Assembly: GCA_963814585.1 (NCBI GenBank)
Contig: CAWFDF010000003.1
Span: 160,001-224,000 of the forward strand
Source: an uncultured delta proteobacterium
GTDB taxonomy: Bacteria > Myxococcota > Myxococcia > Myxococcales > Anaeromyxobacteraceae
Direction of reading: 5' to 3'
Length of the DNA stretch: 64,000 nucleotides
Shown here: positions 1 through 64,000 of the stretch, piece after piece
Position numbering within the stretch: the stretch's first letter is position 1
How the letters are laid out: every line of letters starts with the position of its first letter
Notes under the pieces: generated by a model
Databases searched by the model: none
What the model was told of the DNA's origin: nothing
Seen by the model: the letters and a program-made list of their open reading frames with translations, nothing else
Translations under genes and position numbers: made by a program

Positions 1-3000
1 GGCGCCGCTCAGCGGCCGCTGCCCGGTGATCCTCAAGACCGACATGACCCACCTGGCCAACAAGGGCGAGGGGCGCGAGCGGATCCTGGCCGGGCTGCTC
101 GACGCCGTCGCCGAGAACGTCGCAGGTGCTGATCAAGCCACGCCGCGGCCCGGCGCGGCTGGCGCTGGCCGGCGGCGTGGCCCGCGCCTCGCGGGTCCGC
201 GACCACTTCGACCGCTTCGCCCGCCGCCACGGCATGGTCCTCGACGGCTCGAGCGCCGACGACGGCCTCTACCTCGACGCGCTGGGCGCGGCCCTGGCCG
301 CCGTCGCCGGCGCGCGCCCGGCCGCCGCCGCTCGCCAGCCTCTTCCAGCCGGCGCCGGAGGGCCCCCTGGAGCGGCTGCCGCCGCTGTCGGCCTCGCTGG
401 CCCGCGTCCGCCGCCTGCCCCGAGCCCGCCGCGGGTGGCCCTCCGGCCGGGCGGCGCGACGCCGTGCTCGGCTTCGACATCGGCTCGACCGGCTCCAAGG
501 CGGTGCTCCTCGACGCCGAGACCCGCCAGCCGCTCTGGGAGGGCTACCTCCGCACCGACGGCGATCCGGTGGGCGCCGCCCAGCGCCTGGTGGAGCGGCT
601 GCTGCGCAGCGAGGCCGCCGCGCCACCGCGTGCTCGGCTTCGGCGCCACCGGCTCGCGGGCGCGAGATCGTCGGCTCGCTGCTGGCCACCTGCTACGGCG
701 GCGAGCGCGGTCTACGTGCTCAACGAGATCGCCGCCCACGCCGCCGGCGCGCTCCACGTCGACCCGCGCGTCGACACCATCTTCGAGATCGGCGGCCAGG
801 ACGCCAAGTACATCCGGCTGGACGGGCGGGCGCGTCGTCGACGCCGCCATGAACGAGGCCTGCTCGCGCCGGCACCGGCTCCTTCATCGAGGAGCAGGGC
901 GAGCCGCTTCCAGGGCGTCGAGACGTGACCCAGCTGGGCGAGGAGGCGCTGGCCGCCGCCGAGGGCGTGTCGCTCGGCCAGCACTGCTCGGTCTTCATGG
1001 CCGAGGTCATCGACGAGGCGGTGGCCGCGGGGCGTGGCGCGCGGCGCCGATCATGGCCGGGCATCTACGACTCGGTGATGGCCAGAACTACCTGAACCGC
1101 GTCAAGGGCACGCGCTCGGTCGGGCAGGTCATCTTCTGCCAGGGCATGCCCTTCGCCTCCGACGCGCTGGCCGCCGCGGTGGCGCGCCAGACCGGCGCCG
1201 AGGTGATCGTGCCGCCGCGCCCCGGGCTACAGTGGGCGCCATCGGCATCGCGCTGCTGGCGGCGGCCGAGCTGCCGCTGGCGGGGCGCGGCGCCCGCCGA
1301 CCTGGCGCGCCTTCCTCGCGGCGCGGGTCGACGCGCAAGGACCAGCTTCGTCTGCAAGTCGACGCAGGGCTGCGGCGGCGCCGGCAACAAGTGCCGCATC
1401 GACCGGCTGCACACCGACGTCGGGGGCGAGGCCAGGCGCTTCACCTGGGGTGGCGGCTGCTCGCTCTACGACCAGGGGACCCGGCCAGCGCAAGCTCCCC
1501 GACCTGGCGCCCGACCCGTTCCGCGAGCGGCGACGCCCTGGTGGCGGAGGTGGTGGACGGGCTGCCGCCGCCGCGGCGGGCGGCGGCGTGGTGGCGCTCA
1601 CCGACGAGTTCCAGCTCAAGGGGCTGCTTCCCCTTCTTCGCCACCTTCCTCCACGGGCTCGGGCTCGACGTGGCCGTGCGCGCCGGGCGCGCGACCAGGC
1701 CGCGCTCAAGCGCGGCATCGAGGAGGCGCAACGTCCCCTTCTGCGCGCCCATGCAGCAGTACCACGGCCTGGTCGCCGGCCTGGCCGAGCGCGGCCACGA
1801 CCTCCTCTTCGTGCCCGCTGCTGCGCGACCTGCCCCGGGTCGCCGGCGAGCGCACCTCCGCGGCTCTGCCCGATCGTGCAGGCGAGCGCCGGACATGCTG
1901 CGGCTCGGACCTCGGCCGGCCGAGGCGTCGGCGCGGCTGCTCTCGCCGGTGATCGACATCGGGCCGGAGGGCCTGGATCGAGCGAGTTCCTCGAGCGCTC
2001 CTGCCGGCGCGCTGGCCGCGTCGCTCGGCGTCGACCGGCGAGGCGGCCGTGGCCGGCGGCCTCTCGGCGGCGCCGCGCCGCGCCAGGCCGGCTTCGACGC
2101 GCGGCTGCCTGGCGCTCGGGCAGCGCGCGCTCGACTTCTGCCGGGCGCACGGCGTCACGCCGGTGGTGGTGCTCGGGCGCAGCTACACCATCCACAACGA
2201 CGTGCTCAACTCCAACGTGCCGGCCATCCTGCGCGAGCAGGGGGCCATCGGCATCCCGCTCGACTGCTACCCGGTGGCCGACGACGCGCCGGTCTTCGAC
2301 GACGTCTTCTGGGGCCACGGCCAGCGGATCCTGCGCGCCGCCCGGCAGGTCCGCCGCACCCCCGGCGTCTACGGCCTCTTCTGCTCCAACTACTCCTGCG
2401 GCCCCGACAGCTTCACCTCGCACTTCTGCGCCTACCTCATGGAGGGCAAGCCGTTCGCGGTCATCGAGACCGACGGCCACTCCGGCGACGCCGGCACCAC
2501 GACCCGCGTCGAGGCCTTCCTCCACTGCGTGCGGGAGGACCTGCGCCAGGGGCGCGGCGCCGAGCCCAACGACCCGGCCCGGCTGAACGTGCCGCGCCGG
2601 ACCCTCGGCGACGTGGCCGCGCGCGGCGAGCGGGTGCTGGTGCCGCCCATGGGGCCCGAGGCCGAGGCGCTGGTGGCCGGGCTGCGCGGGCTGGGGGTGG
2701 CGGCCGAGCTGCTGCCGCGCCCGACCCGCCAGACGCTCTCGCTGGGGCGGCGGCAGACCTCCGGCAAGGAGTGCCTGCCGCTGACCATCACGCTGGGCAG
2801 CCTGCTGGAGCGGCTGGAGCGGGCCGGACCCGGGGACCGGGCGCTTCGCCTTCTTCATGCCGGGCTCCGACGGCCCGTGCCGCTTCGGCGCCTACCGGCA
2901 GCTGCAGCAGCTGGTGCTCGACCGGCTCGGCTGGCGGGAGCGGGTCGCCATCTGGTCGCCGCCGCTGGGCGACTACTTCCGCGGCCTGCCGCCGGGCTTC

Positions 3001-3870
3001 GCCGCCATCGTCTACGCCGGCTTCTGCGCCTACGGGGCGCTGGAGGAGGCGCTCCACGACGTGCGGCCGGTCGAGGCCAGCCCGGGGGCCGCCGAGGCCA
3101 TCCACGCCGGCGCCTCGGCGCGCCTCTCCGCGCTGGTCGAGACCGCGGTGCGCGGCGACCTCTCGGCGGCGGCGGTGCTGCGCGAGGTCTCCACCGGGCG
3201 GGTCTGGTCCATCCCGCGGCTGGTGAACGAGGCGGCGCTGGCGCTGGCCGCCGTCAAGTCGCCGCGCCGCGTCCCCAGCGTGCTCCTCTCCGGCGAGATC
3301 TACGTGCGCTGCGACCCCTTCGCCAACGGCGAGGTGGCGCGGGCGCTGGAGCGGCGCGGGCTGCGCGTCAGGCTGGAGCCGCTCTCCGAGTTCATCCAGT
3401 ACACCGACTGGGTGGCGTGGAAGCGCGGCTGGAAGAGCGGGCTGCTGGCGCGGCTGGACCGCTGGCTGCGCGACCGGATCCTCCACCGCTGCCACGCCGC
3501 CGCGGCCGGGCCGCTCGGCCTGCCGCCGCCGCCGCCCATCGGCGACGCGGTGACCGCGGCCGGCGACTACCTGGACCACCACGTCGAGGTGGAGACCCTG
3601 CTCACCATCGGGGTGCCGGTGCGGGCCTGGCGCCGGGGCGAGGTCGACGCGGTGGTGAGCGTCGGGCCGCTGGAGTGCATGCCCAACAAGCTGGCCGAGG
3701 CGCAGCTCCACCACGTCGCCGAGCGCGAGGGGCTGCTCTCGCTCACCCTCTCCCTCAACGGGGACCCCCTCGACGAGGCGGCGCTCGACGGCTTCGCCTT
3801 CGAGGTGCACCGGCGGTTCGGCACGCCGGACGTGGTAGGGGTGGAGCCATGTCAGCCCCCGCCCCGCTGA
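1..3870 (+). CDS. Large acyl-CoA dehydratase activase-like protein (BadF/BadG/BcrA/BcrD ASKHA ATPase domains + DUF2229/dehydratase-like C-terminal part); 5'-partial, many apparent frameshifts in 1-2860
   Basis: Family motifs appear in the correct order but in shifting frames: ILKTDMTHLANKGE, GFDIGSTGSKAVL, LNEIAAHA, TIFEIGGQDAKYI, DAAMNEACS, FCQGMPF, VVLGRSYTIHNDVLN, NYSCGPDSF, ETDGHSGDAG, TSGKECLP, GPCRFGAY, GPLECMP. The last segment (2857-3870) is open. Confidence 0.75.
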
Positions 3871-4718
3871 GCTTCGAGCGGCCGCCCGCAGTCTGGCCGT
3901 GGCTGGCCAGGGCGGTCCTCTCCAGGCGGCCATCCCTGCTCGCCCCCGGTGAGACCATCCCGGCGCTGGAGGCCCGCCTGGCGCCGGCGGTGCCCGACAC
4001 CGCCCACCTCGAGGCCTACCGCGAGCTGTGCGGCTTCGAGCCCGACGAGCGGCTGCCCATCACCTACCCGCACGTGCTGGCCGGCTCGATCCACCTCGCC
4101 CTGCTCACCAGCGAGCGCTTCCCGCTCAAGGTGCTGGGGCTGGTCCACCTGCGCAGCCGCATCGAGGCCCGCCGCGCCATCGGCCAGCTCGAGCCCATCG
4201 ACCTGCGCTGCCGGGTCGACGGCCACCGCGAGACCGACCGCGGGCAGGAGTTCGACCTCCTCACCGAGGCCCGCGCCGGCGGCCAGGTGGCCTGGACCGA
4301 GACCTCGACGCTGCTGGCGCGCCGCCCCGGCTCCCGACCGCCTCGCCCGCCGCCCGGCCCGCTGGCGCCCCCCGGGGCCCGCGCCGCCGAGTGGATCCTG
4401 GGCGCCGACCTGGGGCGCCGCTACGCCAGGGTCTCCGGCGACTACAACCCCATCCACCTGAGCGGCGCCACCGCCCGCCTCTTCGGCTTTCGGCGCGCCA
4501 TCGCCCACGGCATGTGGACGCTGGCCCGGGCGGCGGCCGAGCTCCAGCCGCGGGTGGCCGGCGGCGCCACCGTGCTCGACGTGGCCTTCAAGCTGCCGGT
4601 GCTGCTCCCCGGCCGCGTCTGGTTCCGCGAGTGGCCGGAGGCGCGCGGCTTCGGCTTCGCGCTGCTCGACGCCGCCGGCGAGCGGCCCCACGCGGTGGGG
4701 ACGTTCGGGGCGGCGTAG
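3849..4718 (+). CDS. MaoC-family (double hotdog) acyl dehydratase / (R)-enoyl-CoA hydratase
   Basis: ATG at 3849 (MSAPAPLSFE). Hydratase motif YARVSGDYNPIHL...AIAHGMW, plus FKLPVLLPG. Overlaps the end of the upstream activase gene. Confidence 0.85.
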   Translation: MSAPAPLSFERPPAVWPWLARAVLSRRPSLLAPGETIPALEARLAPAVPDTAHLEAYRELCGFEPDERLPITYPHVLAGSIHLALLTSERFPLKVLGLVHLRSRIEARRAIGQLEPIDLRCRVDGHRETDRGQEFDLLTEARAGGQVAWTETSTLLARRPGSRPPRPPPGPLAPPGARAAEWILGADLGRRYARVSGDYNPIHLSGATARLFGFRRAIAHGMWTLARAAAELQPRVAGGATVLDVAFKLPVLLPGRVWFREWPEARGFGFALLDAAGERPHAVGTFGAA

Positions 4719-4865
4719 GGGCGGCGGGGCGCCGGGCGCGTGGAGACTGCCGGGGCGCCGTCGAGGACGTACGCCATCCGCGACCATGGCGTCTTCGCCC
4801 GGCGCGCCGGAGCCGGCCTGGTCCCCGAATCGGCGCCCAGGCCCGGCCGGCGTTAGCTTCCCCCC

Positions 4866-5564
4866 ATGTCCAAGCCCGAGCGCCCCTGGATCGTCACCCC
4901 CCACCGACCCATCGTGAAGCACGAGACCAACCTCTGGACCGTGGACGGGCGGCTGCCGGGGACGTCCGTCCCGCGTCGCATGGCCATGGTGCGGCGCCAG
5001 GACGGGACGCTGGTCTTCTATCACGCCATCCCGCTCGCCGAGGCGGCCCTGGCCGAGGTGCTGGCCTGGGGCCGGCCGGCCGAGCTGGTGGTGGGAAACG
5101 CCAGCCACGGCGCCGACGCCGACGCCTTCGCCAGGAAGCTGGGGGTGAAGATCTACGGCCCGCGCGCCGACGCCCCGCGGATGCGGGCCCGCTGGGAGCT
5201 GGCCGGCGCGCTGGAGGACCTGCCGGTCGATCCCACCGTCACCTTCGAGTCGGTGGCCGGCACCAAGGCCGGCGAGCCGGTCGAGCTGGTGCGGAGCGGC
5301 GACCGGCTCAGCCTGGTCTTCTGTGACGCCCTGCAGAACCATGGTGAGGACGGGCCGCTCATCACCCGGCTCCTCGGCTTCCGCGGTGGGCCGCGGGTGG
5401 TGCCGATCTTCAAGCTCCTCTTCACCAGCGACCGGGCGGCCCTCAAGGCCCACCTGCTCCGGCTCGCGGACCTCCCCGGGCTGGCACGGCTCATCCCCTG
5501 CCACGGCGCCATCGTCGAGCGCGACGCGCCGGCGGTGCTGCGCCAGGTGGCGGCGGGGCTCTGA
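4866..5564 (+). CDS. Metallo-beta-lactamase-fold protein (DUF4336-like)
   Basis: RRMAMVR..DGTLV, N-x-x-H (NASHG), LVFCD and RLIPCHG, matching the DUF4336/MBL-like pattern. Confidence 0.65.
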   Translation: MSKPERPWIVTPHRPIVKHETNLWTVDGRLPGTSVPRRMAMVRRQDGTLVFYHAIPLAEAALAEVLAWGRPAELVVGNASHGADADAFARKLGVKIYGPRADAPRMRARWELAGALEDLPVDPTVTFESVAGTKAGEPVELVRSGDRLSLVFCDALQNHGEDGPLITRLLGFRGGPRVVPIFKLLFTSDRAALKAHLLRLADLPGLARLIPCHGAIVERDAPAVLRQVAAGL

Positions 5565-5582
5565 CCGCGCGGAGGGGAGGCC

Positions 5583-5820
5583 TTGCCGATCTGGTTCGTC
5601 AGCGTGCTGGTCGACGGCCAGGAGGAGGCGCTGCGCCTCGACACCGGGGGGCTCGGCTTCACGAAGATGGCCGGCCTGCTCCTCGGCCAGGGCCAAGTCC
5701 TCCGCGGCGACGACGGGTTCGGTCCCGCAGTGGCGGGCGCCAGCAGGAACTCGAACCACGACGCCGACGTCATCGTCATCGGCTCCGGCATGGGAGGGCT
5801 GACCACCGCCGCACCCCACG
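5583..5820 (+). pseudogene. Fused gene remnants: VOC/glyoxalase N-terminus followed by a FAD-binding Rossmann N-terminus
   Basis: SVLVDGQEEALRLDTGGLGFTK resembles the VOC consensus SVxVDDQxKAxxFYTxxLGF. DADVIVIGSGMGGLTTAA is a GxGxxG dinucleotide-binding start with no continuation. Confidence 0.5.
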
Positions 5821-5966
5821 ACGGGTGCGGCACCGTGTCGCAATATACGCTGGAATTTCCTGTACTTGGACGCCACGGAGGTGTCGATTCGACTTGCGGT
5901 TCCATAGGGCCCGATTACCTGAGGTGGATGTTCCGTTGGCTTCAGCGGTGCGGGCGTTCCAGGGGC

Positions 5967-6641
5967 ATGGTGCTGGCGGTCCTCGCCGCGGCCATGGTCG
6001 GCCTCGTTCCCTCCAGCGCCACGGCCGACGCCGGCGGGCTGGCCTTGCGCCTCGACCCGACGATGGCCTCCGACCCCGCCAGGCCGGCCCCTCCTCCCGG
6101 CGCCCTCCGGGGCGCCCTGGAGGCGGCGCCACCGGACGCCGGCGCGCTCGACTTCGATCTGCTGGGCGAGGCCCCGGCGCCCACCGCCGGCCCGGACGCC
6201 GGTGCGCTCAGGACCCGCCGCACCATTCTCACGCTCCACCAGGGGCTCGGCATCGGACTGGTCGGCCTCTCGGTGGCGACCGTGGCCGTCGGCCAGCTCG
6301 ACTACAACGACAAGTTCAACGGTGGGCCGAACACTGGCAAGTACCGCGCGCCGCACGCGGTGCTCGCCTACACCACGGCCGGCGTCTTCGCCGTCACCGG
6401 CCTCACCGCGCTCCTGGCCCCGTCGCCGGTCGAGGCCCCGGCGACCCTGGATTGGGTCATGGTGCACCGCATCGCCCTCTTCACGGCCACCGCGGCCATG
6501 GCCGCCCAGGTGGGGCTGGGGATCTACACGGCCTCGCGCGAGGGCTACGTCGACCAGGCCGGCGTCGCCAAGGTCCACCTCGTCCTCGGCTACGTCACGC
6601 TGGCCGCCATCGCCGCCGGCGTCGGCGCGCTGGTCTTCTAG
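5967..6641 (+). CDS. Membrane protein with signal-like N-terminus and 4 His-bearing TM helices (possible b-type cytochrome)
   Basis: Four hydrophobic segments, each starting with His: LTLHQGLG, APHAVLAY, MVHRIALF, KVHLVLGY. Adjacent to a YceI gene. Confidence 0.55.
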   Translation: MVLAVLAAAMVGLVPSSATADAGGLALRLDPTMASDPARPAPPPGALRGALEAAPPDAGALDFDLLGEAPAPTAGPDAGALRTRRTILTLHQGLGIGLVGLSVATVAVGQLDYNDKFNGGPNTGKYRAPHAVLAYTTAGVFAVTGLTALLAPSPVEAPATLDWVMVHRIALFTATAAMAAQVGLGIYTASREGYVDQAGVAKVHLVLGYVTLAAIAAGVGALVF

Positions 6642-6649
6642 GAGAACTG

Positions 6650-7216
6650 GTGACCTCCCTCCTGCTCGCCCTGACGCTCGCCACCGGTGGCCCGGCCACG
6701 ACCAGCTGGGTGGTCGACCCGGCGGCCAGCACGGTCCGCTACCGGGTGGTCCACAAGCTCCACCAGGTCGACGGCGCCTCGAGCCGAATCGAGGGCAAGG
6801 CGTCGGTGCAGGCCAACGGGCACGTCATCACCATGCTCCGTGCACCCATCGACTCCTTCGACTCCGGGGATCGGAACCGGGACTCGCACCTGCTGGAGGT
6901 CATGGAATCGGCCACCCATCCCTTCGTGGTGGTCAAGGCTGCCGGGGCGCTGCCCCCGGGGACGGCGACGGTCGGTGCCCCGGCCTCGACGGCGCTGCTC
7001 CAGCTCGACGGGGCGGTCGAGTTGCACGGGGTCAAGCAGCCCATCTCGGTGCCGGTCGAGCTCGAGGTCCGCGGGGACGGCTCGGCACGGGCCCGGGGCG
7101 GCTTCGACGTCAGCCTGGAGGCGCATCGCGTCGAGAGACCCTCGCTGCTCTTCGTGAAGGTCGAAGATCGCTGCCGGATCGAGTTCGACCTGGCGCTCCA
7201 GGTGGCCTCGCCGTGA
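6650..7216 (+). CDS. YceI-like lipid/polyisoprenoid-binding exported protein
   Basis: GTG after GGAGA. Signal peptide, then WVVDPAASTVRY, SFDSGDRNRDSHL and VELHGVKQPI, typical of YceI. Confidence 0.85.
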   Translation: MTSLLLALTLATGGPATTSWVVDPAASTVRYRVVHKLHQVDGASSRIEGKASVQANGHVITMLRAPIDSFDSGDRNRDSHLLEVMESATHPFVVVKAAGALPPGTATVGAPASTALLQLDGAVELHGVKQPISVPVELEVRGDGSARARGGFDVSLEAHRVERPSLLFVKVEDRCRIEFDLALQVASP

Positions 7217-7641
7217 ACTGGATCGCCGCCACCGGGTTCTTGCTCCTGGCCGGCTGCATCCCGGAAGAGGGTCCGATGATGTCGCCCGGGGAGGACTGCC
7301 TCACCTGCCACCAGGGCGGCGAGGCCAGCCGGTGGAGCGTGGCCGGGACCGTCTACCCCGGCCTCGACTCGCCCTCGTTTGACGGCCTCCACGGGGCCAC
7401 CGTCACCGTCACCGACGCCACCGGGCGGACCATCTCGCTGCTGACCAACCTGGCCGGGAACTTCTACCTGGCCGACCCGCTCACCTTCCCGCTCAGCACC
7501 TCGGTGGCGGCGGGTGGCCAGACCCGGACCATGGGGGTGGCCGTCGCCTACGGGGGCTGCAACAGCTGCCACCGCCGGCCGGGGCGGGGGTGGGTTACGC
7601 CGTTTGCCCCGCCGTCGGCCGCGCTCGGGCCGGACGGCTAG
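7213..7641 (+). CDS. Small di-heme c-type cytochrome lipoprotein
   Basis: GTGA overlap with yceI-like gene. Lipobox LAGC and two CxxCH motifs (CLTCH, CNSCH) flanking a beta-sandwich-like segment (GATVTVTDATG...TNLAGNFY). Confidence 0.75.
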   Translation: MNWIAATGFLLLAGCIPEEGPMMSPGEDCLTCHQGGEASRWSVAGTVYPGLDSPSFDGLHGATVTVTDATGRTISLLTNLAGNFYLADPLTFPLSTSVAAGGQTRTMGVAVAYGGCNSCHRRPGRGWVTPFAPPSAALGPDG

Positions 7642-7727
7642 CCCCGCGGCCCGGTCCCGCCGTCCACCGTCGCCGAGTTCCCTCCGCTTCACCCGCAGCC
7701 AACCATCACCCGCATCGAGGTGCTCAC

Positions 7728-8426
7728 GTGAACCACCAGCCTGCCGCCGCCACCGCCTCCCGCCGTGCCGCGCCCTCCCCGTCGCTACCCTCCACCCGCT
7801 TGCTCTCCTCCGCCCTGGTGGGCGTGGTCGGGGCCGGCGGCCTGGCCGGCTGCACCAAGTCGGCCAATCCGGTCGACTGCGCGGCACCGACCTACAACAA
7901 CACCATCACCGGGACCCCCACCAACCCCATCCCCGCCGACCTCGCGGAGTTCACCGCCAGGTGCGACGCCCGGGGTGGCTTCGTCCAGACCCACGCCTGG
8001 TGCGCGGGCGCCAACAGCTGCAAGGGGCTCTCCCTGAGCTTCGGCGTGCTCACCGACCACTCCTGCAAGGGCATGAACACCTGCGAGGGGTTCAGCTGCG
8101 TCGACGGCGTCACCGACAAGGGCCTGACCGGCGCCTCCATCTACGCCACCTCCTGCAAGGGCTGCCACGGCGACGGGAAGTTCGTGGTCCTGGCCAGGGC
8201 CGGCAGTGCCGCAGAGCGGCTGGCGGCCTTCCAGGCCACCACGCCCGAGAACGCGCTCCGCCTCCTCTCGGTCGTCGCCTTCGGCACCCAGGGCCAGAAC
8301 GCCAACGGGACCGGGTACGCCAACATGCCCATCTTCAGGCAGCAGCTCTCCCGCCCCGAGCTCCAGCGGGTGGTGGACTACGCGCGAGCCCTCCCCGCCG
8401 AAGCCGCCGAGTACGTGGCCTGGTAG
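7728..8426 (+). CDS. Putative MNIO substrate: lipoprotein with bufferin-like Cys-repeat domain fused to a cytochrome c domain
   Basis: GTG after GAGGTG; lipobox LAGC (Cys42). Two CxGxNxCxG repeats (CAGANSCKG, CKGMNTCEG), then GASIYATSCKGCHG, a distal Met (ANMPIF) and LSRPELQRVVDY, typical of class I cytochrome c. Directly upstream of DUF692. Confidence 0.75.
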   Translation: MNHQPAAATASRRAAPSPSLPSTRLLSSALVGVVGAGGLAGCTKSANPVDCAAPTYNNTITGTPTNPIPADLAEFTARCDARGGFVQTHAWCAGANSCKGLSLSFGVLTDHSCKGMNTCEGFSCVDGVTDKGLTGASIYATSCKGCHGDGKFVVLARAGSAAERLAAFQATTPENALRLLSVVAFGTQGQNANGTGYANMPIFRQQLSRPELQRVVDYARALPAEAAEYVAW

Positions 8427-8436
8427 GCGCGGGGCG

Positions 8437-9318
8437 ATGGGGGCCCCGTCACCTGGTCCGACGGGGCCGTTGACCTCGCCGGGTCGCCAGCTCGATCCCC
8501 TGGCGCGCCGCGTGGCCCGCGACGCGCTCGGGATCGGCCTGCGACCGCAGCACTACCCCGAGTTCTTCGAGCAGTGGCCGGAGCTCGGCTACCTGGAGAT
8601 CATCAGCGACAACTTCATGGGGGCCGCGGCCCTCCCGCTCCGGCACCTGGAGCGGTTCCGGGAGCGCTACCCGATCGTGCTCCACGGCGTCGGCCTCAAC
8701 CTCCTGGGCGAGGCGCCCCTCGACGAGGCCTACCTCGACCGGCTGGCGCGGCTGGCCGACCGCGTCGACGCCCCGTTCGTCACCGATCACCTCTGCTGGA
8801 CCGGCGCCCACGGCATCTCGCACCACGACCTGCTCCCCGCCCCGTACCTCCCCGAGCTGGTCGAGCTGGCGGCCGAGCGGGCCGCGGCGGTCCAGCGGCG
8901 GCTTGGGCGGCCCTTCGGCATCGAGAACCTCTCCACCTACCTGGAGTTCACCACCTCGACGATGACCGAGTGGGAGTTCTACACCTCGGTGGTGAAGGCC
9001 TCGGGCTGCTGGTTCATGCTCGACGTCAACAACGTCTACGTCTCCAGCGTCAACCACGGCTTCGATCCCCGCGCCTACCTGCGCGCCATCGACCCCTCGA
9101 GGGTGCTGCAGGTCCACCTGGCCGGGCACTCGGTGGAGGCCGACGGCACCATCGTCGACACCCACGACCACCCGGTCTGCGACGAGGTCTGGCGCCTCTA
9201 CGCCGAGACCTGGCGCGCCGGCGGGCCATTCCCCACCCTGCTCGAGTGGGACGGCCGAATCCCGCCGCTGCGGGAGGTGGTTGGCGAACTCGAGAAGGCG
9301 CTGGAGGTCCGCCGGTGA
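8437..9318 (+). CDS. Multinuclear non-heme iron-dependent oxidative enzyme (MNIO, DUF692/UPF0276; MbnB/TglH/BufB-like)
   Basis: GIGLRPQH, EIISDNFM, HGVGLNL, TDHLCW, ENLSTY, LDVNNVY, VHLAGH, DTH and LLEWD: the full DUF692 iron-ligand set. Confidence 0.95.
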   Translation: MGAPSPGPTGPLTSPGRQLDPLARRVARDALGIGLRPQHYPEFFEQWPELGYLEIISDNFMGAAALPLRHLERFRERYPIVLHGVGLNLLGEAPLDEAYLDRLARLADRVDAPFVTDHLCWTGAHGISHHDLLPAPYLPELVELAAERAAAVQRRLGRPFGIENLSTYLEFTTSTMTEWEFYTSVVKASGCWFMLDVNNVYVSSVNHGFDPRAYLRAIDPSRVLQVHLAGHSVEADGTIVDTHDHPVCDEVWRLYAETWRAGGPFPTLLEWDGRIPPLREVVGELEKALEVRR

Positions 9319-10193
9319 CGGCCCGGGTAGCCCCTCCCTGGCTCTCCGAGCTGCAGGCGGCCTTCGGCGCGCTGCTGCAGAGACCCCTCGACAGGTCCAC
9401 CGGGACGCTGCGGGCCCGCACCGAGGACTACCGGCACGGGCTGGTCGCGCTGGTCAAGCCCGGCTCTGGCCTCGACGCCGGGGGGCGGCTGGCCGTCTAC
9501 CACCGCCAGTACTGGTTCCGGCTGCTCACCGCCTTGCAGGACGACTTCCCGCTGCTGGCCCGCCTGCTCGGCTTCTGGGAGTTCAACGGCTGGGCGGCGC
9601 GGTACCTGGTCGAGGCTCCCCCCGGTGGTTCGAACCTGCAGCGCGCCGGCGACGCCTTCCCCGCTTTCCTCCAGGCCGTCACCGGCCCGGGGTGGGTGGG
9701 CGGAGCGGGCGGCGACCAGATCCCGCGCGCCGCCCTGCTGGAGGCCGCGGCCATCGACGGGGCCTGGCGGGCGGTGCTGGCGGCGCCCGCCGAGCCGCCC
9801 CTCGAGCCGGCCGGGATCGAGGCGTCCAGCTGGCCCTCGCTCCGGCTGCGCCCCCGGGCCTGCTTCGCCGTCGTCGAGGAGCACTGGCCGCTCTGCGAGC
9901 TCCGGCGGCGGCTGGCCGGGCTGCCGGTCGAGCGGGCGGCGCCGCTGCCGCCGCGCCACGGCTCGGCGCGCTGGTTCCTGGTGGGCTGCACCGGGGCCTC
10001 GGTGCTGGAGCGGGAGCTCGGGCCGCTCCAGGCCCGGCTGCTGCGCCTGCTGGGCGAGCTCCCGGTCGGGCAGGCCCTCGCCAGGCTGGAAGCCGGGTGT
10101 GACGAGGCGGCGCGGCGCGACCTGCCCGGGCTGGTGGAGCGCTGGCTGGCCGAGGCGGTCGGCCTCGGCTACTTCGCCGGGGAGGCACGTTGA
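9315..10193 (+). CDS. DUF2063-family MNIO partner protein (HvfC/BufC-like, RRE-type substrate recognition)
   Basis: GTGA overlap with DUF692. LSELQAAFGALL...RLAVYHRQYWFRLLTALQDDFPLLARLLG...FPAFL. Confidence 0.85.
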   Translation: MTARVAPPWLSELQAAFGALLQRPLDRSTGTLRARTEDYRHGLVALVKPGSGLDAGGRLAVYHRQYWFRLLTALQDDFPLLARLLGFWEFNGWAARYLVEAPPGGSNLQRAGDAFPAFLQAVTGPGWVGGAGGDQIPRAALLEAAAIDGAWRAVLAAPAEPPLEPAGIEASSWPSLRLRPRACFAVVEEHWPLCELRRRLAGLPVERAAPLPPRHGSARWFLVGCTGASVLERELGPLQARLLRLLGELPVGQALARLEAGCDEAARRDLPGLVERWLAEAVGLGYFAGEAR

Positions 10194-11776
10194 CCCCCTC
10201 GCCGGCACCGGCGACCGGCGAGCCGCCGCTCGGGACGGCCGTACCGGTGCGACGCCTCCTCCTCGCGCTCGACGGCTTCGAGCCGACCGGAGGCGGACTC
10301 TCCCCCTTCGTCGAATTCCTCCTCCGGATCAGGACCGGGCTCACGGCCTCGGACCAGGCGGCGGTGCGCCAGGCTGCCGGCGAGGTGCTGGCCCACCCCG
10401 GCGCCGCGACCAGCGGTCCGTGGGCCATCGCGTTCGCGCTGCTCCTGGCCGCACCGGCACCGGCCTCCGCCCTGGCCCGCTGGCGCCGGGAGCGCTGCGC
10501 CGACCCGGGCCCGCTCCGCGCCGCCGCCGGCCTGCTCGACGCCGTGGTCGCGGAGCTGGCCACCTCGTCACGCCCCTTGCTGCAGATCGACACCGGGACC
10601 ACGCTGGCCGATCCCTGGCGTCGCTGGCTCGGCGAACGACTGGAGGCGGACCCACGGGTCGCGCCGGCCCACACCCGTGACGGCGCCGGGCCCGGCCAGG
10701 CCCTCGTGGCCGGATGGCCGGAGCAGCCGCTGCTGCGGAGGTTCCTCCTCGCCGCCGCCATGTGCGGCGAGGCGTCCCCCGCCCACCCCCTCCTCTCGGC
10801 CATCGGGGTCGGCCCGGACGACCTCGACGGCGCCGTCGACCTGATCGACCAGCGGCTCTGCGGCGAGGGGGGCGAGGACGGCGGCGTGTTCCTCGACGAC
10901 CTGGGCTACCAGCACCCCGGCTTCCCGGGCCTCCTCACGTATCGCTTCGTCGACCCGGCGCTGCGCCAGGGGATCCTGGCGGGTGAGGCCCCAGGGGCCG
11001 TGGCCGGTGAGGCGCGGCGGCTGCGCATCGCCGTGCGGTCCCGCCTGGAGGTCACCACCCGGGCCATCGCCCAGCTCTACGCCAACCTGGGCGGGCTGGA
11101 GGGTCCGCCGGCTGGGGACGGCCCCCGACGGCGGCTTCGCCTCTGGGTCGGCGAAGCCGACGAGGCCAGCCTCGCCGAGACCCTGGCCGAGGAGCTGCGC
11201 CGCGGCGCCGCCGCCCCGCGTGCCCTCCTCGCCACCGCCCTCCGCGACGGCGCGCTTGCCACCCCTCAGCGGCTCGCGCTGCTGGCCGCGGCGCAGGACC
11301 GGGCCGAGGCGGCGGAGCCGGAGCTGGCCCTCGCCATCCACGTGGCCCGGACCCGGCTGCTCCACGAGGCCGGTCGCCTGGACGATGCCGGGCGCAGCGC
11401 CGCCGAGGGACTCCGCTGGGCCGAGGTCCACGGGGAGGCCGGCGACGGCGCCCTCCTCTTCCTCGCGGCCCGCTGCCACCGTGAGCAGCGGCGGCTGGAG
11501 GCTGCGGCGCAGGCCTTCACCGACGCCGCCGGCGTGGCCTCGCTACCGGATCCGGCCGGGAGGGTCAACTGGCACGACCTGGGGGTCTGCCTCGCCGAGG
11601 CCGGGCGCTGCCACGCCGAGCGCGGCGACTGGACCGCGGCGATCCAGCTTCTCGGCGAGGCGGCCATCCACCTGCGGCGCGGCGACCTGGGCGGCACCGT
11701 CCACCGGGATCAGCTGGATCTGGTCCTGAGAAACTTGGCCTCGTGCACGGCCCAGCGCCTGGGGCTCCGGCGGTAG
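10190..11776 (+). CDS. Hypothetical protein with C-terminal TPR-like helical repeats
   Basis: TTGA overlap with DUF2063 and GGAGG RBS at 10181. C-terminal helical repeats (LFLAARCHREQRRLEAAAQAF; LAEAGRCHAERGDWTAAIQLL). Confidence 0.55.
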   Translation: MTPSPAPATGEPPLGTAVPVRRLLLALDGFEPTGGGLSPFVEFLLRIRTGLTASDQAAVRQAAGEVLAHPGAATSGPWAIAFALLLAAPAPASALARWRRERCADPGPLRAAAGLLDAVVAELATSSRPLLQIDTGTTLADPWRRWLGERLEADPRVAPAHTRDGAGPGQALVAGWPEQPLLRRFLLAAAMCGEASPAHPLLSAIGVGPDDLDGAVDLIDQRLCGEGGEDGGVFLDDLGYQHPGFPGLLTYRFVDPALRQGILAGEAPGAVAGEARRLRIAVRSRLEVTTRAIAQLYANLGGLEGPPAGDGPRRRLRLWVGEADEASLAETLAEELRRGAAAPRALLATALRDGALATPQRLALLAAAQDRAEAAEPELALAIHVARTRLLHEAGRLDDAGRSAAEGLRWAEVHGEAGDGALLFLAARCHREQRRLEAAAQAFTDAAGVASLPDPAGRVNWHDLGVCLAEAGRCHAERGDWTAAIQLLGEAAIHLRRGDLGGTVHRDQLDLVLRNLASCTAQRLGLRR

Positions 11777-12328
11777 CGCTCCCGGGCCGGCCTGCCGCGG
11801 AACCAGTAGAGCCGAGTCTCCGAAGTCCGCGCTATCGGACTCGATCGGCGGATTGAATGACCTTCCCCCGTTGCGGGACAAGGGCCTTGGCGGCCTGCAT
11901 GAACTGACTGTCGAGCCTGGCACCCCGAGCGCCCACCAGGGTCAGCACTGGCTCGGGAAACGCGGCAATCGCCGCGGCGTGCTCTCGGAGCGTGGCCAGG
12001 CACTCCTCCGAGCCGAGGTTTCGCGAGTCAATCTACGTGGTGCTGTGACCCCGGCGCTCGACCCAGCTCACGTCCACGGAGGGCCCCGGGACCCGAACCT
12101 CGCACCTCAGGTGAAGGCGCGTCCGGTCCCGCGTACGTCAGACGTCGGCGGAACGACTTGCGAGAGGACAGGCCGGGATCTCCAGCGGCGCCCGGATCCC
12201 GGGGGCCATGAGGGCGCCGCCGAGCAGGAACGGCCGCCACCGCAGCGCTGCTCCGGAGCGGGCCGCGCCCCCTCGATGCGCGTCAAGGCGAGGTCGCAGG
12301 GGAGCGCCAGGGTGGACACCAGGACCCG

Positions 12329-13639
12329 CTACTCCCGTCTGCTGCCGTGGCGCCACGCACCCATGGTGAAGCTGGCGACGCCGATGGCGACCAGGATTGC
12401 GCACGGGAGCGCCACCTGGGCCGGGGTGAAGCCGCGCCAGACGGCCCCCTCCAGCGCCAGGATGGCCCACTTCACCGGCGAGACCGTCCCGGCTGCCTGC
12501 ATCCAGGCTGGCATGGCGAGGAGCGGCACCATACCGCCGCCCAGCATGGTGAGCGGCATCATGATGGCCCAGCCCAGCCCGCTGGCCGCCTGCTCGGTCT
12601 TCCCCATCGCCGCCACCAGCATCATGATCCCAACGAAGCAGGCGGCCACCGAGAGCGCCGCCGCCGCGGCCAGCCCCCACGACGACGGGCGCACGCCGAA
12701 GCCGAGCCCTCCCACGGCGAACAGCAGCGCCTCGACCGCGACGATGGCCGTGAAGCAGGCCAGCGCCTTGCCTGCCAGGACGTGGCCGGCCGAGAGCGGC
12801 GAGGCCCGCAGCCGGGTGAGCGTGCCGCGAGTCCGCTCCTGCACCAGCGAGAGCGCGAACCCGAGCGAGCAGCCGATGACGCCCCAGATCATCCCCTGCG
12901 GAAAGGTGACGTCGAAGGCGCTGGCCGGCCCGGCCCGATCGGCTCTCAGCTCCCGCCTCCGGATCTCCAGTGGCTTCCAGCCACCGACCGCCGACGCGTC
13001 GCCACCCGCGGCGCCACCCGACGACGCCGGCTGGCCGTCGATGAAGGTCCGCACCTCGCCGAGGAACCGCTCCGTGGCCGTTCGCTGAGGGCCTGCTGGA
13101 GCGTCGGCGAGGTCGGCGAGCGCGGTGCTCACCATCCGCCGCGAGTTCTCGCCGCCGGCGAAGAGCGCCTGCAACGACTGCATGGCGGCGCCCGTGAGGA
13201 TCCCTTCCAGCATGGCGGCCTCGGCAGCGCGCGCTGGGTCGACGGCCAGCTCGAGCGTGCGAGGCGCTCCGTGGAAGAGCCGCCCCTCGGCCTCCTCATA
13301 CCCTCTCGGCACGATCACCGCCGCGGTGAGCTTCCCGGCGCGGACCCGGGCCTCGGCCTCGGCGCGCGGGAGCAGCGTCACCTGCACGCCCTCGGTGGCC
13401 GAGAGCCGGGCGACCAGGGCCAGCGCGGCCGGGGAGCCGTCCTCGTCGACCGCGCCCACCTGGATCCGGCCGCGCTGCCCGCCGCCCCCGAAGATCAGGC
13501 CGAAGAACAGGGCGATCAGCACCGGCCAGCCCAGCGAGAAGAAGAGCGCGGCGCGGTTGTGGAGCAGCAGGCGCAGGTCCTTCACGGCCAGCGCCACTAC
13601 CGGCCGCAGCACCGACGAGATGGGGAGGGGGCCGATCAT
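12329..13639 (-). CDS. ABC-2 type transporter permease
   Basis: N-terminal TM, large extracytoplasmic domain (VDEDGS), LVQERTRGTLTRLRASP and five further TMs. Confidence 0.9.
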   Translation of the reverse strand: MIGPLPISSVLRPVVALAVKDLRLLLHNRAALFFSLGWPVLIALFFGLIFGGGGQRGRIQVGAVDEDGSPAALALVARLSATEGVQVTLLPRAEAEARVRAGKLTAAVIVPRGYEEAEGRLFHGAPRTLELAVDPARAAEAAMLEGILTGAAMQSLQALFAGGENSRRMVSTALADLADAPAGPQRTATERFLGEVRTFIDGQPASSGGAAGGDASAVGGWKPLEIRRRELRADRAGPASAFDVTFPQGMIWGVIGCSLGFALSLVQERTRGTLTRLRASPLSAGHVLAGKALACFTAIVAVEALLFAVGGLGFGVRPSSWGLAAAAALSVAACFVGIMMLVAAMGKTEQAASGLGWAIMMPLTMLGGGMVPLLAMPAWMQAAGTVSPVKWAILALEGAVWRGFTPAQVALPCAILVAIGVASFTMGAWRHGSRRE

Positions 13640-14484
13640 TCGTCGCGCAGCCTCCGCCCGGTCAGCTTGAGGAACACCTGCTCCAGGCTCGGCCGCTCCA
13701 CGTGGAAGTCGTCGACCCGGGCCTCGGCCGCCAGCCGCAGCAACGCGCCGGCCGGATCCGCGGTGGGGAACCGCCGCACCTCGCCGCCCACCTTGGCCAC
13801 CAGCACCGGCGCATCGCCGTGGAGCCGGATCAGGCTGGGGACCGTGTCGAGCGCCAGCACCCGGCCCTGGTCGACGATGGCCACCCGATCGCAGAGTCGC
13901 TCCGCCTCCTCCATGTAGTGGGTGGTGTAGACCACCGTGAGCCCGGACCGCCTCAGCTCCACGATCCGGTCGAGGATGGCATGGCGCGACTGCGGATCGA
14001 CGCCGGCGGTCGGCTCGTCGAGCAGCACCAGGCGCGGCTCATGGAGCAGCGCCGCGGCCAGGTTGAGCCGGCGCTGCATGCCGCCGGAGTAGCCGCCGAC
14101 CCGGTCGCGGCGCCGGTCGCGCAGGGCGGCGAAGTCGAGCGCCCAGTCGATGCGGGCCTCCAGGGCCACGCCGGCCAGGCCGTAGACCCGGCCGAAGAAG
14201 CGCAGGTTCTCCTCGCCGGTGAGCTCGGCATAGAGGGCCACCGCCTGGGGCGCCAGCCCGAGGTGGCGCCGCACCGCCGGGTCGGTCGGTGCGCCCAACC
14301 CGTCGATGGCGACGGTGCCGGCGTCCGGGGCCAGCAGCCCGAGGGCGAGGTGGACGGTGGTCGACTTGCCGGCGCCATTGGGGCCGAGCAGCCCGAGGAC
14401 CTCCCCGCGCTGGACCCGCAGGGAGAGGCCGTCCACGGCGACGGTGGCGCCGTAGGCCTTGCGCAGGTCGGTGAGCGCGAGCAC
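13636..14484 (-). CDS. ABC transporter ATP-binding protein (DrrA/CcmA-like exporter)
   Basis: Walker A GPNGAGKST, YSGGMQRR signature, LLDEPT, TTHY. GTG start at 14484 is preceded by a TACAGT -10-like box. Confidence 0.92.
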   Translation of the reverse strand: MLALTDLRKAYGATVAVDGLSLRVQRGEVLGLLGPNGAGKSTTVHLALGLLAPDAGTVAIDGLGAPTDPAVRRHLGLAPQAVALYAELTGEENLRFFGRVYGLAGVALEARIDWALDFAALRDRRRDRVGGYSGGMQRRLNLAAALLHEPRLVLLDEPTAGVDPQSRHAILDRIVELRRSGLTVVYTTHYMEEAERLCDRVAIVDQGRVLALDTVPSLIRLHGDAPVLVAKVGGEVRRFPTADPAGALLRLAAEARVDDFHVERPSLEQVFLKLTGRRLRDE

Positions 14485-14620
14485 GCCTTGGGACTGTAGC
14501 GTCCAGGCCGTGCGGCTGCCACCGCGAGTGATGGGGGGAAGGCGGCGGTGAGCCCTGGACCCGCGAGAAGTGGCCGCAGGTGAAGAAGCCCCTCCACGCG
14601 ATGCCATGCCACCGGGTTCC

Positions 14621-14823
14621 ATGGCGCAGGGGAAGCGGGCCATCGTACGCCTCACCGACTCGCTCGCACTGGTGGGTTCGGGGTGGAGCATGACCATGGG
14701 CTCCAGGAAGGTCTCGGGGACGAGCGGCCTGGTCCTCGTGCGCAAGGGCGGCGAGTGGAAGGCCAAGGCGATGGTCGATGGGGGCTGGGGTGACCTGCCC
14801 ATGGCAACGGCGGCGCCGGTCGG
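14621..14823 (+). pseudogene. Possible 3' remnant of an NTF2/SnoaL-like protein gene
   Basis: LTDSLALV...MTMGSRKVSGTSGLVLVRKGGEWKAKAMVDGGWGD resembles the C-terminal strands of NTF2-like proteins. No N-terminal half; runs into the convergent radical SAM gene. Confidence 0.3.
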
Positions 14824-15882
14824 TCACCCGACGACCCGGGGCCCGCCGGCGCCTCCCTGGAACAGGTCCAGCTGGGCGCCGCGCCCCGGGCGCCGGAACG
14901 TGGACGGCTCGTGCCCCACCTCCTCGAACCGGGACTCGGCGTAGCCCAGCCGCCTGCAGGTGGCCCGGAACAGGTCGGCCATGGTGGCCGCGTAGGGGCC
15001 CGTACCGCGCCCTCGACGTCCCACCCGGTCGTCGGTGATCGCGCCGCCACGGGTCTCGCGGATCAGGTGCAGGATGCGCTCGGCCCGCTCCGGCAGGGCT
15101 TCCTTGATCCTCTCCTCGAAGACCCGGGCCACCGGCCCGGGCAGGCGCAGGAGCTGCCACCCCGCCGTCGCCGCGCCGGCGTCTCGCGCCGCCGCCAGGA
15201 CGCGGGGGAGCTCGTCATCCAGCCCGGGGATGACCGGCGCCACCAGCACCGTGGGCGCGAGCCCGGCCTCGGCCAGGCGGGCGATGAGCCGGAGCCGGCG
15301 CGCCGGCGAGGGGGCTCCCGGCTCGAGCCTCCGGGCCAGCACCTCGTCGACGTACGGCAGGCTGACCGCCACGCTCACCCGCGCCTCGTCGCGCAGCCGG
15401 ACCAGGAGGTCCAGGTCGCGCTCGAGCAGCGCCCCCTTGGTCACGATGCCCACCGGGTTCCGGTACTCGATGCAGACCTCCAGGCAGCGGCGGGCCAGGC
15501 GGTAGGCGGCCTCCAGCGGCTGCCAGGCGTCGGTCCCGCCGGAGAAGGCCACCGTCTCTCCCTTCCAGCCCGGCCTCTCGAAGGCGGCGCGGAGCAGCTC
15601 CGGGGCGCGCTGCTTCACCACCAGCCGGGTCTCGAAGTCGGTGCCGGCGCCCCAGCCCAGGTACTCGTGGTAGGCGCGCGCGTAGCAGTAGGCGCAGGCG
15701 TGGAGGCAGCCGCGGTAGGGGTTGACGCTCCAGGTGAACCCGACGTCGGGGCTGTCGTTGCGGGACAGGATCTCGAGCGTGGCGTCGGCGAGGATCTCCA
15801 GCCGGGCGGGCCGGGGCTCGAGCCACTCGACGTCGGCGGAGAGCCACGGGTTGGGCGGGTTGGAGACGATCCGGGGCTTCAC
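14824..15882 (-). CDS. PA0069/Rv2578c-family radical SAM protein (spore photoproduct lyase-like)
   Basis: SVNPYRGCLHACAYCYAR (CxxxCxxC), GTDFET, TDAWQPLE, IVTKG and a C-terminal QLDLF clamp-binding-like motif. Confidence 0.9.
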   Translation of the reverse strand: MKPRIVSNPPNPWLSADVEWLEPRPARLEILADATLEILSRNDSPDVGFTWSVNPYRGCLHACAYCYARAYHEYLGWGAGTDFETRLVVKQRAPELLRAAFERPGWKGETVAFSGGTDAWQPLEAAYRLARRCLEVCIEYRNPVGIVTKGALLERDLDLLVRLRDEARVSVAVSLPYVDEVLARRLEPGAPSPARRLRLIARLAEAGLAPTVLVAPVIPGLDDELPRVLAAARDAGAATAGWQLLRLPGPVARVFEERIKEALPERAERILHLIRETRGGAITDDRVGRRGRGTGPYAATMADLFRATCRRLGYAESRFEEVGHEPSTFRRPGRGAQLDLFQGGAGGPRVVG

Positions 15883-16014
15883 GCCGCACAGCATGACGGA
15901 ACGCCCGTTCAGGTCAAGGGCCGGCCCTCGAGAGGCCCGGGATCGGGCCGGCCGGGACGGTCGAGAGGCCGCCCCCGGTGGCCGGTCCGGCGCCGGGGCT
16001 CGGGGCGTGGACCT

Positions 16015-17019
16015 TCAGCGGAACTCGAGGATCGCCCCGTCGGCCAGGGTGGCGAGGTGGAGCCGGCCGTCGCGCACCAGCCAGGAGCGGACGAAGCCGA
16101 GCTGCTGCAGGTACTTGTCGGAGAGTGAACCGGGCGGGCAGGCGGCGCGGGTGGAGGCCAGCGGGCCGAAGCCGAGGCGCGGCCCGTCGAGGGTGTAGCT
16201 CCCCGCGGCCCGGTTGCAGTCGGCGAGAACCTCGGCCCGGCCCGCGGGATCCAGCCGGAGCGTGTACCGCGCCGGCTCCGGCGGGGTGAGCACGGCGTCG
16301 TCCCCGAACCGGATGCGGACCAGCTCCCAGGTCCGGCCCTGGAGCCCGGCCGGGGACGGCGTTGCGGCGCCCGCCGCGGGGCCGGGGCGGTGCGGGGCGG
16401 CTGGCCCTGCGGCGGGCCAGGCGACCGGTGCCGTGGCCGCCGTGGCGGCGACCAGCCGCAGGCCGGAGGCGACCCGCTCCACCGTGTAGGTCGCCGCCGA
16501 GGTGCGCGACGGGCAGCAGAGCGGGTCGGACGGCGCGTAGCGGGCGAAGCTCGCCGCCACCGCGCCGGCACCGACGAGCCGGAGCTCCCGCGCCGAGCCC
16601 TCGGTGCGGGAGTCCATGGGCGCCGGTGAGATGGTGCCGGCGAACCGCCCTTCGACGAAGACGAAGCCCTGGAAGGCGAGCGGCCGGCACATCCCGTCGA
16701 CGCCGGCGTGGCCCTCCACCAGCTCGGTGGCGCCGAAGCGCTGGAGCGGGCCGTGCAGCCTCCACCCCGCGGCCACCACCGCCTGGTCCGCCCGGGAGGC
16801 CTGGTCCGCCGGCCGCTCGGCGTCCCGGCAACGGTCCCGGAGCCCGCCATCCGACGCCGTTGCCGGGGCTCCCGGGACGGCGGCGCCGGCCCGGTTCCAC
16901 GGGGCGGGGCGATCGGCGTCGAGCCAGCTCGCCGCGGGACCCGGCGGCGGATCGGCCGTTCCGGCCGGCTCCCTGGCGGAGAGGAGCGCGAGGAGGGCGA
17001 CGAGCTGGGCAGCGGCCAT
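16015..17019 (-). CDS. Exported protein: LppP/LprE-like domain + C-terminal META (HslJ) domain
   Basis: Signal peptide; DGMCRPLAFQGFVFVEGRFAGTISP...YAPSDPLCCPS; META motifs LQGRTWEL, ADCNRAAGSY, ASTRAACPP. Confidence 0.75.
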   Translation of the reverse strand: MAAAQLVALLALLSAREPAGTADPPPGPAASWLDADRPAPWNRAGAAVPGAPATASDGGLRDRCRDAERPADQASRADQAVVAAGWRLHGPLQRFGATELVEGHAGVDGMCRPLAFQGFVFVEGRFAGTISPAPMDSRTEGSARELRLVGAGAVAASFARYAPSDPLCCPSRTSAATYTVERVASGLRLVAATAATAPVAWPAAGPAAPHRPGPAAGAATPSPAGLQGRTWELVRIRFGDDAVLTPPEPARYTLRLDPAGRAEVLADCNRAAGSYTLDGPRLGFGPLASTRAACPPGSLSDKYLQQLGFVRSWLVRDGRLHLATLADGAILEFR

Positions 17020-17295
17020 GGTGGACTCCTGGCCCCGGGACGGTGACCTGCGAGGAGGGCTCCCCGGCCTTGCGCCGGGGCGGCCATGTTAGACGAAGCA
17101 GGGCCTGGGCACGGTCGTCACGCCCACCTGGGACGAAGACTTCACGTGCGCTGACCTCCGGCTGGTGGCGACGGCGACGTGCGGGGACGGGGTGGCGTCC
17201 GCTGCGGGATCGGGGGCCAGCTCACCGCCGCAGTCGCCTGGTCCACCTGCCGGGATCCCGTGCGCCGCGGCCGGGCTCGTGTTACTCGGCTGGGG

Positions 17296-18420
17296 ATGCC
17301 GGATCGGGCCGCACGGCGCGTCTTCGCGGCGGGCGCCCTGGCGCTCGCCTGCGGCGCCCTGGCCGAGGCCGGCCCGGAGGTCTTCGTGCAGCCGCGCGAC
17401 CAGGACGAGCGCTTCGCCAACCTGGATGGGGAGGGGCCGCTCGGCTTCTCCTCGGTGCTGCGCTGGAAGGTGTGGGACGGGTGGATCCTCGGCAAGAACC
17501 GGAAGTCGCCCGACCGCGCGCCGATGCCCCGCGTCGAGCCGGACTGGGAGGCGATCGCGATGCCGCCCGGGCCGGGCGAGGGGGCCCGGCTCACCTGGAT
17601 CGGGCACGCCACCTGGCTGGTGCAGCTCGACGGCAAGAGCTTCCTCACCGACCCGGTGCTGGGCGACTCCATCACCGGCTTCATCAGCCGCAACGTGCCG
17701 CCCGGCGTCCCCTTCGAGCGCCTGCCGAGGATCGACGCGGTCCTGGTCTCGCACAGCCACTACGACCACCTGGACCTGCCCACCCTGGAGCGGCTGGGCG
17801 CGCCGGTGGTGGCCGGCCTGGGGATGGCGGCCATCCTCCGGGACGAGGAGCTGGCCGGCACCGACCTGGGGTGGTGGCAGTCCACCGAGGTGGGCGGGGT
17901 GCGGGTCACCTTCGTGCCCGCCCAGCACTTCAGCCAGCGCGGGCTGGGCGACCGGAACGAGACGCTCTGGGGTGGCTTCGTGATCGAGGGTTCGTCGGCC
18001 ACCGTCTACCACGCCGGGGACACCGCCTACTTCCAGGGCTTCAGGCAGATCGGCGAGCGCTTCGCCATCGACGCCGCCCTGCTCCCCATCGGCGCCTACG
18101 ACCCGCGCTGGTTCATGAAGGCGGCCCACGTCGATCCCTCGGAGGCGCTGCAGGCCTTCGTCGATCTCGGGGCCCAGACCCTCCTGGCCATGCACTGGGG
18201 CACCTTCAAGCTGGCCGACGAGCCGCTCGACGAGCCGCCTCGCCTGCTCGAGGAGGGGCGGGTGCAGCGTGGGCTCCCGCCCGAGCGGGTGCGGGCTCCG
18301 GCCATCGGCGAGACCGTGCTGGTGCGCCGCGCCGCGGCGCCATCGGCAGCCACATCGCCATCGGCAGCGGCGGCGGAGCTGCCGCCCGCCGGAGATGGAG
18401 CCTTGCCGCTGAAGCCGTAG
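17296..18420 (+). CDS. Exported MBL-fold metallo-hydrolase (RomA/NAPE-PLD-like)
   Basis: TWIGHATWL, LTDPV, SHSHYDHLD (HxHxDH), PAQHFSQR, HAGDTAY, PIGAYDPRWFM, MHWGTF. Confidence 0.9.
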   Translation: MPDRAARRVFAAGALALACGALAEAGPEVFVQPRDQDERFANLDGEGPLGFSSVLRWKVWDGWILGKNRKSPDRAPMPRVEPDWEAIAMPPGPGEGARLTWIGHATWLVQLDGKSFLTDPVLGDSITGFISRNVPPGVPFERLPRIDAVLVSHSHYDHLDLPTLERLGAPVVAGLGMAAILRDEELAGTDLGWWQSTEVGGVRVTFVPAQHFSQRGLGDRNETLWGGFVIEGSSATVYHAGDTAYFQGFRQIGERFAIDAALLPIGAYDPRWFMKAAHVDPSEALQAFVDLGAQTLLAMHWGTFKLADEPLDEPPRLLEEGRVQRGLPPERVRAPAIGETVLVRRAAAPSAATSPSAAAAELPPAGDGALPLKP

Positions 18421-18547
18421 CCCGCTTCGCCGGCAGGCGCCTCCGGCTCACCGGACGGTGCCCCGACCCGGGCTGGCAGGTGCACCCGCGCCGCCGACGG
18501 GCGGCCGCGGCGGGGCCCGGCGCGCGCCAGGTCGGGCCGGCCCGGCC

Positions 18548-19012
18548 CTACCGGAACGGCCCGGTCATGGCGAAGAAGCCCTGGATCTTCTCGTTGGTCT
18601 CGCGCAGCCGCTCCGAGAGCGTCCGCACGAAGGCCCAGAGCACCACCGTCGCGAGGTCCTTGTCGACGAACATCAGCTGCTCCAGCTCCTCCCGCCTCAG
18701 CACCGCCAGGGCGCAGCTGGTGTGGGCCAGCGCGTCGGCGCTGCGCGGCGAGTCGTCGATCATCGCCATCTCGCCGAACCAGGCGCCCGGCTCGAGGATG
18801 GCCAGCGCCTCCTCGCCGACCCCGGGCAGCCGCTTGGAGATGCGGACTCGCCCGGAGAGCACCACGTACATCTCGTCCCCCACCGCGCCCTCGGCGAAGA
18901 TGGTGGCCCCACCCGGGAGCTCGCGCCGCGAGGTGATCGAGGCCACCCGGGCCAGCTGCTCGGTGGAGAGGGTCTGGAAGAGCGGGCAGGCGCGGAGGCT
19001 GGCGGCGTCCAT
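18548..19012 (-). CDS. Stand-alone cyclic-nucleotide-binding domain protein
   Basis: IFAEGAVGDEMYVVLSGRV...WFGEMAMIDDSPRSADA (intact phosphate-binding cassette); no HTH. Confidence 0.88.
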   Translation of the reverse strand: MDAASLRACPLFQTLSTEQLARVASITSRRELPGGATIFAEGAVGDEMYVVLSGRVRISKRLPGVGEEALAILEPGAWFGEMAMIDDSPRSADALAHTSCALAVLRREELEQLMFVDKDLATVVLWAFVRTLSERLRETNEKIQGFFAMTGPFR

Positions 19013-19122
19013 GGGTGGCGACGATACCAGACCGGGGGTGGGCCGAACCGCCACGGTGACAGCCCGGCTCACAGGGGCTACAACCAGTCGCCGCGTCGCC
19101 CGCGGGAGGGGAGCCCAACGTC

Positions 19123-20049
19123 ATGGCCCAGCACGAGAAGGTCGTCATCATCGGATCCGGTCCGGCCGGCTACACCGCCGCCATCTACGCGGCGCGCGCC
19201 ACCCTCCAGCCCCTCATGATCGAGGGCTTCCAGCCGGGTGGGCAGCTCACCATCACCACCGACGTGGAGAACTTCCCCGGCTTCCCCGACGGCATCATGG
19301 GGCCGGCGCTGATGGAGGAGATGAAGAAGCAGGCCACCCGCTTCGGCACCCGCTTCGTCAGCGCCGAGGTGACCCGCGTCGACCTGTCGCAGCACCCCTT
19401 CCGGCTCTGGGTCGAGCAGGAGGAGTACACCGCCCACGCGTTGATCGTCGCCACCGGCGCCACCGCCAAGTGGCTGGGCATCCCCTCGGAGAAGCAGTAC
19501 CAGGGGCGCGGCGTCTCGGCCTGCGCCACCTGCGACGGCTTCTTCTTCAAGAACGTCGAGGTGGCGGTGGTGGGGGGCGGCGACACCGCCATCGAGGAGG
19601 CCACCTTCCTCACCAAGTTCGCCAGCAAGGTCCACCTCATCCACCGGCGCTCCGAGCTGCGGGCCTCCAAGATCATGCAGCAGAGGGCGCTCGCGAACCC
19701 CAAGCTGGTGTTCCAGTGGCACTCGGTCGTCGACGAGGTGCTGGGCGACGGCAAGGCGGTGACCGGCCTGCGGCTCAAGAGCACCAAGGACGGCTCGACC
19801 CGCGAGCTCAAGGTCCAGGGGCTCTTCATGGGGATCGGCCACGAGCCCAACACCGCCCTCTTCAAGGGGCAGCTCGACATGAACGAGGTCGGCTACCTGA
19901 CGGTGAGGCCGCCCTCCACCGCGACCAGCGTCCCGGGGGTCTTCGCCTGCGGCGACGTGGCCGACCCGAACTACCGTCAGGCCATCTCGGCGGCCGGCAC
20001 CGGCTGCATGGCCGCCATCGACGCCGAGCGGTTCCTCGCCGGCCACTGA
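19123..20049 (+). CDS. trxB: Thioredoxin-disulfide reductase
   Basis: IIGSGPAGYTAAIY, GGQLTITTDVENFPGF, CATCDGFFF, GGGDTAIEEA, YRQAISAAGTGC. Confidence 0.97.
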   Translation: MAQHEKVVIIGSGPAGYTAAIYAARATLQPLMIEGFQPGGQLTITTDVENFPGFPDGIMGPALMEEMKKQATRFGTRFVSAEVTRVDLSQHPFRLWVEQEEYTAHALIVATGATAKWLGIPSEKQYQGRGVSACATCDGFFFKNVEVAVVGGGDTAIEEATFLTKFASKVHLIHRRSELRASKIMQQRALANPKLVFQWHSVVDEVLGDGKAVTGLRLKSTKDGSTRELKVQGLFMGIGHEPNTALFKGQLDMNEVGYLTVRPPSTATSVPGVFACGDVADPNYRQAISAAGTGCMAAIDAERFLAGH

Positions 20050-20061
20050 TCGGAGCGCCGC

Positions 20062-20538
20062 GTGAGGATGATCGACGTGGGGAACAAGCCCCCCACCGAG
20101 CGGGTGGCGGTGGCTCGCGCCCGGCTGCGCATGTCGAGGGCCACCAGGGCGCGGGTGGCGGCCGGCGAGGTGGAGAAGGGCGACGTGCTGGCGGCGGCGC
20201 GGCTGGCCGGCGTGATGGCCGCCAAGCGGACGCCGGAGCTCATCCCGCTCTGCCACCCCATCGCCCTGTCGGCGGTGGAGATGGAGGTGCGGCTCACGGC
20301 CCGCGGCCTCGAGGCGGTGGCCACCGTCCACACCGTGGACCGGACCGGCGTGGAGATGGAGGCGCTCACCGCCGCCACCGCCGCCTGCCTCACCGCCTAC
20401 GACATGCTGAAGCGCTACGAGCAGGGGATGGTGCTGGAGACGGTCGAGCTGCTGGAGAAGCGGGGCGGCCGCACCGGGACCTGGCGCGCCGCCGCCGCTC
20501 GTCGTGGCCCGCCCCGCAGCAGGTCGCCGCGGCGCTGA
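20062..20538 (+). CDS. moaC: Cyclic pyranopterin monophosphate synthase
   Basis: MIDVGNK, KGDVLAAARLAG, LIPLCHP, TGVEMEALT, YDMLK, KRGGRTG. Confidence 0.95.
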   Translation: MRMIDVGNKPPTERVAVARARLRMSRATRARVAAGEVEKGDVLAAARLAGVMAAKRTPELIPLCHPIALSAVEMEVRLTARGLEAVATVHTVDRTGVEMEALTAATAACLTAYDMLKRYEQGMVLETVELLEKRGGRTGTWRAAAARRGPPRSRSPRR

Positions 20539-20623
20539 CCGCGCCCTTCGCCTGGCCGGTCCCGGCGCGGCCTGGCAGCGCCCACCGAGGCAGGGATCGG
20601 GACCGGCGCGGGGCGCTGGGCCC

Positions 20624-22528
20624 CTACTTCTTCCCCGCCTTGGCCTGCCGCGCCAGGATCGCCTCCATCTGGTCCATGGTGGCGTTCATCTCCTTCATGG
20701 CGGCGTCGAAGGGGGCCGGGCTGGTCATGTCCACGCCGGCCGACCTGAGCAGGTCCATGGGGAACTTCGAGCCGCCCGCCGAGAGCATGGCCAGGAAGCC
20801 ATCGCGCGCCGAGGTCTTCCCCTGCTTCGCCTCGGCGAGGATGCGGGCGGCGATGGAGGAGGAGGCCACCAGGCTGGTGGCGTACTGGAAGACGTAGAAG
20901 TCGTAATAGAAGTGCGGGATGAAGGCCCACTCGATGCCGATCAGGTCGTCCACCTGGCAGATCCCCTGCCCGTGGCCGTAGTAGTCGCGGACGATCTTCA
21001 GGTAGAGCGCCGTCAGCGTCTCGCCGGTGACCGGCTCGCCCTTCTCGGCCGCCTCGTGGACCTTGAGCTCGAACTCGGCGAACTGGGTCTGGCGGAAGAG
21101 CGTGGTCCTCAGCCCGTCGAGCCGGTTGCCCAGCAGCGCCAGCCGGGTGGAGTCGTCCTTGGCCTTCCCCACCATGTGGTCGAGCAGCAGCGCCTCGTTG
21201 AGCGTCGAGGCCACCTCGGCCACGAAGATGGGGTAGTCGGAGGTCGGGTAGGGCTGCGCCCTGTTGGCGAGCCAGGTGTGCATCGAGTGGCCCGACTCGT
21301 GGGCCAGCGTCGAGAGGTCGTCGTACTGCCCGTTGAAGTTGAGCAGCTGGAACGGGTGCACGCCGTAGACCCCGGTGGAGTAGGCGCCGGAGCGCTTCCC
21401 GGTGGAGGGGAGGTAGTCGGTCCAGCGGCTCTGGTATCCGGTCTTCAGGCCTGCGACGTAGTCCTTGCCGAGCGGGGCGAAGGCCTCCAGGGTCAGCGCC
21501 TGGGCCTGGGCCGGCGTGTAGGTGAGCTCGACCTTCCCGACCAGCGGCACGTAGAGGTCCTGGTAGCGGAGCTGCTGGAGGCCCATCATCCTCTGGCGCA
21601 GCTTCAGGTAGCGGTGGAGCGTCGGCAGCGAGCGGCGCACGTCGGCCACCAGCTGGGTGTAGACGGTGGTGGGGACGTTGGCCCGGAAGAGCGACGACTC
21701 CAGGGCGCTGCCGAACTTGCGGTTCCGCGCCGTGAAGAGATGCGCCTTCAGCTGGGCGTCGAGGGTGGTGCCGAAGGTCCGCTCGTAGGTCTTGAGGGCC
21801 CCGAAGAACTTCTCGAAGGCGAGATCGCGATCGGCCTTCACCGGCGAGGCGCGGTGGAGCGCGAAGCCCTGGGAGTCGAGGCGGACCTGCTGCCCGGTGG
21901 AGAGCGCCACGGTCGGGTAGGGCAGGTCGGCGTCCTTGAGGATCGAGTAGGCGGCCGCCCCGGCGTTGGCCAGGTCGTCGGCCCGGGCCATGAGCTGCTC
22001 CTCACCCGCCCCCAGGGTGTGGGGCTGCCAGCGGAGCACCTCCTCCAGGTAGACCTTCCACGGCGCCAGCCTGGGCTCGGCGGCCAGGAAGCCGCGCAGC
22101 TTCCCGGCGTCGATGGCGAGCAGCTCGGGACGCACCCAGCTCACCGCCGTCCCCAGCTCCACGGCCAGGCGCTGGGCGGCCTGCTTCAGCTCGCGCGGCC
22201 GGGCCGCCCGGGTGTCCTCGTCGGAGCTGGCCGAGGCGTAGACGTAGAGCCGGGTGAGCGCCAGCTCGGCGGCGGAGTTGGCGGCGAGCGCCTTCCAGAG
22301 CGCCTCGGCCGAGTCGCCGAGGTGGCCCTTGCTGGCCGGGAGGGCGGCGATCTGCGCCGCCAGCTGGTCCTTGGCCTTCACCCAGTCGGCCTCGCTGGCG
22401 AACAGGTCGGCCAGGTTCCAGGTCAGCGGCTGCGGGATCTCGGCGCGCTCGAGCGCGGTGGCCGGGACGGCCAGCGCCACGGTGAGCGCGAGCGCGGTGA
22501 GGCGGGGGAGCAGACGGGCCAGCGGCAT
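20624..22528 (-). CDS. pepF: Oligoendopeptidase F (M3B) with Sec signal peptide
   Basis: ATG after GGAGG; signal peptide; TWNLADLF, GKRSGAYS, TLAHESGHSMH (HExxH), FVAEVAST, IPHFYYDFYVFQYAT. Confidence 0.92.
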   Translation of the reverse strand: MPLARLLPRLTALALTVALAVPATALERAEIPQPLTWNLADLFASEADWVKAKDQLAAQIAALPASKGHLGDSAEALWKALAANSAAELALTRLYVYASASSDEDTRAARPRELKQAAQRLAVELGTAVSWVRPELLAIDAGKLRGFLAAEPRLAPWKVYLEEVLRWQPHTLGAGEEQLMARADDLANAGAAAYSILKDADLPYPTVALSTGQQVRLDSQGFALHRASPVKADRDLAFEKFFGALKTYERTFGTTLDAQLKAHLFTARNRKFGSALESSLFRANVPTTVYTQLVADVRRSLPTLHRYLKLRQRMMGLQQLRYQDLYVPLVGKVELTYTPAQAQALTLEAFAPLGKDYVAGLKTGYQSRWTDYLPSTGKRSGAYSTGVYGVHPFQLLNFNGQYDDLSTLAHESGHSMHTWLANRAQPYPTSDYPIFVAEVASTLNEALLLDHMVGKAKDDSTRLALLGNRLDGLRTTLFRQTQFAEFELKVHEAAEKGEPVTGETLTALYLKIVRDYYGHGQGICQVDDLIGIEWAFIPHFYYDFYVFQYATSLVASSSIAARILAEAKQGKTSARDGFLAMLSAGGSKFPMDLLRSAGVDMTSPAPFDAAMKEMNATMDQMEAILARQAKAGKK

Positions 22529-22678
22529 GGTGGACCTCCAGGGGACGGGGCGGCGCGTGCGTCCCACCCATGAGGCGCGAGCCGGGCCGACGTGACAGCA
22601 CGGGCGGGGTCGCGGCAGCGGCCGGAGGACCCGCGGCCGGCGCTGGAACCCCGTCGCCGTTCGTGCTTTCTTCTCCCC

Positions 22679-23056
22679 GTGCCAACCAACGCCTCGGGCA
22701 GGGCCCTCCTCTGGGTCGTGGTGATCCTCCTCCTCGCCGCCGGCCTCCTCGGCGCCTACACCTGGGGCGCGCTCACCTGGAGCTACGCGGAGGGCGAGCG
22801 AGTCGGTTACGTCCAGAAGCTCTCCAAGAAGGGCTGGGTCTGCAAGACCTGGGAGGGCGAGCTGGCGATGGTCACCATGCCCGGCGCCATCCCGGAGAAG
22901 TTCCTCTTCTCCATCCGCTCCGACGCGGTGGCCGCCCAGCTCAACAGGACCCTGGGGAAGCGCGTCGGGCTCAGGTACACGCAGCACCTCGGCCTGCCCA
23001 CCAGCTGCTTCGGCGAGACCGAGTACTTCGTCAACGAGGCCGTCGTCGTCGAGTAG
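22679..23056 (+). CDS. Conserved small membrane-anchored hypothetical protein
   Basis: N-terminal TM; YAEGERVGYVQKLSKKGWVCKTWEGEL...FGETEYFV, a conserved-looking OB-like protein. Confidence 0.7.
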   Translation: MPTNASGRALLWVVVILLLAAGLLGAYTWGALTWSYAEGERVGYVQKLSKKGWVCKTWEGELAMVTMPGAIPEKFLFSIRSDAVAAQLNRTLGKRVGLRYTQHLGLPTSCFGETEYFVNEAVVVE

Positions 23057-23142
23057 TCGCCGGTCGTGCCCGGGCGGCGAGGCCGCCTGCCGCAGCGAGA
23101 GGATCGGCTCTCGCAGCAGGCTGCTTGCCTGGGTCGGGGCTT

Positions 23143-23973
23143 CTAGGCAGGAGCGGCGGGTGGCCGCCGCAGCAGCGTGGCGCCGCCGCGCTCCACCCAC
23201 TCGAAGTCCAGCCCGCCGGCCAGCGGCAGCTCCACCGGCCCCAGCAGCAGCCAGCCTCCGGGGGCCACCGCACCTGCCAGCCGCGCCAGCGCCGAGGCCG
23301 CCACCTCGGCGTCGAAGTAGATGAGGACGTTGCGGCAGGCCACGGCGTCGAAGCGCTCGCCCGGTGGCCGGTCGAGCAGGTTGTGGCGCTCGAAGCGGAG
23401 CAGGCGCGCCAGGCGCGGGCCGACCCGGACGCCCTCCCCGGCGGCGTGGAACCAGCGCGCCGCCAGCGCCGGGGGCAGGTTGCGGACGGCCCTCGCCCCG
23501 TAGAGGCCCGCCTCGGCCCGGGCCAGCGCCCGGGCCGAGACGTCGGTCCCCAGGATCAGATCCTCCTCGCAGTCCCGCCCGGCGTCGAGGAGCGCCAGGG
23601 CCAGGCTGCAGGACTCCTCGCCGGTGGCGCAGCCCGCGCTCCAGATCCGGAGCGGCCGCCCGGCGGCCGCCAGCTCGGCCGCCAGCGCCGCCAGCCCCTC
23701 GGCGTGGCGCCAGAGCGAGGTCTCGCCGACCAGGGCGTGCTCGGCCAGCACCTCCAGCGCGACCGGCTCGCCGGCCACGACGGCGGCCGCCAGCGCGGAG
23801 GGCGCCAGCCCCAGCTCCCGCGCCGCACCGCCCACCGCGAGTCCGAGCGGCCCGCGCAGCCCCGCGGCCAGCGAGAGGCCGACCGCCTTCGCCAGCGCCG
23901 CCGCCACCGCGGCCAGCCAATCGTCGGAGAGGCCGTCGTCTCGCCCCGGGTCGCTCCCGGATGCACGCCACAT
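23143..23973 (-). CDS. cheR: CheR-family protein-glutamate methyltransferase
   Basis: VGETSLWR, RIWSAGCATGEE, GTDVS, HNLL, FDAVACRNVLIYFD. Confidence 0.85.
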   Translation of the reverse strand: MWRASGSDPGRDDGLSDDWLAAVAAALAKAVGLSLAAGLRGPLGLAVGGAARELGLAPSALAAAVVAGEPVALEVLAEHALVGETSLWRHAEGLAALAAELAAAGRPLRIWSAGCATGEESCSLALALLDAGRDCEEDLILGTDVSARALARAEAGLYGARAVRNLPPALAARWFHAAGEGVRVGPRLARLLRFERHNLLDRPPGERFDAVACRNVLIYFDAEVAASALARLAGAVAPGGWLLLGPVELPLAGGLDFEWVERGGATLLRRPPAAPA

Positions 23974-23986
23974 ACCGGGCAGGCTA

Positions 23987-26900
23987 TCAGGAACCGCGAC
24001 CCCCGCGAATCCCCCGACGCCCCGGCCAGAGCGCGGCCAGCAGGAGCAGGAGGAGCGACGAGCCGCTGGCGGCACCGGCACCCTGGCCGCAGCCGCAGCC
24101 ACCGCCGCTCGCGTTCCGTGGCGAGGAGGGATCGCCGGCGGCGGCCACCACGAAGCCGACCTGCGCCGGCGGCGAGCCGTTGCCGGCGGCGTCGCTGGCC
24201 ACGGCGATGGCCGACCAGGCGCCGGCGGCCAGGGTGAAGGTGGCCTCGAAGGCCCCGGCCCCGCTGGCCGTGACCCTGGCGGCCAGCGTGCCCACCGTGA
24301 CAGCTACGCTGGCGCCCGGCTCGGCGGTCCCGGCGATCCGGACCGGCCCGACCGGCAGGCTGGCCCCCTCGGCCGGAGAGAGGATCACCGGCGCGGAGGG
24401 CGCCAGGGTGTCGAGCCGGAAGGCGACGGCCGCGGGCCCCGAGGCGTTGCCGGCGGCGTCGGCCGCGGTCAGCGAGGCCTGGTGATCGCCGTCGGCGAGG
24501 AGCAGCGACGCCGTGAAGGCGCCGCCCGCGCCGGCCAGCGCCGTGGCCGAGGCCAGGCCGACGGTGACGGTGACGGTGGCGCCCGGCTCGGCCGCGCCGG
24601 TGAAGGCGACCAGGCCGGCCGGCGCCAGCGCCCCGCCCAGCAGCTGGCCGGCGACCGGCGCCGAGACCTGCGGCGCCGCCGGCGGCGCCACGTCCAGGTC
24701 GAAGGCGACGGTGAGCACGGTCTGGAGCCCGGCCGCGTCGGTGGCGGTCACCACCGCCACGTGGTGGCCATCGGCCAGCGTCGCCGCCGCGCTGAAGGCG
24801 GCGCCCGACCGGGTCACCGGGACGGACGCGCCGTCGACCGCCAGCACCACGCCGGCGCCGCTCTCGGCGGTGCCGGAGAAGGGGACCCGACCGAGCGGCG
24901 CCTCGGCGCCGCCGAGCAGCGCACTCGGCGCGGGCGATGCCAGCTGGAGCGCGGGCGGCAGGTCGACCAGGAAGGGCCGCGATGCGGACTGATCGCTGGC
25001 CACCCCGCCGGCGGTCTGGACCGCCACCAGCGCGTGGGCCCCCTCGGCCAGCGGGGCGGCGACCGGGACGGCGGCCGTGAACCGGCCCGCGCCGTCGGCG
25101 GTCACCGGCGCCAGCGCCGACCCGTCGATGGTCACCACCACGCTGGCCCCCGGCAGCGCGGCGCCGGTGACGGTGGGCGTGGCGGTGGTCACCACCGCGC
25201 CTGCGACCGGCGAGGTGACGACCGGCGCCGGCGGCGCGACCTCGAAGCCGATCCGTCTCTCCGGCGAGCCATTGCCGGCGGCATCGGTGGCCACGGCGCT
25301 GACCGACCAGGCGCCGGCGCCGAGGGTGAGGACGGCCTCGAAGGCGCCGGTCCCGCCGGCCGTCACGGTGGCGCCGAGCGCGCCCGCCGCGACCCGGACG
25401 CTGGAGCCCGGCTCGGCCGTGCCGGTGAACCGGATGGACCCGGCCGCCAATCGGGCCCCGGCCGACGGGGAGAGGATCACCGGCGCAGAGGGCGCCAGGG
25501 TGTCGAGCCGGAAGGCGACGGCCGCGGGCACCGAGACGTTGCCGGCGGCGTCGGCCGCGGTCAGCGAGGCGTGGTGGTCGCCGTCGGCGAGGAGCAGCGA
25601 GGCGGTGAAGGCGCCGCCGGCCCCGGCCAGCGCCGTGGCCGAGGCCAGGCCGACCGTGACGGTGACGGTGGCGTCCGGCTCGGCCGCGCCGGCGAAGGCG
25701 ACCAGGCCGGCCGGCGCCAGCGCCCCGCCCAGCAGCTGGCCGGCGACCGGCGCCGAGACCTGCGGCGCCGCCGGCGGCGCCACGTCCAGGTCGAAGGCGA
25801 CGGTGAGCACGGTCTGGAGCCCTGCCGCGTCGGTGGCGGTCACCACCGCCACGTGGTGGCCATCGGCCAGCGTCGCCGCCGCGCTGAAGGCGGCGCCCGA
25901 CCGGGTCACCGGGACGGACGCGCCGTCGACCGCCAGCACCACGCCGGCGCCGCTCTCGGCGGTGCCGGAGAAGGGGACCCGACCGAGCGGCGCCTCGGCG
26001 CCGCCGAGCAGCGCACCCGGCGCGGGCGACGCCAGCTGGAGCGCGGGCGGCACCGAGTCGGTCGAGAAGCCGCGCGGCGGGCTCGCGTCGCTGGCCACCC
26101 CGCCGGCCGTCTGGACCGCCACCAGCGCGTGGGCCCCCTCGGCCAGCGGGGCGGCGGCCGGGACGGCGGCCGTGAACCGGCCCGCGCCGTCGGCGGTCAC
26201 CGGCGCCAGCGCCGACCCGTCGATGGTCACCACCACGCTGGCCCCCGGCAGCGCGGCGCCGGTGACGGTGGGTGTGGCGGAGGCGACCAGCGCGCCCACG
26301 GCCGGGGTGGCCACCACGGGCGGCGGCGGCGCCACGTCGACGTCGGCGCCGCCCTCGGCCAGCACCGGCGCGACGGCGCAGGAGAGCTGCCACGCCGCAC
26401 CGACGTGGTAGCGCCCCGGGGCGGGCCAGGCCGGCGTGGCGGAGAAGGTGCTGGAGACGGTCGCGCCCGGCGCGACGTCGAGCCCGGCCAGCAGGCGCGC
26501 CGTGGCCGGAGGCGACAAGAAGGCGCCGGCGCCGTCCATGGCCAGCCCGCCGCCGCTCACCGTCCAGGCCAGGCGCGTGTCACGGTGGGTGATCCGAGGC
26601 GCGCCGGAGCGGAAGCTGGCGCTGGCGGAGATCGGCTGGCCCGTGGTGACGCGGGAAGGCGCCAGGAGCCCGAGGATGGCGCCGCCCCGCTCCACGCCGA
26701 GCGGGAGGGTGTCGAGCACGGTGGGGGTGGCGCCACTCCACCTCACCAGCAGGACGGTGATGGCGTCGGGCGTCCCGGCCGGCAGCGGGTAGGCGTCGGT
26801 GGCGCTCCCGCCGGTGACCGGCCAGGGGTCGACGGCGCGGAATGGCAGGTCGGTGCCGCGGACCGGTGCGCTCCCGGCGTACCACTCCAGGGCGTAGCGA

Positions 26901-29602
26901 TCGGCCACCTCCAGCTTCCGCGCCCGGACGTGGACGGTCTGGCACGGCGCGAAGACCTGGCTGGTGGTGGCGAAGGCCGGGTCCGCCGCGGGGGCGATCC
27001 AGCCCACGTGGGCCTGGCCCCGCTGCGTCGCGCTGCCCCCGCCGACGCTGGCCGTGGCCGTGGCCTGCACGTGCAGCAGCGTGCCGTTGGCCAGCGGGCC
27101 GCCGGCGGCGGTGCTGGCCGTGACCACCAGCACCACCGGGACGGCGCCGCCGAACGGCGCCACCAATCCGAGGGCGGTGATGGGCGCGCCGTCGACCGGG
27201 TTACCGTCGCCGTCGGGATCCGACCAGAACCGGGCGGCGGCCAGCGCGCCGGCCGGGGGCGTGGCGGTGACGGTGGCGGCCAGCGTGAAGCTGGCCGCGG
27301 CGGCGCCGTTGTTCTGGACCACGCCAGAGAAGGCGACCGTGCCGCCGGTGACGGCGGTGAGGGCGTCGGCGCCGGTCCGGTCGGGCGTGAAGGCGACGAG
27401 CGGGGCGGCGCGCACGGCGATCTCGGCCGGTGCAGCCGCACCCGTGGTGAATCCCGTGGCCGCCACGGTCGCCCGGCAGCGGTCGCCGGCGGCGGCGCCG
27501 GCCGCCTGGGTGAGCCGGAGGGTGAAGGGGACGTTCCCCTGGGCCGGGGCGGCCAGCTCGGGCCGGCCGTTCCCGTTGGAGTCGTTCCCGGCCACGATGG
27601 TCCAGCTCCCCGAGGAGTTCCGGGTGGCCAGCACCTGCCCGGCGCCGTTGCGCAGCTCGACGGCCGCGGCGCAGCCGCCGTCCTGCACCTCGAGGTCGTA
27701 GCGCTCGGCCACCGAGAGGGCGCTCTGCAGCCGCAGCTCGAAGGGGACGGCCAGCCCGGTGACCGCAGGCTTCTCCTGCGCCACCGGCAGCACCGCGGTG
27801 CGCTGCACGCAGGCGTGGCTGGGGAGATCGCAGACCGGCGTCGTCCCACCGCAGTGGGCGCTGGCGGTGCAGGCCACGCAGGCGCGCGGCGTCGGCGCCG
27901 CGTCGCAGGCCGGCGCGAGGCCGCCGCAGTTCGCGTCGGAGAGGCAGGCGTCGACCACCATGGAGGTGGGCCCGGCCCCGGACGGCGGCCGCGAGGGGAA
28001 GGTGGCCACCAGCTGGCCGCTCTGGCCGGCCGCCGTCACCAGGGCCTGGTTGTCGACGGTCCCGCTGACGCCGAGGTCGACGGTGACGCGGAAGACCACC
28101 GCGGTCGACTCCCCGATGGCCAGGCTGCCGCCAACGGCGGCGGTGGCGCCGGCGCCCATCCGCACCGTCAGCGTGCGGGTGACGGCGTCGTAGTCGGCCT
28201 GGTCGTCGCCGGCCGCCTCGGTCTTGGCACCGGCGTTGGAGCCGCTGGCGATGCGGATCGAACCGGGCACCAGCGTCACGCCCGGCGGCAGCGCGTCCAC
28301 CAGCACGGTCTGGACCGAGGGATCGTTGCCGGCGTTGCCGGCCGTGACGGTGTACTCGAGCCGGTCGCCGGCCAGCGTGGCGCCGGCCCGGTCGAGGTTG
28401 GCCACCGACTTCACCGTCCCTCCGAAGTCGGGCCTGAGCGTGGAGATGGAGGTGACGAAGCCCCCCAGCACGTAGACGCCGCCGAGCGAGGAGGCGGCGA
28501 TGGTGGCCGAGTCGTTGCCGGCGGCGATGGCCCCGGCGTTCTGGCTGGCCCTCAGGTCCACCACGTCGAGATCGAGGCCGGACGCCGAGCCGATGCCGCC
28601 GGTCAGCTGCGGCAGGTCGCCGGCCGTCGAGACGGCCACCCCCAGGTGGCTGCGGGTCCGGTTGAAGAAGTCGTTGACCGGGTTGAGCGCGTCGGAGAGA
28701 TCCACCAGCATGGCCGGGGGCGGAGCCGGGGCGGCGTACCCCTTGAACTGGAGCCGGTCGCCGGCGTTGTTGGCGTCGCCCTCCCAGGCCACCACGCCCA
28801 GCTTGGCGTCGAAGCCGCCCGCCGGGACCTGGAAACCGGCCAGCGTGGCGGCCACGGTGTTGTTGTAGACCGGCTCGAAGCCGTCGAAGAGCGTCAGGTT
28901 GCGCTGCGTGATCTCGGCCGGGTCCTCGTAGAAGACCACGACCCACCAGCCGGTGAAGGCGACGTTGCTGTAGAGGTCGGCCAGCTCCATCGAGTCGACG
29001 TCGGAGACCATGTAGGGGCCGGGAGCGGCCGGAAGCCCCTGCACCAGCCCCGTGATGTCGGCGGTGGCCTGGTACCACCAGCGGCCGGGGTAGTCGGGCG
29101 CCTCGACCATCTCGGTGGAGATGGTCCAGCCGGTGTCGGCGGCGATCCCATGGGCCACGCCGTCGGGCGTGGTGAGCGTGGCCGAGGGGTCGAAGGCATC
29201 GGCGGTGAAGTAGCCGGCCCAGTAGAGCCTGGCGTACTTCACGACCGCCCCGGCCGGAAGCTCGAGCACCGCAACCGTGCGGGCCTGCGCCGCGGTGATG
29301 CCGGTGTGGCAGGCGGCGGTGCCGGCGGCGGGTTCGGCCCGCCAGAAGACGTCGACGCCCGTCTCCTGGGTGATGTAGCCACAGTTCCCCGGCGGGATCG
29401 GGGAGACGCCGTCGTCGAGGCAGAGGGTGCCCACGATCGGGTCGGGGACGCCAAGGAGACGGTCCTGCGCCAGGGTGTTTCCGATGAGCTTGAAGTCGCC
29501 GCGCAGGTCGAGCTGCTGGCGGAGCGTCACCGCCGCACCGGCAGGCGGTCCCGGGAGCAGCACGGCCAGCAGGACGGCGGCGGCGCACGTGGTTTTACCC
29601 AT
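23987..29602 (-). CDS. Large cell-surface protein: N-terminal DUF3344-like domain, DUF11/CnaB-like domain, Cys-rich repeat, multiple bacterial Ig-like domains, C-terminal MYXO-CTERM
   Basis: Signal peptide; GDRLEYTVTAGNAG...DALPPGVTLVPGS (DUF11); CLSDANC..C..CVAC Cys-rich segment; repeated GTAEPG...ATDAAGN Ig motifs; C-terminal GGGCGCG + hydrophobic stretch + RR. Confidence 0.85.
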   Translation of the reverse strand: MGKTTCAAAVLLAVLLPGPPAGAAVTLRQQLDLRGDFKLIGNTLAQDRLLGVPDPIVGTLCLDDGVSPIPPGNCGYITQETGVDVFWRAEPAAGTAACHTGITAAQARTVAVLELPAGAVVKYARLYWAGYFTADAFDPSATLTTPDGVAHGIAADTGWTISTEMVEAPDYPGRWWYQATADITGLVQGLPAAPGPYMVSDVDSMELADLYSNVAFTGWWVVVFYEDPAEITQRNLTLFDGFEPVYNNTVAATLAGFQVPAGGFDAKLGVVAWEGDANNAGDRLQFKGYAAPAPPPAMLVDLSDALNPVNDFFNRTRSHLGVAVSTAGDLPQLTGGIGSASGLDLDVVDLRASQNAGAIAAGNDSATIAASSLGGVYVLGGFVTSISTLRPDFGGTVKSVANLDRAGATLAGDRLEYTVTAGNAGNDPSVQTVLVDALPPGVTLVPGSIRIASGSNAGAKTEAAGDDQADYDAVTRTLTVRMGAGATAAVGGSLAIGESTAVVFRVTVDLGVSGTVDNQALVTAAGQSGQLVATFPSRPPSGAGPTSMVVDACLSDANCGGLAPACDAAPTPRACVACTASAHCGGTTPVCDLPSHACVQRTAVLPVAQEKPAVTGLAVPFELRLQSALSVAERYDLEVQDGGCAAAVELRNGAGQVLATRNSSGSWTIVAGNDSNGNGRPELAAPAQGNVPFTLRLTQAAGAAAGDRCRATVAATGFTTGAAAPAEIAVRAAPLVAFTPDRTGADALTAVTGGTVAFSGVVQNNGAAAASFTLAATVTATPPAGALAAARFWSDPDGDGNPVDGAPITALGLVAPFGGAVPVVLVVTASTAAGGPLANGTLLHVQATATASVGGGSATQRGQAHVGWIAPAADPAFATTSQVFAPCQTVHVRARKLEVADRYALEWYAGSAPVRGTDLPFRAVDPWPVTGGSATDAYPLPAGTPDAITVLLVRWSGATPTVLDTLPLGVERGGAILGLLAPSRVTTGQPISASASFRSGAPRITHRDTRLAWTVSGGGLAMDGAGAFLSPPATARLLAGLDVAPGATVSSTFSATPAWPAPGRYHVGAAWQLSCAVAPVLAEGGADVDVAPPPPVVATPAVGALVASATPTVTGAALPGASVVVTIDGSALAPVTADGAGRFTAAVPAAAPLAEGAHALVAVQTAGGVASDASPPRGFSTDSVPPALQLASPAPGALLGGAEAPLGRVPFSGTAESGAGVVLAVDGASVPVTRSGAAFSAAATLADGHHVAVVTATDAAGLQTVLTVAFDLDVAPPAAPQVSAPVAGQLLGGALAPAGLVAFAGAAEPDATVTVTVGLASATALAGAGGAFTASLLLADGDHHASLTAADAAGNVSVPAAVAFRLDTLAPSAPVILSPSAGARLAAGSIRFTGTAEPGSSVRVAAGALGATVTAGGTGAFEAVLTLGAGAWSVSAVATDAAGNGSPERRIGFEVAPPAPVVTSPVAGAVVTTATPTVTGAALPGASVVVTIDGSALAPVTADGAGRFTAAVPVAAPLAEGAHALVAVQTAGGVASDQSASRPFLVDLPPALQLASPAPSALLGGAEAPLGRVPFSGTAESGAGVVLAVDGASVPVTRSGAAFSAAATLADGHHVAVVTATDAAGLQTVLTVAFDLDVAPPAAPQVSAPVAGQLLGGALAPAGLVAFTGAAEPGATVTVTVGLASATALAGAGGAFTASLLLADGDHQASLTAADAAGNASGPAAVAFRLDTLAPSAPVILSPAEGASLPVGPVRIAGTAEPGASVAVTVGTLAARVTASGAGAFEATFTLAAGAWSAIAVASDAAGNGSPPAQVGFVVAAAGDPSSPRNASGGGCGCGQGAGAASGSSLLLLLLAALWPGRRGIRGGRGS
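24150..26340 (-). repeat. Intragenic tandem duplication of a ~1092-1095 bp unit (four Ig-like domains)
   Basis: Long near-identical nucleotide stretches recur at a fixed offset: cgccagggtgtcgagccggaaggcgacggccgcggg at 24401 and 25493; ggtgagcacggtctggagccc at 24710 and 25802. Confidence 0.9.
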
Positions 29603-29807
29603 TGTGAAGTGGCGGACTCCCGACACCTGGCTCCCCTGGAGACGACCAGAATCCTCGTCATTTTACCATGCTGCACCGCGGCCATCCCCGGCCGCATCGA
29701 GTCGTTGACGCAGGGGACACGGACCGGCGGTGCGCCGGGGAGCCCACCGCCCGGCAGGGGACCGATCGACTTGCCGCCGCCACCCTCTTGGTCGAGACTC
29801 CGCCGTC

Positions 29808-31232
29808 ATGGCTCCTCCCTCGACCCGCCCCCCGCTCGCCGCCGTGGTCCTCGCCGCCGGCAAGGGGACCCGCATGAAGTCCCGCACCGCCAAGGTGCTC
29901 CACGAGCTCTCCGGCAGGCCGCTGGCCTGGTTCCCCGTCCGCGCGGCGCTGGAAGCCGGCGCCTCCCCGGTGGTGGTGGTGGTGGGCCACCAGGCCGCGG
30001 CGGTCGAGGCGGCGCTGCGGGCCGCCCTCCCCGGCGCCCCGCTCCGGTTCGCCGTGCAGGCCGAGCAGCGCGGCACCGCCCACGCGGTGCTGGCGGCGCG
30101 TCGCGCGCTGCGCGGCGTGGCCGGGCCGATCGCCATCCTCTCCGGCGACACGCCCCTCCTCTCCTCCGCCACGCTGAGGCGGGTGGTCCAGGCCCGGGCC
30201 CGCGCCAGGGCCCCGCTGGCCTTCGCCACCATGAACCTGGCCGAGCCACGCGGGTATGGCCGGGTGCTGCGCGACGGGCGCGGGCGCCCGGCCCGCATCG
30301 TGGAGGAGAAGGACGCCTCGGCCGATCAGCGGGTCATCGGCGAGGTGAACGCCGGCCTCTACTGCGCCGAGGCCGGCTTCCTCTGGAAGGCGCTGGCCCG
30401 GGTGGGCTCGAGGAACGCCCAGGGGGAGTTCTACCTGACCGACCTGGTGGCCCTGGCCGCCCGGCGCGCGCCGGCGGTGGCCGTCGAGGTGGAGCCGCTC
30501 GAGGCCTCGGGCGTCAACGACCGCGCCGAGCTGGCCCGCGCCGGCCAGGTGCTGCAGCGGCGACGCGCCTCGGCGCTGATGAGGGCCGGGGTGACGCTGG
30601 AGGACCCGGACCACTTCCTCTGCGACGAGGGCGTGGTCGTGGCCGCCGACGTGACCGTCGAGCCCGGGGTGCGCCTGCGCGGCGCCACGCGCATCGGCCC
30701 GGGCTGCCGCATCGGGCAGGGCTCGGTGCTCACCGACGCGGTGCTGGCCGCCGGCGTGACGGTGAGGCCCTACACGGTGATCGAGGGGCCGGCCACCGTC
30801 GGCGCCCGGGCCATGCTCGGCCCCTTCTCCCGCGTCCGCCCCGGCACCGAGCTCGGCGAGGACGTCCACCTCGGCAACTTCGTCGAGACCAAGAAGGCCA
30901 CGCTCGGCAAGGGCTCCAAGGCCAACCACCTGGCCTACCTCGGCGACGCGGTGATCGGCGCCGGCGTCAACGTCGGCTGCGGCACCATCACCTGCAACTA
31001 CGACGGCGAGAAGAAGCACCAGACCCGCATCGGCGACGGCGCCTTCATCGGCTCCGACTCGATCCTGGTGGCGCCCGTCGAGGTGGGCGCCGGGGCCTAC
31101 ACCGCCGCCGGCTCGACCGTCACCGAGGACGTGCCGCCCGGCGCGCTGGCGCTGGGACGGGCCAAGCAGGTGAACAAGGAGGGCTGGGTGGCGAGGCTGA
31201 AGGCGGCGCGGGCGGCCCGCACCAGCAAGTAG
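29808..31232 (+). CDS. glmU: Bifunctional UDP-GlcNAc pyrophosphorylase/glucosamine-1-P acetyltransferase
   Basis: [35 protein letters not shown], hexapeptide repeats, [14 protein letters not shown]. Confidence 0.97.
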
Positions 31233-31364
31233 TCGCACCGCGTCAACCGGACGGGTCGTGGGGCAGGTGATCCGGCCCACGGCCCGGGTCGGGGCACTCG
31301 CCGCAGCGCCTCGCCGGATCGATCGGCACGCCCCGTGGTCCGGCCCACGGGCCGGGTGCTAGGG

Positions 31365-31392
31365 TGTCGCCCAGACCCTGTCGCCCAGACCC
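31365..31392 (+). repeat. Perfect 14-bp tandem direct repeat (TGTCGCCCAGACCC x2) in the 5' region of the DUF885 gene
   Basis: tgtcgcccagaccc tgtcgcccagaccc immediately before the GGAG RBS. Confidence 0.7.
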
Positions 31393-31402
31393 GGAGTCCA
31401 CC

Positions 31403-33172
31403 ATGCGCGCCCAGGCCATGGCATCGCTCCTCCTCCTGCTCGGCTGCGCCACGCCGCGTCCGTCGGCGCGGGTGGCGCCGCCCGCGGACCCGGCCGAGGC
31501 CTCGACCAAGGTCCTGGCGCAGGCCGACGAGTACCTGGCCCGGTACTTCGCGACCTACCCGGAGGCCGCCACGCTCGAGGACTGGCCGGCCGCCGATCAC
31601 GGGGCGGTGGACGACGTCTCGCCGGCCGCGATCAAGCGCTGGCACGCCTACCTGGACGAGGTGTCGTCCCGCCTGCACGCGGCGGATCCCGCGGTGCTCA
31701 CCGAGCCGGCCCGGCTGAGCCGGGCCGTGGTCCTCGAGGAGGTGGACGGCGCGCGCCAGGCCCGGGTCTGCCGGGGGGAGCTGTGGGAGGTCCGGGCCAA
31801 CTCGTCCTGGCCGTCCCGGGCCGCCCAGCTGGCGGCGGTCCAGCCGGTGGGGACGCCGGCGGCCCGCGTCCAGGCGCTGGCCCGCCTCCGCGGCCTGGCC
31901 CGGATGGTGGACGTGCGCATCGCCAACCTGCGCGAGGGGCTCCGGCTCGGGTACGCGGCCAACCGGGAGAACGTCGAGGCGGCGATCGCCCAGCTGGACG
32001 CGCTGCTGGCCGCGCCGCCGCGCGAGTCACCGCTGGCGAAGGTCGCCGCCCGGGACGGCGACGCCGCCTTCCGCGCCGAGGTCGAGGGCGCGCTCGCCGG
32101 CGAGCTCCTCCCGGCCATGCGGCGCTACCGCGACGTCCTGGCCGCCGAGTACCTGCCCCGGGCCCGGGCCGTTCCCGGGGTCCTGGCGCTGCCGGACGGC
32201 GCGGCCTGCTACCAGGCGGCGGTGCGCCGGTTCCTCACGCTCCAGGTCCCGGCCGCCGAGATCCACGCCATCGGCCTGGCCGAGCTGGCCCGCCTCCGCG
32301 GCGAGATGGGGGTCCTCGCCGAGCGGAGGTTCGGCAGCCGCGACGTGCCGGCGGTGCTGGAGCGGCTCCGCAGCGACCCTGCCTTCCGGTTCGGGTCGTC
32401 CCGGGAGATCGTCGCGGCGGCGGAGGCGGCCGTCGACCGGGCCTGGGCGGCGGCGCCGCGGTGGTTCGCCAGGCTCCCCGCCGCCCGGGTGCGCATCGAG
32501 CCCTACCCGGAGTTCCGGCGGGTCAGCGCGCCCATGGACTCCTACGACACCGGCACCTCGGCGAGCGGCGGTGACGGGATCTACCGGATCAACGCCTTCG
32601 TCCCGCCGTCGCGGAGCCGGGCCGGGCTCGAGGCGATCGCCTTCCACGAGACCGTCCCCGGCCACCACCTCCAGACCGCCCTGGCCCGGGAGTCGGCCGC
32701 CGCCCCGGCCGCGCAGTGGATCTGGAACTCCGGCTACGGCGAGGGCTGGGCGCTCTACACCGAGGGGCTGGCCGAGGAGATGGGGCTCTACACCTCCGAC
32801 GTCGATCGGATGGGGCGCCTCTCCTCCGAGGCGCTGCGCGCCGCCCGGCTGGTGGTGGACTCGGGGATGCACGCGCTGGGGTGGTCGCGCCAGCGGGCCC
32901 TCGACTTCCTGCTCGCCAACACCGCCGTGAGCGCCACGCTGGCCGCCTCGGAGGTGGACCGCTACGCGGCGGTGCCGGGGCAGGCCGTCTCCTACACGCT
33001 CGGGGCCCTGGAGATCGCCCGACTCCGGGCCGAGGCCGAGCGCACCCTCGGACCGCGCTTCGACGTCCGCTCGTTCCACGACGCGGTGCTCGGCTCCGGG
33101 ACGCTGCCGCTCCCGACGCTGCGCCAGCAGGTGGGGGCGTGGGTGTCGAGCCGGGCCCAGCGCCCTCCGTGA
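31403..33172 (+). CDS. DUF885-family lipoprotein (putative zinc metallopeptidase)
   Basis: Lipobox LLGC; HETVPGHHLQ, GYGEGWALYTE, RAARLVVDSGMH, PGQAVSY, FHDAVL. Confidence 0.9.
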   Translation: MRAQAMASLLLLLGCATPRPSARVAPPADPAEASTKVLAQADEYLARYFATYPEAATLEDWPAADHGAVDDVSPAAIKRWHAYLDEVSSRLHAADPAVLTEPARLSRAVVLEEVDGARQARVCRGELWEVRANSSWPSRAAQLAAVQPVGTPAARVQALARLRGLARMVDVRIANLREGLRLGYAANRENVEAAIAQLDALLAAPPRESPLAKVAARDGDAAFRAEVEGALAGELLPAMRRYRDVLAAEYLPRARAVPGVLALPDGAACYQAAVRRFLTLQVPAAEIHAIGLAELARLRGEMGVLAERRFGSRDVPAVLERLRSDPAFRFGSSREIVAAAEAAVDRAWAAAPRWFARLPAARVRIEPYPEFRRVSAPMDSYDTGTSASGGDGIYRINAFVPPSRSRAGLEAIAFHETVPGHHLQTALARESAAAPAAQWIWNSGYGEGWALYTEGLAEEMGLYTSDVDRMGRLSSEALRAARLVVDSGMHALGWSRQRALDFLLANTAVSATLAASEVDRYAAVPGQAVSYTLGALEIARLRAEAERTLGPRFDVRSFHDAVLGSGTLPLPTLRQQVGAWVSSRAQRPP

Positions 33173-33238
33173 GGCCGGCGGGAGAGCGGGCCCGGCGCGT
33201 CCTGGCCAGGGGCACCGCCGGCGCGGCGCCGTCGCCCG

Positions 33239-34403
33239 CTACAGCTCCGCCTCGCGCCGGCGGCCGAGCAGGCGGTCCTTGACCGCCACCAGCCCCAGCC
33301 CGGCCAGCACGGTGAGCGGCGGGCGCGCCAGCAGCGTGTACTGGGGCCACTTGGTGGGCCAGGCCAGCAGGAAGAGCAGGCCGACGACGGCCCAGGCCAG
33401 CCAGACCGGGCGGTGGCGCGCCGCGTAGGGCACGCCCAGCGCCGCGGCCGGCAGGAGCAGCAGGTCGAGCCAGCCGAAGGGGAAGACGCCGGGGTGCCAC
33501 CCGACCGGCGTCGATCGGGTCAGGTAGTAGAGCTGGTACCACCACGGCAGGCCGCTCTTCTTCACGTGCTCGGTCTGCGTGTACTGGAAGTGGAAGGCCA
33601 CCGAGTTCCAGAGCCGGTCCAGCGTGTCGTTCCAGAGGAACGGATCGGCGGCCAGGAAGGCGAGCAGCACCGTGGCGCCCGCGCCGGCCAGCAGCCAGGG
33701 GCGGTGGTGTCCGCGCTGGATCAGGAAGGGGAGGAAGGTCGCCAGCAGCACCAGGCCGTACGGGTACTTCCCGGCGGCGGCCAGCCCGACCAGCACGGCG
33801 GCCGCCAGCAGCGGGGCCGGCGAGAGCGTGGGCGGCCCCGGGAGCAGCCCGGGCGGCTCGCGCCGGCGCAGCGCCCGCTCGAAGAGCAGGACGGCGAGGA
33901 TGGCGAAGAGGCCGGGCAGCCCCTCGACGTAGGCCTGCGCCGTGTACTTGGCGTGGTAGGTGTCGAACGCCAGCCAGAGCGCGCCGAGCGGCGAGACCAG
34001 CGCCTCGAGGAGCACCTGGGCCACCCCGGTGGCGGCGGAGAGGATGCGCGGGCCGTGGAAGGCGGCCCGGGCCTGCCGGCGGGATGGGCCGGCCCACCTC
34101 CACCCGGTCCCACTCCGGCTCGGTGGCCCCGGTCCGCTTCAGCACCAGCCCGTAGGCCAACTTCACCAGGGGTGGATGCTCCTCGTTCTCCTTGACGTCG
34201 GCGATCTCGGCCCAGCGCCCCGGGACCATCCGCTCGGCGTAGCGGAAGCCGGCCGGGAGGTAGGCGAACTCGTCGTAGTCGGGTGGGAGCCGTTCGACGG
34301 CGACGCCGCGGACCCAGGTGGCGGCGGCGGCCGCGAGCAGCCCGACCAGGAGGGCGGTGAGGTGGCGAGGGCGCCGGGGCACGGAGTGGCCGCAGGAAAG
34401 CAC
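33239..34403 (-). CDS. GT-C fold (PMT/ArnT-like) membrane glycosyltransferase; one apparent frameshift near 34075
   Basis: DYDEFAY and NEEHPPLVKL in the first loop, multiple TMs, GLAAAGKYP. The two halves join with a single indel. Confidence 0.65.
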
Positions 34404-34480
34404 GAACCGTGGCCGAGGTCACGATACCGGGCAGCCCGGGGAGTGGGTGGCGGGCCGGCTCCCGCGGTATAAGCCCTCCC

Positions 34481-36313
<1,833 letters not shown>

Positions 36314-36329
36314 CCCGGGGCCGGCGCCG

Positions 36330-37223
36330 TCAGTTGCGGGTGACGCGCTCCACCCGGAAGGTGCTCCCCACCTGGCGGTGGTAGTAGAGCGCCTTCCCGT
36401 CGGCGGTCGGCGCCGCCGCCTCCACCAGGCCGCCCGCCAGCGCCTCGATGGGCGCGGGGGCGCCCCACGGCGAGGCGGTGTTGGGCCGCCGGGAGCGGAA
36501 GACGGCGGTGGCGCCGGCGCCGACGATCCGCGTGAAGTAGAGCTCCAGCCCGTCGGCCGAGACCGCCGGGGCGTACGTCGTGGCGCCGAGCGGGTTGACC
36601 GCCTCGAGCAGGGTCACGCCGCCGGGCGAGCGGACGAAGCCGGTGGCGGTCCTCTCCGCCAGCCGAAGGGAGGCGGCGCCGAGGCTGCCGCTGCCGTAGT
36701 AGCCCTCGGCGAACCAGAGCTGGGTGCCGTCGCGGGAGACGAAGGCGTCGAAGATCACCCACCCCTCACCCTGCGACTCGAGCCCCGGCACCTCCTCCAC
36801 CCCGGTCACGGCTCCGGCCGCGAAGACCCCGCGGTGGACCGTGAAGCGGTGGGACGCGGTGTAGGCGCGCAGCGAGATGAAGTAGAGGTTCCCCGCCTCG
36901 TCCATCGAGGGGACGGCGTCCAGCGCCGTGGAGTTGGCGCCGGCGACGGGACCGTGGTCGACGAAGGTGAGGTCGTCGAGGCGCGTCGCCCATCGGAGGT
37001 CGGTGTCGACGCCGGACGCGTTGGAGTCGTTGAAGAACAGGAGCTGCCCGTCCGGGGAGAGCGCCGGCTCCATGGCGACGCCCGCGTAGCCCTGGATCGC
37101 CACCGGCCGGGGGGCGCCGAACGGGTTGGGATCGGCCGGCAGCCCCTCGCCGCAGGCCGCCAGCCAGACCAGCAGCACCGCGCCTCGCCGCGTCCCCAGC
37201 GTCATGCCGACCTCCGCGCCCAT
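36330..37223 (-). CDS. PD40/WD40-like beta-propeller lipoprotein
   Basis: Lipobox LAAC; repeats EPALSPDGQLLFF, VPSMDEAGNLYF, APAVSADGLELYF, APTADGKALYY. Start could be 37205. Confidence 0.8.
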   Translation of the reverse strand: MGAEVGMTLGTRRGAVLLVWLAACGEGLPADPNPFGAPRPVAIQGYAGVAMEPALSPDGQLLFFNDSNASGVDTDLRWATRLDDLTFVDHGPVAGANSTALDAVPSMDEAGNLYFISLRAYTASHRFTVHRGVFAAGAVTGVEEVPGLESQGEGWVIFDAFVSRDGTQLWFAEGYYGSGSLGAASLRLAERTATGFVRSPGGVTLLEAVNPLGATTYAPAVSADGLELYFTRIVGAGATAVFRSRRPNTASPWGAPAPIEALAGGLVEAAAPTADGKALYYHRQVGSTFRVERVTRN

Positions 37224-37237
37224 GATAGGGCGGCGGG

Positions 37238-38188
37238 TCAGCCGGCCGCCACCCGCAGCTCGCCGGCGGCCACCGCGTCGACCAGCGCCTCGCCGGCGCG
37301 CAGCCGGGTGCCGGGCCAGAGGACCGCCCGGTCCACCCGCGCGCCGGAAGGCACCACGCACCCCTCGCCGATGACCACCTCCTCGCCGACCCGGGCCCCG
37401 GGGTCGATCCGGGCGCTCCCGGCGATGCGCCGGGGCGCCGGCAGGCCGAAGCGGGCGAGCGGGAAGCGCCCCGCCGCGACGTCCAGGTTGGCGGCCAGGT
37501 AGGCGGCCGGCGTGCCGAGGTCGCTCCAGGCGCCGTGGGTGACGAGCCCGCGCACCAGCCCGCGGGCCATGAGCGGAGGGTAGACGTCGCGGTTGACGTC
37601 GCACTCGAAGGGAGCGGGCGGGACCAGCGCCAGCAGCTCGGGCGAGACGACGTGGAGCCCGGGGAAGTGCCACGGCGTCAGGTCGGCGCCGCCCGGCCCG
37701 AACCTCCCGCCGAGGCGCCGCACCCGTCCGCCGGCGTCGATCTCGACGCTCCCGTAGCCGGCTCCCGGCGGCATGGGCAGCAGCGCCATGGTGGCGAGCG
37801 CGCCGGTGGCGCGGTGAGCGGAGAGCGCGGCCCGGACGTCGGCGTCGAAGAGGACGTCACCGTTGAGGACCACCACCGCCTCGGCCCCGGCCAGCAGCGG
37901 CGTCGCCTCGCGCAGCGCCCCGCCGGTGCCGGCGATGACCGGTTCGCGGGAGACGGCGAGCTCCAGCCCCAGCTCGCCCGCCGCCGCGCGCGCCGCCGCC
38001 TCCATCGCCTCCGCCAGGTGGTGGACGTTGATCACCACGCGCCGGATCCCGGCGCCGGCCAGCAGGCCGAGCGCGTGGCGGATGAGCGGCCGGTGGCAGA
38101 CCGGCACCGCCGGCTTCGGGACCAGGCCGGTGAGCGGGCGGAGCCGGGTGCCGAGCCCGGCGCAGAGGACCACGCCAGCGAGCGCCAT
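37238..38188 (-). CDS. NDP-sugar synthase / nucleotidyltransferase (MurU-like)
   Basis: LCAGLGTRLRPLT..PKP, INVHHL, GTGGAL, NGDV, WSDLGTP and a short left-handed beta-helix. Confidence 0.8.
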   Translation of the reverse strand: MALAGVVLCAGLGTRLRPLTGLVPKPAVPVCHRPLIRHALGLLAGAGIRRVVINVHHLAEAMEAAARAAAGELGLELAVSREPVIAGTGGALREATPLLAGAEAVVVLNGDVLFDADVRAALSAHRATGALATMALLPMPPGAGYGSVEIDAGGRVRRLGGRFGPGGADLTPWHFPGLHVVSPELLALVPPAPFECDVNRDVYPPLMARGLVRGLVTHGAWSDLGTPAAYLAANLDVAAGRFPLARFGLPAPRRIAGSARIDPGARVGEEVVIGEGCVVPSGARVDRAVLWPGTRLRAGEALVDAVAAGELRVAAG

Positions 38189-38208
38189 GGTATGGGCCAC
38201 CCTACCAG

Positions 38209-39383
38209 ATGGCTCCGGCGTGGCGGCTGCGTCTCATCTACTTCCTCTATTACGGCGCGGTCGGGACCACCCTCCCCTACTTCGCCCCCTACCTGCGCGA
38301 CCTCGGCTTCTCCGGGAGCGCCATCGGCACCGTGCAGATGCTGGCCCCGCTGATCGCGCCGGCGGCCGCGCTGGGCTGGGCCGCGCTGGCCGATCGGACC
38401 GGCGCGCCGGAGCGGACCTTGCGGCTCGCCACCTCCGTGTCGCTGGCCGCGGCCGTCTTCCTGCCGGTGGCCCGGACCCCGCTGGCGGTCGGCGCGGTGG
38501 TGCTGCTCCAGTCGGTGGGCGACCGGGCGGTGGTGCCGCTGCTCGACTCGCTCACCATGGCGCACGTCCACCGGTCCCCGGGCCGGAGCTACGCGAGGAT
38601 CCGGCTGGGCGGGTCGCTCGGCTTCCTTGTGCTGGCGCTCCTGGCGGGCGGGCTGCTGGCCTGGCGCGGCGACCGGCCGGCCGACCCGCTGGTGCCGTGG
38701 CTGATCGTCTCGCTGGTGGCCGGCTACGCGCTCGCCGTCCGCGGCCTCCCCCACGCCGCGCCGCCCGGTGGCGAGCGCCCGGGCTGGCTGGCGGTCCGGA
38801 CGCTGCTCGCCGATCGCCGCCTGCTCCTGGTGCTGGTCGGCGGCGCCATCCACTGGCTGGCCTGCGCTCCGTTCCACCTCTTCTTCGGCCTGCTGGTGCG
38901 CGACCGGTCGCTGCCCTCGGCGGTGACCGGCCTGGGGATGGGGCCGGGGTGCTGGCCGAGATGGCGGTGCTGCTGGCCTTCCCGCGCCTGGCCGGGCGCT
39001 GGTCGCTGACCGGGCTCTTCGCCACCGCCTTCGCCGGGTCGGCGCTCCGCTGGCTGGCGCTCTCCCAGGCCGAGGGCGCCGCGGCGGTGATCGCGCTGCA
39101 GCTCCTGCACGGGCTCACCTTCGGCCTCTTCTGGAGCTGCTCGGTCGAGGCCATGTCGCGGCTGGTCCCGGCCCCGCTGCGCGCCACCGGGCAGGCCCTC
39201 TTCACCGCGGTGGTCTTCGGCGGCGGGAACGCCGTCGGCTACCAGCTGGCCGGGCTGGCGCTCGATCACTACGGCCGCACGCCGCCCCTGTTCGCCTGGG
39301 CGGGCGCCGTCGAGGTGCTGCCGCTCCTCGGCGCGATCCTGCTGCTGCGGCGGGTCAGAGCTGGCGCAAGGTCCTGGCCTTGA
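38209..39383 (+). CDS. MFS transporter (MFS_1-like/HcaT-like); apparent 1-nt frameshift in a G run near 38940
   Basis: YFLYYGAVG, WAALADRTG, YARIRLGGSLGF, QLLHGLTFGLF, RATGQALF. Adding one G restores GMGAGVLAEM. Confidence 0.8.
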
Positions 39384-39954
39384 GCGCGCTGCGCAGGCAG
39401 AGGAAGAGCTCGGCGGTGGCGATGGCGTCGGTCAGGGCGTCGTGGGCCTGGTACTCGGGGAGGCCGAGGCGGCGCCGCGCCTCGGCCAGGTTGACGCTCG
39501 GATCGGCGTCCTGGTAGCCGGTGTGGGTGATGCGCCGCTTGCGGTCGAGCTTGAGGAGCAGCTCCACGGTGTCCACGATGGGTGGCGCCGGCCAGCGGCG
39601 GTCGAGGCGCTGGTAGGCCTGCCTGAGGAACGCCACGTCGATGGCCTGGTGGTGGACCAGCAGGGCCCCCTCTCGCACCCGCCGATCCACCTCGGCGAGG
39701 ACCGCGGGGAGCGGCGGCGCCTCGCGCACCTCCCCCTGGACCAGCTGGTGGGCGCACACCGACTCCGGCTTGATCTCGCGGCCGTCCTCGGGGCGCACCA
39801 GCGTCCGGTAGGCGTCCCCGAGACGGATGACGCCCCTCCGGATGGGGAGCATGCCCAGCGCGATGATGGGATCCTGCAGCGGGTCGAGGCCGCCGGTCTC
39901 GATGTCGAGGGCCCAGTAGGTGACCGCGTCCCAGGCCGGAGAGGTGGAGAACAC
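39355..39954 (-). CDS. DEDDh 3'-5' exonuclease (DNA Pol III epsilon-like)
   Basis: ALDIETGGLD, HHQAIDVAFL, VDT, AHDALTDAIATAELF. Confidence 0.88.
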   Translation of the reverse strand: MFSTSPAWDAVTYWALDIETGGLDPLQDPIIALGMLPIRRGVIRLGDAYRTLVRPEDGREIKPESVCAHQLVQGEVREAPPLPAVLAEVDRRVREGALLVHHQAIDVAFLRQAYQRLDRRWPAPPIVDTVELLLKLDRKRRITHTGYQDADPSVNLAEARRRLGLPEYQAHDALTDAIATAELFLCLRSALKARTLRQL

Positions 39955-39978
39955 GGGGCATCCTACCCCGTGCCTCGA

Positions 39979-41781
39979 TCAGAACGAGGCCTGGTAGTGG
40001 TAGGCGGCCATGTCCTGCCAGCTCCTGATGGCGCGGAAGGCGTCCTTGAGGCGGCTACGCTCGATGGCGCTGAGGTCGCCGAAGGCCAGCCTGTTGACGA
40101 CCGGCTTGCCCCCGGAGGCCTGCTTGAGCTGCTCGCGCAGGCGCAGCCCGAGCAGGAACTTGTAGGCCTCGCCCACCACGGCGAAGACCTCCTGGCTCAT
40201 CAACCCGGCCCTGACCGCCGCCTCGAGCCGGGCCCGGGTGTTCCGCTCGCGGCTGCCGATCTCCAGCCCGTAGCAGCGGGCCAGGAGCACGATGGGGGCC
40301 AGCCCCTGCATCTTCAGGTCGAGCGCGGCGGACTCCCGCAGCCGCAGCAGGAGGGCGTTGGGGGGCCGCAGGTCGAGCGCGGCGCGGGCCAGGTAGCGGA
40401 GGAAGACCGGGTGGCGAGCGGTGCCGCCCAGCGCCTCCTCCAGCGGCTCGAGGTCGAGCGCGCCCCCCACCTTGCGGAAGTCGAAGAAGGTGGAGGCCTC
40501 GAGCAGCTCCTGCGGCTGCCGGCTCTCGAACCAGGCGGCGAAGCGCTGGAGCCACTCCGACATCGTGCCCAGCCAGTTCCGCGCCATGTAGCCGCCGTGG
40601 CAGGGCGGGAAGCCGGCCGCCTCGAGGTCGGCGTTCACCCGCCCGGCCAGCGCCAGGTACCAGTCGCGGCGCGGCCCGCCGCCGTCGCCGAAGACCAGCG
40701 CGTTGTCCTGGTCGGTGAGGAGCGTCTGCTCCATCCGCCCCTCCGATCCCATCGCCATCCAGGCGTAGGGCGCCGGCGGGGGACCGAGATCGGCCTCGGC
40801 GAACGCCAGCAGGCGGCGCAGCAGCGCGTCGTTGAGCCGGGCCACGTAGCCGGCGATGAGGCCGGCCTCCAGCCCGCCGGCCAGCAGCGACGCCACCATC
40901 TCCATCACCTTGGCGGCGTAGCCCGGCAGCCCCGACCGATCGGCCATCCGCTCCACGCGGCGCAGCACGGCGACCGGGCCTGGCGCGTGGACCCGGAGCA
41001 GGTCGGTGGAGGTGAGGACCCCGGCGATCTCGTCGCCGCGGCGGATGGGCAGGTGGTGGCTGCCGGTGTCGAGCAGCGTGGTCCAGGCCGCCGAGATGGG
41101 CGTGCTGGCCTCCACGGCGCGCAGCGGGCGGGAGACGACGGAGGCGACCGGCGTGGCCGGCCCCAGCTCGTCGGCCAGCACCCGGTTGCGGAAGTCGCGG
41201 TCGGTGACGATGCCGGGCGGGTCGCCGCGCACCAGCACCGACGAGACCTTCTGGTCCCGCATGACGCGGGCCGCCTCGCCCACGGTGGCGTCGGCCTCCA
41301 CCCAGACGGCGGTGCGGCGCAGCAGCTGCCCCACCTCCAGCTGCAGGTCGGCCTTGAAGGTGGTGACCGGCGAGTGCTCGAGGCTGCTCTTGAGGCGCTG
41401 CGAGAGCCCCACCGCGAAGTGGCCGGCGAAGCGGGCGTCCCCCAGCAGCCGCTGGAACAGGTCCGCCGGCAGCCGGTAGGCGAGCAGGTCCTCCTCGACC
41501 CGCACGTCGAGCGTGGCCTTGCCGACGATCAGCGAGGTGTAGCCGAAGGTCTCGCCCTCCTCCAGCACCTGCAGCGTCTGCCCCTCGCGCTCCAGCCGGA
41601 CCGAGCCCTTGCGGATGACGTAGAGGTGCTGCAGCGGCGGCGCGCCGACGCGCACCAGCTGCGTGCCAGCAGGGTAGTAGCCGATCTCGAGCGAGGCGGC
41701 GGCCGCGTCGAAGAGCGAGGCGGGCAGGGCGTGGAAGGGCGGCGTCGAGCGGAGGAAGGCGACGGGATCGAGGGTGGCCAT
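39979..41781 (-). CDS. cNMP-binding + CBS pair + DUF294 nucleotidyltransferase-like signalling protein
   Basis: cNMP (LYVIRKGSV..GETFG), CBS (GIVTDRDFR), MGSEGRMEQTLLTDQDNALV, FFDFR, DLK. Confidence 0.9.
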   Translation of the reverse strand: MATLDPVAFLRSTPPFHALPASLFDAAAASLEIGYYPAGTQLVRVGAPPLQHLYVIRKGSVRLEREGQTLQVLEEGETFGYTSLIVGKATLDVRVEEDLLAYRLPADLFQRLLGDARFAGHFAVGLSQRLKSSLEHSPVTTFKADLQLEVGQLLRRTAVWVEADATVGEAARVMRDQKVSSVLVRGDPPGIVTDRDFRNRVLADELGPATPVASVVSRPLRAVEASTPISAAWTTLLDTGSHHLPIRRGDEIAGVLTSTDLLRVHAPGPVAVLRRVERMADRSGLPGYAAKVMEMVASLLAGGLEAGLIAGYVARLNDALLRRLLAFAEADLGPPPAPYAWMAMGSEGRMEQTLLTDQDNALVFGDGGGPRRDWYLALAGRVNADLEAAGFPPCHGGYMARNWLGTMSEWLQRFAAWFESRQPQELLEASTFFDFRKVGGALDLEPLEEALGGTARHPVFLRYLARAALDLRPPNALLLRLRESAALDLKMQGLAPIVLLARCYGLEIGSRERNTRARLEAAVRAGLMSQEVFAVVGEAYKFLLGLRLREQLKQASGGKPVVNRLAFGDLSAIERSRLKDAFRAIRSWQDMAAYHYQASF

Positions 41782-42095
41782 CCTGGAGGACAGCCTACGC
41801 GAGGCCGCTCACCGCCGCGAGCGGTTCGGCGCCGGCCGGAGGTCCACGCCACGGATCGCGACAATTGCGCGCACCCCCGGCGGTGGCGACGCGCGCCCCT
41901 GCGACAAGAAGGCACCCACGCCGCAGAGGCTGCGCGCAGGCATTGCGCCGTCGGCCTTCGTGGACCAATCCGATGGGCGAAGATTGACACCAGTCGGCGA
42001 AAATCCAATCGGACATTGGCAATCGCTAGGCGCGCCTCGAACTTTCTGCTAAGCGAATCGGCCTCACCTTTCCAACCCCTCCTCAGGAGACGACG

Positions 42096-42437
42096 ATGAC
42101 CGCCACCTCCAGGCCCGCCGAAGGCGGCAAGAGCCCGACCGAGCTGATCGAGTCCCCGGACTTCCGGGCGCTGGTGAAGACCCGCTGGTCGGTGAGCTTC
42201 ACGCTGCTGGCCCTGCTGTTCGTCGGCTACTACGGCTACATCCTGCTGGTGGCCTCCTTCCCCGCCGTGGTGGCGCGCCGCGTCTCCGACGCCCCGGGCG
42301 CCATCACCAACCTCGGCCTGGTGCTGGGCATCGGCACCCTGGTCTTCGCGTGGATCCTCACCGCCATCTACGTGGTCTGGGCCAACCGCGCCTACGACCC
42401 CGAGGTCGAGCGGCTCAAGGGCCAGCTGAAGCGCTGA
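42096..42437 (+). CDS. DUF485 (YjcH-like) small membrane protein
   Basis: Two TMs, SPDFRALV..R, YVVWANRAYDP; immediately upstream of actP. Confidence 0.9.
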   Translation: MTATSRPAEGGKSPTELIESPDFRALVKTRWSVSFTLLALLFVGYYGYILLVASFPAVVARRVSDAPGAITNLGLVLGIGTLVFAWILTAIYVVWANRAYDPEVERLKGQLKR

Positions 42438-42467
42438 CGCCACCCGCGACCTCCGGAGCCCGACCAC

Positions 42468-44087
42468 ATGCCTCCCGCCACCGCCCCCGCCGCCGCCGCC
42501 GCCCCGGCCTTCGAGTCCTCGCTCGGAAGGCCGACCTTCGCCTCGATCGGCTTCTTCTTCCTCATCGTCCTCATCACGCTGCTGATCACCTGGTGGGCGG
42601 CGCGCAAGACCAAGACCTCGTCGGAGTACTACGCCGCCGGCCGCAGCGTCTCGGCGTTGCAGAACGGCTTCGCGCTGGCCGGCGACTACATGTCGGCCGC
42701 CTCGTTCCTCGGCATCTCCGGCATGGTGGCCCTGAAGGGCTACGACGGGATGATCTACGCCACCGGCTGGTTGATGGGCTGGCCGGCGCTGATGTTCCTG
42801 GTGGCCGAGCCGCTCCGCAACCTCGGCAAGTTCACCTTCGCCGACGTGGTGGCCTTCCGGCTGCGCCAGGGACCGGTCCGCATCGCCGCGGCCGTCGGCG
42901 GCATCCTCACCACCATCTTCTACACCATCGCCCAGATGGTCGGCTCCGGCTCGCTCATCGCCCTCATGTTCGGCATGCCCTTCGTGCTGGCCGAGCTGCT
43001 GGTGGGCGCGGTGATGCTGCTCTACGTGCTCTTCGGCGGCATGCTGGCCACCACCTGGGTGCAGATCATCAAGGCCGTCCTGCTCCTCTGCGGCGTGACC
43101 GTGCTGACTGCCCTGGTCCTGTCGAGGTTCGGCTTCAGCCTGCCGGCCCTCTACCAGGCGGCCAACGACCTCTACCCGGCCAAGAACCTGCTGGTGCCGG
43201 GCGACCTCACCAAGTCGCCGCTCGACGCCATCTCGCTCGGCCTGGCGCTGATGTTCGGCCTGCTCGGCCTCCCGCACATCCTCATGCGCTTCTACACCGT
43301 GCCCGACGCCAAGGCGGCGCGGGTCTCGGTGCTCTACGCCACCGGCCTGATCGGCTACTTCTACGTGATCATCCCCATCGTCGGCTTCGGGGCCGCGGTG
43401 CTGCTCTCGGTGAAGGACGCCTCCGGGACCATCACGACGCTGGGCGACAAGGTCGTGGCCGCCTTCGACAAGGGCGGCAACATGGCGGCGCCGCTGCTGG
43501 CCGAGGCCATGTGGGGCTCGGCCTTCCTCGGCTTCATCGCCGCGGTGGCCTTCGCCACCATCCTGGCGGTGGTGGCCGGCCTCACGCTGGCCGGCGCCTC
43601 GGCCTACTCCCACGACATCTACGTCAGCGTCATCAAGAAGGGGCGCGCCACCGAGGAGGAGCAGGTGAAGGCGGCCCGGATCGCCACCGTGATCTTCGGC
43701 ATCGTGGCCGTGGGTCTCGGCATCGCCTTCCAGGGCCAGAACGTGGCCTTCATGGTCGGCCTGGCCTTCGCCATCGCCGCCAGCGCCAACTTCCCGGCGC
43801 TGCTGATGTCCATCACCTGGAAGCGCTTCACCACCTGGGGCGCGGTCTGGTCGATCCTGGTCGGCGCCGTCTGCTCGGTCGGCATGATCGTCCTCTCCAA
43901 GACCGTCTGGGTCGACCTGTTCCACTTCGAGAAGGCCATCTTCCCCATGAAGAACCCGGCCATCTTCTCGATGACGGCGGCCTTCGTGGCCGGCATCGTG
44001 GTCTCGCTGCTCACGCCCGAGCCGGACGCCCAGCGCAAGTTCGAGTCGGAGAAGATCCGCGCCTACCTCGGCGTGGGGGCGGAGTAG
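42468..44087 (+). CDS. actP: Cation/acetate symporter (SSS family)
   Basis: QNGFALAGDYMSAASFLG, AEPLRNLGKFTFADV, GLPHILMRFYTVPDA, AFATILAVVAGL, ASANFP. Confidence 0.92.
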   Translation: MPPATAPAAAAAPAFESSLGRPTFASIGFFFLIVLITLLITWWAARKTKTSSEYYAAGRSVSALQNGFALAGDYMSAASFLGISGMVALKGYDGMIYATGWLMGWPALMFLVAEPLRNLGKFTFADVVAFRLRQGPVRIAAAVGGILTTIFYTIAQMVGSGSLIALMFGMPFVLAELLVGAVMLLYVLFGGMLATTWVQIIKAVLLLCGVTVLTALVLSRFGFSLPALYQAANDLYPAKNLLVPGDLTKSPLDAISLGLALMFGLLGLPHILMRFYTVPDAKAARVSVLYATGLIGYFYVIIPIVGFGAAVLLSVKDASGTITTLGDKVVAAFDKGGNMAAPLLAEAMWGSAFLGFIAAVAFATILAVVAGLTLAGASAYSHDIYVSVIKKGRATEEEQVKAARIATVIFGIVAVGLGIAFQGQNVAFMVGLAFAIAASANFPALLMSITWKRFTTWGAVWSILVGAVCSVGMIVLSKTVWVDLFHFEKAIFPMKNPAIFSMTAAFVAGIVVSLLTPEPDAQRKFESEKIRAYLGVGAE

Positions 44088-44123
44088 CCGGCCACCCGGG
44101 AGCGCCGACCTCCCCGGGCCCGG

Positions 44124-45167
44124 CTACCCGAGCTCGGGGACGTGGCGGGCCAGCAGCCGCCGCAGCGGCGTCAGCTCCGGCCGCCGCGCCAGGGCCTCGC
44201 GCACGTAGCGGAGCGACGCCGGGATCGAGCCCAGGAAGCCGGGGTTTCCGCGCACCCGGTCGATGAAGACGAAGCGGCCGGCGTCCTTGAGCTTGCGCTG
44301 CACGGTGAGCAGGTCGAAGGTCTCCCGGAACGGCCCCTCCTCGAGCCGCGGGCCGCCCTCGGCCTCGAGCCGCGCCAGGTAGCGGCGCAGCATGGCCTCG
44401 ACGAGGTCGGCCGGCAGCTCGACGTAGCTGTCGCGCAGCAGCGCCACCAGGTCGTACTGGCGCGGACCCAGCAGGGCGTCCTGGAAGTCGATGACCGCCT
44501 GCTCGCCGCCCGGCAGCACCATCAGATTGCGCGACTGGTAGTCACGATGGGTGAAGCCACGCGGCTCGGCGGCCAGCCTGGCGGCGATCCGGTCGAACCA
44601 CCCGTCCAGCTCGGCCCGCTCGGCGGCGCCGAGCGCCGCCCCCCTCCACGCCTCCAGCAGCCACTCCCGGAAGTGGTCCAGCTCCCAGCGGTAGAGCCCG
44701 GCCTCGAAGGCGCGGGTGAAGGCCACGCAGCCGCCAGGGCGGTCCTCGGCGCGCGCCCGCAGCCGGGCCAGCTGGTCGACGGCCCGGTGGTAGAGGCCGG
44801 CCCGGTCGTCGCCGGCCAGCAGCCGGGACTCCAGCATGTCGTCGCCGAGATCCTCGAGGACCATCAGCCCCTCGGCCTCCTCGAAGGCGAGGATGGCGGG
44901 CACCCGCACCCCCAGCCCGGCCAGGTAGCGCTGCACGTCGACGAAGGGGTCGACCGGGGAGGGGCCGCCGGCCGTCACCTCCTCGGGCGCGGCCCCCACC
45001 GGCATCACCATCACCACCAGGGACGAGGGCGACGCCCCCACCCGCCAGTAGCTCCGCATCGAGGCGTGGCCGGCCAGCCGCTTCACCGGAAGTGACGTGG
45101 CGGCGCGCCCGGTGGCGCGAGCCACGGCGCCGCGGACGCGCTCCTCGGTGGGGATGGGCTGGCTCAT
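44124..45167 (-). CDS. Aminoglycoside-phosphotransferase-family kinase (AmgK-like anomeric MurNAc/GlcNAc kinase)
   Basis: GHASMRSYWR, LEDLGD, HRDYQSRNLM, IDFQDALLGP..YDLVALLRD, QRKLKDAGRF. Confidence 0.8.
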   Translation of the reverse strand: MSQPIPTEERVRGAVARATGRAATSLPVKRLAGHASMRSYWRVGASPSSLVVMVMPVGAAPEEVTAGGPSPVDPFVDVQRYLAGLGVRVPAILAFEEAEGLMVLEDLGDDMLESRLLAGDDRAGLYHRAVDQLARLRARAEDRPGGCVAFTRAFEAGLYRWELDHFREWLLEAWRGAALGAAERAELDGWFDRIAARLAAEPRGFTHRDYQSRNLMVLPGGEQAVIDFQDALLGPRQYDLVALLRDSYVELPADLVEAMLRRYLARLEAEGGPRLEEGPFRETFDLLTVQRKLKDAGRFVFIDRVRGNPGFLGSIPASLRYVREALARRPELTPLRRLLARHVPELG

Positions 45168-45198
45168 GCGGTGCACTTCTCGGCGGCGCGGGCGCGCG

Positions 45199-45227
45199 TT
45201 GACGCCCCCCGGGGCCACGCCTATAAG
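45199..45227 (+). promoter_or_regulatory. Sigma70-type promoter of the cbs-cgl operon
   Basis: TTGACG-N17-TATAAG, about 30 nt upstream of the ATG at 45257; GGAG RBS present. Confidence 0.7.
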
Positions 45228-45256
45228 GGCTCGACTTCCTGCCTCGGAGCGCACCC

Positions 45257-46639
45257 ATGGCCTACCACGAGAACGTCCTGTCCGCGATCGGCCACACCCC
45301 GCTGGTCAAGCTGAACAAGGTGGTCGGCCCCAGGTCCGCCACGGTGCTGGTGAAGCTCGAGTACCTGAACCCCGGCGGCTCCATCAAGGACCGCATGGCC
45401 GTGCACATCATCGAGAAGGCGGAGCGGGCCGGGCTGCTCAAGCCGGGCGGCACCATCGTCGAGAACACCAGCGGCAACACCGGCGTGGGGGTGGCGCTGG
45501 CGGCCGCCGTGAAGGGCTACCGCTGCATCTTCACCATGCCGGACAAGATGTCGAAGGAGAAGCAGGACACGCTCAAGGCCTTCGGCGCGCAGGTGATCGT
45601 GACGCCGACCAACGTGCCGGCGGAGTCGCCGGAGAGCTACTACTCGGTGGCCAGGCGCATCGCCGCCGAGACGCCCAACAGCTTCTACCTGAACCAGTAC
45701 CACAACGCCGACAACATCGAGGCCCACCAGCTCATCACCGCCCCGGAGATCTGGGAGCAGACCGGCGGCCGGTTCGACGCCTTCGTGGCCGGCCTCGGGA
45801 CCGGCGGCACCATGAGCGGCTGCGCCCGGCACTTCAAGGAGAAGAACCCGGCCATCCTCGCCATCGGCGCCGATCCGGTGGGCTCGGTCTACCACTCGAT
45901 GTTCAAGACCGGGAGGCTCTCCACGCCGCACGTCTACAAGGTGGAGGGGATCGGCGAGGACATGATGTGCGGCGCCATGGACCTCTCGGTGCTCGACGAC
46001 GTGCGGCAGGTGAACGACGCCCAGGCCTTCGCCATGGCGCGCCGGCTGGCCCGCGAGGAGGGGATCTTCGCCGGAGGCTCCTCCGGCGCGGCGGTCCACG
46101 TCGCCGTGCAGGTGGCGGCCGAGCTGGGCGCCGGCAAGGCCGTGGTGGTGCCGCTGCCCGACGGCGGGCGCAGCTACATCTCCAAGTTCTTCTCCGACGA
46201 GTGGATGCGCGACAACGGCTTCCCCCTCTCCGACGGCGGCCCATCGGTCTCGGCGGCCACGGTGAAGGACGTGCTGGGGGCCCGACGCGGCGCCGTCATC
46301 ACCGCCAGGAAGACCGACAAGGTCGAGGCGGTGGTGAAGAAGCTCAAGGAGCACGACATCTCGCAGATGCCGGTGGTCGACGACGGCGGGCGCGTCATCG
46401 GCATGATCCACGAGTACGACCTGCTCAACTTCCTCATCGAGGGCAAGCACCGGCTCTCCGAGGTGGTCGAGCCGCTGGTGCAGCCGCTGCAGGGCACGGT
46501 GGGCCCCGACACGCCGGTGAGCAAGCTGCGCGACATCTTCAACGACGACAACGTGGCGGTGGTCCGCGAGGGCGAGACGGTGACCGGCATCCTCACCAAG
46601 ATCGACCTCATCGACTTCCTCGGGCAGCGGATGAAGTAG
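45257..46639 (+). CDS. cbs: Cystathionine beta-synthase with C-terminal CBS domains
   Basis: NPGGSIKDR (PLP Lys), TSGNTG, GTGGT, EGIG, GGSSG, PDGGRSYISK, C-terminal CBS pair. Confidence 0.9.
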   Translation: MAYHENVLSAIGHTPLVKLNKVVGPRSATVLVKLEYLNPGGSIKDRMAVHIIEKAERAGLLKPGGTIVENTSGNTGVGVALAAAVKGYRCIFTMPDKMSKEKQDTLKAFGAQVIVTPTNVPAESPESYYSVARRIAAETPNSFYLNQYHNADNIEAHQLITAPEIWEQTGGRFDAFVAGLGTGGTMSGCARHFKEKNPAILAIGADPVGSVYHSMFKTGRLSTPHVYKVEGIGEDMMCGAMDLSVLDDVRQVNDAQAFAMARRLAREEGIFAGGSSGAAVHVAVQVAAELGAGKAVVVPLPDGGRSYISKFFSDEWMRDNGFPLSDGGPSVSAATVKDVLGARRGAVITARKTDKVEAVVKKLKEHDISQMPVVDDGGRVIGMIHEYDLLNFLIEGKHRLSEVVEPLVQPLQGTVGPDTPVSKLRDIFNDDNVAVVREGETVTGILTKIDLIDFLGQRMK

Positions 46640-46665
46640 CCGCGGCCCCGCCGCGAGAGGACGCC

Positions 46666-47829
46666 ATGGCCGACCCGAGGAGCCGCTTCGACACCCTGGC
46701 GATCCACGCCGGGCAGCAGCCCGACCCGACCACCGGCGCGGTGATGACGCCGGTCTACCTGACCTCGACCTACGTGCAGGACGGGCCGGGGAACCACAAG
46801 GGCTTCGAGTACGGCCGCACCCAGAACCCGACCCGCCACGCCCTGCAGGACTGCCTGGCCGCGCTGGAAGGGGCCCGCTTCGGGCTGGCGTTCGCCTCGG
46901 GCCTGGCGGCCACCGACGCCATCCTCCACCTGCTCTCCGCCGGGGATCACGTCCTCGCCAGCGACGACGTCTACGGCGGCACCTTCCGCCTCTTCGACAA
47001 GGTCTTCAGGCGCCACGGCCTCGAGTTCAGCTACGTCGACATGACCGACCCCGCCAACGTGGAGCGCGGGCTCCGGGAACGCACCCGGCTGGTCTGGATC
47101 GAGAGCCCGACCAACCCCATGCTCAAGGTCGTCGACCTGGCGGCGGTGGCGAGGCTGGCCCGCGCCCACGGCGCCCTGAGCGTGGTCGACAACACCTTCG
47201 CCACCCCGTACTTCCAGCGGCCGCTCGCCCTGGGCGTCGACGTCGTCGCCCACTCGACCACCAAGTACCTGAACGGCCACTCCGACGTCATCGGGGGCGC
47301 GGTCATGCTCGGCGACCCGGCCCTCCACGACCGGCTCAAGTTCCTGCAGAACGCGGTGGGCGGCGTGCCCTCCCCCCTGGACTCGTTCCTGGTGCTGCGC
47401 GGCCTGAAGACGCTGCACGTCCGCATGGCCCGCCACGCCGAGAACGCCATGGCGCTGGCCCGCTTCCTCGAGGGGCACGCCCAGGTGGAGCGGGTCATCT
47501 ACCCGGGTCTCCCCAGCCACCCGCAGCACGCGCTGGCCGCGCGCCAGATGACCGGCTTCGGCGGCATGCTGGCCTTCACCATCCGGGGCGGCCTCCCCGC
47601 CGCCAGCGCCTTCCTGCGGGCGGTGAAGGTCTTCGCGTGCGCCGAGTCGCTCGGCGGCGTGGAGAGCCTCATCGAGCACCCGGCCATCATGACCCACGCC
47701 AGCGTGCCGCCCGAGGCGCGGGCCGCGCTGGGGATCTCCGACGGCTTCATCCGGGTCTCGGCCGGGATCGAGCACGTCGACGACCTGCGCGAGGACCTGG
47801 AGCGGGGGTTCGCGGCGGCGCGCTCGTAG
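46666..47829 (+). CDS. Cystathionine gamma-lyase/gamma-synthase (MetB/CGL family)
   Basis: YGRTQNPTR, FASGLAA, DVYGGT, ESPTNP, DNTFATP, HSTTKYLNGHSD, AESLGGVESL. Confidence 0.92.
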   Translation: MADPRSRFDTLAIHAGQQPDPTTGAVMTPVYLTSTYVQDGPGNHKGFEYGRTQNPTRHALQDCLAALEGARFGLAFASGLAATDAILHLLSAGDHVLASDDVYGGTFRLFDKVFRRHGLEFSYVDMTDPANVERGLRERTRLVWIESPTNPMLKVVDLAAVARLARAHGALSVVDNTFATPYFQRPLALGVDVVAHSTTKYLNGHSDVIGGAVMLGDPALHDRLKFLQNAVGGVPSPLDSFLVLRGLKTLHVRMARHAENAMALARFLEGHAQVERVIYPGLPSHPQHALAARQMTGFGGMLAFTIRGGLPAASAFLRAVKVFACAESLGGVESLIEHPAIMTHASVPPEARAALGISDGFIRVSAGIEHVDDLREDLERGFAAARS

Positions 47830-47899
47830 CCCGTCGCGCCGGGGCGCGGTCCCCATTCACGGTCGCGGCCCTTCGCGCCGGGGTGCGGTCGCCCCCATC

Positions 47900-48150
47900 G
47901 AGAGGCTCCCGGGAGCGGCGGGGCTCCGCCGGCCGGGAGCGAGCCGCGCAGCCCCAGCTCCGCTCGCACCAGCGGACCGGCACCTGGCGAGCGGGCGCGC
48001 CGCAGGCGGGACGAGCTCCCCGGCCCGGCGGGGCTCCGTCGCGACCATGGGAGCCGGCTCTGCGTGACCGAGAGGCTCCCGGGAGCGGCGGGGCACTGCC
48101 GCGACCATGGGAGCCGACTCGCGACTTCGAGAGGCTCCCGGGAGCGGCGG
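47900..48150. repeat. Intergenic REP-like palindromic repeat cluster
   Basis: GAGAGGCTCCCGGGAGCGGCGG at 47900, 48070 and 48129 (contains the palindrome GCTCCCGGGAGC); GCGACCATGGGAGCCG at 48041 and 48101. Confidence 0.75.
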
Positions 48151-48190
48151 AGTGTCCGGCGCGAAGGCCCCGGAGCGAGCCGGCCGGGTT

Positions 48191-50305
48191 ATGGTGCGCG
48201 CCATGCTCGCCGCCACCGCGCTGCTCCTCGCCCTCGCCGCCCCGGCCGCTGCCCCGGCGCCGCTTCCCGCCACCGCCGCCGCCGCCACCACCGTTCCTGC
48301 CCCGCTGCGCGCCGCGGCCGACCGGGCGGTGGTGGCGCTGCGGCAGCGCCACGGCGACGGGGAGCGGGCGCGCATCGAGCGCGGCGTCGCGCAGGCGGCC
48401 GCGGCCTGGCGTCCCTCCGACGGCGACGCCGCCGCCTTCGAGGCCCTCTGCGCCACGCAGTTCGCGCCCACCGGCCCCCCGCTCGACGCCCTGCTGGCCC
48501 GGCTCGAGGCCGCCCTGGAGCAGCTCGACGGCCACGCCGTGGAGGTGAACCGCGAGCTGGCGCGCTGGGCGGTGCTCGAGACCGGCCCGCTCCAGCCCGT
48601 CGACCCGCTGCTCTCGGCCTTCGACGCCGGCGCCCACGTCGTCGACGACCTCTTCGCCGGGAAGATCGCCTTCGTGGCCCTGCTCAACTTCCCGCTCACC
48701 ACGCTCTCCGAGCGGCTCGGGCCGGGGAGCGGCTGGAGCAGGCGGCAGTGGGCCGAGGCCCGCCTGGCGGGCCGCTTCGCCCGGCGCGTCCCGGCCGCGG
48801 TGAACCAGGAGATCGCCGCCGCCGCCTCGCGGGCCGACCTCTACGTGGCCGGCTACAACATCTACCCCCACCACCTGCTCGACGCCGATGGGCACCGGCT
48901 CTTCGAGAAGGGGCCGCGGCTCCTCTCCCACTGGAACCTGCGCGACGAGATCAAGGCCCAGTACGCCCGGCCCGGCGGGCTGGCGCGCCAGCGGGCGCTC
49001 CAGCAGGTGATGAGCCGCATCGTCGACCAGACCATCCCGCTGGCCGTCATCGACGACCCCTCCGCCGACTGGAACCCTTGGAGCAACGCGGTCCAGCCGG
49101 CCCCGGCCGCCGAGCTGGAGCGGGGCGCTCCGCGCGCCACGGTGGACGGGGCGCGGGAGCCGGACACCCGCTACGCCCGCCTGCTCGACGGCTTCCGGGC
49201 CGTGCGGGGCGCCGACCCGTACTCGCCCACGGCGCCGACCTTCATCGCCCGCAAGTTCGAGCTGGAGCGCGAGCTCCCCGAGGACCGCGTGGTGGCGCTG
49301 CTGGAGGAGGTGCTGGGCGCCCCCGAGGTGAAGCGGGTGGCGGCCCTGATCCGGCAGCGGCTGGGCCGGCCGCTCGAGCCCTTCGACGTCTGGTACGACG
49401 GCTTCCGGCCGCGCAGCCGCCACGCCGGGGCCGACCTCGACGCGCGGACCCGGGCCCGCTACCCGACCGCGGCCGCCTTCGCCGCCGACCTGCCGCGCAT
49501 CCTCGGCGCCCTCGGCTTCTCGCCGGACAAGGCCGCCTGGCTGGCGGCCCGCATCGAGGTCGACCCGGCCCGCGGATCGGGCCACGCCCTCGGCGCCGGC
49601 CGGCGCGGCGACCGGGCCCACCTGCGCACCCGGGTCGGCACGGCCGGCATGGACTACAAGGGGTTCAACATCGCCATCCACGAGCTGGGGCACAACGTCG
49701 AGCAGACCTTCTCGCTCCAGGAGGTCGACTCGACGCTGCTGCAGGGCGTCCCCAACACCGCCTTCACCGAGGCGGTGGCCTTCGTCTTCCAGTCCCGGGA
49801 TCTCCAGGTGCTCGGGCTCCCCGCCCCCAGCGCCGAGGACCGGCGGCTGCTGGCGCTCGACGACCTGTGGATGACCTGGGAGATCTCCGGGGTGGCGCTG
49901 GTCGACCTGGGCGTCTGGCGCTGGATGTACCGGCACCCGGAGGCCACGCCCGCGCAGCTTCGCGAGGAGACGCTCCGCCTGGCCCGGGAGGTCTGGAACC
50001 GCTGGTACGCCCCGGTGCTGGGCCCGCGCGACGCCACGCTGCTGGCCGCCTACTCCCACCTGGTCAACTCCTTCCTCTACCTGCCCGACTACCCGCTCGG
50101 CCACCTCATCGCGGCCCAGCTGGAGGCCCACCTCGCCACCCGGCCGCCGGGGTCGCTGGGCGCGGAGGTGGAGCGGGTGACCCGCTTCGGCGCGGTGGCG
50201 CCCGACCTGTGGATGAAGAACGCGGTCGGCCAGCCCATCTCGGCCCGGCCGCTCCTCGACGCCGCCGCCGCCGCCCTGGCGACCCTCGGGGAGGGCGCCC
50301 GGTGA
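48191..50305 (+). CDS. Exported hypothetical gluzincin-like metallopeptidase
   Basis: Signal peptide; IAIHELGHNVEQ (HExxH) plus downstream NTAFTEA; AYSH..YLPDYPLG, reminiscent of M2/M3 peptidases. Confidence 0.65.
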   Translation: MVRAMLAATALLLALAAPAAAPAPLPATAAAATTVPAPLRAAADRAVVALRQRHGDGERARIERGVAQAAAAWRPSDGDAAAFEALCATQFAPTGPPLDALLARLEAALEQLDGHAVEVNRELARWAVLETGPLQPVDPLLSAFDAGAHVVDDLFAGKIAFVALLNFPLTTLSERLGPGSGWSRRQWAEARLAGRFARRVPAAVNQEIAAAASRADLYVAGYNIYPHHLLDADGHRLFEKGPRLLSHWNLRDEIKAQYARPGGLARQRALQQVMSRIVDQTIPLAVIDDPSADWNPWSNAVQPAPAAELERGAPRATVDGAREPDTRYARLLDGFRAVRGADPYSPTAPTFIARKFELERELPEDRVVALLEEVLGAPEVKRVAALIRQRLGRPLEPFDVWYDGFRPRSRHAGADLDARTRARYPTAAAFAADLPRILGALGFSPDKAAWLAARIEVDPARGSGHALGAGRRGDRAHLRTRVGTAGMDYKGFNIAIHELGHNVEQTFSLQEVDSTLLQGVPNTAFTEAVAFVFQSRDLQVLGLPAPSAEDRRLLALDDLWMTWEISGVALVDLGVWRWMYRHPEATPAQLREETLRLAREVWNRWYAPVLGPRDATLLAAYSHLVNSFLYLPDYPLGHLIAAQLEAHLATRPPGSLGAEVERVTRFGAVAPDLWMKNAVGQPISARPLLDAAAAALATLGEGAR

Positions 50306-51468
50306 ACGAGCCGGTCGTCGAGATCACGCGGCGAGGCGCCGAGCGGCTGCAGAAGGGCCACCTCTGGATCTACCGCGGCGACCTGGCCAAGGCCCCGGGG
50401 GCCGCGGCGGGCGACGTGGTGGCGGTGGTGGACGGCCGGCGCCGGTTCCTCGCCAAGGCCTGGTACTCGGAGAAGTCGCAGATCGCCCTGCGCGTGGTGA
50501 CCCGCCAGGAGGAGGCCGTCGACGAGGCGTTCCTGGCGGCCCGCCTCGCCTCGGCCCTGGAGCACCGGCAGCGGACCTTCCCCGGCGAGACCGCCTGGCG
50601 GCTGGTCCACGGCGAGGCCGACCTGCTCCCCGGCCTGGTGGTGGATTGGTACGGCGACGTGGCGGTGATGCAGACGCTGGTGCCGGCCACCGAGCGGCGC
50701 AAGTCCCTGCTGGCCGAGCTGGTGGTGGCGGCCACCGGGGTCGCCACGGTGGTGGAGCGGAACGACGTGCGGGTGCGCGAGCTGGAAGGGCTGGTGCAGG
50801 TGAAGGGCGTGCTGCGTGGTCCGGAGCCGGCGCCCCTGGAGTACCGCGAGGGCGAGGTGAGGCTGCGCATCGACGTCCTCACCGGCCAGAAGACCGGGGC
50901 CTTCCTCGACCAGCGCGAGAACCACCTCCGCGCCGGCGAGTACGCCCGCGGCCGCTGCCTCGACTGCTTCAGCTACGCCGGTGGCTTCGCGCTGCAGCTG
51001 GCCCGGCGCGGCGAGCAGGTCACCGCCGTGGAGATGCAGCCCACCGCCTCGGCGCTGCTGCGCGCCAACGCCGAGCTCAACGGCACCACCAACCTGGAGC
51101 TGGTGGAGCTGAACGCCTTCGACTACCTGCGCGACCGCGCCGAGGAGCCGCCCGCGTTCGACACCGTGGTGCTCGATCCGCCCGCCTTCGCCAAGAACAA
51201 GGAGTCGCTGCCGGCCGCGCGGCGCGGCTACAAGGAGATCAACCTGCGCGCCTTCCAGGTGCTGAAGCCCGGCGGCATCCTGGTGACCGCCTCCTGCAGC
51301 TATCACATGTCGGAGGCCCTGCTGGAGGAGCTGGTGCTGGAGGCCGCCCGGGACGCCGGGCGCGACGTGCAGCTGCTGGAACGCCGGGGCGCCGGACGCG
51401 ATCACCCCGCGCTGATGGGCGTGCCCGAGACCAGGTACCTGAAGGTGCTCTTCCTCCGGGTGATCTGA
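50302..51468 (+). CDS. PUA-domain class I SAM-dependent rRNA methyltransferase (RlmI-like)
   Basis: GHLWIY, HGEADLLPGL, GQKTGAFLDQREN, FSYAGGF, LDPPAF, SCS, ETRYLK. Confidence 0.9.
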   Translation: MNEPVVEITRRGAERLQKGHLWIYRGDLAKAPGAAAGDVVAVVDGRRRFLAKAWYSEKSQIALRVVTRQEEAVDEAFLAARLASALEHRQRTFPGETAWRLVHGEADLLPGLVVDWYGDVAVMQTLVPATERRKSLLAELVVAATGVATVVERNDVRVRELEGLVQVKGVLRGPEPAPLEYREGEVRLRIDVLTGQKTGAFLDQRENHLRAGEYARGRCLDCFSYAGGFALQLARRGEQVTAVEMQPTASALLRANAELNGTTNLELVELNAFDYLRDRAEEPPAFDTVVLDPPAFAKNKESLPAARRGYKEINLRAFQVLKPGGILVTASCSYHMSEALLEELVLEAARDAGRDVQLLERRGAGRDHPALMGVPETRYLKVLFLRVI

Positions 51469-51564
51469 GCGCGCCACCGGCCGCGACGGCCCCGGCCGGT
51501 GCTTCCTCGCGCCGGGGACCCGGGGGTACGATGGCCCTCCTCCGTTCCCGGGAGCGTGGCGGCG

Positions 51565-53721
51565 ATGTTCTTGCGCAGGAGCGACCTCGAAGCCCGACAG
51601 CGGGCGGTGCTCGACGCCGCGCCGATCCTCTCGCGGCTCGAGCCCGCCGAGCGCGACGTGCTGCTCGAGCGCTTCGACTACCTCCGCCAGGCGGCGCGGG
51701 TCTGCATCCACGGCGACGACGACGCCGGGCGCCACCTCTACCTGGTGGTCGAGGGGCAGGCGGTCTGGCGGCGCGAGCAGCTGGCGGTGCGCCACCTCGG
51801 CCCCGGAGATCACTTCGGCGAGCTGGCGCCGCTGGGCGAGCGCCACCTCGGCGAGCAGGTGACCAGCGAGACGCCGCTCCTGCTGGCTCGGCTCTCGCCG
51901 GAGCAGTTCGCCGCCCTGGAGCGCGAGGCGCCGGCGGTGGCGCTCAAGCTGGCGCTGGCCGCCGCCGACGTGCTGGGGCGGGAGCTGGCGCGGCTGGCCG
52001 GCGACGCCGCCACCGGGCTGCGGGGCCGCTCGGCGCCGCGCGCCAGCACCATCCGCGTCGCCATGCTCGACGACGTCCGCGAGGTGCCGACCGGGACCCG
52101 GCTGCGCAGCATCCTCCCGGCGCGCCACCAGGGGGCGCTGGTGGTGGCCGGCCTCCTCAACTCGCGCCCGGTCTCCCTGCTCACCCCGGTCCACACCGAC
52201 AGCTCCTTGGCCCCGCTCACCGTCGCCCACTGGGAGGGGCGGCAGATCTACGCCCACTCGGTCGGGCTGCTGCTGCTGGAGGCGGCCCTGGCCGAGGCGC
52301 CGCTGCTGCGGGTCCGGATGGGAGCCTCGCGCGGGCTGATCCAGGTGGTGCAGCTCGAGGCGGACGGGCCGGGCGCGCCGGCCGGCCACCTGACGGCCGA
52401 CCTGGCACCCCGGCTCCTCGCCGCCATGCGCGCCCACGCCGCCACCGACGCGCCGTTCCGGGTGGAGTTCTGGGCCACCGACGAGGCGCGCGCCTGGTTC
52501 CGCGAGCACGCCTGGGACGACGCCGCCGAGCTGCTGCGGCTGCGCCGCCAGTCGACCGTCCCGCTGGTCTCGTGCGGCCAGTGCTACGCCCTCTCGATGG
52601 GACCGCTGGTCCCCTCCACCGGCCTGCTCACCGGCTTCAGCCTGGAGCCACACCCCGAGGGGCTGGCGCTCGGCCTCGGCCCCGAGGATCCGCGCAGCCA
52701 GGGCCGCGCCCCGCCGCCGGCCCGGGCCGACCGCGACGGCGGGATGGTGCGGGAGCACCAGCGCTGGCTGCGCTCGCTCGAGCTGCGGAGCGTCGGCGCC
52801 TTCTCCGAGCGCTGCATCGACGGGCGCGTCTCGCAAATCATCCGGGTCGCCGAGGGGTTCCACGAGAAGCAGATCGGCCGCATCGCCGACCAGGTCGCGG
52901 CGGCGCGGGAGCGGATCCGCGTCATCTCCATCGCCGGCCCGTCCTCCTCGGGCAAGACCACCTTCATCAAGCGGCTCACCGTCCAGCTCCAGATCGACGG
53001 CGTCAACCCGGTGGCCTTCTCGCTGGACGACTACTACGTCGACCGGGACAGGAACCCGCGCGATCACCTGGGCGAGTGGGACTTCGAGGCGGTCGAGGCG
53101 CTCGACCTCCCCCTGCTCCAGGATCACGTCCGGCGGCTGCTGGCGGGGGAGGCCGTCCGCACCCCCCACTACGACTTCACGACCGGCCGCTCCCACCCCG
53201 CCGGCGGCCCCGAGCTGCAGCTCCGCCGCGGCGACCTGCTGATGCTGGAGGGGATCCACGGGCTCAACCCGCGCCTGCTCGACGGCTTGCTGGGACCGGG
53301 CGAGCACTTCCGCGTCTTCGTCCACCCCGCCACCACCCTCCCCTTCGACCGGCTGACCCGGGTGAGCGCCACCGACCTGCGCCTGCTGCGGCGCATCGTC
53401 CGCGACCGCCACCAGCGCGGCTCCCGCGCCGCCGAGAACATCGTCCGCTGGCCGGCGGTCCAGGCCGGCGAGCGCGAGCACATCTTCCCGTTCCAGGGCG
53501 AGGCCGACGTGGTGTTCGACTCCTCGCTGGTCTACGAGCCGGCGGTGCTCAAGATCTACGCCGAGCGCTACCTGCTCGAGGTGCCGCCCGATCACGCCGC
53601 CTTCCCGACGGCGCACCGGCTGCGCCACCTGGTCGACCGGTTCGTCTCCATCCACCCCGATCACGTGCCCCCCACCTCCCTGCTGCGCGAGTTCATCGGC
53701 GGCAGCGGGTTCGAGTACTAG
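51565..53721 (+). CDS. cNMP-binding domain + ThrRS-N/TGS-like region + uridine/nucleoside kinase fusion
   Basis: N-terminal HLYLVVEG..GDHFGEL; C-terminal P-loop AGPSSSGKTT, SLDDYY, EGIHGLNP, RLLRRIVRD, SLLREFIGGS. Confidence 0.8.
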   Translation: MFLRRSDLEARQRAVLDAAPILSRLEPAERDVLLERFDYLRQAARVCIHGDDDAGRHLYLVVEGQAVWRREQLAVRHLGPGDHFGELAPLGERHLGEQVTSETPLLLARLSPEQFAALEREAPAVALKLALAAADVLGRELARLAGDAATGLRGRSAPRASTIRVAMLDDVREVPTGTRLRSILPARHQGALVVAGLLNSRPVSLLTPVHTDSSLAPLTVAHWEGRQIYAHSVGLLLLEAALAEAPLLRVRMGASRGLIQVVQLEADGPGAPAGHLTADLAPRLLAAMRAHAATDAPFRVEFWATDEARAWFREHAWDDAAELLRLRRQSTVPLVSCGQCYALSMGPLVPSTGLLTGFSLEPHPEGLALGLGPEDPRSQGRAPPPARADRDGGMVREHQRWLRSLELRSVGAFSERCIDGRVSQIIRVAEGFHEKQIGRIADQVAAARERIRVISIAGPSSSGKTTFIKRLTVQLQIDGVNPVAFSLDDYYVDRDRNPRDHLGEWDFEAVEALDLPLLQDHVRRLLAGEAVRTPHYDFTTGRSHPAGGPELQLRRGDLLMLEGIHGLNPRLLDGLLGPGEHFRVFVHPATTLPFDRLTRVSATDLRLLRRIVRDRHQRGSRAAENIVRWPAVQAGEREHIFPFQGEADVVFDSSLVYEPAVLKIYAERYLLEVPPDHAAFPTAHRLRHLVDRFVSIHPDHVPPTSLLREFIGGSGFEY

Positions 53722-53728
53722 CAGGCCC

Positions 53729-55384
53729 ATGCGGCTCTTCCGAAAGCGCGCCGGCGAGGGCGAGACCGAGCGGCGCCTGCGGGCGCTGGTTGGCCAGGCG
53801 CCCAGCATCTTCTTCGTCCTCGATCTCGACGGCCGGGTGGTGATGGCCGAGGGGCGTCTGCTGCGGGCCCTGGGGCGGCGCGCCGCGCCCGGGGTGGGGC
53901 GCACCATCGCCGAGCTCTTCCCCGACGCCACCTGGGTGCAGGAGGCCGTCCAGCGCGCCATCAGCGGGCGCACCGGGTCGGCCCGTGGACCGATCGGCGA
54001 CCGGTACTACGAGGGGCGCTTCGCGCCGGTGCGGGACGAACAGGGGCGGCTGCTCGAGATCGTGGGGCTGGCCTCGGACACCACCGAGCTGCACGAGGCC
54101 GAGGAGCGGCTGCGGCGGCAGGCCTTCCGGCTGGAGGCACAGGCCGAGGCGTCGCGTGCCTTCACCAGCGGCCTCGACGAGGGCGCCACGCTGGAGACGG
54201 TGGCCCGGAGGCTCTCCGAGCTGATCGGCGACGGCTCGCTGATCCGACTGGTCTCGCCCGACGGCCGCATGCTGGTCCCGGCGGCGCTCCATCACCCCGA
54301 CCCGGCCCGCCGGGCGCTGCGCCAGGAGGTGCTCCAGCTGGCCCCCCAGCGCATCGACGAGGGGATCACGGCGCGGGTGCTGGCCACCGGGGAGACGCTG
54401 CGCATCCCCGAGATGACCCGGGAGTACGTCCACGCCAACATGAAGCCGCAGTACTGGCCCTACCTCGAGGGCTCCACCTCGATGCTGATCGCCCCGCTGG
54501 CCCGGCGCGGGCAGGTCTTCGGCCACATCACGCTCACCCGCGATCGGGGTGGCCCGGCCTACACGCGCGAGGACGAGACCCTGCTCGACGACCTGGCCCA
54601 CCGCGCCGCCCAGGCCATCGAGAACGCCCGGCTCTACGGCCAGGCACAGGCCGCGGTGGTGGCGCGGGACGAGTTCCTCTCCATCGCCTCGCACGAGCTG
54701 CGCACGCCGCTCACCTCGCTGCGGCTGGCGCTGGAGAACCTGCGCCGGGTGGCGGGCCGCGAGGGGCTGACCGGCGCCGCGGGGAGCTCCGTCGACCGGG
54801 TCCTGACCGCCTCGGAGCGGGCTGGCCAGCGGCTGGAGAAGCTGGTGGAGGCGCTGCTCGACGTCTCGCGCATCCACATGGGCCGGCTCGAGCTGGAGGT
54901 CGCCGAGGTGGAGCTGGGGGCGGTGGTGGCCGAGGCGGCCGCCGAGCTGGCCGACGAGCTGGCGCAGGCCGGCTCCCTCCTCGACGTCCGCGGCGAGCCC
55001 GTGGTGGGGCGCTGGGACCCGCTGCGGCTCGGGCAGGTGGTGGTCAACCTGCTGGCCAACGCCGCCAAGTACGGCGCCGGCAAGCCGGTGGAGATCCGCT
55101 ACGGCGCGCGCGGGGACCGCGTCTTCCTGCAGGTGCGCGATCGCGGCATCGGCGTGGCCGAGATCGACCAGCACCACATCTTCGAGCGGTTCGAGCGGGC
55201 GGTGTCGAGCCAGAACTACGGCGGGCTGGGGCTGGGGCTGTACATCGTGAGGCGGATCATCGAGGCCCACGGCGGGTCGATCCGGGTCGAGAGCACGCAG
55301 GGCGCCGGAGCCACCTTCCTGGTCGAGCTCCCTCGCCAGCCGGCCGCGCCGGTGCCGCCGCCCGAGCCGGCCGGCGAGCCCTGA
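53729..55384 (+). CDS. Cytoplasmic PAS-GAF sensor histidine kinase
   Basis: PAS-like N-terminus, GAF, ASHELRTPL (H box), NLLANAAKY, DRGIG, GLGLGL. Confidence 0.92.
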   Translation: MRLFRKRAGEGETERRLRALVGQAPSIFFVLDLDGRVVMAEGRLLRALGRRAAPGVGRTIAELFPDATWVQEAVQRAISGRTGSARGPIGDRYYEGRFAPVRDEQGRLLEIVGLASDTTELHEAEERLRRQAFRLEAQAEASRAFTSGLDEGATLETVARRLSELIGDGSLIRLVSPDGRMLVPAALHHPDPARRALRQEVLQLAPQRIDEGITARVLATGETLRIPEMTREYVHANMKPQYWPYLEGSTSMLIAPLARRGQVFGHITLTRDRGGPAYTREDETLLDDLAHRAAQAIENARLYGQAQAAVVARDEFLSIASHELRTPLTSLRLALENLRRVAGREGLTGAAGSSVDRVLTASERAGQRLEKLVEALLDVSRIHMGRLELEVAEVELGAVVAEAAAELADELAQAGSLLDVRGEPVVGRWDPLRLGQVVVNLLANAAKYGAGKPVEIRYGARGDRVFLQVRDRGIGVAEIDQHHIFERFERAVSSQNYGGLGLGLYIVRRIIEAHGGSIRVESTQGAGATFLVELPRQPAAPVPPPEPAGEP

Positions 55385-55435
55385 TCCGCCGGCAGGGACC
55401 CCCGGTCCCGGAGGCCCGGGCCAGCGGCGGCCCGG

Positions 55436-56460
55436 TCAGGAGTCGAGGAACCCGGCCGCCGGGAACAGCAGGACGTCGGCGATCCCGGTCGCGCCGGTCA
55501 GGAGCATCAGCAACCGATCGAAGCCGACCGCCACGCCACCGGCGTCCGGCATCCGCGCCAGCGCGGCCAGGAAGGCCTCGTCGAGCGGCAGCACCGGCCG
55601 CCCGAGCCGCCGGCGCTGCGCCTGCTCCTCGACGAGGCGCGCCCGCTGCTCCACCGGGTCGTTCAGCTCGGTGAAGCCGTTGGCCAGCTCCAGCCCGCCG
55701 GCGTAGAGCTCGAACCGCTCGGCCCAGCGCGGGTCGCCGGCCTTCAGCTTGGAGAGCGCCGCCATCGAGGCCGGCCACTCGACCAGGAAGGTGGGGCGGG
55801 CGACGCCGAGCCTCGGCTCCACCGCCGAGAGCATGAGCCGGAAGAAGGCGTCCTCGAACGGCTCGCCCGCCGGCCCGGCGTCGAGCCCCGCGGCCCGGGC
55901 GGCGGCGCGGAGCCGGCCGCCGTCGTTCCGGCAGTCCGCGAGGTCGACGCCGGCGTGGCGGGCGAAGGCTTCCTGCACCGTGAGCCGCTCGAACGGGGCG
56001 GACAGGTCGACTCGCCTTCCCCCCGCTCGACGTGCGGCGGCCGGCCTGGCCGGAGCGCCCGCGCCGCCGCCTCGACGAGCCGCTCCAGGTCGGCCATGAT
56101 CCCACCGTAGTCGGTCCCCGCCCGGTAGAACTCGAGCATGGTGAACTCCGGGTTGTGCGCGGCGGAGAGCTCGCCGTCGCGGAAGACGCGGGAGAGCTGG
56201 AAGATCCGCGCGAAGCCGTCCGCCAGCAGCCGCTTCATGGCGTACTCGGGGCTGGTGATGAGCCAGAGCGGCCGCGGCGCGCCGCCCCCCTCGGGGTGGA
56301 ACACGGCCTCGAAGGGAGCGAGGTGCGGCTCCATCCCCGGCGCCGGCACCAGCGTCGGCGTCTCCACCTCCTGGTAGCCGAGGTCGCCGAGGACGCGGCG
56401 GGTCTCGGCGGCCAGCCGGGCGCGGGCGCGGGCCATCTCCTGCCGGTTCGGTGCGTTCAC
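55436..56460 (-). CDS. epmA: EF-P lysine aminoacylase (EpmA/GenX/PoxA); apparent 1-nt frameshift in a homopolymer near 56020
   Basis: EVETP, TSPEYAMKRLL, FRDGE..HNPEFTMLEFY, ERFELY, ELANGFTELND, GVAVGFDRL. One extra G in the minus-strand G6 run joins the frames. Confidence 0.9.
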
Positions 56461-56506
56461 GGGGCCGAGTGTAGCCGGTCGCGCGGCGGTGTAGCATGCG
56501 GCCGCC

Positions 56507-58087
56507 GTGAGACCTCCCATCGCCGGCCTCCTGCTGCTCGCCGCCTGCGCCCACGCCCCGCCGGCGAGCGGCCCCCCGCCGGGACCGTCCGCGGCCAGCG
56601 CTCCCGGCGCTGGCTCGGCGACGCCGGCGTCCCCTGCCCCGGCCGCCACCGATCGCTTCAGCCCCCTCCGCGAGGCGGGCGAGGAGCTGCTCCGGGCGCA
56701 GGGCGAGGCGACCTGGCGTGGCTGGACCAGCGGAGAGCCGGCCGACCAGGCCGCGCTCTGGAAGGGGCGCGAGGCGCTGCTGGATCCAGCCGTGCCCGGC
56801 CAGCTCGGCGAGGCCATGGCGACCGCCCCGGACCCCGAGCGCGGCCGGCTGGAGCGTCTCCGCGCCTTCCTGCTGGGGGAGCAGCTGGCCCGCGCCACGG
56901 CGGCCCAGACCCAGGCGCTGGCGGCGGCCCGGGCGGCCTCCAGCTTCAGCTGGGAGAAGCGGAGCATCCCGCTCCGGCAGCTCCACGCCCTCCTGGCCGG
57001 CGAGCCGGAGGCGCCGCGCCGCAGGGCCGCCGCCGAGGCGTGGAGGGCCTCGGTCCTCAAGCTCGAGAGGCTGACCGCGGCGCGCGACGACGCCCTGCGC
57101 CGCGCCGGCGCCGAGCGGGGCTTCCCCACCACGCTCGCCCTGGCTGGCGCGCTCCGCCTCGAGGATCCCCGGGCCCTGGGGACGCTGGCCGAGGCCACGC
57201 TGGCCGCGGGCGACTCCACCTGGCCGGCGACGCTCGACGCCCTGGCTCGCTCCGAGCTCGGCTCGAGCGCCTCGCGGATCCGCGAGCAGGACCTGCCTCG
57301 CCTCTTCCGCACCACCGCCGCGCCGGCGTCCTTTCCGGCGGAGCGGCTGATCGCCGACGTGTCCGCGCTGCTCTCCGGCCTGGGCCTCGAGCTCTCCGCC
57401 GGCGGCCGGCTCACCGTCGACGAGGCCCCACGCCCGGGCAAGCTGCCCCGGCCGCTGGCGGTGCCGGTGGAGGTGCCGGGCCAGGTCCGCCTCTCGCTGG
57501 TTCCCCTGGCGGGCCTCGACGCCATGCGCTCGGTCCTCCACGAGGTCGGCGCCGGCCTCTCGCTCGCGCTGGTCGCCCCGGCCGCCTCCTTCGAGGATCG
57601 GCGGCTGCCGCCGGCGTGGCTGACCGAGGCCTGGGGGCTCCTCTTCGCGGGAGTCGCCTCGGATCCCGACTGGCTCCAGGCGCACGGCCTCACCGCCGAG
57701 GCGGCCACGCGCGAGGCGAGCCTGGAGGCCGGCCGCCGCACCCAGGCGACCCGCGCCGCGGCGGCCACCGTGCTGATCGAGCTGGACCGGGCCCGGGATC
57801 CGGCCGGCGCCGCGGCCCGATGGGCCGCGCTGGGGCCGCGCGCGCTCGGCCACCCCATCGACCGGGGCGACCCGCCCCCCTGGCGGCTGGAGCCCGATCC
57901 GCTCCTGCGGGCCGCCGACGCGCTGCGCGCCCACCTGCTCGCCGGCCAGCTCTCGGCCAGGCTGGCCGCCCTGGCCGGCGAACGGGCCTGGTGGCGCTCG
58001 CCCGCGGCTGGCGACTGGCTGCGCCGGGCCTGGTCCGAGGGCGGCGGATGGGACTGGCACGCGGCCGACCCGGCCGCTTCACGGTAG
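56507..58087 (+). CDS. Hypothetical lipoprotein, M3-peptidase-like fold with degenerate zinc motif
   Basis: Lipobox LAAC; RPGKLPRP..VPGQVRLS, LHEVGA (HExxA), LTEAWG. Confidence 0.55.
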   Translation: MRPPIAGLLLLAACAHAPPASGPPPGPSAASAPGAGSATPASPAPAATDRFSPLREAGEELLRAQGEATWRGWTSGEPADQAALWKGREALLDPAVPGQLGEAMATAPDPERGRLERLRAFLLGEQLARATAAQTQALAAARAASSFSWEKRSIPLRQLHALLAGEPEAPRRRAAAEAWRASVLKLERLTAARDDALRRAGAERGFPTTLALAGALRLEDPRALGTLAEATLAAGDSTWPATLDALARSELGSSASRIREQDLPRLFRTTAAPASFPAERLIADVSALLSGLGLELSAGGRLTVDEAPRPGKLPRPLAVPVEVPGQVRLSLVPLAGLDAMRSVLHEVGAGLSLALVAPAASFEDRRLPPAWLTEAWGLLFAGVASDPDWLQAHGLTAEAATREASLEAGRRTQATRAAAATVLIELDRARDPAGAAARWAALGPRALGHPIDRGDPPPWRLEPDPLLRAADALRAHLLAGQLSARLAALAGERAWWRSPAAGDWLRRAWSEGGGWDWHAADPAASR

Positions 58088-58099
58088 CATCGCCAGATC

Positions 58100-59844
58100 G
58101 TGGCAGACGCGCCGGCCAGCACCGAGTTCAAGCCCCACGCCTTCGGCAAGTTCTTCCTCCTCCAGCGGCTGGCCGTCGGAGGCATGGCGGAGATCTTCCG
58201 GGCCCGCGTGGTGGGGGCCGCCGGCTTCGAGAAGGAGCTGGTGGTCAAGCGCATCCTGCCCAGCCGCTCCCGCGACCAGGGCTTCATCTCCATGCTGGTG
58301 AACGAGGCCAAGCTCACGGTCCAGCTCACCCACTCCAACATCGCCCAGATCTACGAGTGCGGCGTCATCGACGGGGACTACTTCATCTCCATGGAGCTGG
58401 TGAACGGCGTCTCCCTGAAGGAGGTGATGCAGGCCTTCGCGCGCACCGGCGCCACGCTCTCCCCGGAGCAGTGCATCTTCATGGTGCTGCAGCTGCTCCA
58501 CGGGCTCGACTACGCCCACCGCAAGTCCGACGGGCAGGGCAACCCGCTGCAGGTCGTCCACTGCGACGTCTCCCCCGACAACTGCCTGGTCTCCTTCGAC
58601 GGCGAGCTGAAGCTGCTGGACTTCGGCATCGCGCGGGCCGCCACCAGCCTCTCCAACTACAAGGAGGGGATGCTGATGGGGAAGCTCGGGTACGTGGCGC
58701 CCGAGCAGGCCTCGCTGGAGATCCGCTGGGACCACCGCGTCGACATCTTCGCCGCCGGCATCGTCCTCTACGAGCTGCTCACCAGGCAGAAGCCCTTCCC
58801 CAAGGCCACCGACGTCGACTCGCTGGTGATCTCGCGCAGGGCCAGGGTGGTGCCGGTCACCACCATCGACCCCCGCCTGCCCAAGGAGCTCGACCAGATC
58901 CTGGCCAAGGCCCTGGCCTACGATCCGGCCAAGCGCTACGCCGACGCCCGGGCCTTCGCCGAGGCGCTGGTCGACCTGCTCTTCCCGACGCCGCACTCCG
59001 CCATCTCGGATCACCTCAACAAGCAGCTGCACCAGGCCTTCGCCGACCGGATCGCCAAGCAGCGGCAGGCCCGGGCCCACGATGCCTTGATCATGAAGGT
59101 GCTGGCCAACCTGGCGGACCGGCCCGGCGCCGCGCAGCGGCTGGCGGCGGGCGCGGCGGCCTCCACCACGCCCGTCCCACCCGGGGGCGTGGAGGCGCCG
59201 CCGGAGCTGGAGCCCGTGCCCGCGGCCGCCGAGCCCTCCCCCGACATCCGCACGCCCTCGGGGTCGCGCCAGGTGCGCCGGCCGGTGGTGGTGCAGCGGG
59301 GCCTGGCCTGGTCGACGGCGCTGCTGGTGGCGCTGCTCTCGGCCCTCGCCGGCGCGGGCGGCACCTGGTTCGGTGGCCCTACCTGCGGCGCGGCGCCCTG
59401 GTGGTGACCAGCGAGCCCAGCGGCGCGGAGATCGCCCTCGACGGCGTGCCGACCGGACAGCGGACGCCGGCGGTGCTCGAGGACGTCGAGGTCCAGCGGC
59501 CCCACGAGGTGCTGCTCTCCGGTCCCCGGCTCCGCCCGACCCCGGTGGTGGTGGTCCCGGAGCCGGGACGCCTCTCCCTGCGGGTCCACGCGCAGCTCGG
59601 CTCGGCCTTCGGAACCATCGAGGTGGTGAGCGCCCCGCCGGGAGCCGAGGTCCGGCTCGACGACCGCCCGGTGGGCGTCACGCCCATCGCCATCCGCGAG
59701 ATCCGGCTCGACCAGCGCCACCGCATCGACCTGAAGCTCCCTGGCTACGAGATCGACCAGGTGGTGGTCCTCCCCGAGAAGGACGGCACCCGCTTCGAGC
59801 GCAAGCTCACCCCGGCCTCGCCGGGCGGACCGAAGGGCCGGTAG
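58100..59844 (+). CDS. Membrane Ser/Thr protein kinase with C-terminal PEGA domains; apparent frameshift near 59370
   Basis: GGMAEIF, VVKR, HCDVSPDN, DFG, GKLGYVAPE, DIFAAG; TM; PEGA motifs VTSEPSGAEI and VSAPPGAEV in the next frame. Confidence 0.85.
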
Positions 59845-59856
59845 GGACCCCACCCG

Positions 59857-60381
59857 ATGCGACTCGTGATCGAGGACGAGGCGGGCACCCGGACGGTGGT
59901 CCCGTTCACGGCCGACGAGATGATCATCGGCCGCGCCGCCGAGGGCGTCGGGTGGCGGCTCCCGGACCGGAACGTCTCCCGCCGGCACGCCCGGCTCTCG
60001 CGCGCCAGCGGCAACATCTTCATCGAGGACCTCGGCAGCCTCACCGGCACCAGGCTCAACGGCGAGCGGATCGGCTCGAGACGGAGGGTGCGCCCCGGAG
60101 ACCTCGTCGAGATCGGCGCCTTCGACCTGGTGGTCCTGCCCGAGGACATGGCCGTGACCGGGCCGGACACCCCACCGCCGCTGCCGGCCCAGACCCGCCC
60201 GGAACCGATGCCGGCGGTCACGGCGCCGGCCGCCGCCAGGACCGGCAGCGTGACCCCCGGCCTGGCGGACCCCGGCACCGCTCCGGCCACGTCGCGCCGC
60301 GCCGCGCTGATCCGGCTCGGCGTCGCCGCGCTGCTGGGTGGGCTGCTGGCCGGCGTGCTCCTGAGGAAGCTGCTGACATGA
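59857..60381 (+). CDS. FHA-domain protein with C-terminal TM anchor
   Basis: IGR, NVSRRHA, EDLGSLTGTRLNG, GDLVEIG. Confidence 0.9.
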   Translation: MRLVIEDEAGTRTVVPFTADEMIIGRAAEGVGWRLPDRNVSRRHARLSRASGNIFIEDLGSLTGTRLNGERIGSRRRVRPGDLVEIGAFDLVVLPEDMAVTGPDTPPPLPAQTRPEPMPAVTAPAAARTGSVTPGLADPGTAPATSRRAALIRLGVAALLGGLLAGVLLRKLLT

Positions 60382-61787
60382 CCCCCGGTGTGACGGGCAG
60401 CTTCCCGCTCCCGCTCGACCGGTACACCGGAGAGGATGGGCTGGGGCTGGCCGCGGTGCTGGCCTCCCGCGCCGCCGCCGATCCGCTCAACCTGGCCGCC
60501 ACCGCGATCTTCGGCCTGGCCATCCTCCACACCTTCCTGGCCCCCAGCCTGCTGGCGGCCTCGCACCGGCTGAAGCACCGGCTCGACGAGGCGCGCGGCG
60601 CCGAGGGGCACAGCTTCCGCGTCGAGCTGCTCCACTTCCTCGGCGAGATCGAGGCCGTCTTCGGGATCTGGGTCTTCCCGCTCCTGGTGGTCCTGGCGGG
60701 CGCCCACGGTGTCCGCGCCGCGGAGCGGTTCCTCGGCACGGTCAACTTCACCGAGCCGCTCTTCGTGGTGGTGATCATGGCCATCGCCTCGACGCGGCCG
60801 GTGCTCGGCTTCGCCGAGCGGGTGCTGGGGCTGGCGGCTCGCCTCGGGGGCGACACGCCGCTGGCGTGGTGGCTCTCGGTGCTGACCCTCGGCACGCTGC
60901 TCGGCTCCTTCATCACCGAGCCGGCCGCCATGGTCATCTGCGCCATGCTGCTGGGGCGGCGGGTGTTCGACCTCCAGCCCAGCGCCACCTTCCGCTACGC
61001 CACGCTCGGCCTGCTCTTCGTCGACGTCTCGGTGGGCGGCACGCTCACCCACTTCGCGGCGCCGCCGGTGCTCATGGTGGCCGGGAAGTTCGGCTGGACC
61101 ACCGGCTTCATGCTGTCGAGCTTCGGCTGGAAGGCGGTGGTGGGCATCGTGGTCGCCAATGCCGGCTACGCGCTGGCCTTCCGCAAGGAGTTCGCCGAGC
61201 TGGCCGGCCGCGCCCTGGCGCAGGCGCAGGGGCTCCGGCCGACACCGGAGCCCCCGGTGCCGGCCTGGATCGTCGGCGTCCACCTGCTCTTCCTCGCCCT
61301 GACGGTCTTCGTCGCCCACACCCCGGCCGTCTTCATCGGCGGGTTCCTCTTCTTCATCGCCTTCCAGCAGGCCACCGCGCCGCACCAGCAGGCGCTCGAC
61401 CTGCGCCCCCCCTTGCTGGTGGGCTTCTTCCTGGCCGGCCTGGTGATCCACGGCGCCGGCCAGCAGTGGTGGATCGAGCCGGTGCTCTCCCACCTCGACG
61501 AGCTGCCGCTCTTCTTCGGCGCCATCGGGCTCACCGCCTTCAACGACAACGCCGCCATCACCTACCTGGCCTCGCTGGTGCCCGGCCTCTCCGCCTCGAT
61601 GAAGTACGCCGTGGTGGCCGGGGCCGTGGTGGGCGGCGGCCTGACGGTGATCGCCAACGCGCCCAACCCGGCCGGTCAGTCGGCGCTGGCCAGGTACTTC
61701 CCGGATGGCATCGCGCCGGGCGGCCTGCTGGCCGGGGCGCTCTTCCCCACGCTGGTGATGGCGGCCTGCTTCCTGCTGCTGCCCTGA
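60378..61787 (+). CDS. Putative Na+/H+ antiporter (DUF1504 family)
   Basis: ATGA overlap; HFLGEIEAVFG, GSFITEPAA, GGTLTHFAAPP, FNDNAAITYL, GGGLTVIANAPNPAG. Confidence 0.85.
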   Translation: MTPGVTGSFPLPLDRYTGEDGLGLAAVLASRAAADPLNLAATAIFGLAILHTFLAPSLLAASHRLKHRLDEARGAEGHSFRVELLHFLGEIEAVFGIWVFPLLVVLAGAHGVRAAERFLGTVNFTEPLFVVVIMAIASTRPVLGFAERVLGLAARLGGDTPLAWWLSVLTLGTLLGSFITEPAAMVICAMLLGRRVFDLQPSATFRYATLGLLFVDVSVGGTLTHFAAPPVLMVAGKFGWTTGFMLSSFGWKAVVGIVVANAGYALAFRKEFAELAGRALAQAQGLRPTPEPPVPAWIVGVHLLFLALTVFVAHTPAVFIGGFLFFIAFQQATAPHQQALDLRPPLLVGFFLAGLVIHGAGQQWWIEPVLSHLDELPLFFGAIGLTAFNDNAAITYLASLVPGLSASMKYAVVAGAVVGGGLTVIANAPNPAGQSALARYFPDGIAPGGLLAGALFPTLVMAACFLLLP

Positions 61788-61812
61788 CCGCGCCTCGGCC
61801 CGGGGCGCGGCA

Positions 61813-63249
61813 CTAGAACTTCAGCGCCGTGAAGAAGTCGATGGAGCCCCCCAGCGAGTGGGCCGGGACCTCCTGGAACTCCTGCTCCTGCAGCCCCGGC
61901 AGGATGGGGAGGACGCTCGAGGCGTAGTCGAAGGGGACGACGGTCATCCCCGGCCCCTTGCCGACGCCGTACGCGCAGCGCACGGCGATGCCGGTGATCA
62001 GGTCCCAGGAGTCCCCGCCCCCGAGCGCCTCGACCACCTTGGCCGGCCGGTAGTCGACCCCGCCGGCGAGACCGTAGGTGTCGAGCGCCAGCGTGCCGTC
62101 CGACGCCTGGGAGCGGGCGCCGTCGCGGAAGAGCCCGGCGCCGACGCGCAGGTCGGGGCTCCACTGGTAGGTGGCCCCGGTGCGGGCGCTCCAGTTGGCG
62201 GTCTCGGCGTTCCGGTTGCGCCTCAGCGCCGGGCCCCAGTCCCCCTCGAGCCGCACGCTCCACCGGCCGCTGGACCAGGCGGCGCCGCCATACACCCTCC
62301 CCACGTCGATGACGGAGAGCCCGGCCGAGGGCTCGATCTCCTCGATGCCCTGCGACTGCTGGATGTCGTACCCGGGCAGGAGCACGGACACCGAGGTGAC
62401 CCGGGTGGTCTGGCCCCAGGCGACGGCGCGGACCGAGGGGCTGCGAACCGCCAGGGCCAGCCTCAGCGCCTCGGTGACATCCCACTGCACGCCGACCAGG
62501 GCGCGCGCCGCCAGGATCGACTGGTCGTCGCGAATGCTGACGTTGATGATGGCTCCCTGATCGCGCGGGTTGGTCGAGGTGGTCTGCAGGCCGGTGTCGA
62601 GGTCGATCACCGAGGTGGACGACGAGTAGGCGCCCTGCAGCGAGGCCCCGACCCGGATCGTCGGGAGCGCCTGCCAGCCGACGGAAGCGCCGGCCCAGGT
62701 GTCGTCCCACCGGTAGGAGAGGCCGTAGATCTGCTCGTAGGTGGCCTGCAGGGCGGGGTCGCCGGGGTAGGGACCGGACGAGCTCCCGACCAGGGTGGCC
62801 GAGTAGGTGTCGTGGTACGGCGTCCAGACGCCGACGGCGACGCCGAGCCCCTCGCGGACCCTGTAGGAGAGCGACAGGACCGACGGGACCGAGACGTAGT
62901 GGGTGTCGCGGGCGGTCCCGTTCATGGGGCCCCAGCCCGGGGGGAGCACCGTGACCAGCGCTCCCTCCACCGAGACGGTGGCGACGGAGTAGGCGCTGGC
63001 TCCGAGCTGGAAGCTGCTTCGCCGGATGCCGCCCAGCGCGGCCGGGTTGTACCAGCCGCCACCGGACGGATCATCTCCGGCGAGCACCGCCCCGGCCGTC
63101 AGCGCCGCCTCGGCCGACATGGGCGTGTTCTCGGGGTTGGCGGCGCGAGCACCCGCCGGCGCCAGCAGGGCGGCGGCGAGGAGGCCGACGAGGACTCGGG
63201 GCCGCGACGCCGTCGCCGGGGCGCCCGACCGGGAAGCGCAGTGATCCAT
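61813..63249 (-). CDS. Outer-membrane beta-barrel protein (OmpP1/FadL-like)
   Basis: Signal peptide; WYNPAALG motif; alternating beta strands; C-terminal Phe. Confidence 0.7.
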   Translation of the reverse strand: MDHCASRSGAPATASRPRVLVGLLAAALLAPAGARAANPENTPMSAEAALTAGAVLAGDDPSGGGWYNPAALGGIRRSSFQLGASAYSVATVSVEGALVTVLPPGWGPMNGTARDTHYVSVPSVLSLSYRVREGLGVAVGVWTPYHDTYSATLVGSSSGPYPGDPALQATYEQIYGLSYRWDDTWAGASVGWQALPTIRVGASLQGAYSSSTSVIDLDTGLQTTSTNPRDQGAIINVSIRDDQSILAARALVGVQWDVTEALRLALAVRSPSVRAVAWGQTTRVTSVSVLLPGYDIQQSQGIEEIEPSAGLSVIDVGRVYGGAAWSSGRWSVRLEGDWGPALRRNRNAETANWSARTGATYQWSPDLRVGAGLFRDGARSQASDGTLALDTYGLAGGVDYRPAKVVEALGGGDSWDLITGIAVRCAYGVGKGPGMTVVPFDYASSVLPILPGLQEQEFQEVPAHSLGGSIDFFTALKF

Positions 63250-63332
63250 CCTGGCGGAGTCTAGGCGGGGCCCCTCCGCGTTCCCACCCCTGATTCGCGC
63301 ACCGGACGGAAGGGTTGCAGGAGGGTCGGTCG

Positions 63333-64000
63333 TCACCGCCCGCGCCGCCGCTGCAGGTCGCGCAGCGCCCGCTCCATGATCCGCCCGGTCCGCCGCTCGG
63401 CCTGTCGGGCCGCCGCGTCGTGCCGGGCCGCCAGCGCGGCCGCCTCCCTCGCCAGCTTCAGGTAGCTGGCCAGCCGCGAGGCGTCGAGCGCCCCCGAGGC
63501 CACCGCGGCCAGCACGGCGCAGCCGGGCTCGTCCCCGTGGCGGCAGTCGTTGAAGCGGCAGCCGGCCGCCAGCGTCGCCACGTCGGCGAAGGCGGCCTCC
63601 ACGCCCTCCCCGGTCCAGAGCTGCAGCTCGCGGATCCCGGGACCGTCCACCAGCAGCCCGCCCGAGGGGAGCGGCCAGAGCCGGCGCCAGGTGGTGGTGT
63701 GGCGGCCGCGACCTTCGGCGTCGAGCTCGCCGACGGCCTCCACCGCGCCACCCAGCAGCGCATTCACCAGCGTCGACTTGCCCACGCCGGACTGGCCCAT
63801 GAGCACCGCGGTGGTGCCGGGCGGGACGAGGTCCCGCACCGCCTCCAGCCCCTCTCCGGCAGCTGCCGACACCACCACCACCGCGGTCCCCGGGGCCAGG
63901 GCGCTGACCGTGGCGGCGGCGTCCTGCGGGGCGGCGCAGCGGTCGGCCTTGGTGAGCAGGACCGCCGGCTCGGCGCCGGAGGCCCGCACGGCGGCCAGCA
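63333..64000 (-). CDS. rsgA: Ribosome small subunit-dependent GTPase A (5'-partial)
   Basis: TKAD, GQSGVGKST, GRHTTT, DGPG, C-terminal Zn finger CRFNDCRHGDEPGC. Confidence 0.92.
   Translation of the reverse strand, partial: LAAVRASGAEPAVLLTKADRCAAPQDAAATVSALAPGTAVVVVSAAAGEGLEAVRDLVPPGTTAVLMGQSGVGKSTLVNALLGGAVEAVGELDAEGRGRHTTTWRRLWPLPSGGLLVDGPGIRELQLWTGEGVEAAFADVATLAAGCRFNDCRHGDEPGCAVLAAVASGALDASRLASYLKLAREAAALAARHDAAARQAERRTGRIMERALRDLQRRRGR

Follow-up and report, generated by a model that had tools for sequence, protein, structure and literature searches.

A three-gene operon in the window analysed here, 64,000 nucleotides from an uncultured member of the Anaeromyxobacteraceae, encodes a predicted lipoprotein in which a Cys/His domain related to the bufferin BufA2 is joined to a class I cytochrome c. 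The fusion gene is followed by genes for an MNIO (DUF692) and its DUF2063 partner, and the fusion protein is very probably the substrate of that MNIO. Gene pair and fusion together suggest a copper site that is chemically modified and linked to an electron carrier, and not a simple copper sponge. For the whole proposed mechanism, in which a thiooxazole copper site is redox-coupled to the heme, we judge the chances to be about even. The MNIO-DUF2063 products characterised so far have been interpreted as copper sponges; a conserved and co-evolving protein with both heme and thiooxazoles would extend this chemistry to the building of a redox-active metal site in a folded protein.

Architecture of the fusion protein

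The fusion ORF has a GTG start with GAGG upstream and a GC3 of 0.96; a promoter scan at the locus found none. The initial annotation had correctly placed the ORF, the LAGC Cys42, both Cys repeats (CAGANSCKG 8001-8027; CKGMNTCEG 8064-8090), CKGCH and the ANMP Met200 (Table 1). Its count of seven further cysteines ahead of the heme motif is right for this ORF (Cys51, 79, 92, 98, 113, 119 and 124) and wrong as a family trait: in the alignment of 97 fusion proteins on which our conservation counts are based, Cys51 is found in 23/97 and was rejected as a family residue, leaving six conserved domain cysteines. Cys79, 92, 113, 119, 124, 143 and 146 and His147 are invariant (97/97), Cys98 is kept in 95/97 and Met200 in 96/97, and 94/97 proteins have the complete set of ten Cys/heme sites. 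With the motif conserved throughout the aligned fusions, the Cys/heme pattern is not due to chance. The two units of the domain, between the Cys79 helix and Cys124, read H89-x2-C92-x5-C98 and H111-x-C113-x5-C119; His111 is present in 93/97 proteins and His89 in 74/97, being replaced in the other 23.

Table 1. Features of the fusion locus, in window positions
Feature	Position	Strand	Details
Membrane protein	5967..6641	+	Four hydrophobic segments, with a conserved His at the head of each; ORF start uncertain; accessory, not core
YceI-like protein	6650..7216	+	PF04264 57.6 bits; adjoins the fusion in L001 and L032 too; accessory, not core
Small predicted lipoprotein	7213..7641	+	Two CxxCH motifs; found close to the fusion in a few loci; accessory, not core
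Fusion precursor	7728..8426	+	232 aa; predicted lipoprotein signal, spacer, apparently permuted BufA2-like Cys/His domain, class I cytochrome c
Signal peptide with lipobox	7728..7853	+	LAGC, Cys42 at 7851-7853; LLxAALAGL-like hydrophobic core, family-conserved; predicted from pattern and conservation
Cys/His domain	7941..8102	+	Residues 72-125; helix with Cys79, two pseudo-symmetric units, then Cys124
Class I cytochrome c domain	8127..8393	+	CKGCH 8154-8168; distal Met200 at 8325-8327; inserted hairpin 187-200
MNIO (DUF692), BufB type	8437..9318	+	PF05114 322.8 bits; NF050167 MNIO_BufB 317.5 bits, cut-off 310
DUF2063 partner (BufC/PME1 type)	9315..10193	+	55.7 bits, cut-off 27.2; start overlaps MNIO stop

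Lipidation is predicted from sequence. The lipobox Cys occupies 92/97 aligned rows, the other five being gapped; the residue before it is G, A or S in 89/96, and the hydrophobic core motif recurs in 61/96.

The cytochrome domain scores over the PF13442 cut-off and has the three-helix fold of class I, with CxxCH near its N-terminus and a distal Met; the heme motif has CxxCH spacing in 87/97 proteins and is longer in 10/97. An AlphaFold2 model of the fusion (pLDDT 87.8, pTM 0.82) matched cytochrome c6 and Kustc0563, every listed match being a c-type cytochrome (best Z 7.9, rmsd 2.2 over 68 residues; best Foldseek E 0.014), and protein atlas matches were to generic cytochrome clusters only, all under 0.9. 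Motifs and fold point to heme attachment at CKGCH and ligation by His147 and Met200. Five PF01578 matches over cut-off indicate that a cytochrome c maturation system is present in the genome.

Covariation supports a packing in which the first Cys loop lies against the hairpin bearing the heme Met ligand. At a modest depth of 121 effective sequences, the inter-domain pairs F85-L180, A95-A198 and T88-N191 rank 1, 4 and 8 of all covarying pairs; their z is 6.0-7.6 against a control maximum of 2.6, a control that strips inter-domain signal by design and flatters the result. Co-folding of the Cys domain, cytochrome domain and heme scored 0.16 against a mark of 0.32 and is neutral on packing either way.

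The operon and its distribution

The fusion family, found in Myxococcota and Oligoflexus, falls into about 100 clusters at 50% identity; Cystobacter fuscus and Oligoflexus tunisiensis are two cultured carriers. The fusion had been put forward as the likely MNIO substrate, with the proviso that its homologs might mostly occur apart from DUF692 or that a separate small precursor might be the real substrate. Neither was found in the loci covered. The MNIO gene lies directly 3' of the fusion in 16/16 named-genome fusions, and DUF2063 is present in 15/16 of these loci, the contig ending in the remaining one. In a phylum sample, 12/13 fusion genes sit inside an MNIO operon, and the genome of the 13th has a second fusion copy that is accompanied by an MNIO; no MNIO is nearby in 4/22 informative metagenome fusion loci (L088, L097, L098, L107). 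A six-frame search with the canonical BufA2 profile, covering window positions 3001-14000 and 20 loci, gave no other BufA2-like ORF; its sole non-fusion match was a stand-alone paralog in L038/L052, and the separate precursor was rejected.

The DUF692-DUF2063 pair is intact, as annotated. The MNIO has all metal ligands and retains His83, His118, Glu163, Asp196, His227, Asp241, His243, Glu270 and Asp272; with NF050167, the MNIOs of four relatives score 286.6 and 299.4, clearly below the cut-off, 309.2, just below it, and 312.1, above it. The DUF2063 protein has no NCBIfam match; the Buf2 partner combines DUF2063 with a C-terminal RRE. In a quick tree, the MNIOs of the family form a branch (SH-aLRT 100) separate from 28 canonical BufB2, among them the second MNIO of the window's genome; at the position following the catalytic Asp, no acidic residue is fixed in this branch. 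Cys domains without any cytochrome occur in 8/24 named loci and 46/157 proteins, so the domain works without heme; these stand-alone forms share the MNIO branch of the fused ones and, in L052, L090 and L101, their operon. The converse is seen in protein P0116, which retains the cytochrome while its Cys domain is truncated.

Among the accessory genes, the upstream trio was rejected as part of the core, being confined to close relatives and two metagenome loci. The membrane protein has no Pfam match, and its four His-opened segments presumably represent a cytochrome b561-like pattern. The di-heme lipoprotein gene is present in 34/91 family genomes, mainly apart from the fusion; a downstream TPR gene is common to the window and L001 only, and Csp-like neighbours have no Pfam match.

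Relation to known copper-binding and redox proteins

The likeness to BufA2 seen in the initial annotation is real as homology (profile-profile probability 95.7%, E 1e-8) and does not extend to a plain BufA2: the fusion scores 21.2 bits with NF050166, short of the cut-off of 60, and the canonical BufA2 of the same genome 72.9. Cys92, 98, 113 and 119 align to BufA2 CysI, II, IV and V, while CysIII is absent; the CysVI context is best matched by Cys79 in 72/97 fusions. The helix Cys comes first in the model of the fusion and last in a low-confidence model of canonical BufA2, so the canonical CysI-VI order is not found. The domain looks like a permuted version of BufA2, below the family cut-off, with two additional conserved His. 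Against solved structures, canonical BufA2 had no match and the fusion family, with the Cys domain searched as part of the whole protein, had cytochrome matches only.

The closest known system is Buf2 (BufA2B2C2 of Caulobacter vibrioides; BUF_6/12Cys; NF050166/NF050167), which shares with the fusion operon the order precursor-MNIO-DUF2063, a BufB-type MNIO, six Cys with two CxGxNxCxG units, a signal peptide and the lack of doxX. The fusion differs in carrying its helix-Cys-xx-GG-strand element at the front and not the end, in the missing CysIII and new Cys124, in a hairpin between the two units, in its two His and attached cytochrome c, and in its separate MNIO branch. About 16% of Buf2 are predicted lipoproteins, and Buf1|Cytochrom_C and Buf1|Cytochrom_C|FGE-sulfatase fusions have been listed in silico, in a few instances (PMC12452194, Fig. 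3 legend). These too join a bufferin-type domain to a class I cytochrome c; by published description, our family differs in lacking their four-Cys DUF2282 domain (neither the window protein nor 8 relatives gave a hit, even at E up to 1), in its predicted lipid anchor and in numbering about 100 clusters. Lipidated MNIO products are the DAG-RiPPs DybA and NedA, short peptides without a redox domain (PMC13056109); the fusion shares their lipoprotein signal with lipobox Cys, on pattern and conservation. They were mined at 50-160 residues (PMC13056109), which puts the fusion family out of range; published limits on precursor size (under 200; 50-160 residues) thus overlook the entire family. Oxazolin/HvfA and fontiphorin (captophorins) share the MNIO + DUF2063 pair and the expected 5-thiooxazole chemistry, but have EGKCG repeats, absent from the fusion sequence, which has instead a folded domain with heme. 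The initial annotation considered the architecture uncharacterised; a description of this fusion family was not found in the literature, but Buf1-type cytochrome c fusions and lipidated bufferins are in print (PMC12452194, PMC13056109), and what is new is this variant.

A parallel may be drawn with caa3 oxidase. Its membrane-anchored subunit II sets the CuA Cys/His copper site beside a class I cytochrome c and comes with a YtkA/CtaK-type assembly factor. The parallel is one of analogy, not homology: the fusion has no cupredoxin fold and no nearby oxidase subunits, and its ligands would be enzyme-made heterocycles.

A possible redox-coupled copper site

We propose a model where the three genes form an operon of the bufferin/captophorin type, with a two-domain protein as the substrate. 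In the cytoplasm, by analogy with BufBC chemistry, the MNIO-DUF2063 pair would turn four cysteines, most likely Cys92, 98, 113 and 119, into 5-thiooxazoles. Sec export would follow, with lipidation at Cys42, one disulfide, predicted between Cys79 and Cys124, and heme attachment at CKGCH; going by linear homology, the disulfide would instead join Cys79 and Cys92. The thiooxazole thiols and His89/His111 could then bind copper in loops that, from the covariation, pack on the Met200 hairpin. Heme and copper may exchange electrons, most simply by reduction of captured Cu(II) to Cu(I), the form with the stronger binding; Buf1 takes up copper in both oxidation states, with the higher affinity for Cu(I) (PMC11626156). 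Tethered to the membrane and redox-coupled, the protein would thus serve as a copper handling station, swapping copper with YtkA-like chaperones where present. YtkA/CtaK are implicated in CuA assembly (PMC13344008), and YtkA-like genes occur in 8/16 fusion loci versus 0/8 stand-alone loci; in one genome (G204) the only YtkA match is the gene preceding the fusion. YtkA genes are missing from the window's own locus and from 8/16 fusion loci.

A more specific form of this model can be held only tentatively: a RiPP-built heme-copper redox protein, in which four 5-thiooxazole thiolates and two His would hold mono- or dinuclear copper, loaded by a dedicated YtkA-like chaperone and wired via the Met-ligand hairpin to heme c, as an electron-transfer centre or membrane enzyme. 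If true, it would be the first MNIO product serving as a redox cofactor and not a metal scavenger.

It is tempting to speculate further that the protein is a catalytic metalloenzyme, with a permanent YtkA-loaded thiooxazole/His copper cofactor turning over O2, peroxide, NO or a sulfur compound and the heme as relay. The rigid two-domain packing in model and covariation, with Cys loops beside the Met ligand, the His pair not present in canonical BufA2, and the redox genes nearby are all consistent with catalysis. These neighbours include DUF3570, a flavinylated electron-transfer component (PMC8238504), in 13/29 metagenome fusion loci, di-heme peroxidases in L012, L101 and L103, and RegB/RegA-like pairs in L002, L004, L005, L010 and L094. 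However, we found no conserved fourth gene naming a substrate, the same His recur in stand-alone domains (His111 43/46, His89 30/46), and whole-protein searches of solved structures returned no such site, which makes an enzyme unlikely.

We also doubt that the protein is a passive copper sink, a membrane-tethered bufferin with the cytochrome as a stabilising or independent passenger uncoupled from copper. Every characterised MNIO-DUF2063 product is a copper-sequestering peptide (10.1101/2025.11.18.689057; PMC11626156), and the operons shared with stand-alone forms and heme-free tandem repeats of the domain (P0098, P0105, P0129, P0147) fit such a role. Yet the heme ligands are unvarying across proteins of 28-70% identity, the Cys124-Cys143 linker holds to 18-19 residues in 64/97 although the length of the spacer ahead of the domain ranges between 8 and 183, and the interface covaries. 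A heme protein is, moreover, a costly sink, and the window's genome already has a canonical buf2 operon. An ordinary lipoprotein cytochrome, its six Cys in three disulfides and the MNIO acting elsewhere, would suit the even Cys number, the low BufA2 score and the few loci lacking an adjacent MNIO, but is very improbable given strict MNIO adjacency in two phyla, the homology of the four loop cysteines to those of BufA2 and an MNIO branch of the family's own with no other candidate substrate found.

For the redox-coupled copper site, the heme is a built-in spectroscopic reporter, giving a one-protein test for Cu(II)/Cu(I) cycling of thiooxazole-bound copper. The fusion also offers a test of how an MNIO chooses its target Cys yet spares CxxCH; the heme motif, which contains CKG, resembles an MNIO target motif and must be spared in the same protein.

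The fusion gene and its family

The initial annotation described a lipoprotein with a LAGC lipobox, seven further Cys, two Cys repeats, a heme motif and a distal Met, all of them accurate, and the MNIO (DUF692) and DUF2063 genes it placed directly 3′ match their profiles. The MNIO scores 317.5 on NF050167, just above the cut-off of 310, and retains His83, His118, Glu163, Asp196, His227, Asp241, His243, Glu270 and Asp272, all of them close to invariant across 53 MNIOs, which we take to be iron ligands. The last of them, Asp272, acts as catalytic base according to 10.1101/2025.11.18.689057. Immediately after this Asp, 28/28 canonical MNIOs have Asp or Glu, whereas the position is variable in the family and Gly in the window.

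Features of the fusion operon in the window and of the second buf2 operon in the same genome
Feature	Position	Detail
Fusion ORF	7728-8426	232 residues
Lipobox LAGC		Cys42 of fusion protein
CxGxNxCxG units, two	8001-8027 and 8064-8090	
Heme motif CKGCH	8154-8168	distal Met200
MNIO gene	8437-9318	above PF05114 and NF050167 MNIO_BufB cut-offs
DUF2063 gene	9315-10193	overlaps MNIO stop
Second buf2 operon	L025:605-3365 (G000:C12)	BufA2 72.9 bits, BufB 379 bits, DUF2063

The family is real and conserved and, as a family, apparently undescribed. A single-sequence search returned 11 proteins, whose profile found 96 clusters (50% identity) at E ≤1e-30 and 227 at 1e-10. The family set of 157 proteins combines the single-sequence search with the best 150 of the 227 clusters; 97 were aligned (the window protein and 96 covering both domains), and the 60 left out had the Cys domain alone, were fragmentary or were unrelated cytochromes. 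Within this best-listed set, 46/157 carry the Cys domain without a downstream heme motif. Among the 97 aligned fusions, the six Cys of the Cys domain and the heme motif scarcely vary; 94 have all ten Cys/heme sites intact, 93 retain His111 and 74 retain His89, but just 23 have Cys51. The heme motif is CxxCH in 87 and has 3-5 residues between the Cys in 10 (L006, L009, L016 and P0011 are examples), with His and Met retained.

Named records fall in Myxococcota (Anaeromyxobacter, Cystobacter, Polyangiales) and Oligoflexus. The distribution is patchy, with a strong match in 13/401 phylum genomes, 12 of them fusions, and a weak, cytochrome-only match in 11 others. Other architectures also occur: lipoproteins with two to four tandem permuted Cys domains and no heme (P0098, P0105, P0129, P0147), fusions with PF11617 (MopE-like) repeats and an EF-hand-like insert N-terminal to the Cys domain (P0012, P0047, L035:1129-2238), and stand-alone permuted domains on a long low-complexity tether (L017-L024, L110, L113-L120), whose genes are often convergent with the MNIO-DUF2063 pair, not upstream of it.

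The expectation that fusions recur beside DUF692 in Myxococcota was borne out. Sixteen of 24 named-genome loci, Oligoflexus included, carry the fusion, with MNIO directly 3′ in all 16 and DUF2063 in 15, the contig ending in the other; the remaining eight have the Cys domain alone, five with the MNIO-DUF2063 pair in the locus. In the phylum sample, which overlaps this set, 12/13 fusion genes lie within an MNIO operon, and the genome of the sole exception (L035) has a second fusion copy with MNIO. The fusion is present in 29/48 metagenome loci, with MNIO directly downstream in 12, MNIO, DUF2063 or both lying up to about 3 kb upstream in six, neither within at least 0.9 kb on both sides in four (L088, L097, L098, L107), and seven too short to judge. 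L107 shares its gene order with L108 and L121, and its sequence may end short of the MNIO.

A separate small precursor could have been the real substrate, yet a search of window 3001-14000 and of 20 loci revealed no separate BufA2-like ORF, except in L052, where a stand-alone paralog lies between fusion and MNIO. A canonical buf2 operon in the window's genome, useful as an internal control, encodes a second MNIO and a BufA2 of its own; a gene without Pfam match precedes that operon. A quick tree built from 53 MNIOs (7 loci without full sequence left out) has a branch with support 100 that parts 28 canonical BufB2, drawn from one order only, from 25 family-linked enzymes, 20 fusion-linked and 5 stand-alone-linked, intermixed. 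The two MNIOs of the window's genome lie on opposite sides.

A BufA2-like domain in rearranged order

The BufA2 likeness proposed in the initial annotation stands as homology and fails as membership. Profile-profile comparison aligns residues 90-127 to the canonical BufA2 core (probability 95.7%, E 1e-8), with Cys92/98/113/119 on CysI/II/IV/V, whereas the fusion scores 21.2 bits on NF050166 (cut-off 60) and its Cys order differs. There is no CysIII, and the C-terminal element of BufA2 (helix-CysVI-xx-KGG-strand) resembles the N-terminal start of the fusion's Cys domain. The CysVI context scores best at Cys79 in 72/97 fusions, the median score there being matched by 0.7% of 6541 background Cys windows; the direct profile match of this element to the domain start is weak (E 0.01). 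The predicted helix comes first in the fusion domain and last in the low-confidence canonical model (pLDDT 65). Judging from alignments and models, the Cys domain is probably a rearranged BufA2. By score and Cys order the fusion is not a BufA2 member, though its operon is predicted to be bufferin-like.

A His heads each of the domain's two pseudo-symmetric units. Covariation of V86 with F122 and of Q87 with S123 places Cys124 next to the strand after the Cys79 helix, from which we predict a Cys79-Cys124 disulfide that leaves four loop Cys free; by linear homology, Cys79 would pair with Cys92 instead. The predicted count, four modified sites and one disulfide, equals that of Buf2, for which PMC11626156 describes a total of −18 Da, from −4 Da at each of four sites plus one disulfide.

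Domain packing and possible function

An AlphaFold2 model of residues 42-232 (pLDDT 87.8, pTM 0.82) has a second domain whose structural matches are class I cytochromes (Z up to 7.9, with rmsd 2.2 over 68 residues; lowest Foldseek E 0.014). Across the 97 fusions the Cys124-Cys143 linker is 18-19 residues in 64, and the spacer after the lipid Cys runs from 8 to 183. Mean-field covariation (140 sequences, 121 effective) ranks inter-domain pairs F85-L180, A95-A198 and T88-N191 at 1, 4 and 8 (z 7.6, 6.7, 6.0), alongside believable contacts within a domain (D130-R214 and G189-Y197, for example); eight re-paired controls reached 2.6 at most, by a design that itself lowers inter-domain scores. With Ala95 located in the Cys92-Cys98 stretch and Ala198 two residues ahead of Met200, their covariation suggests that the first loop packs on the distal-ligand hairpin. 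Perhaps the second loop does too, N117-G196 covarying more weakly (4.4). By model and covariation, both domains are predicted to be one unit.

Cys modification would occur in the cytoplasm, ahead of Sec export, with lipidation, disulfide formation and heme attachment after export; cytochrome c maturation genes are present in the window's genome. The Cu(II)/Cu(I) potential is 0.15 V. For Buf1, PMC11626156 gives affinities of about 6e-15 M for Cu(II) and about 7e-20 M for Cu(I). By hand calculation from these affinities, such a site would lie near +0.44 V, Buf1 being of another subfamily than the fusion; by analogy, this would be within reach of a His/Met heme, which leads us to favour, at about an even chance, copper handling by a site that is redox-coupled to the heme. 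Against such coupling, the Cys domain also occurs without heme, His89 is variable, and P0116 has lost most of its Cys domain. The domain might instead form a catalytic centre or serve as a passive sink, both of which we consider unlikely, and an unmodified cytochrome appears more improbable still.

Neighbouring genes and precedent

Just three genes are conserved throughout (fusion, MNIO, DUF2063), and the loci compared are not independent draws. YtkA-like genes occur in 8/16 named fusion loci (six above the Pfam cut-off, two below; the profile used was seeded with six of these eight), in 6/29 metagenome fusion loci, and in 0/8 stand-alone and 0/30 canonical loci (short flanks). In G204, another fusion-bearing genome, the sole YtkA match immediately precedes the fusion gene; that of the window's genome lies away from the fusion locus, and two fusion-bearing genomes searched have none. 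CtaK/YtkA is implicated in CuA assembly (PMC13344008). DUF3570, a flavinylated component of extracytosolic electron-transfer clusters (PMC8238504), occurs in 13/29 metagenome fusion loci and no named-genome locus. RegB/RegA-like pairs (below cut-offs), di-heme peroxidases and MbnP each occur in few loci, and the loci may simply be copper or redox islands.

Every ingredient has precedent. The available parts of PMC12452194 catalogue fusions of Buf1 with Cytochrom_C and with Cytochrom_C plus FGE-sulfatase, name MerC as the sole Buf2 fusion, give about 16% of Buf2 as predicted lipoproteins and limit initial precursor mining to under 200 residues; two of its supplementary spreadsheets held no matches. 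Lipidated MNIO products, from mining restricted to 50-160 residues, are the subject of PMC13056109 (preprint PMC12636315). Bufferins are defined in 10.1101/2024.03.18.585515 and PMC11626156, and captophorins in 10.1101/2025.11.18.689057 and PMC13097082; a term search of PMC13097082 gave no 'cytochrome', and the captophorin datasets may list family members. A literature search covering few subscription papers turned up no account of a Buf2-like domain that is permuted and contains His, or of its cytochrome fusion. As far as could be found, the predicted rigid unit of heme and modified copper with a chaperone neighbour is without precedent.

Several further genes lie near the fusions. Window 5967-7641 encodes, consecutively, a membrane protein with four His in a b561-like pattern (atlas clusters at 0.94-0.96, unnamed), YceI and a di-heme lipoprotein, which could form a transmembrane electron path; the protein family of this di-heme lipoprotein is unnamed and common in the bacterial family, with 34/91 genomes having it. 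Directly 3′ of the fusion or operon, L103:5703-6158, L108:4714-5226 and L094:6533-6994 encode Cys-rich helical proteins with a Tat-like signal and no Pfam match, which resemble copper storage proteins. L103-L108 and L121 form a subclade in a larger cluster with DUF3570 and DUF2271, in which two unnamed CxxxxCH lipoproteins separate the fusion from the MNIO pair. At L004:1596-5700, immediately upstream of the fusion operon, lie genes for Rieske, cytochrome b and cytochrome bd-like/cytochrome c proteins. In the window, a TPR-like gene (10190-11776) overlaps the DUF2063 stop and is shared only with L001. An acyl-CoA dehydratase activase-like region (1-3900) is seemingly broken over several frames, possibly by sequencing errors, unlike the clean genes further along.
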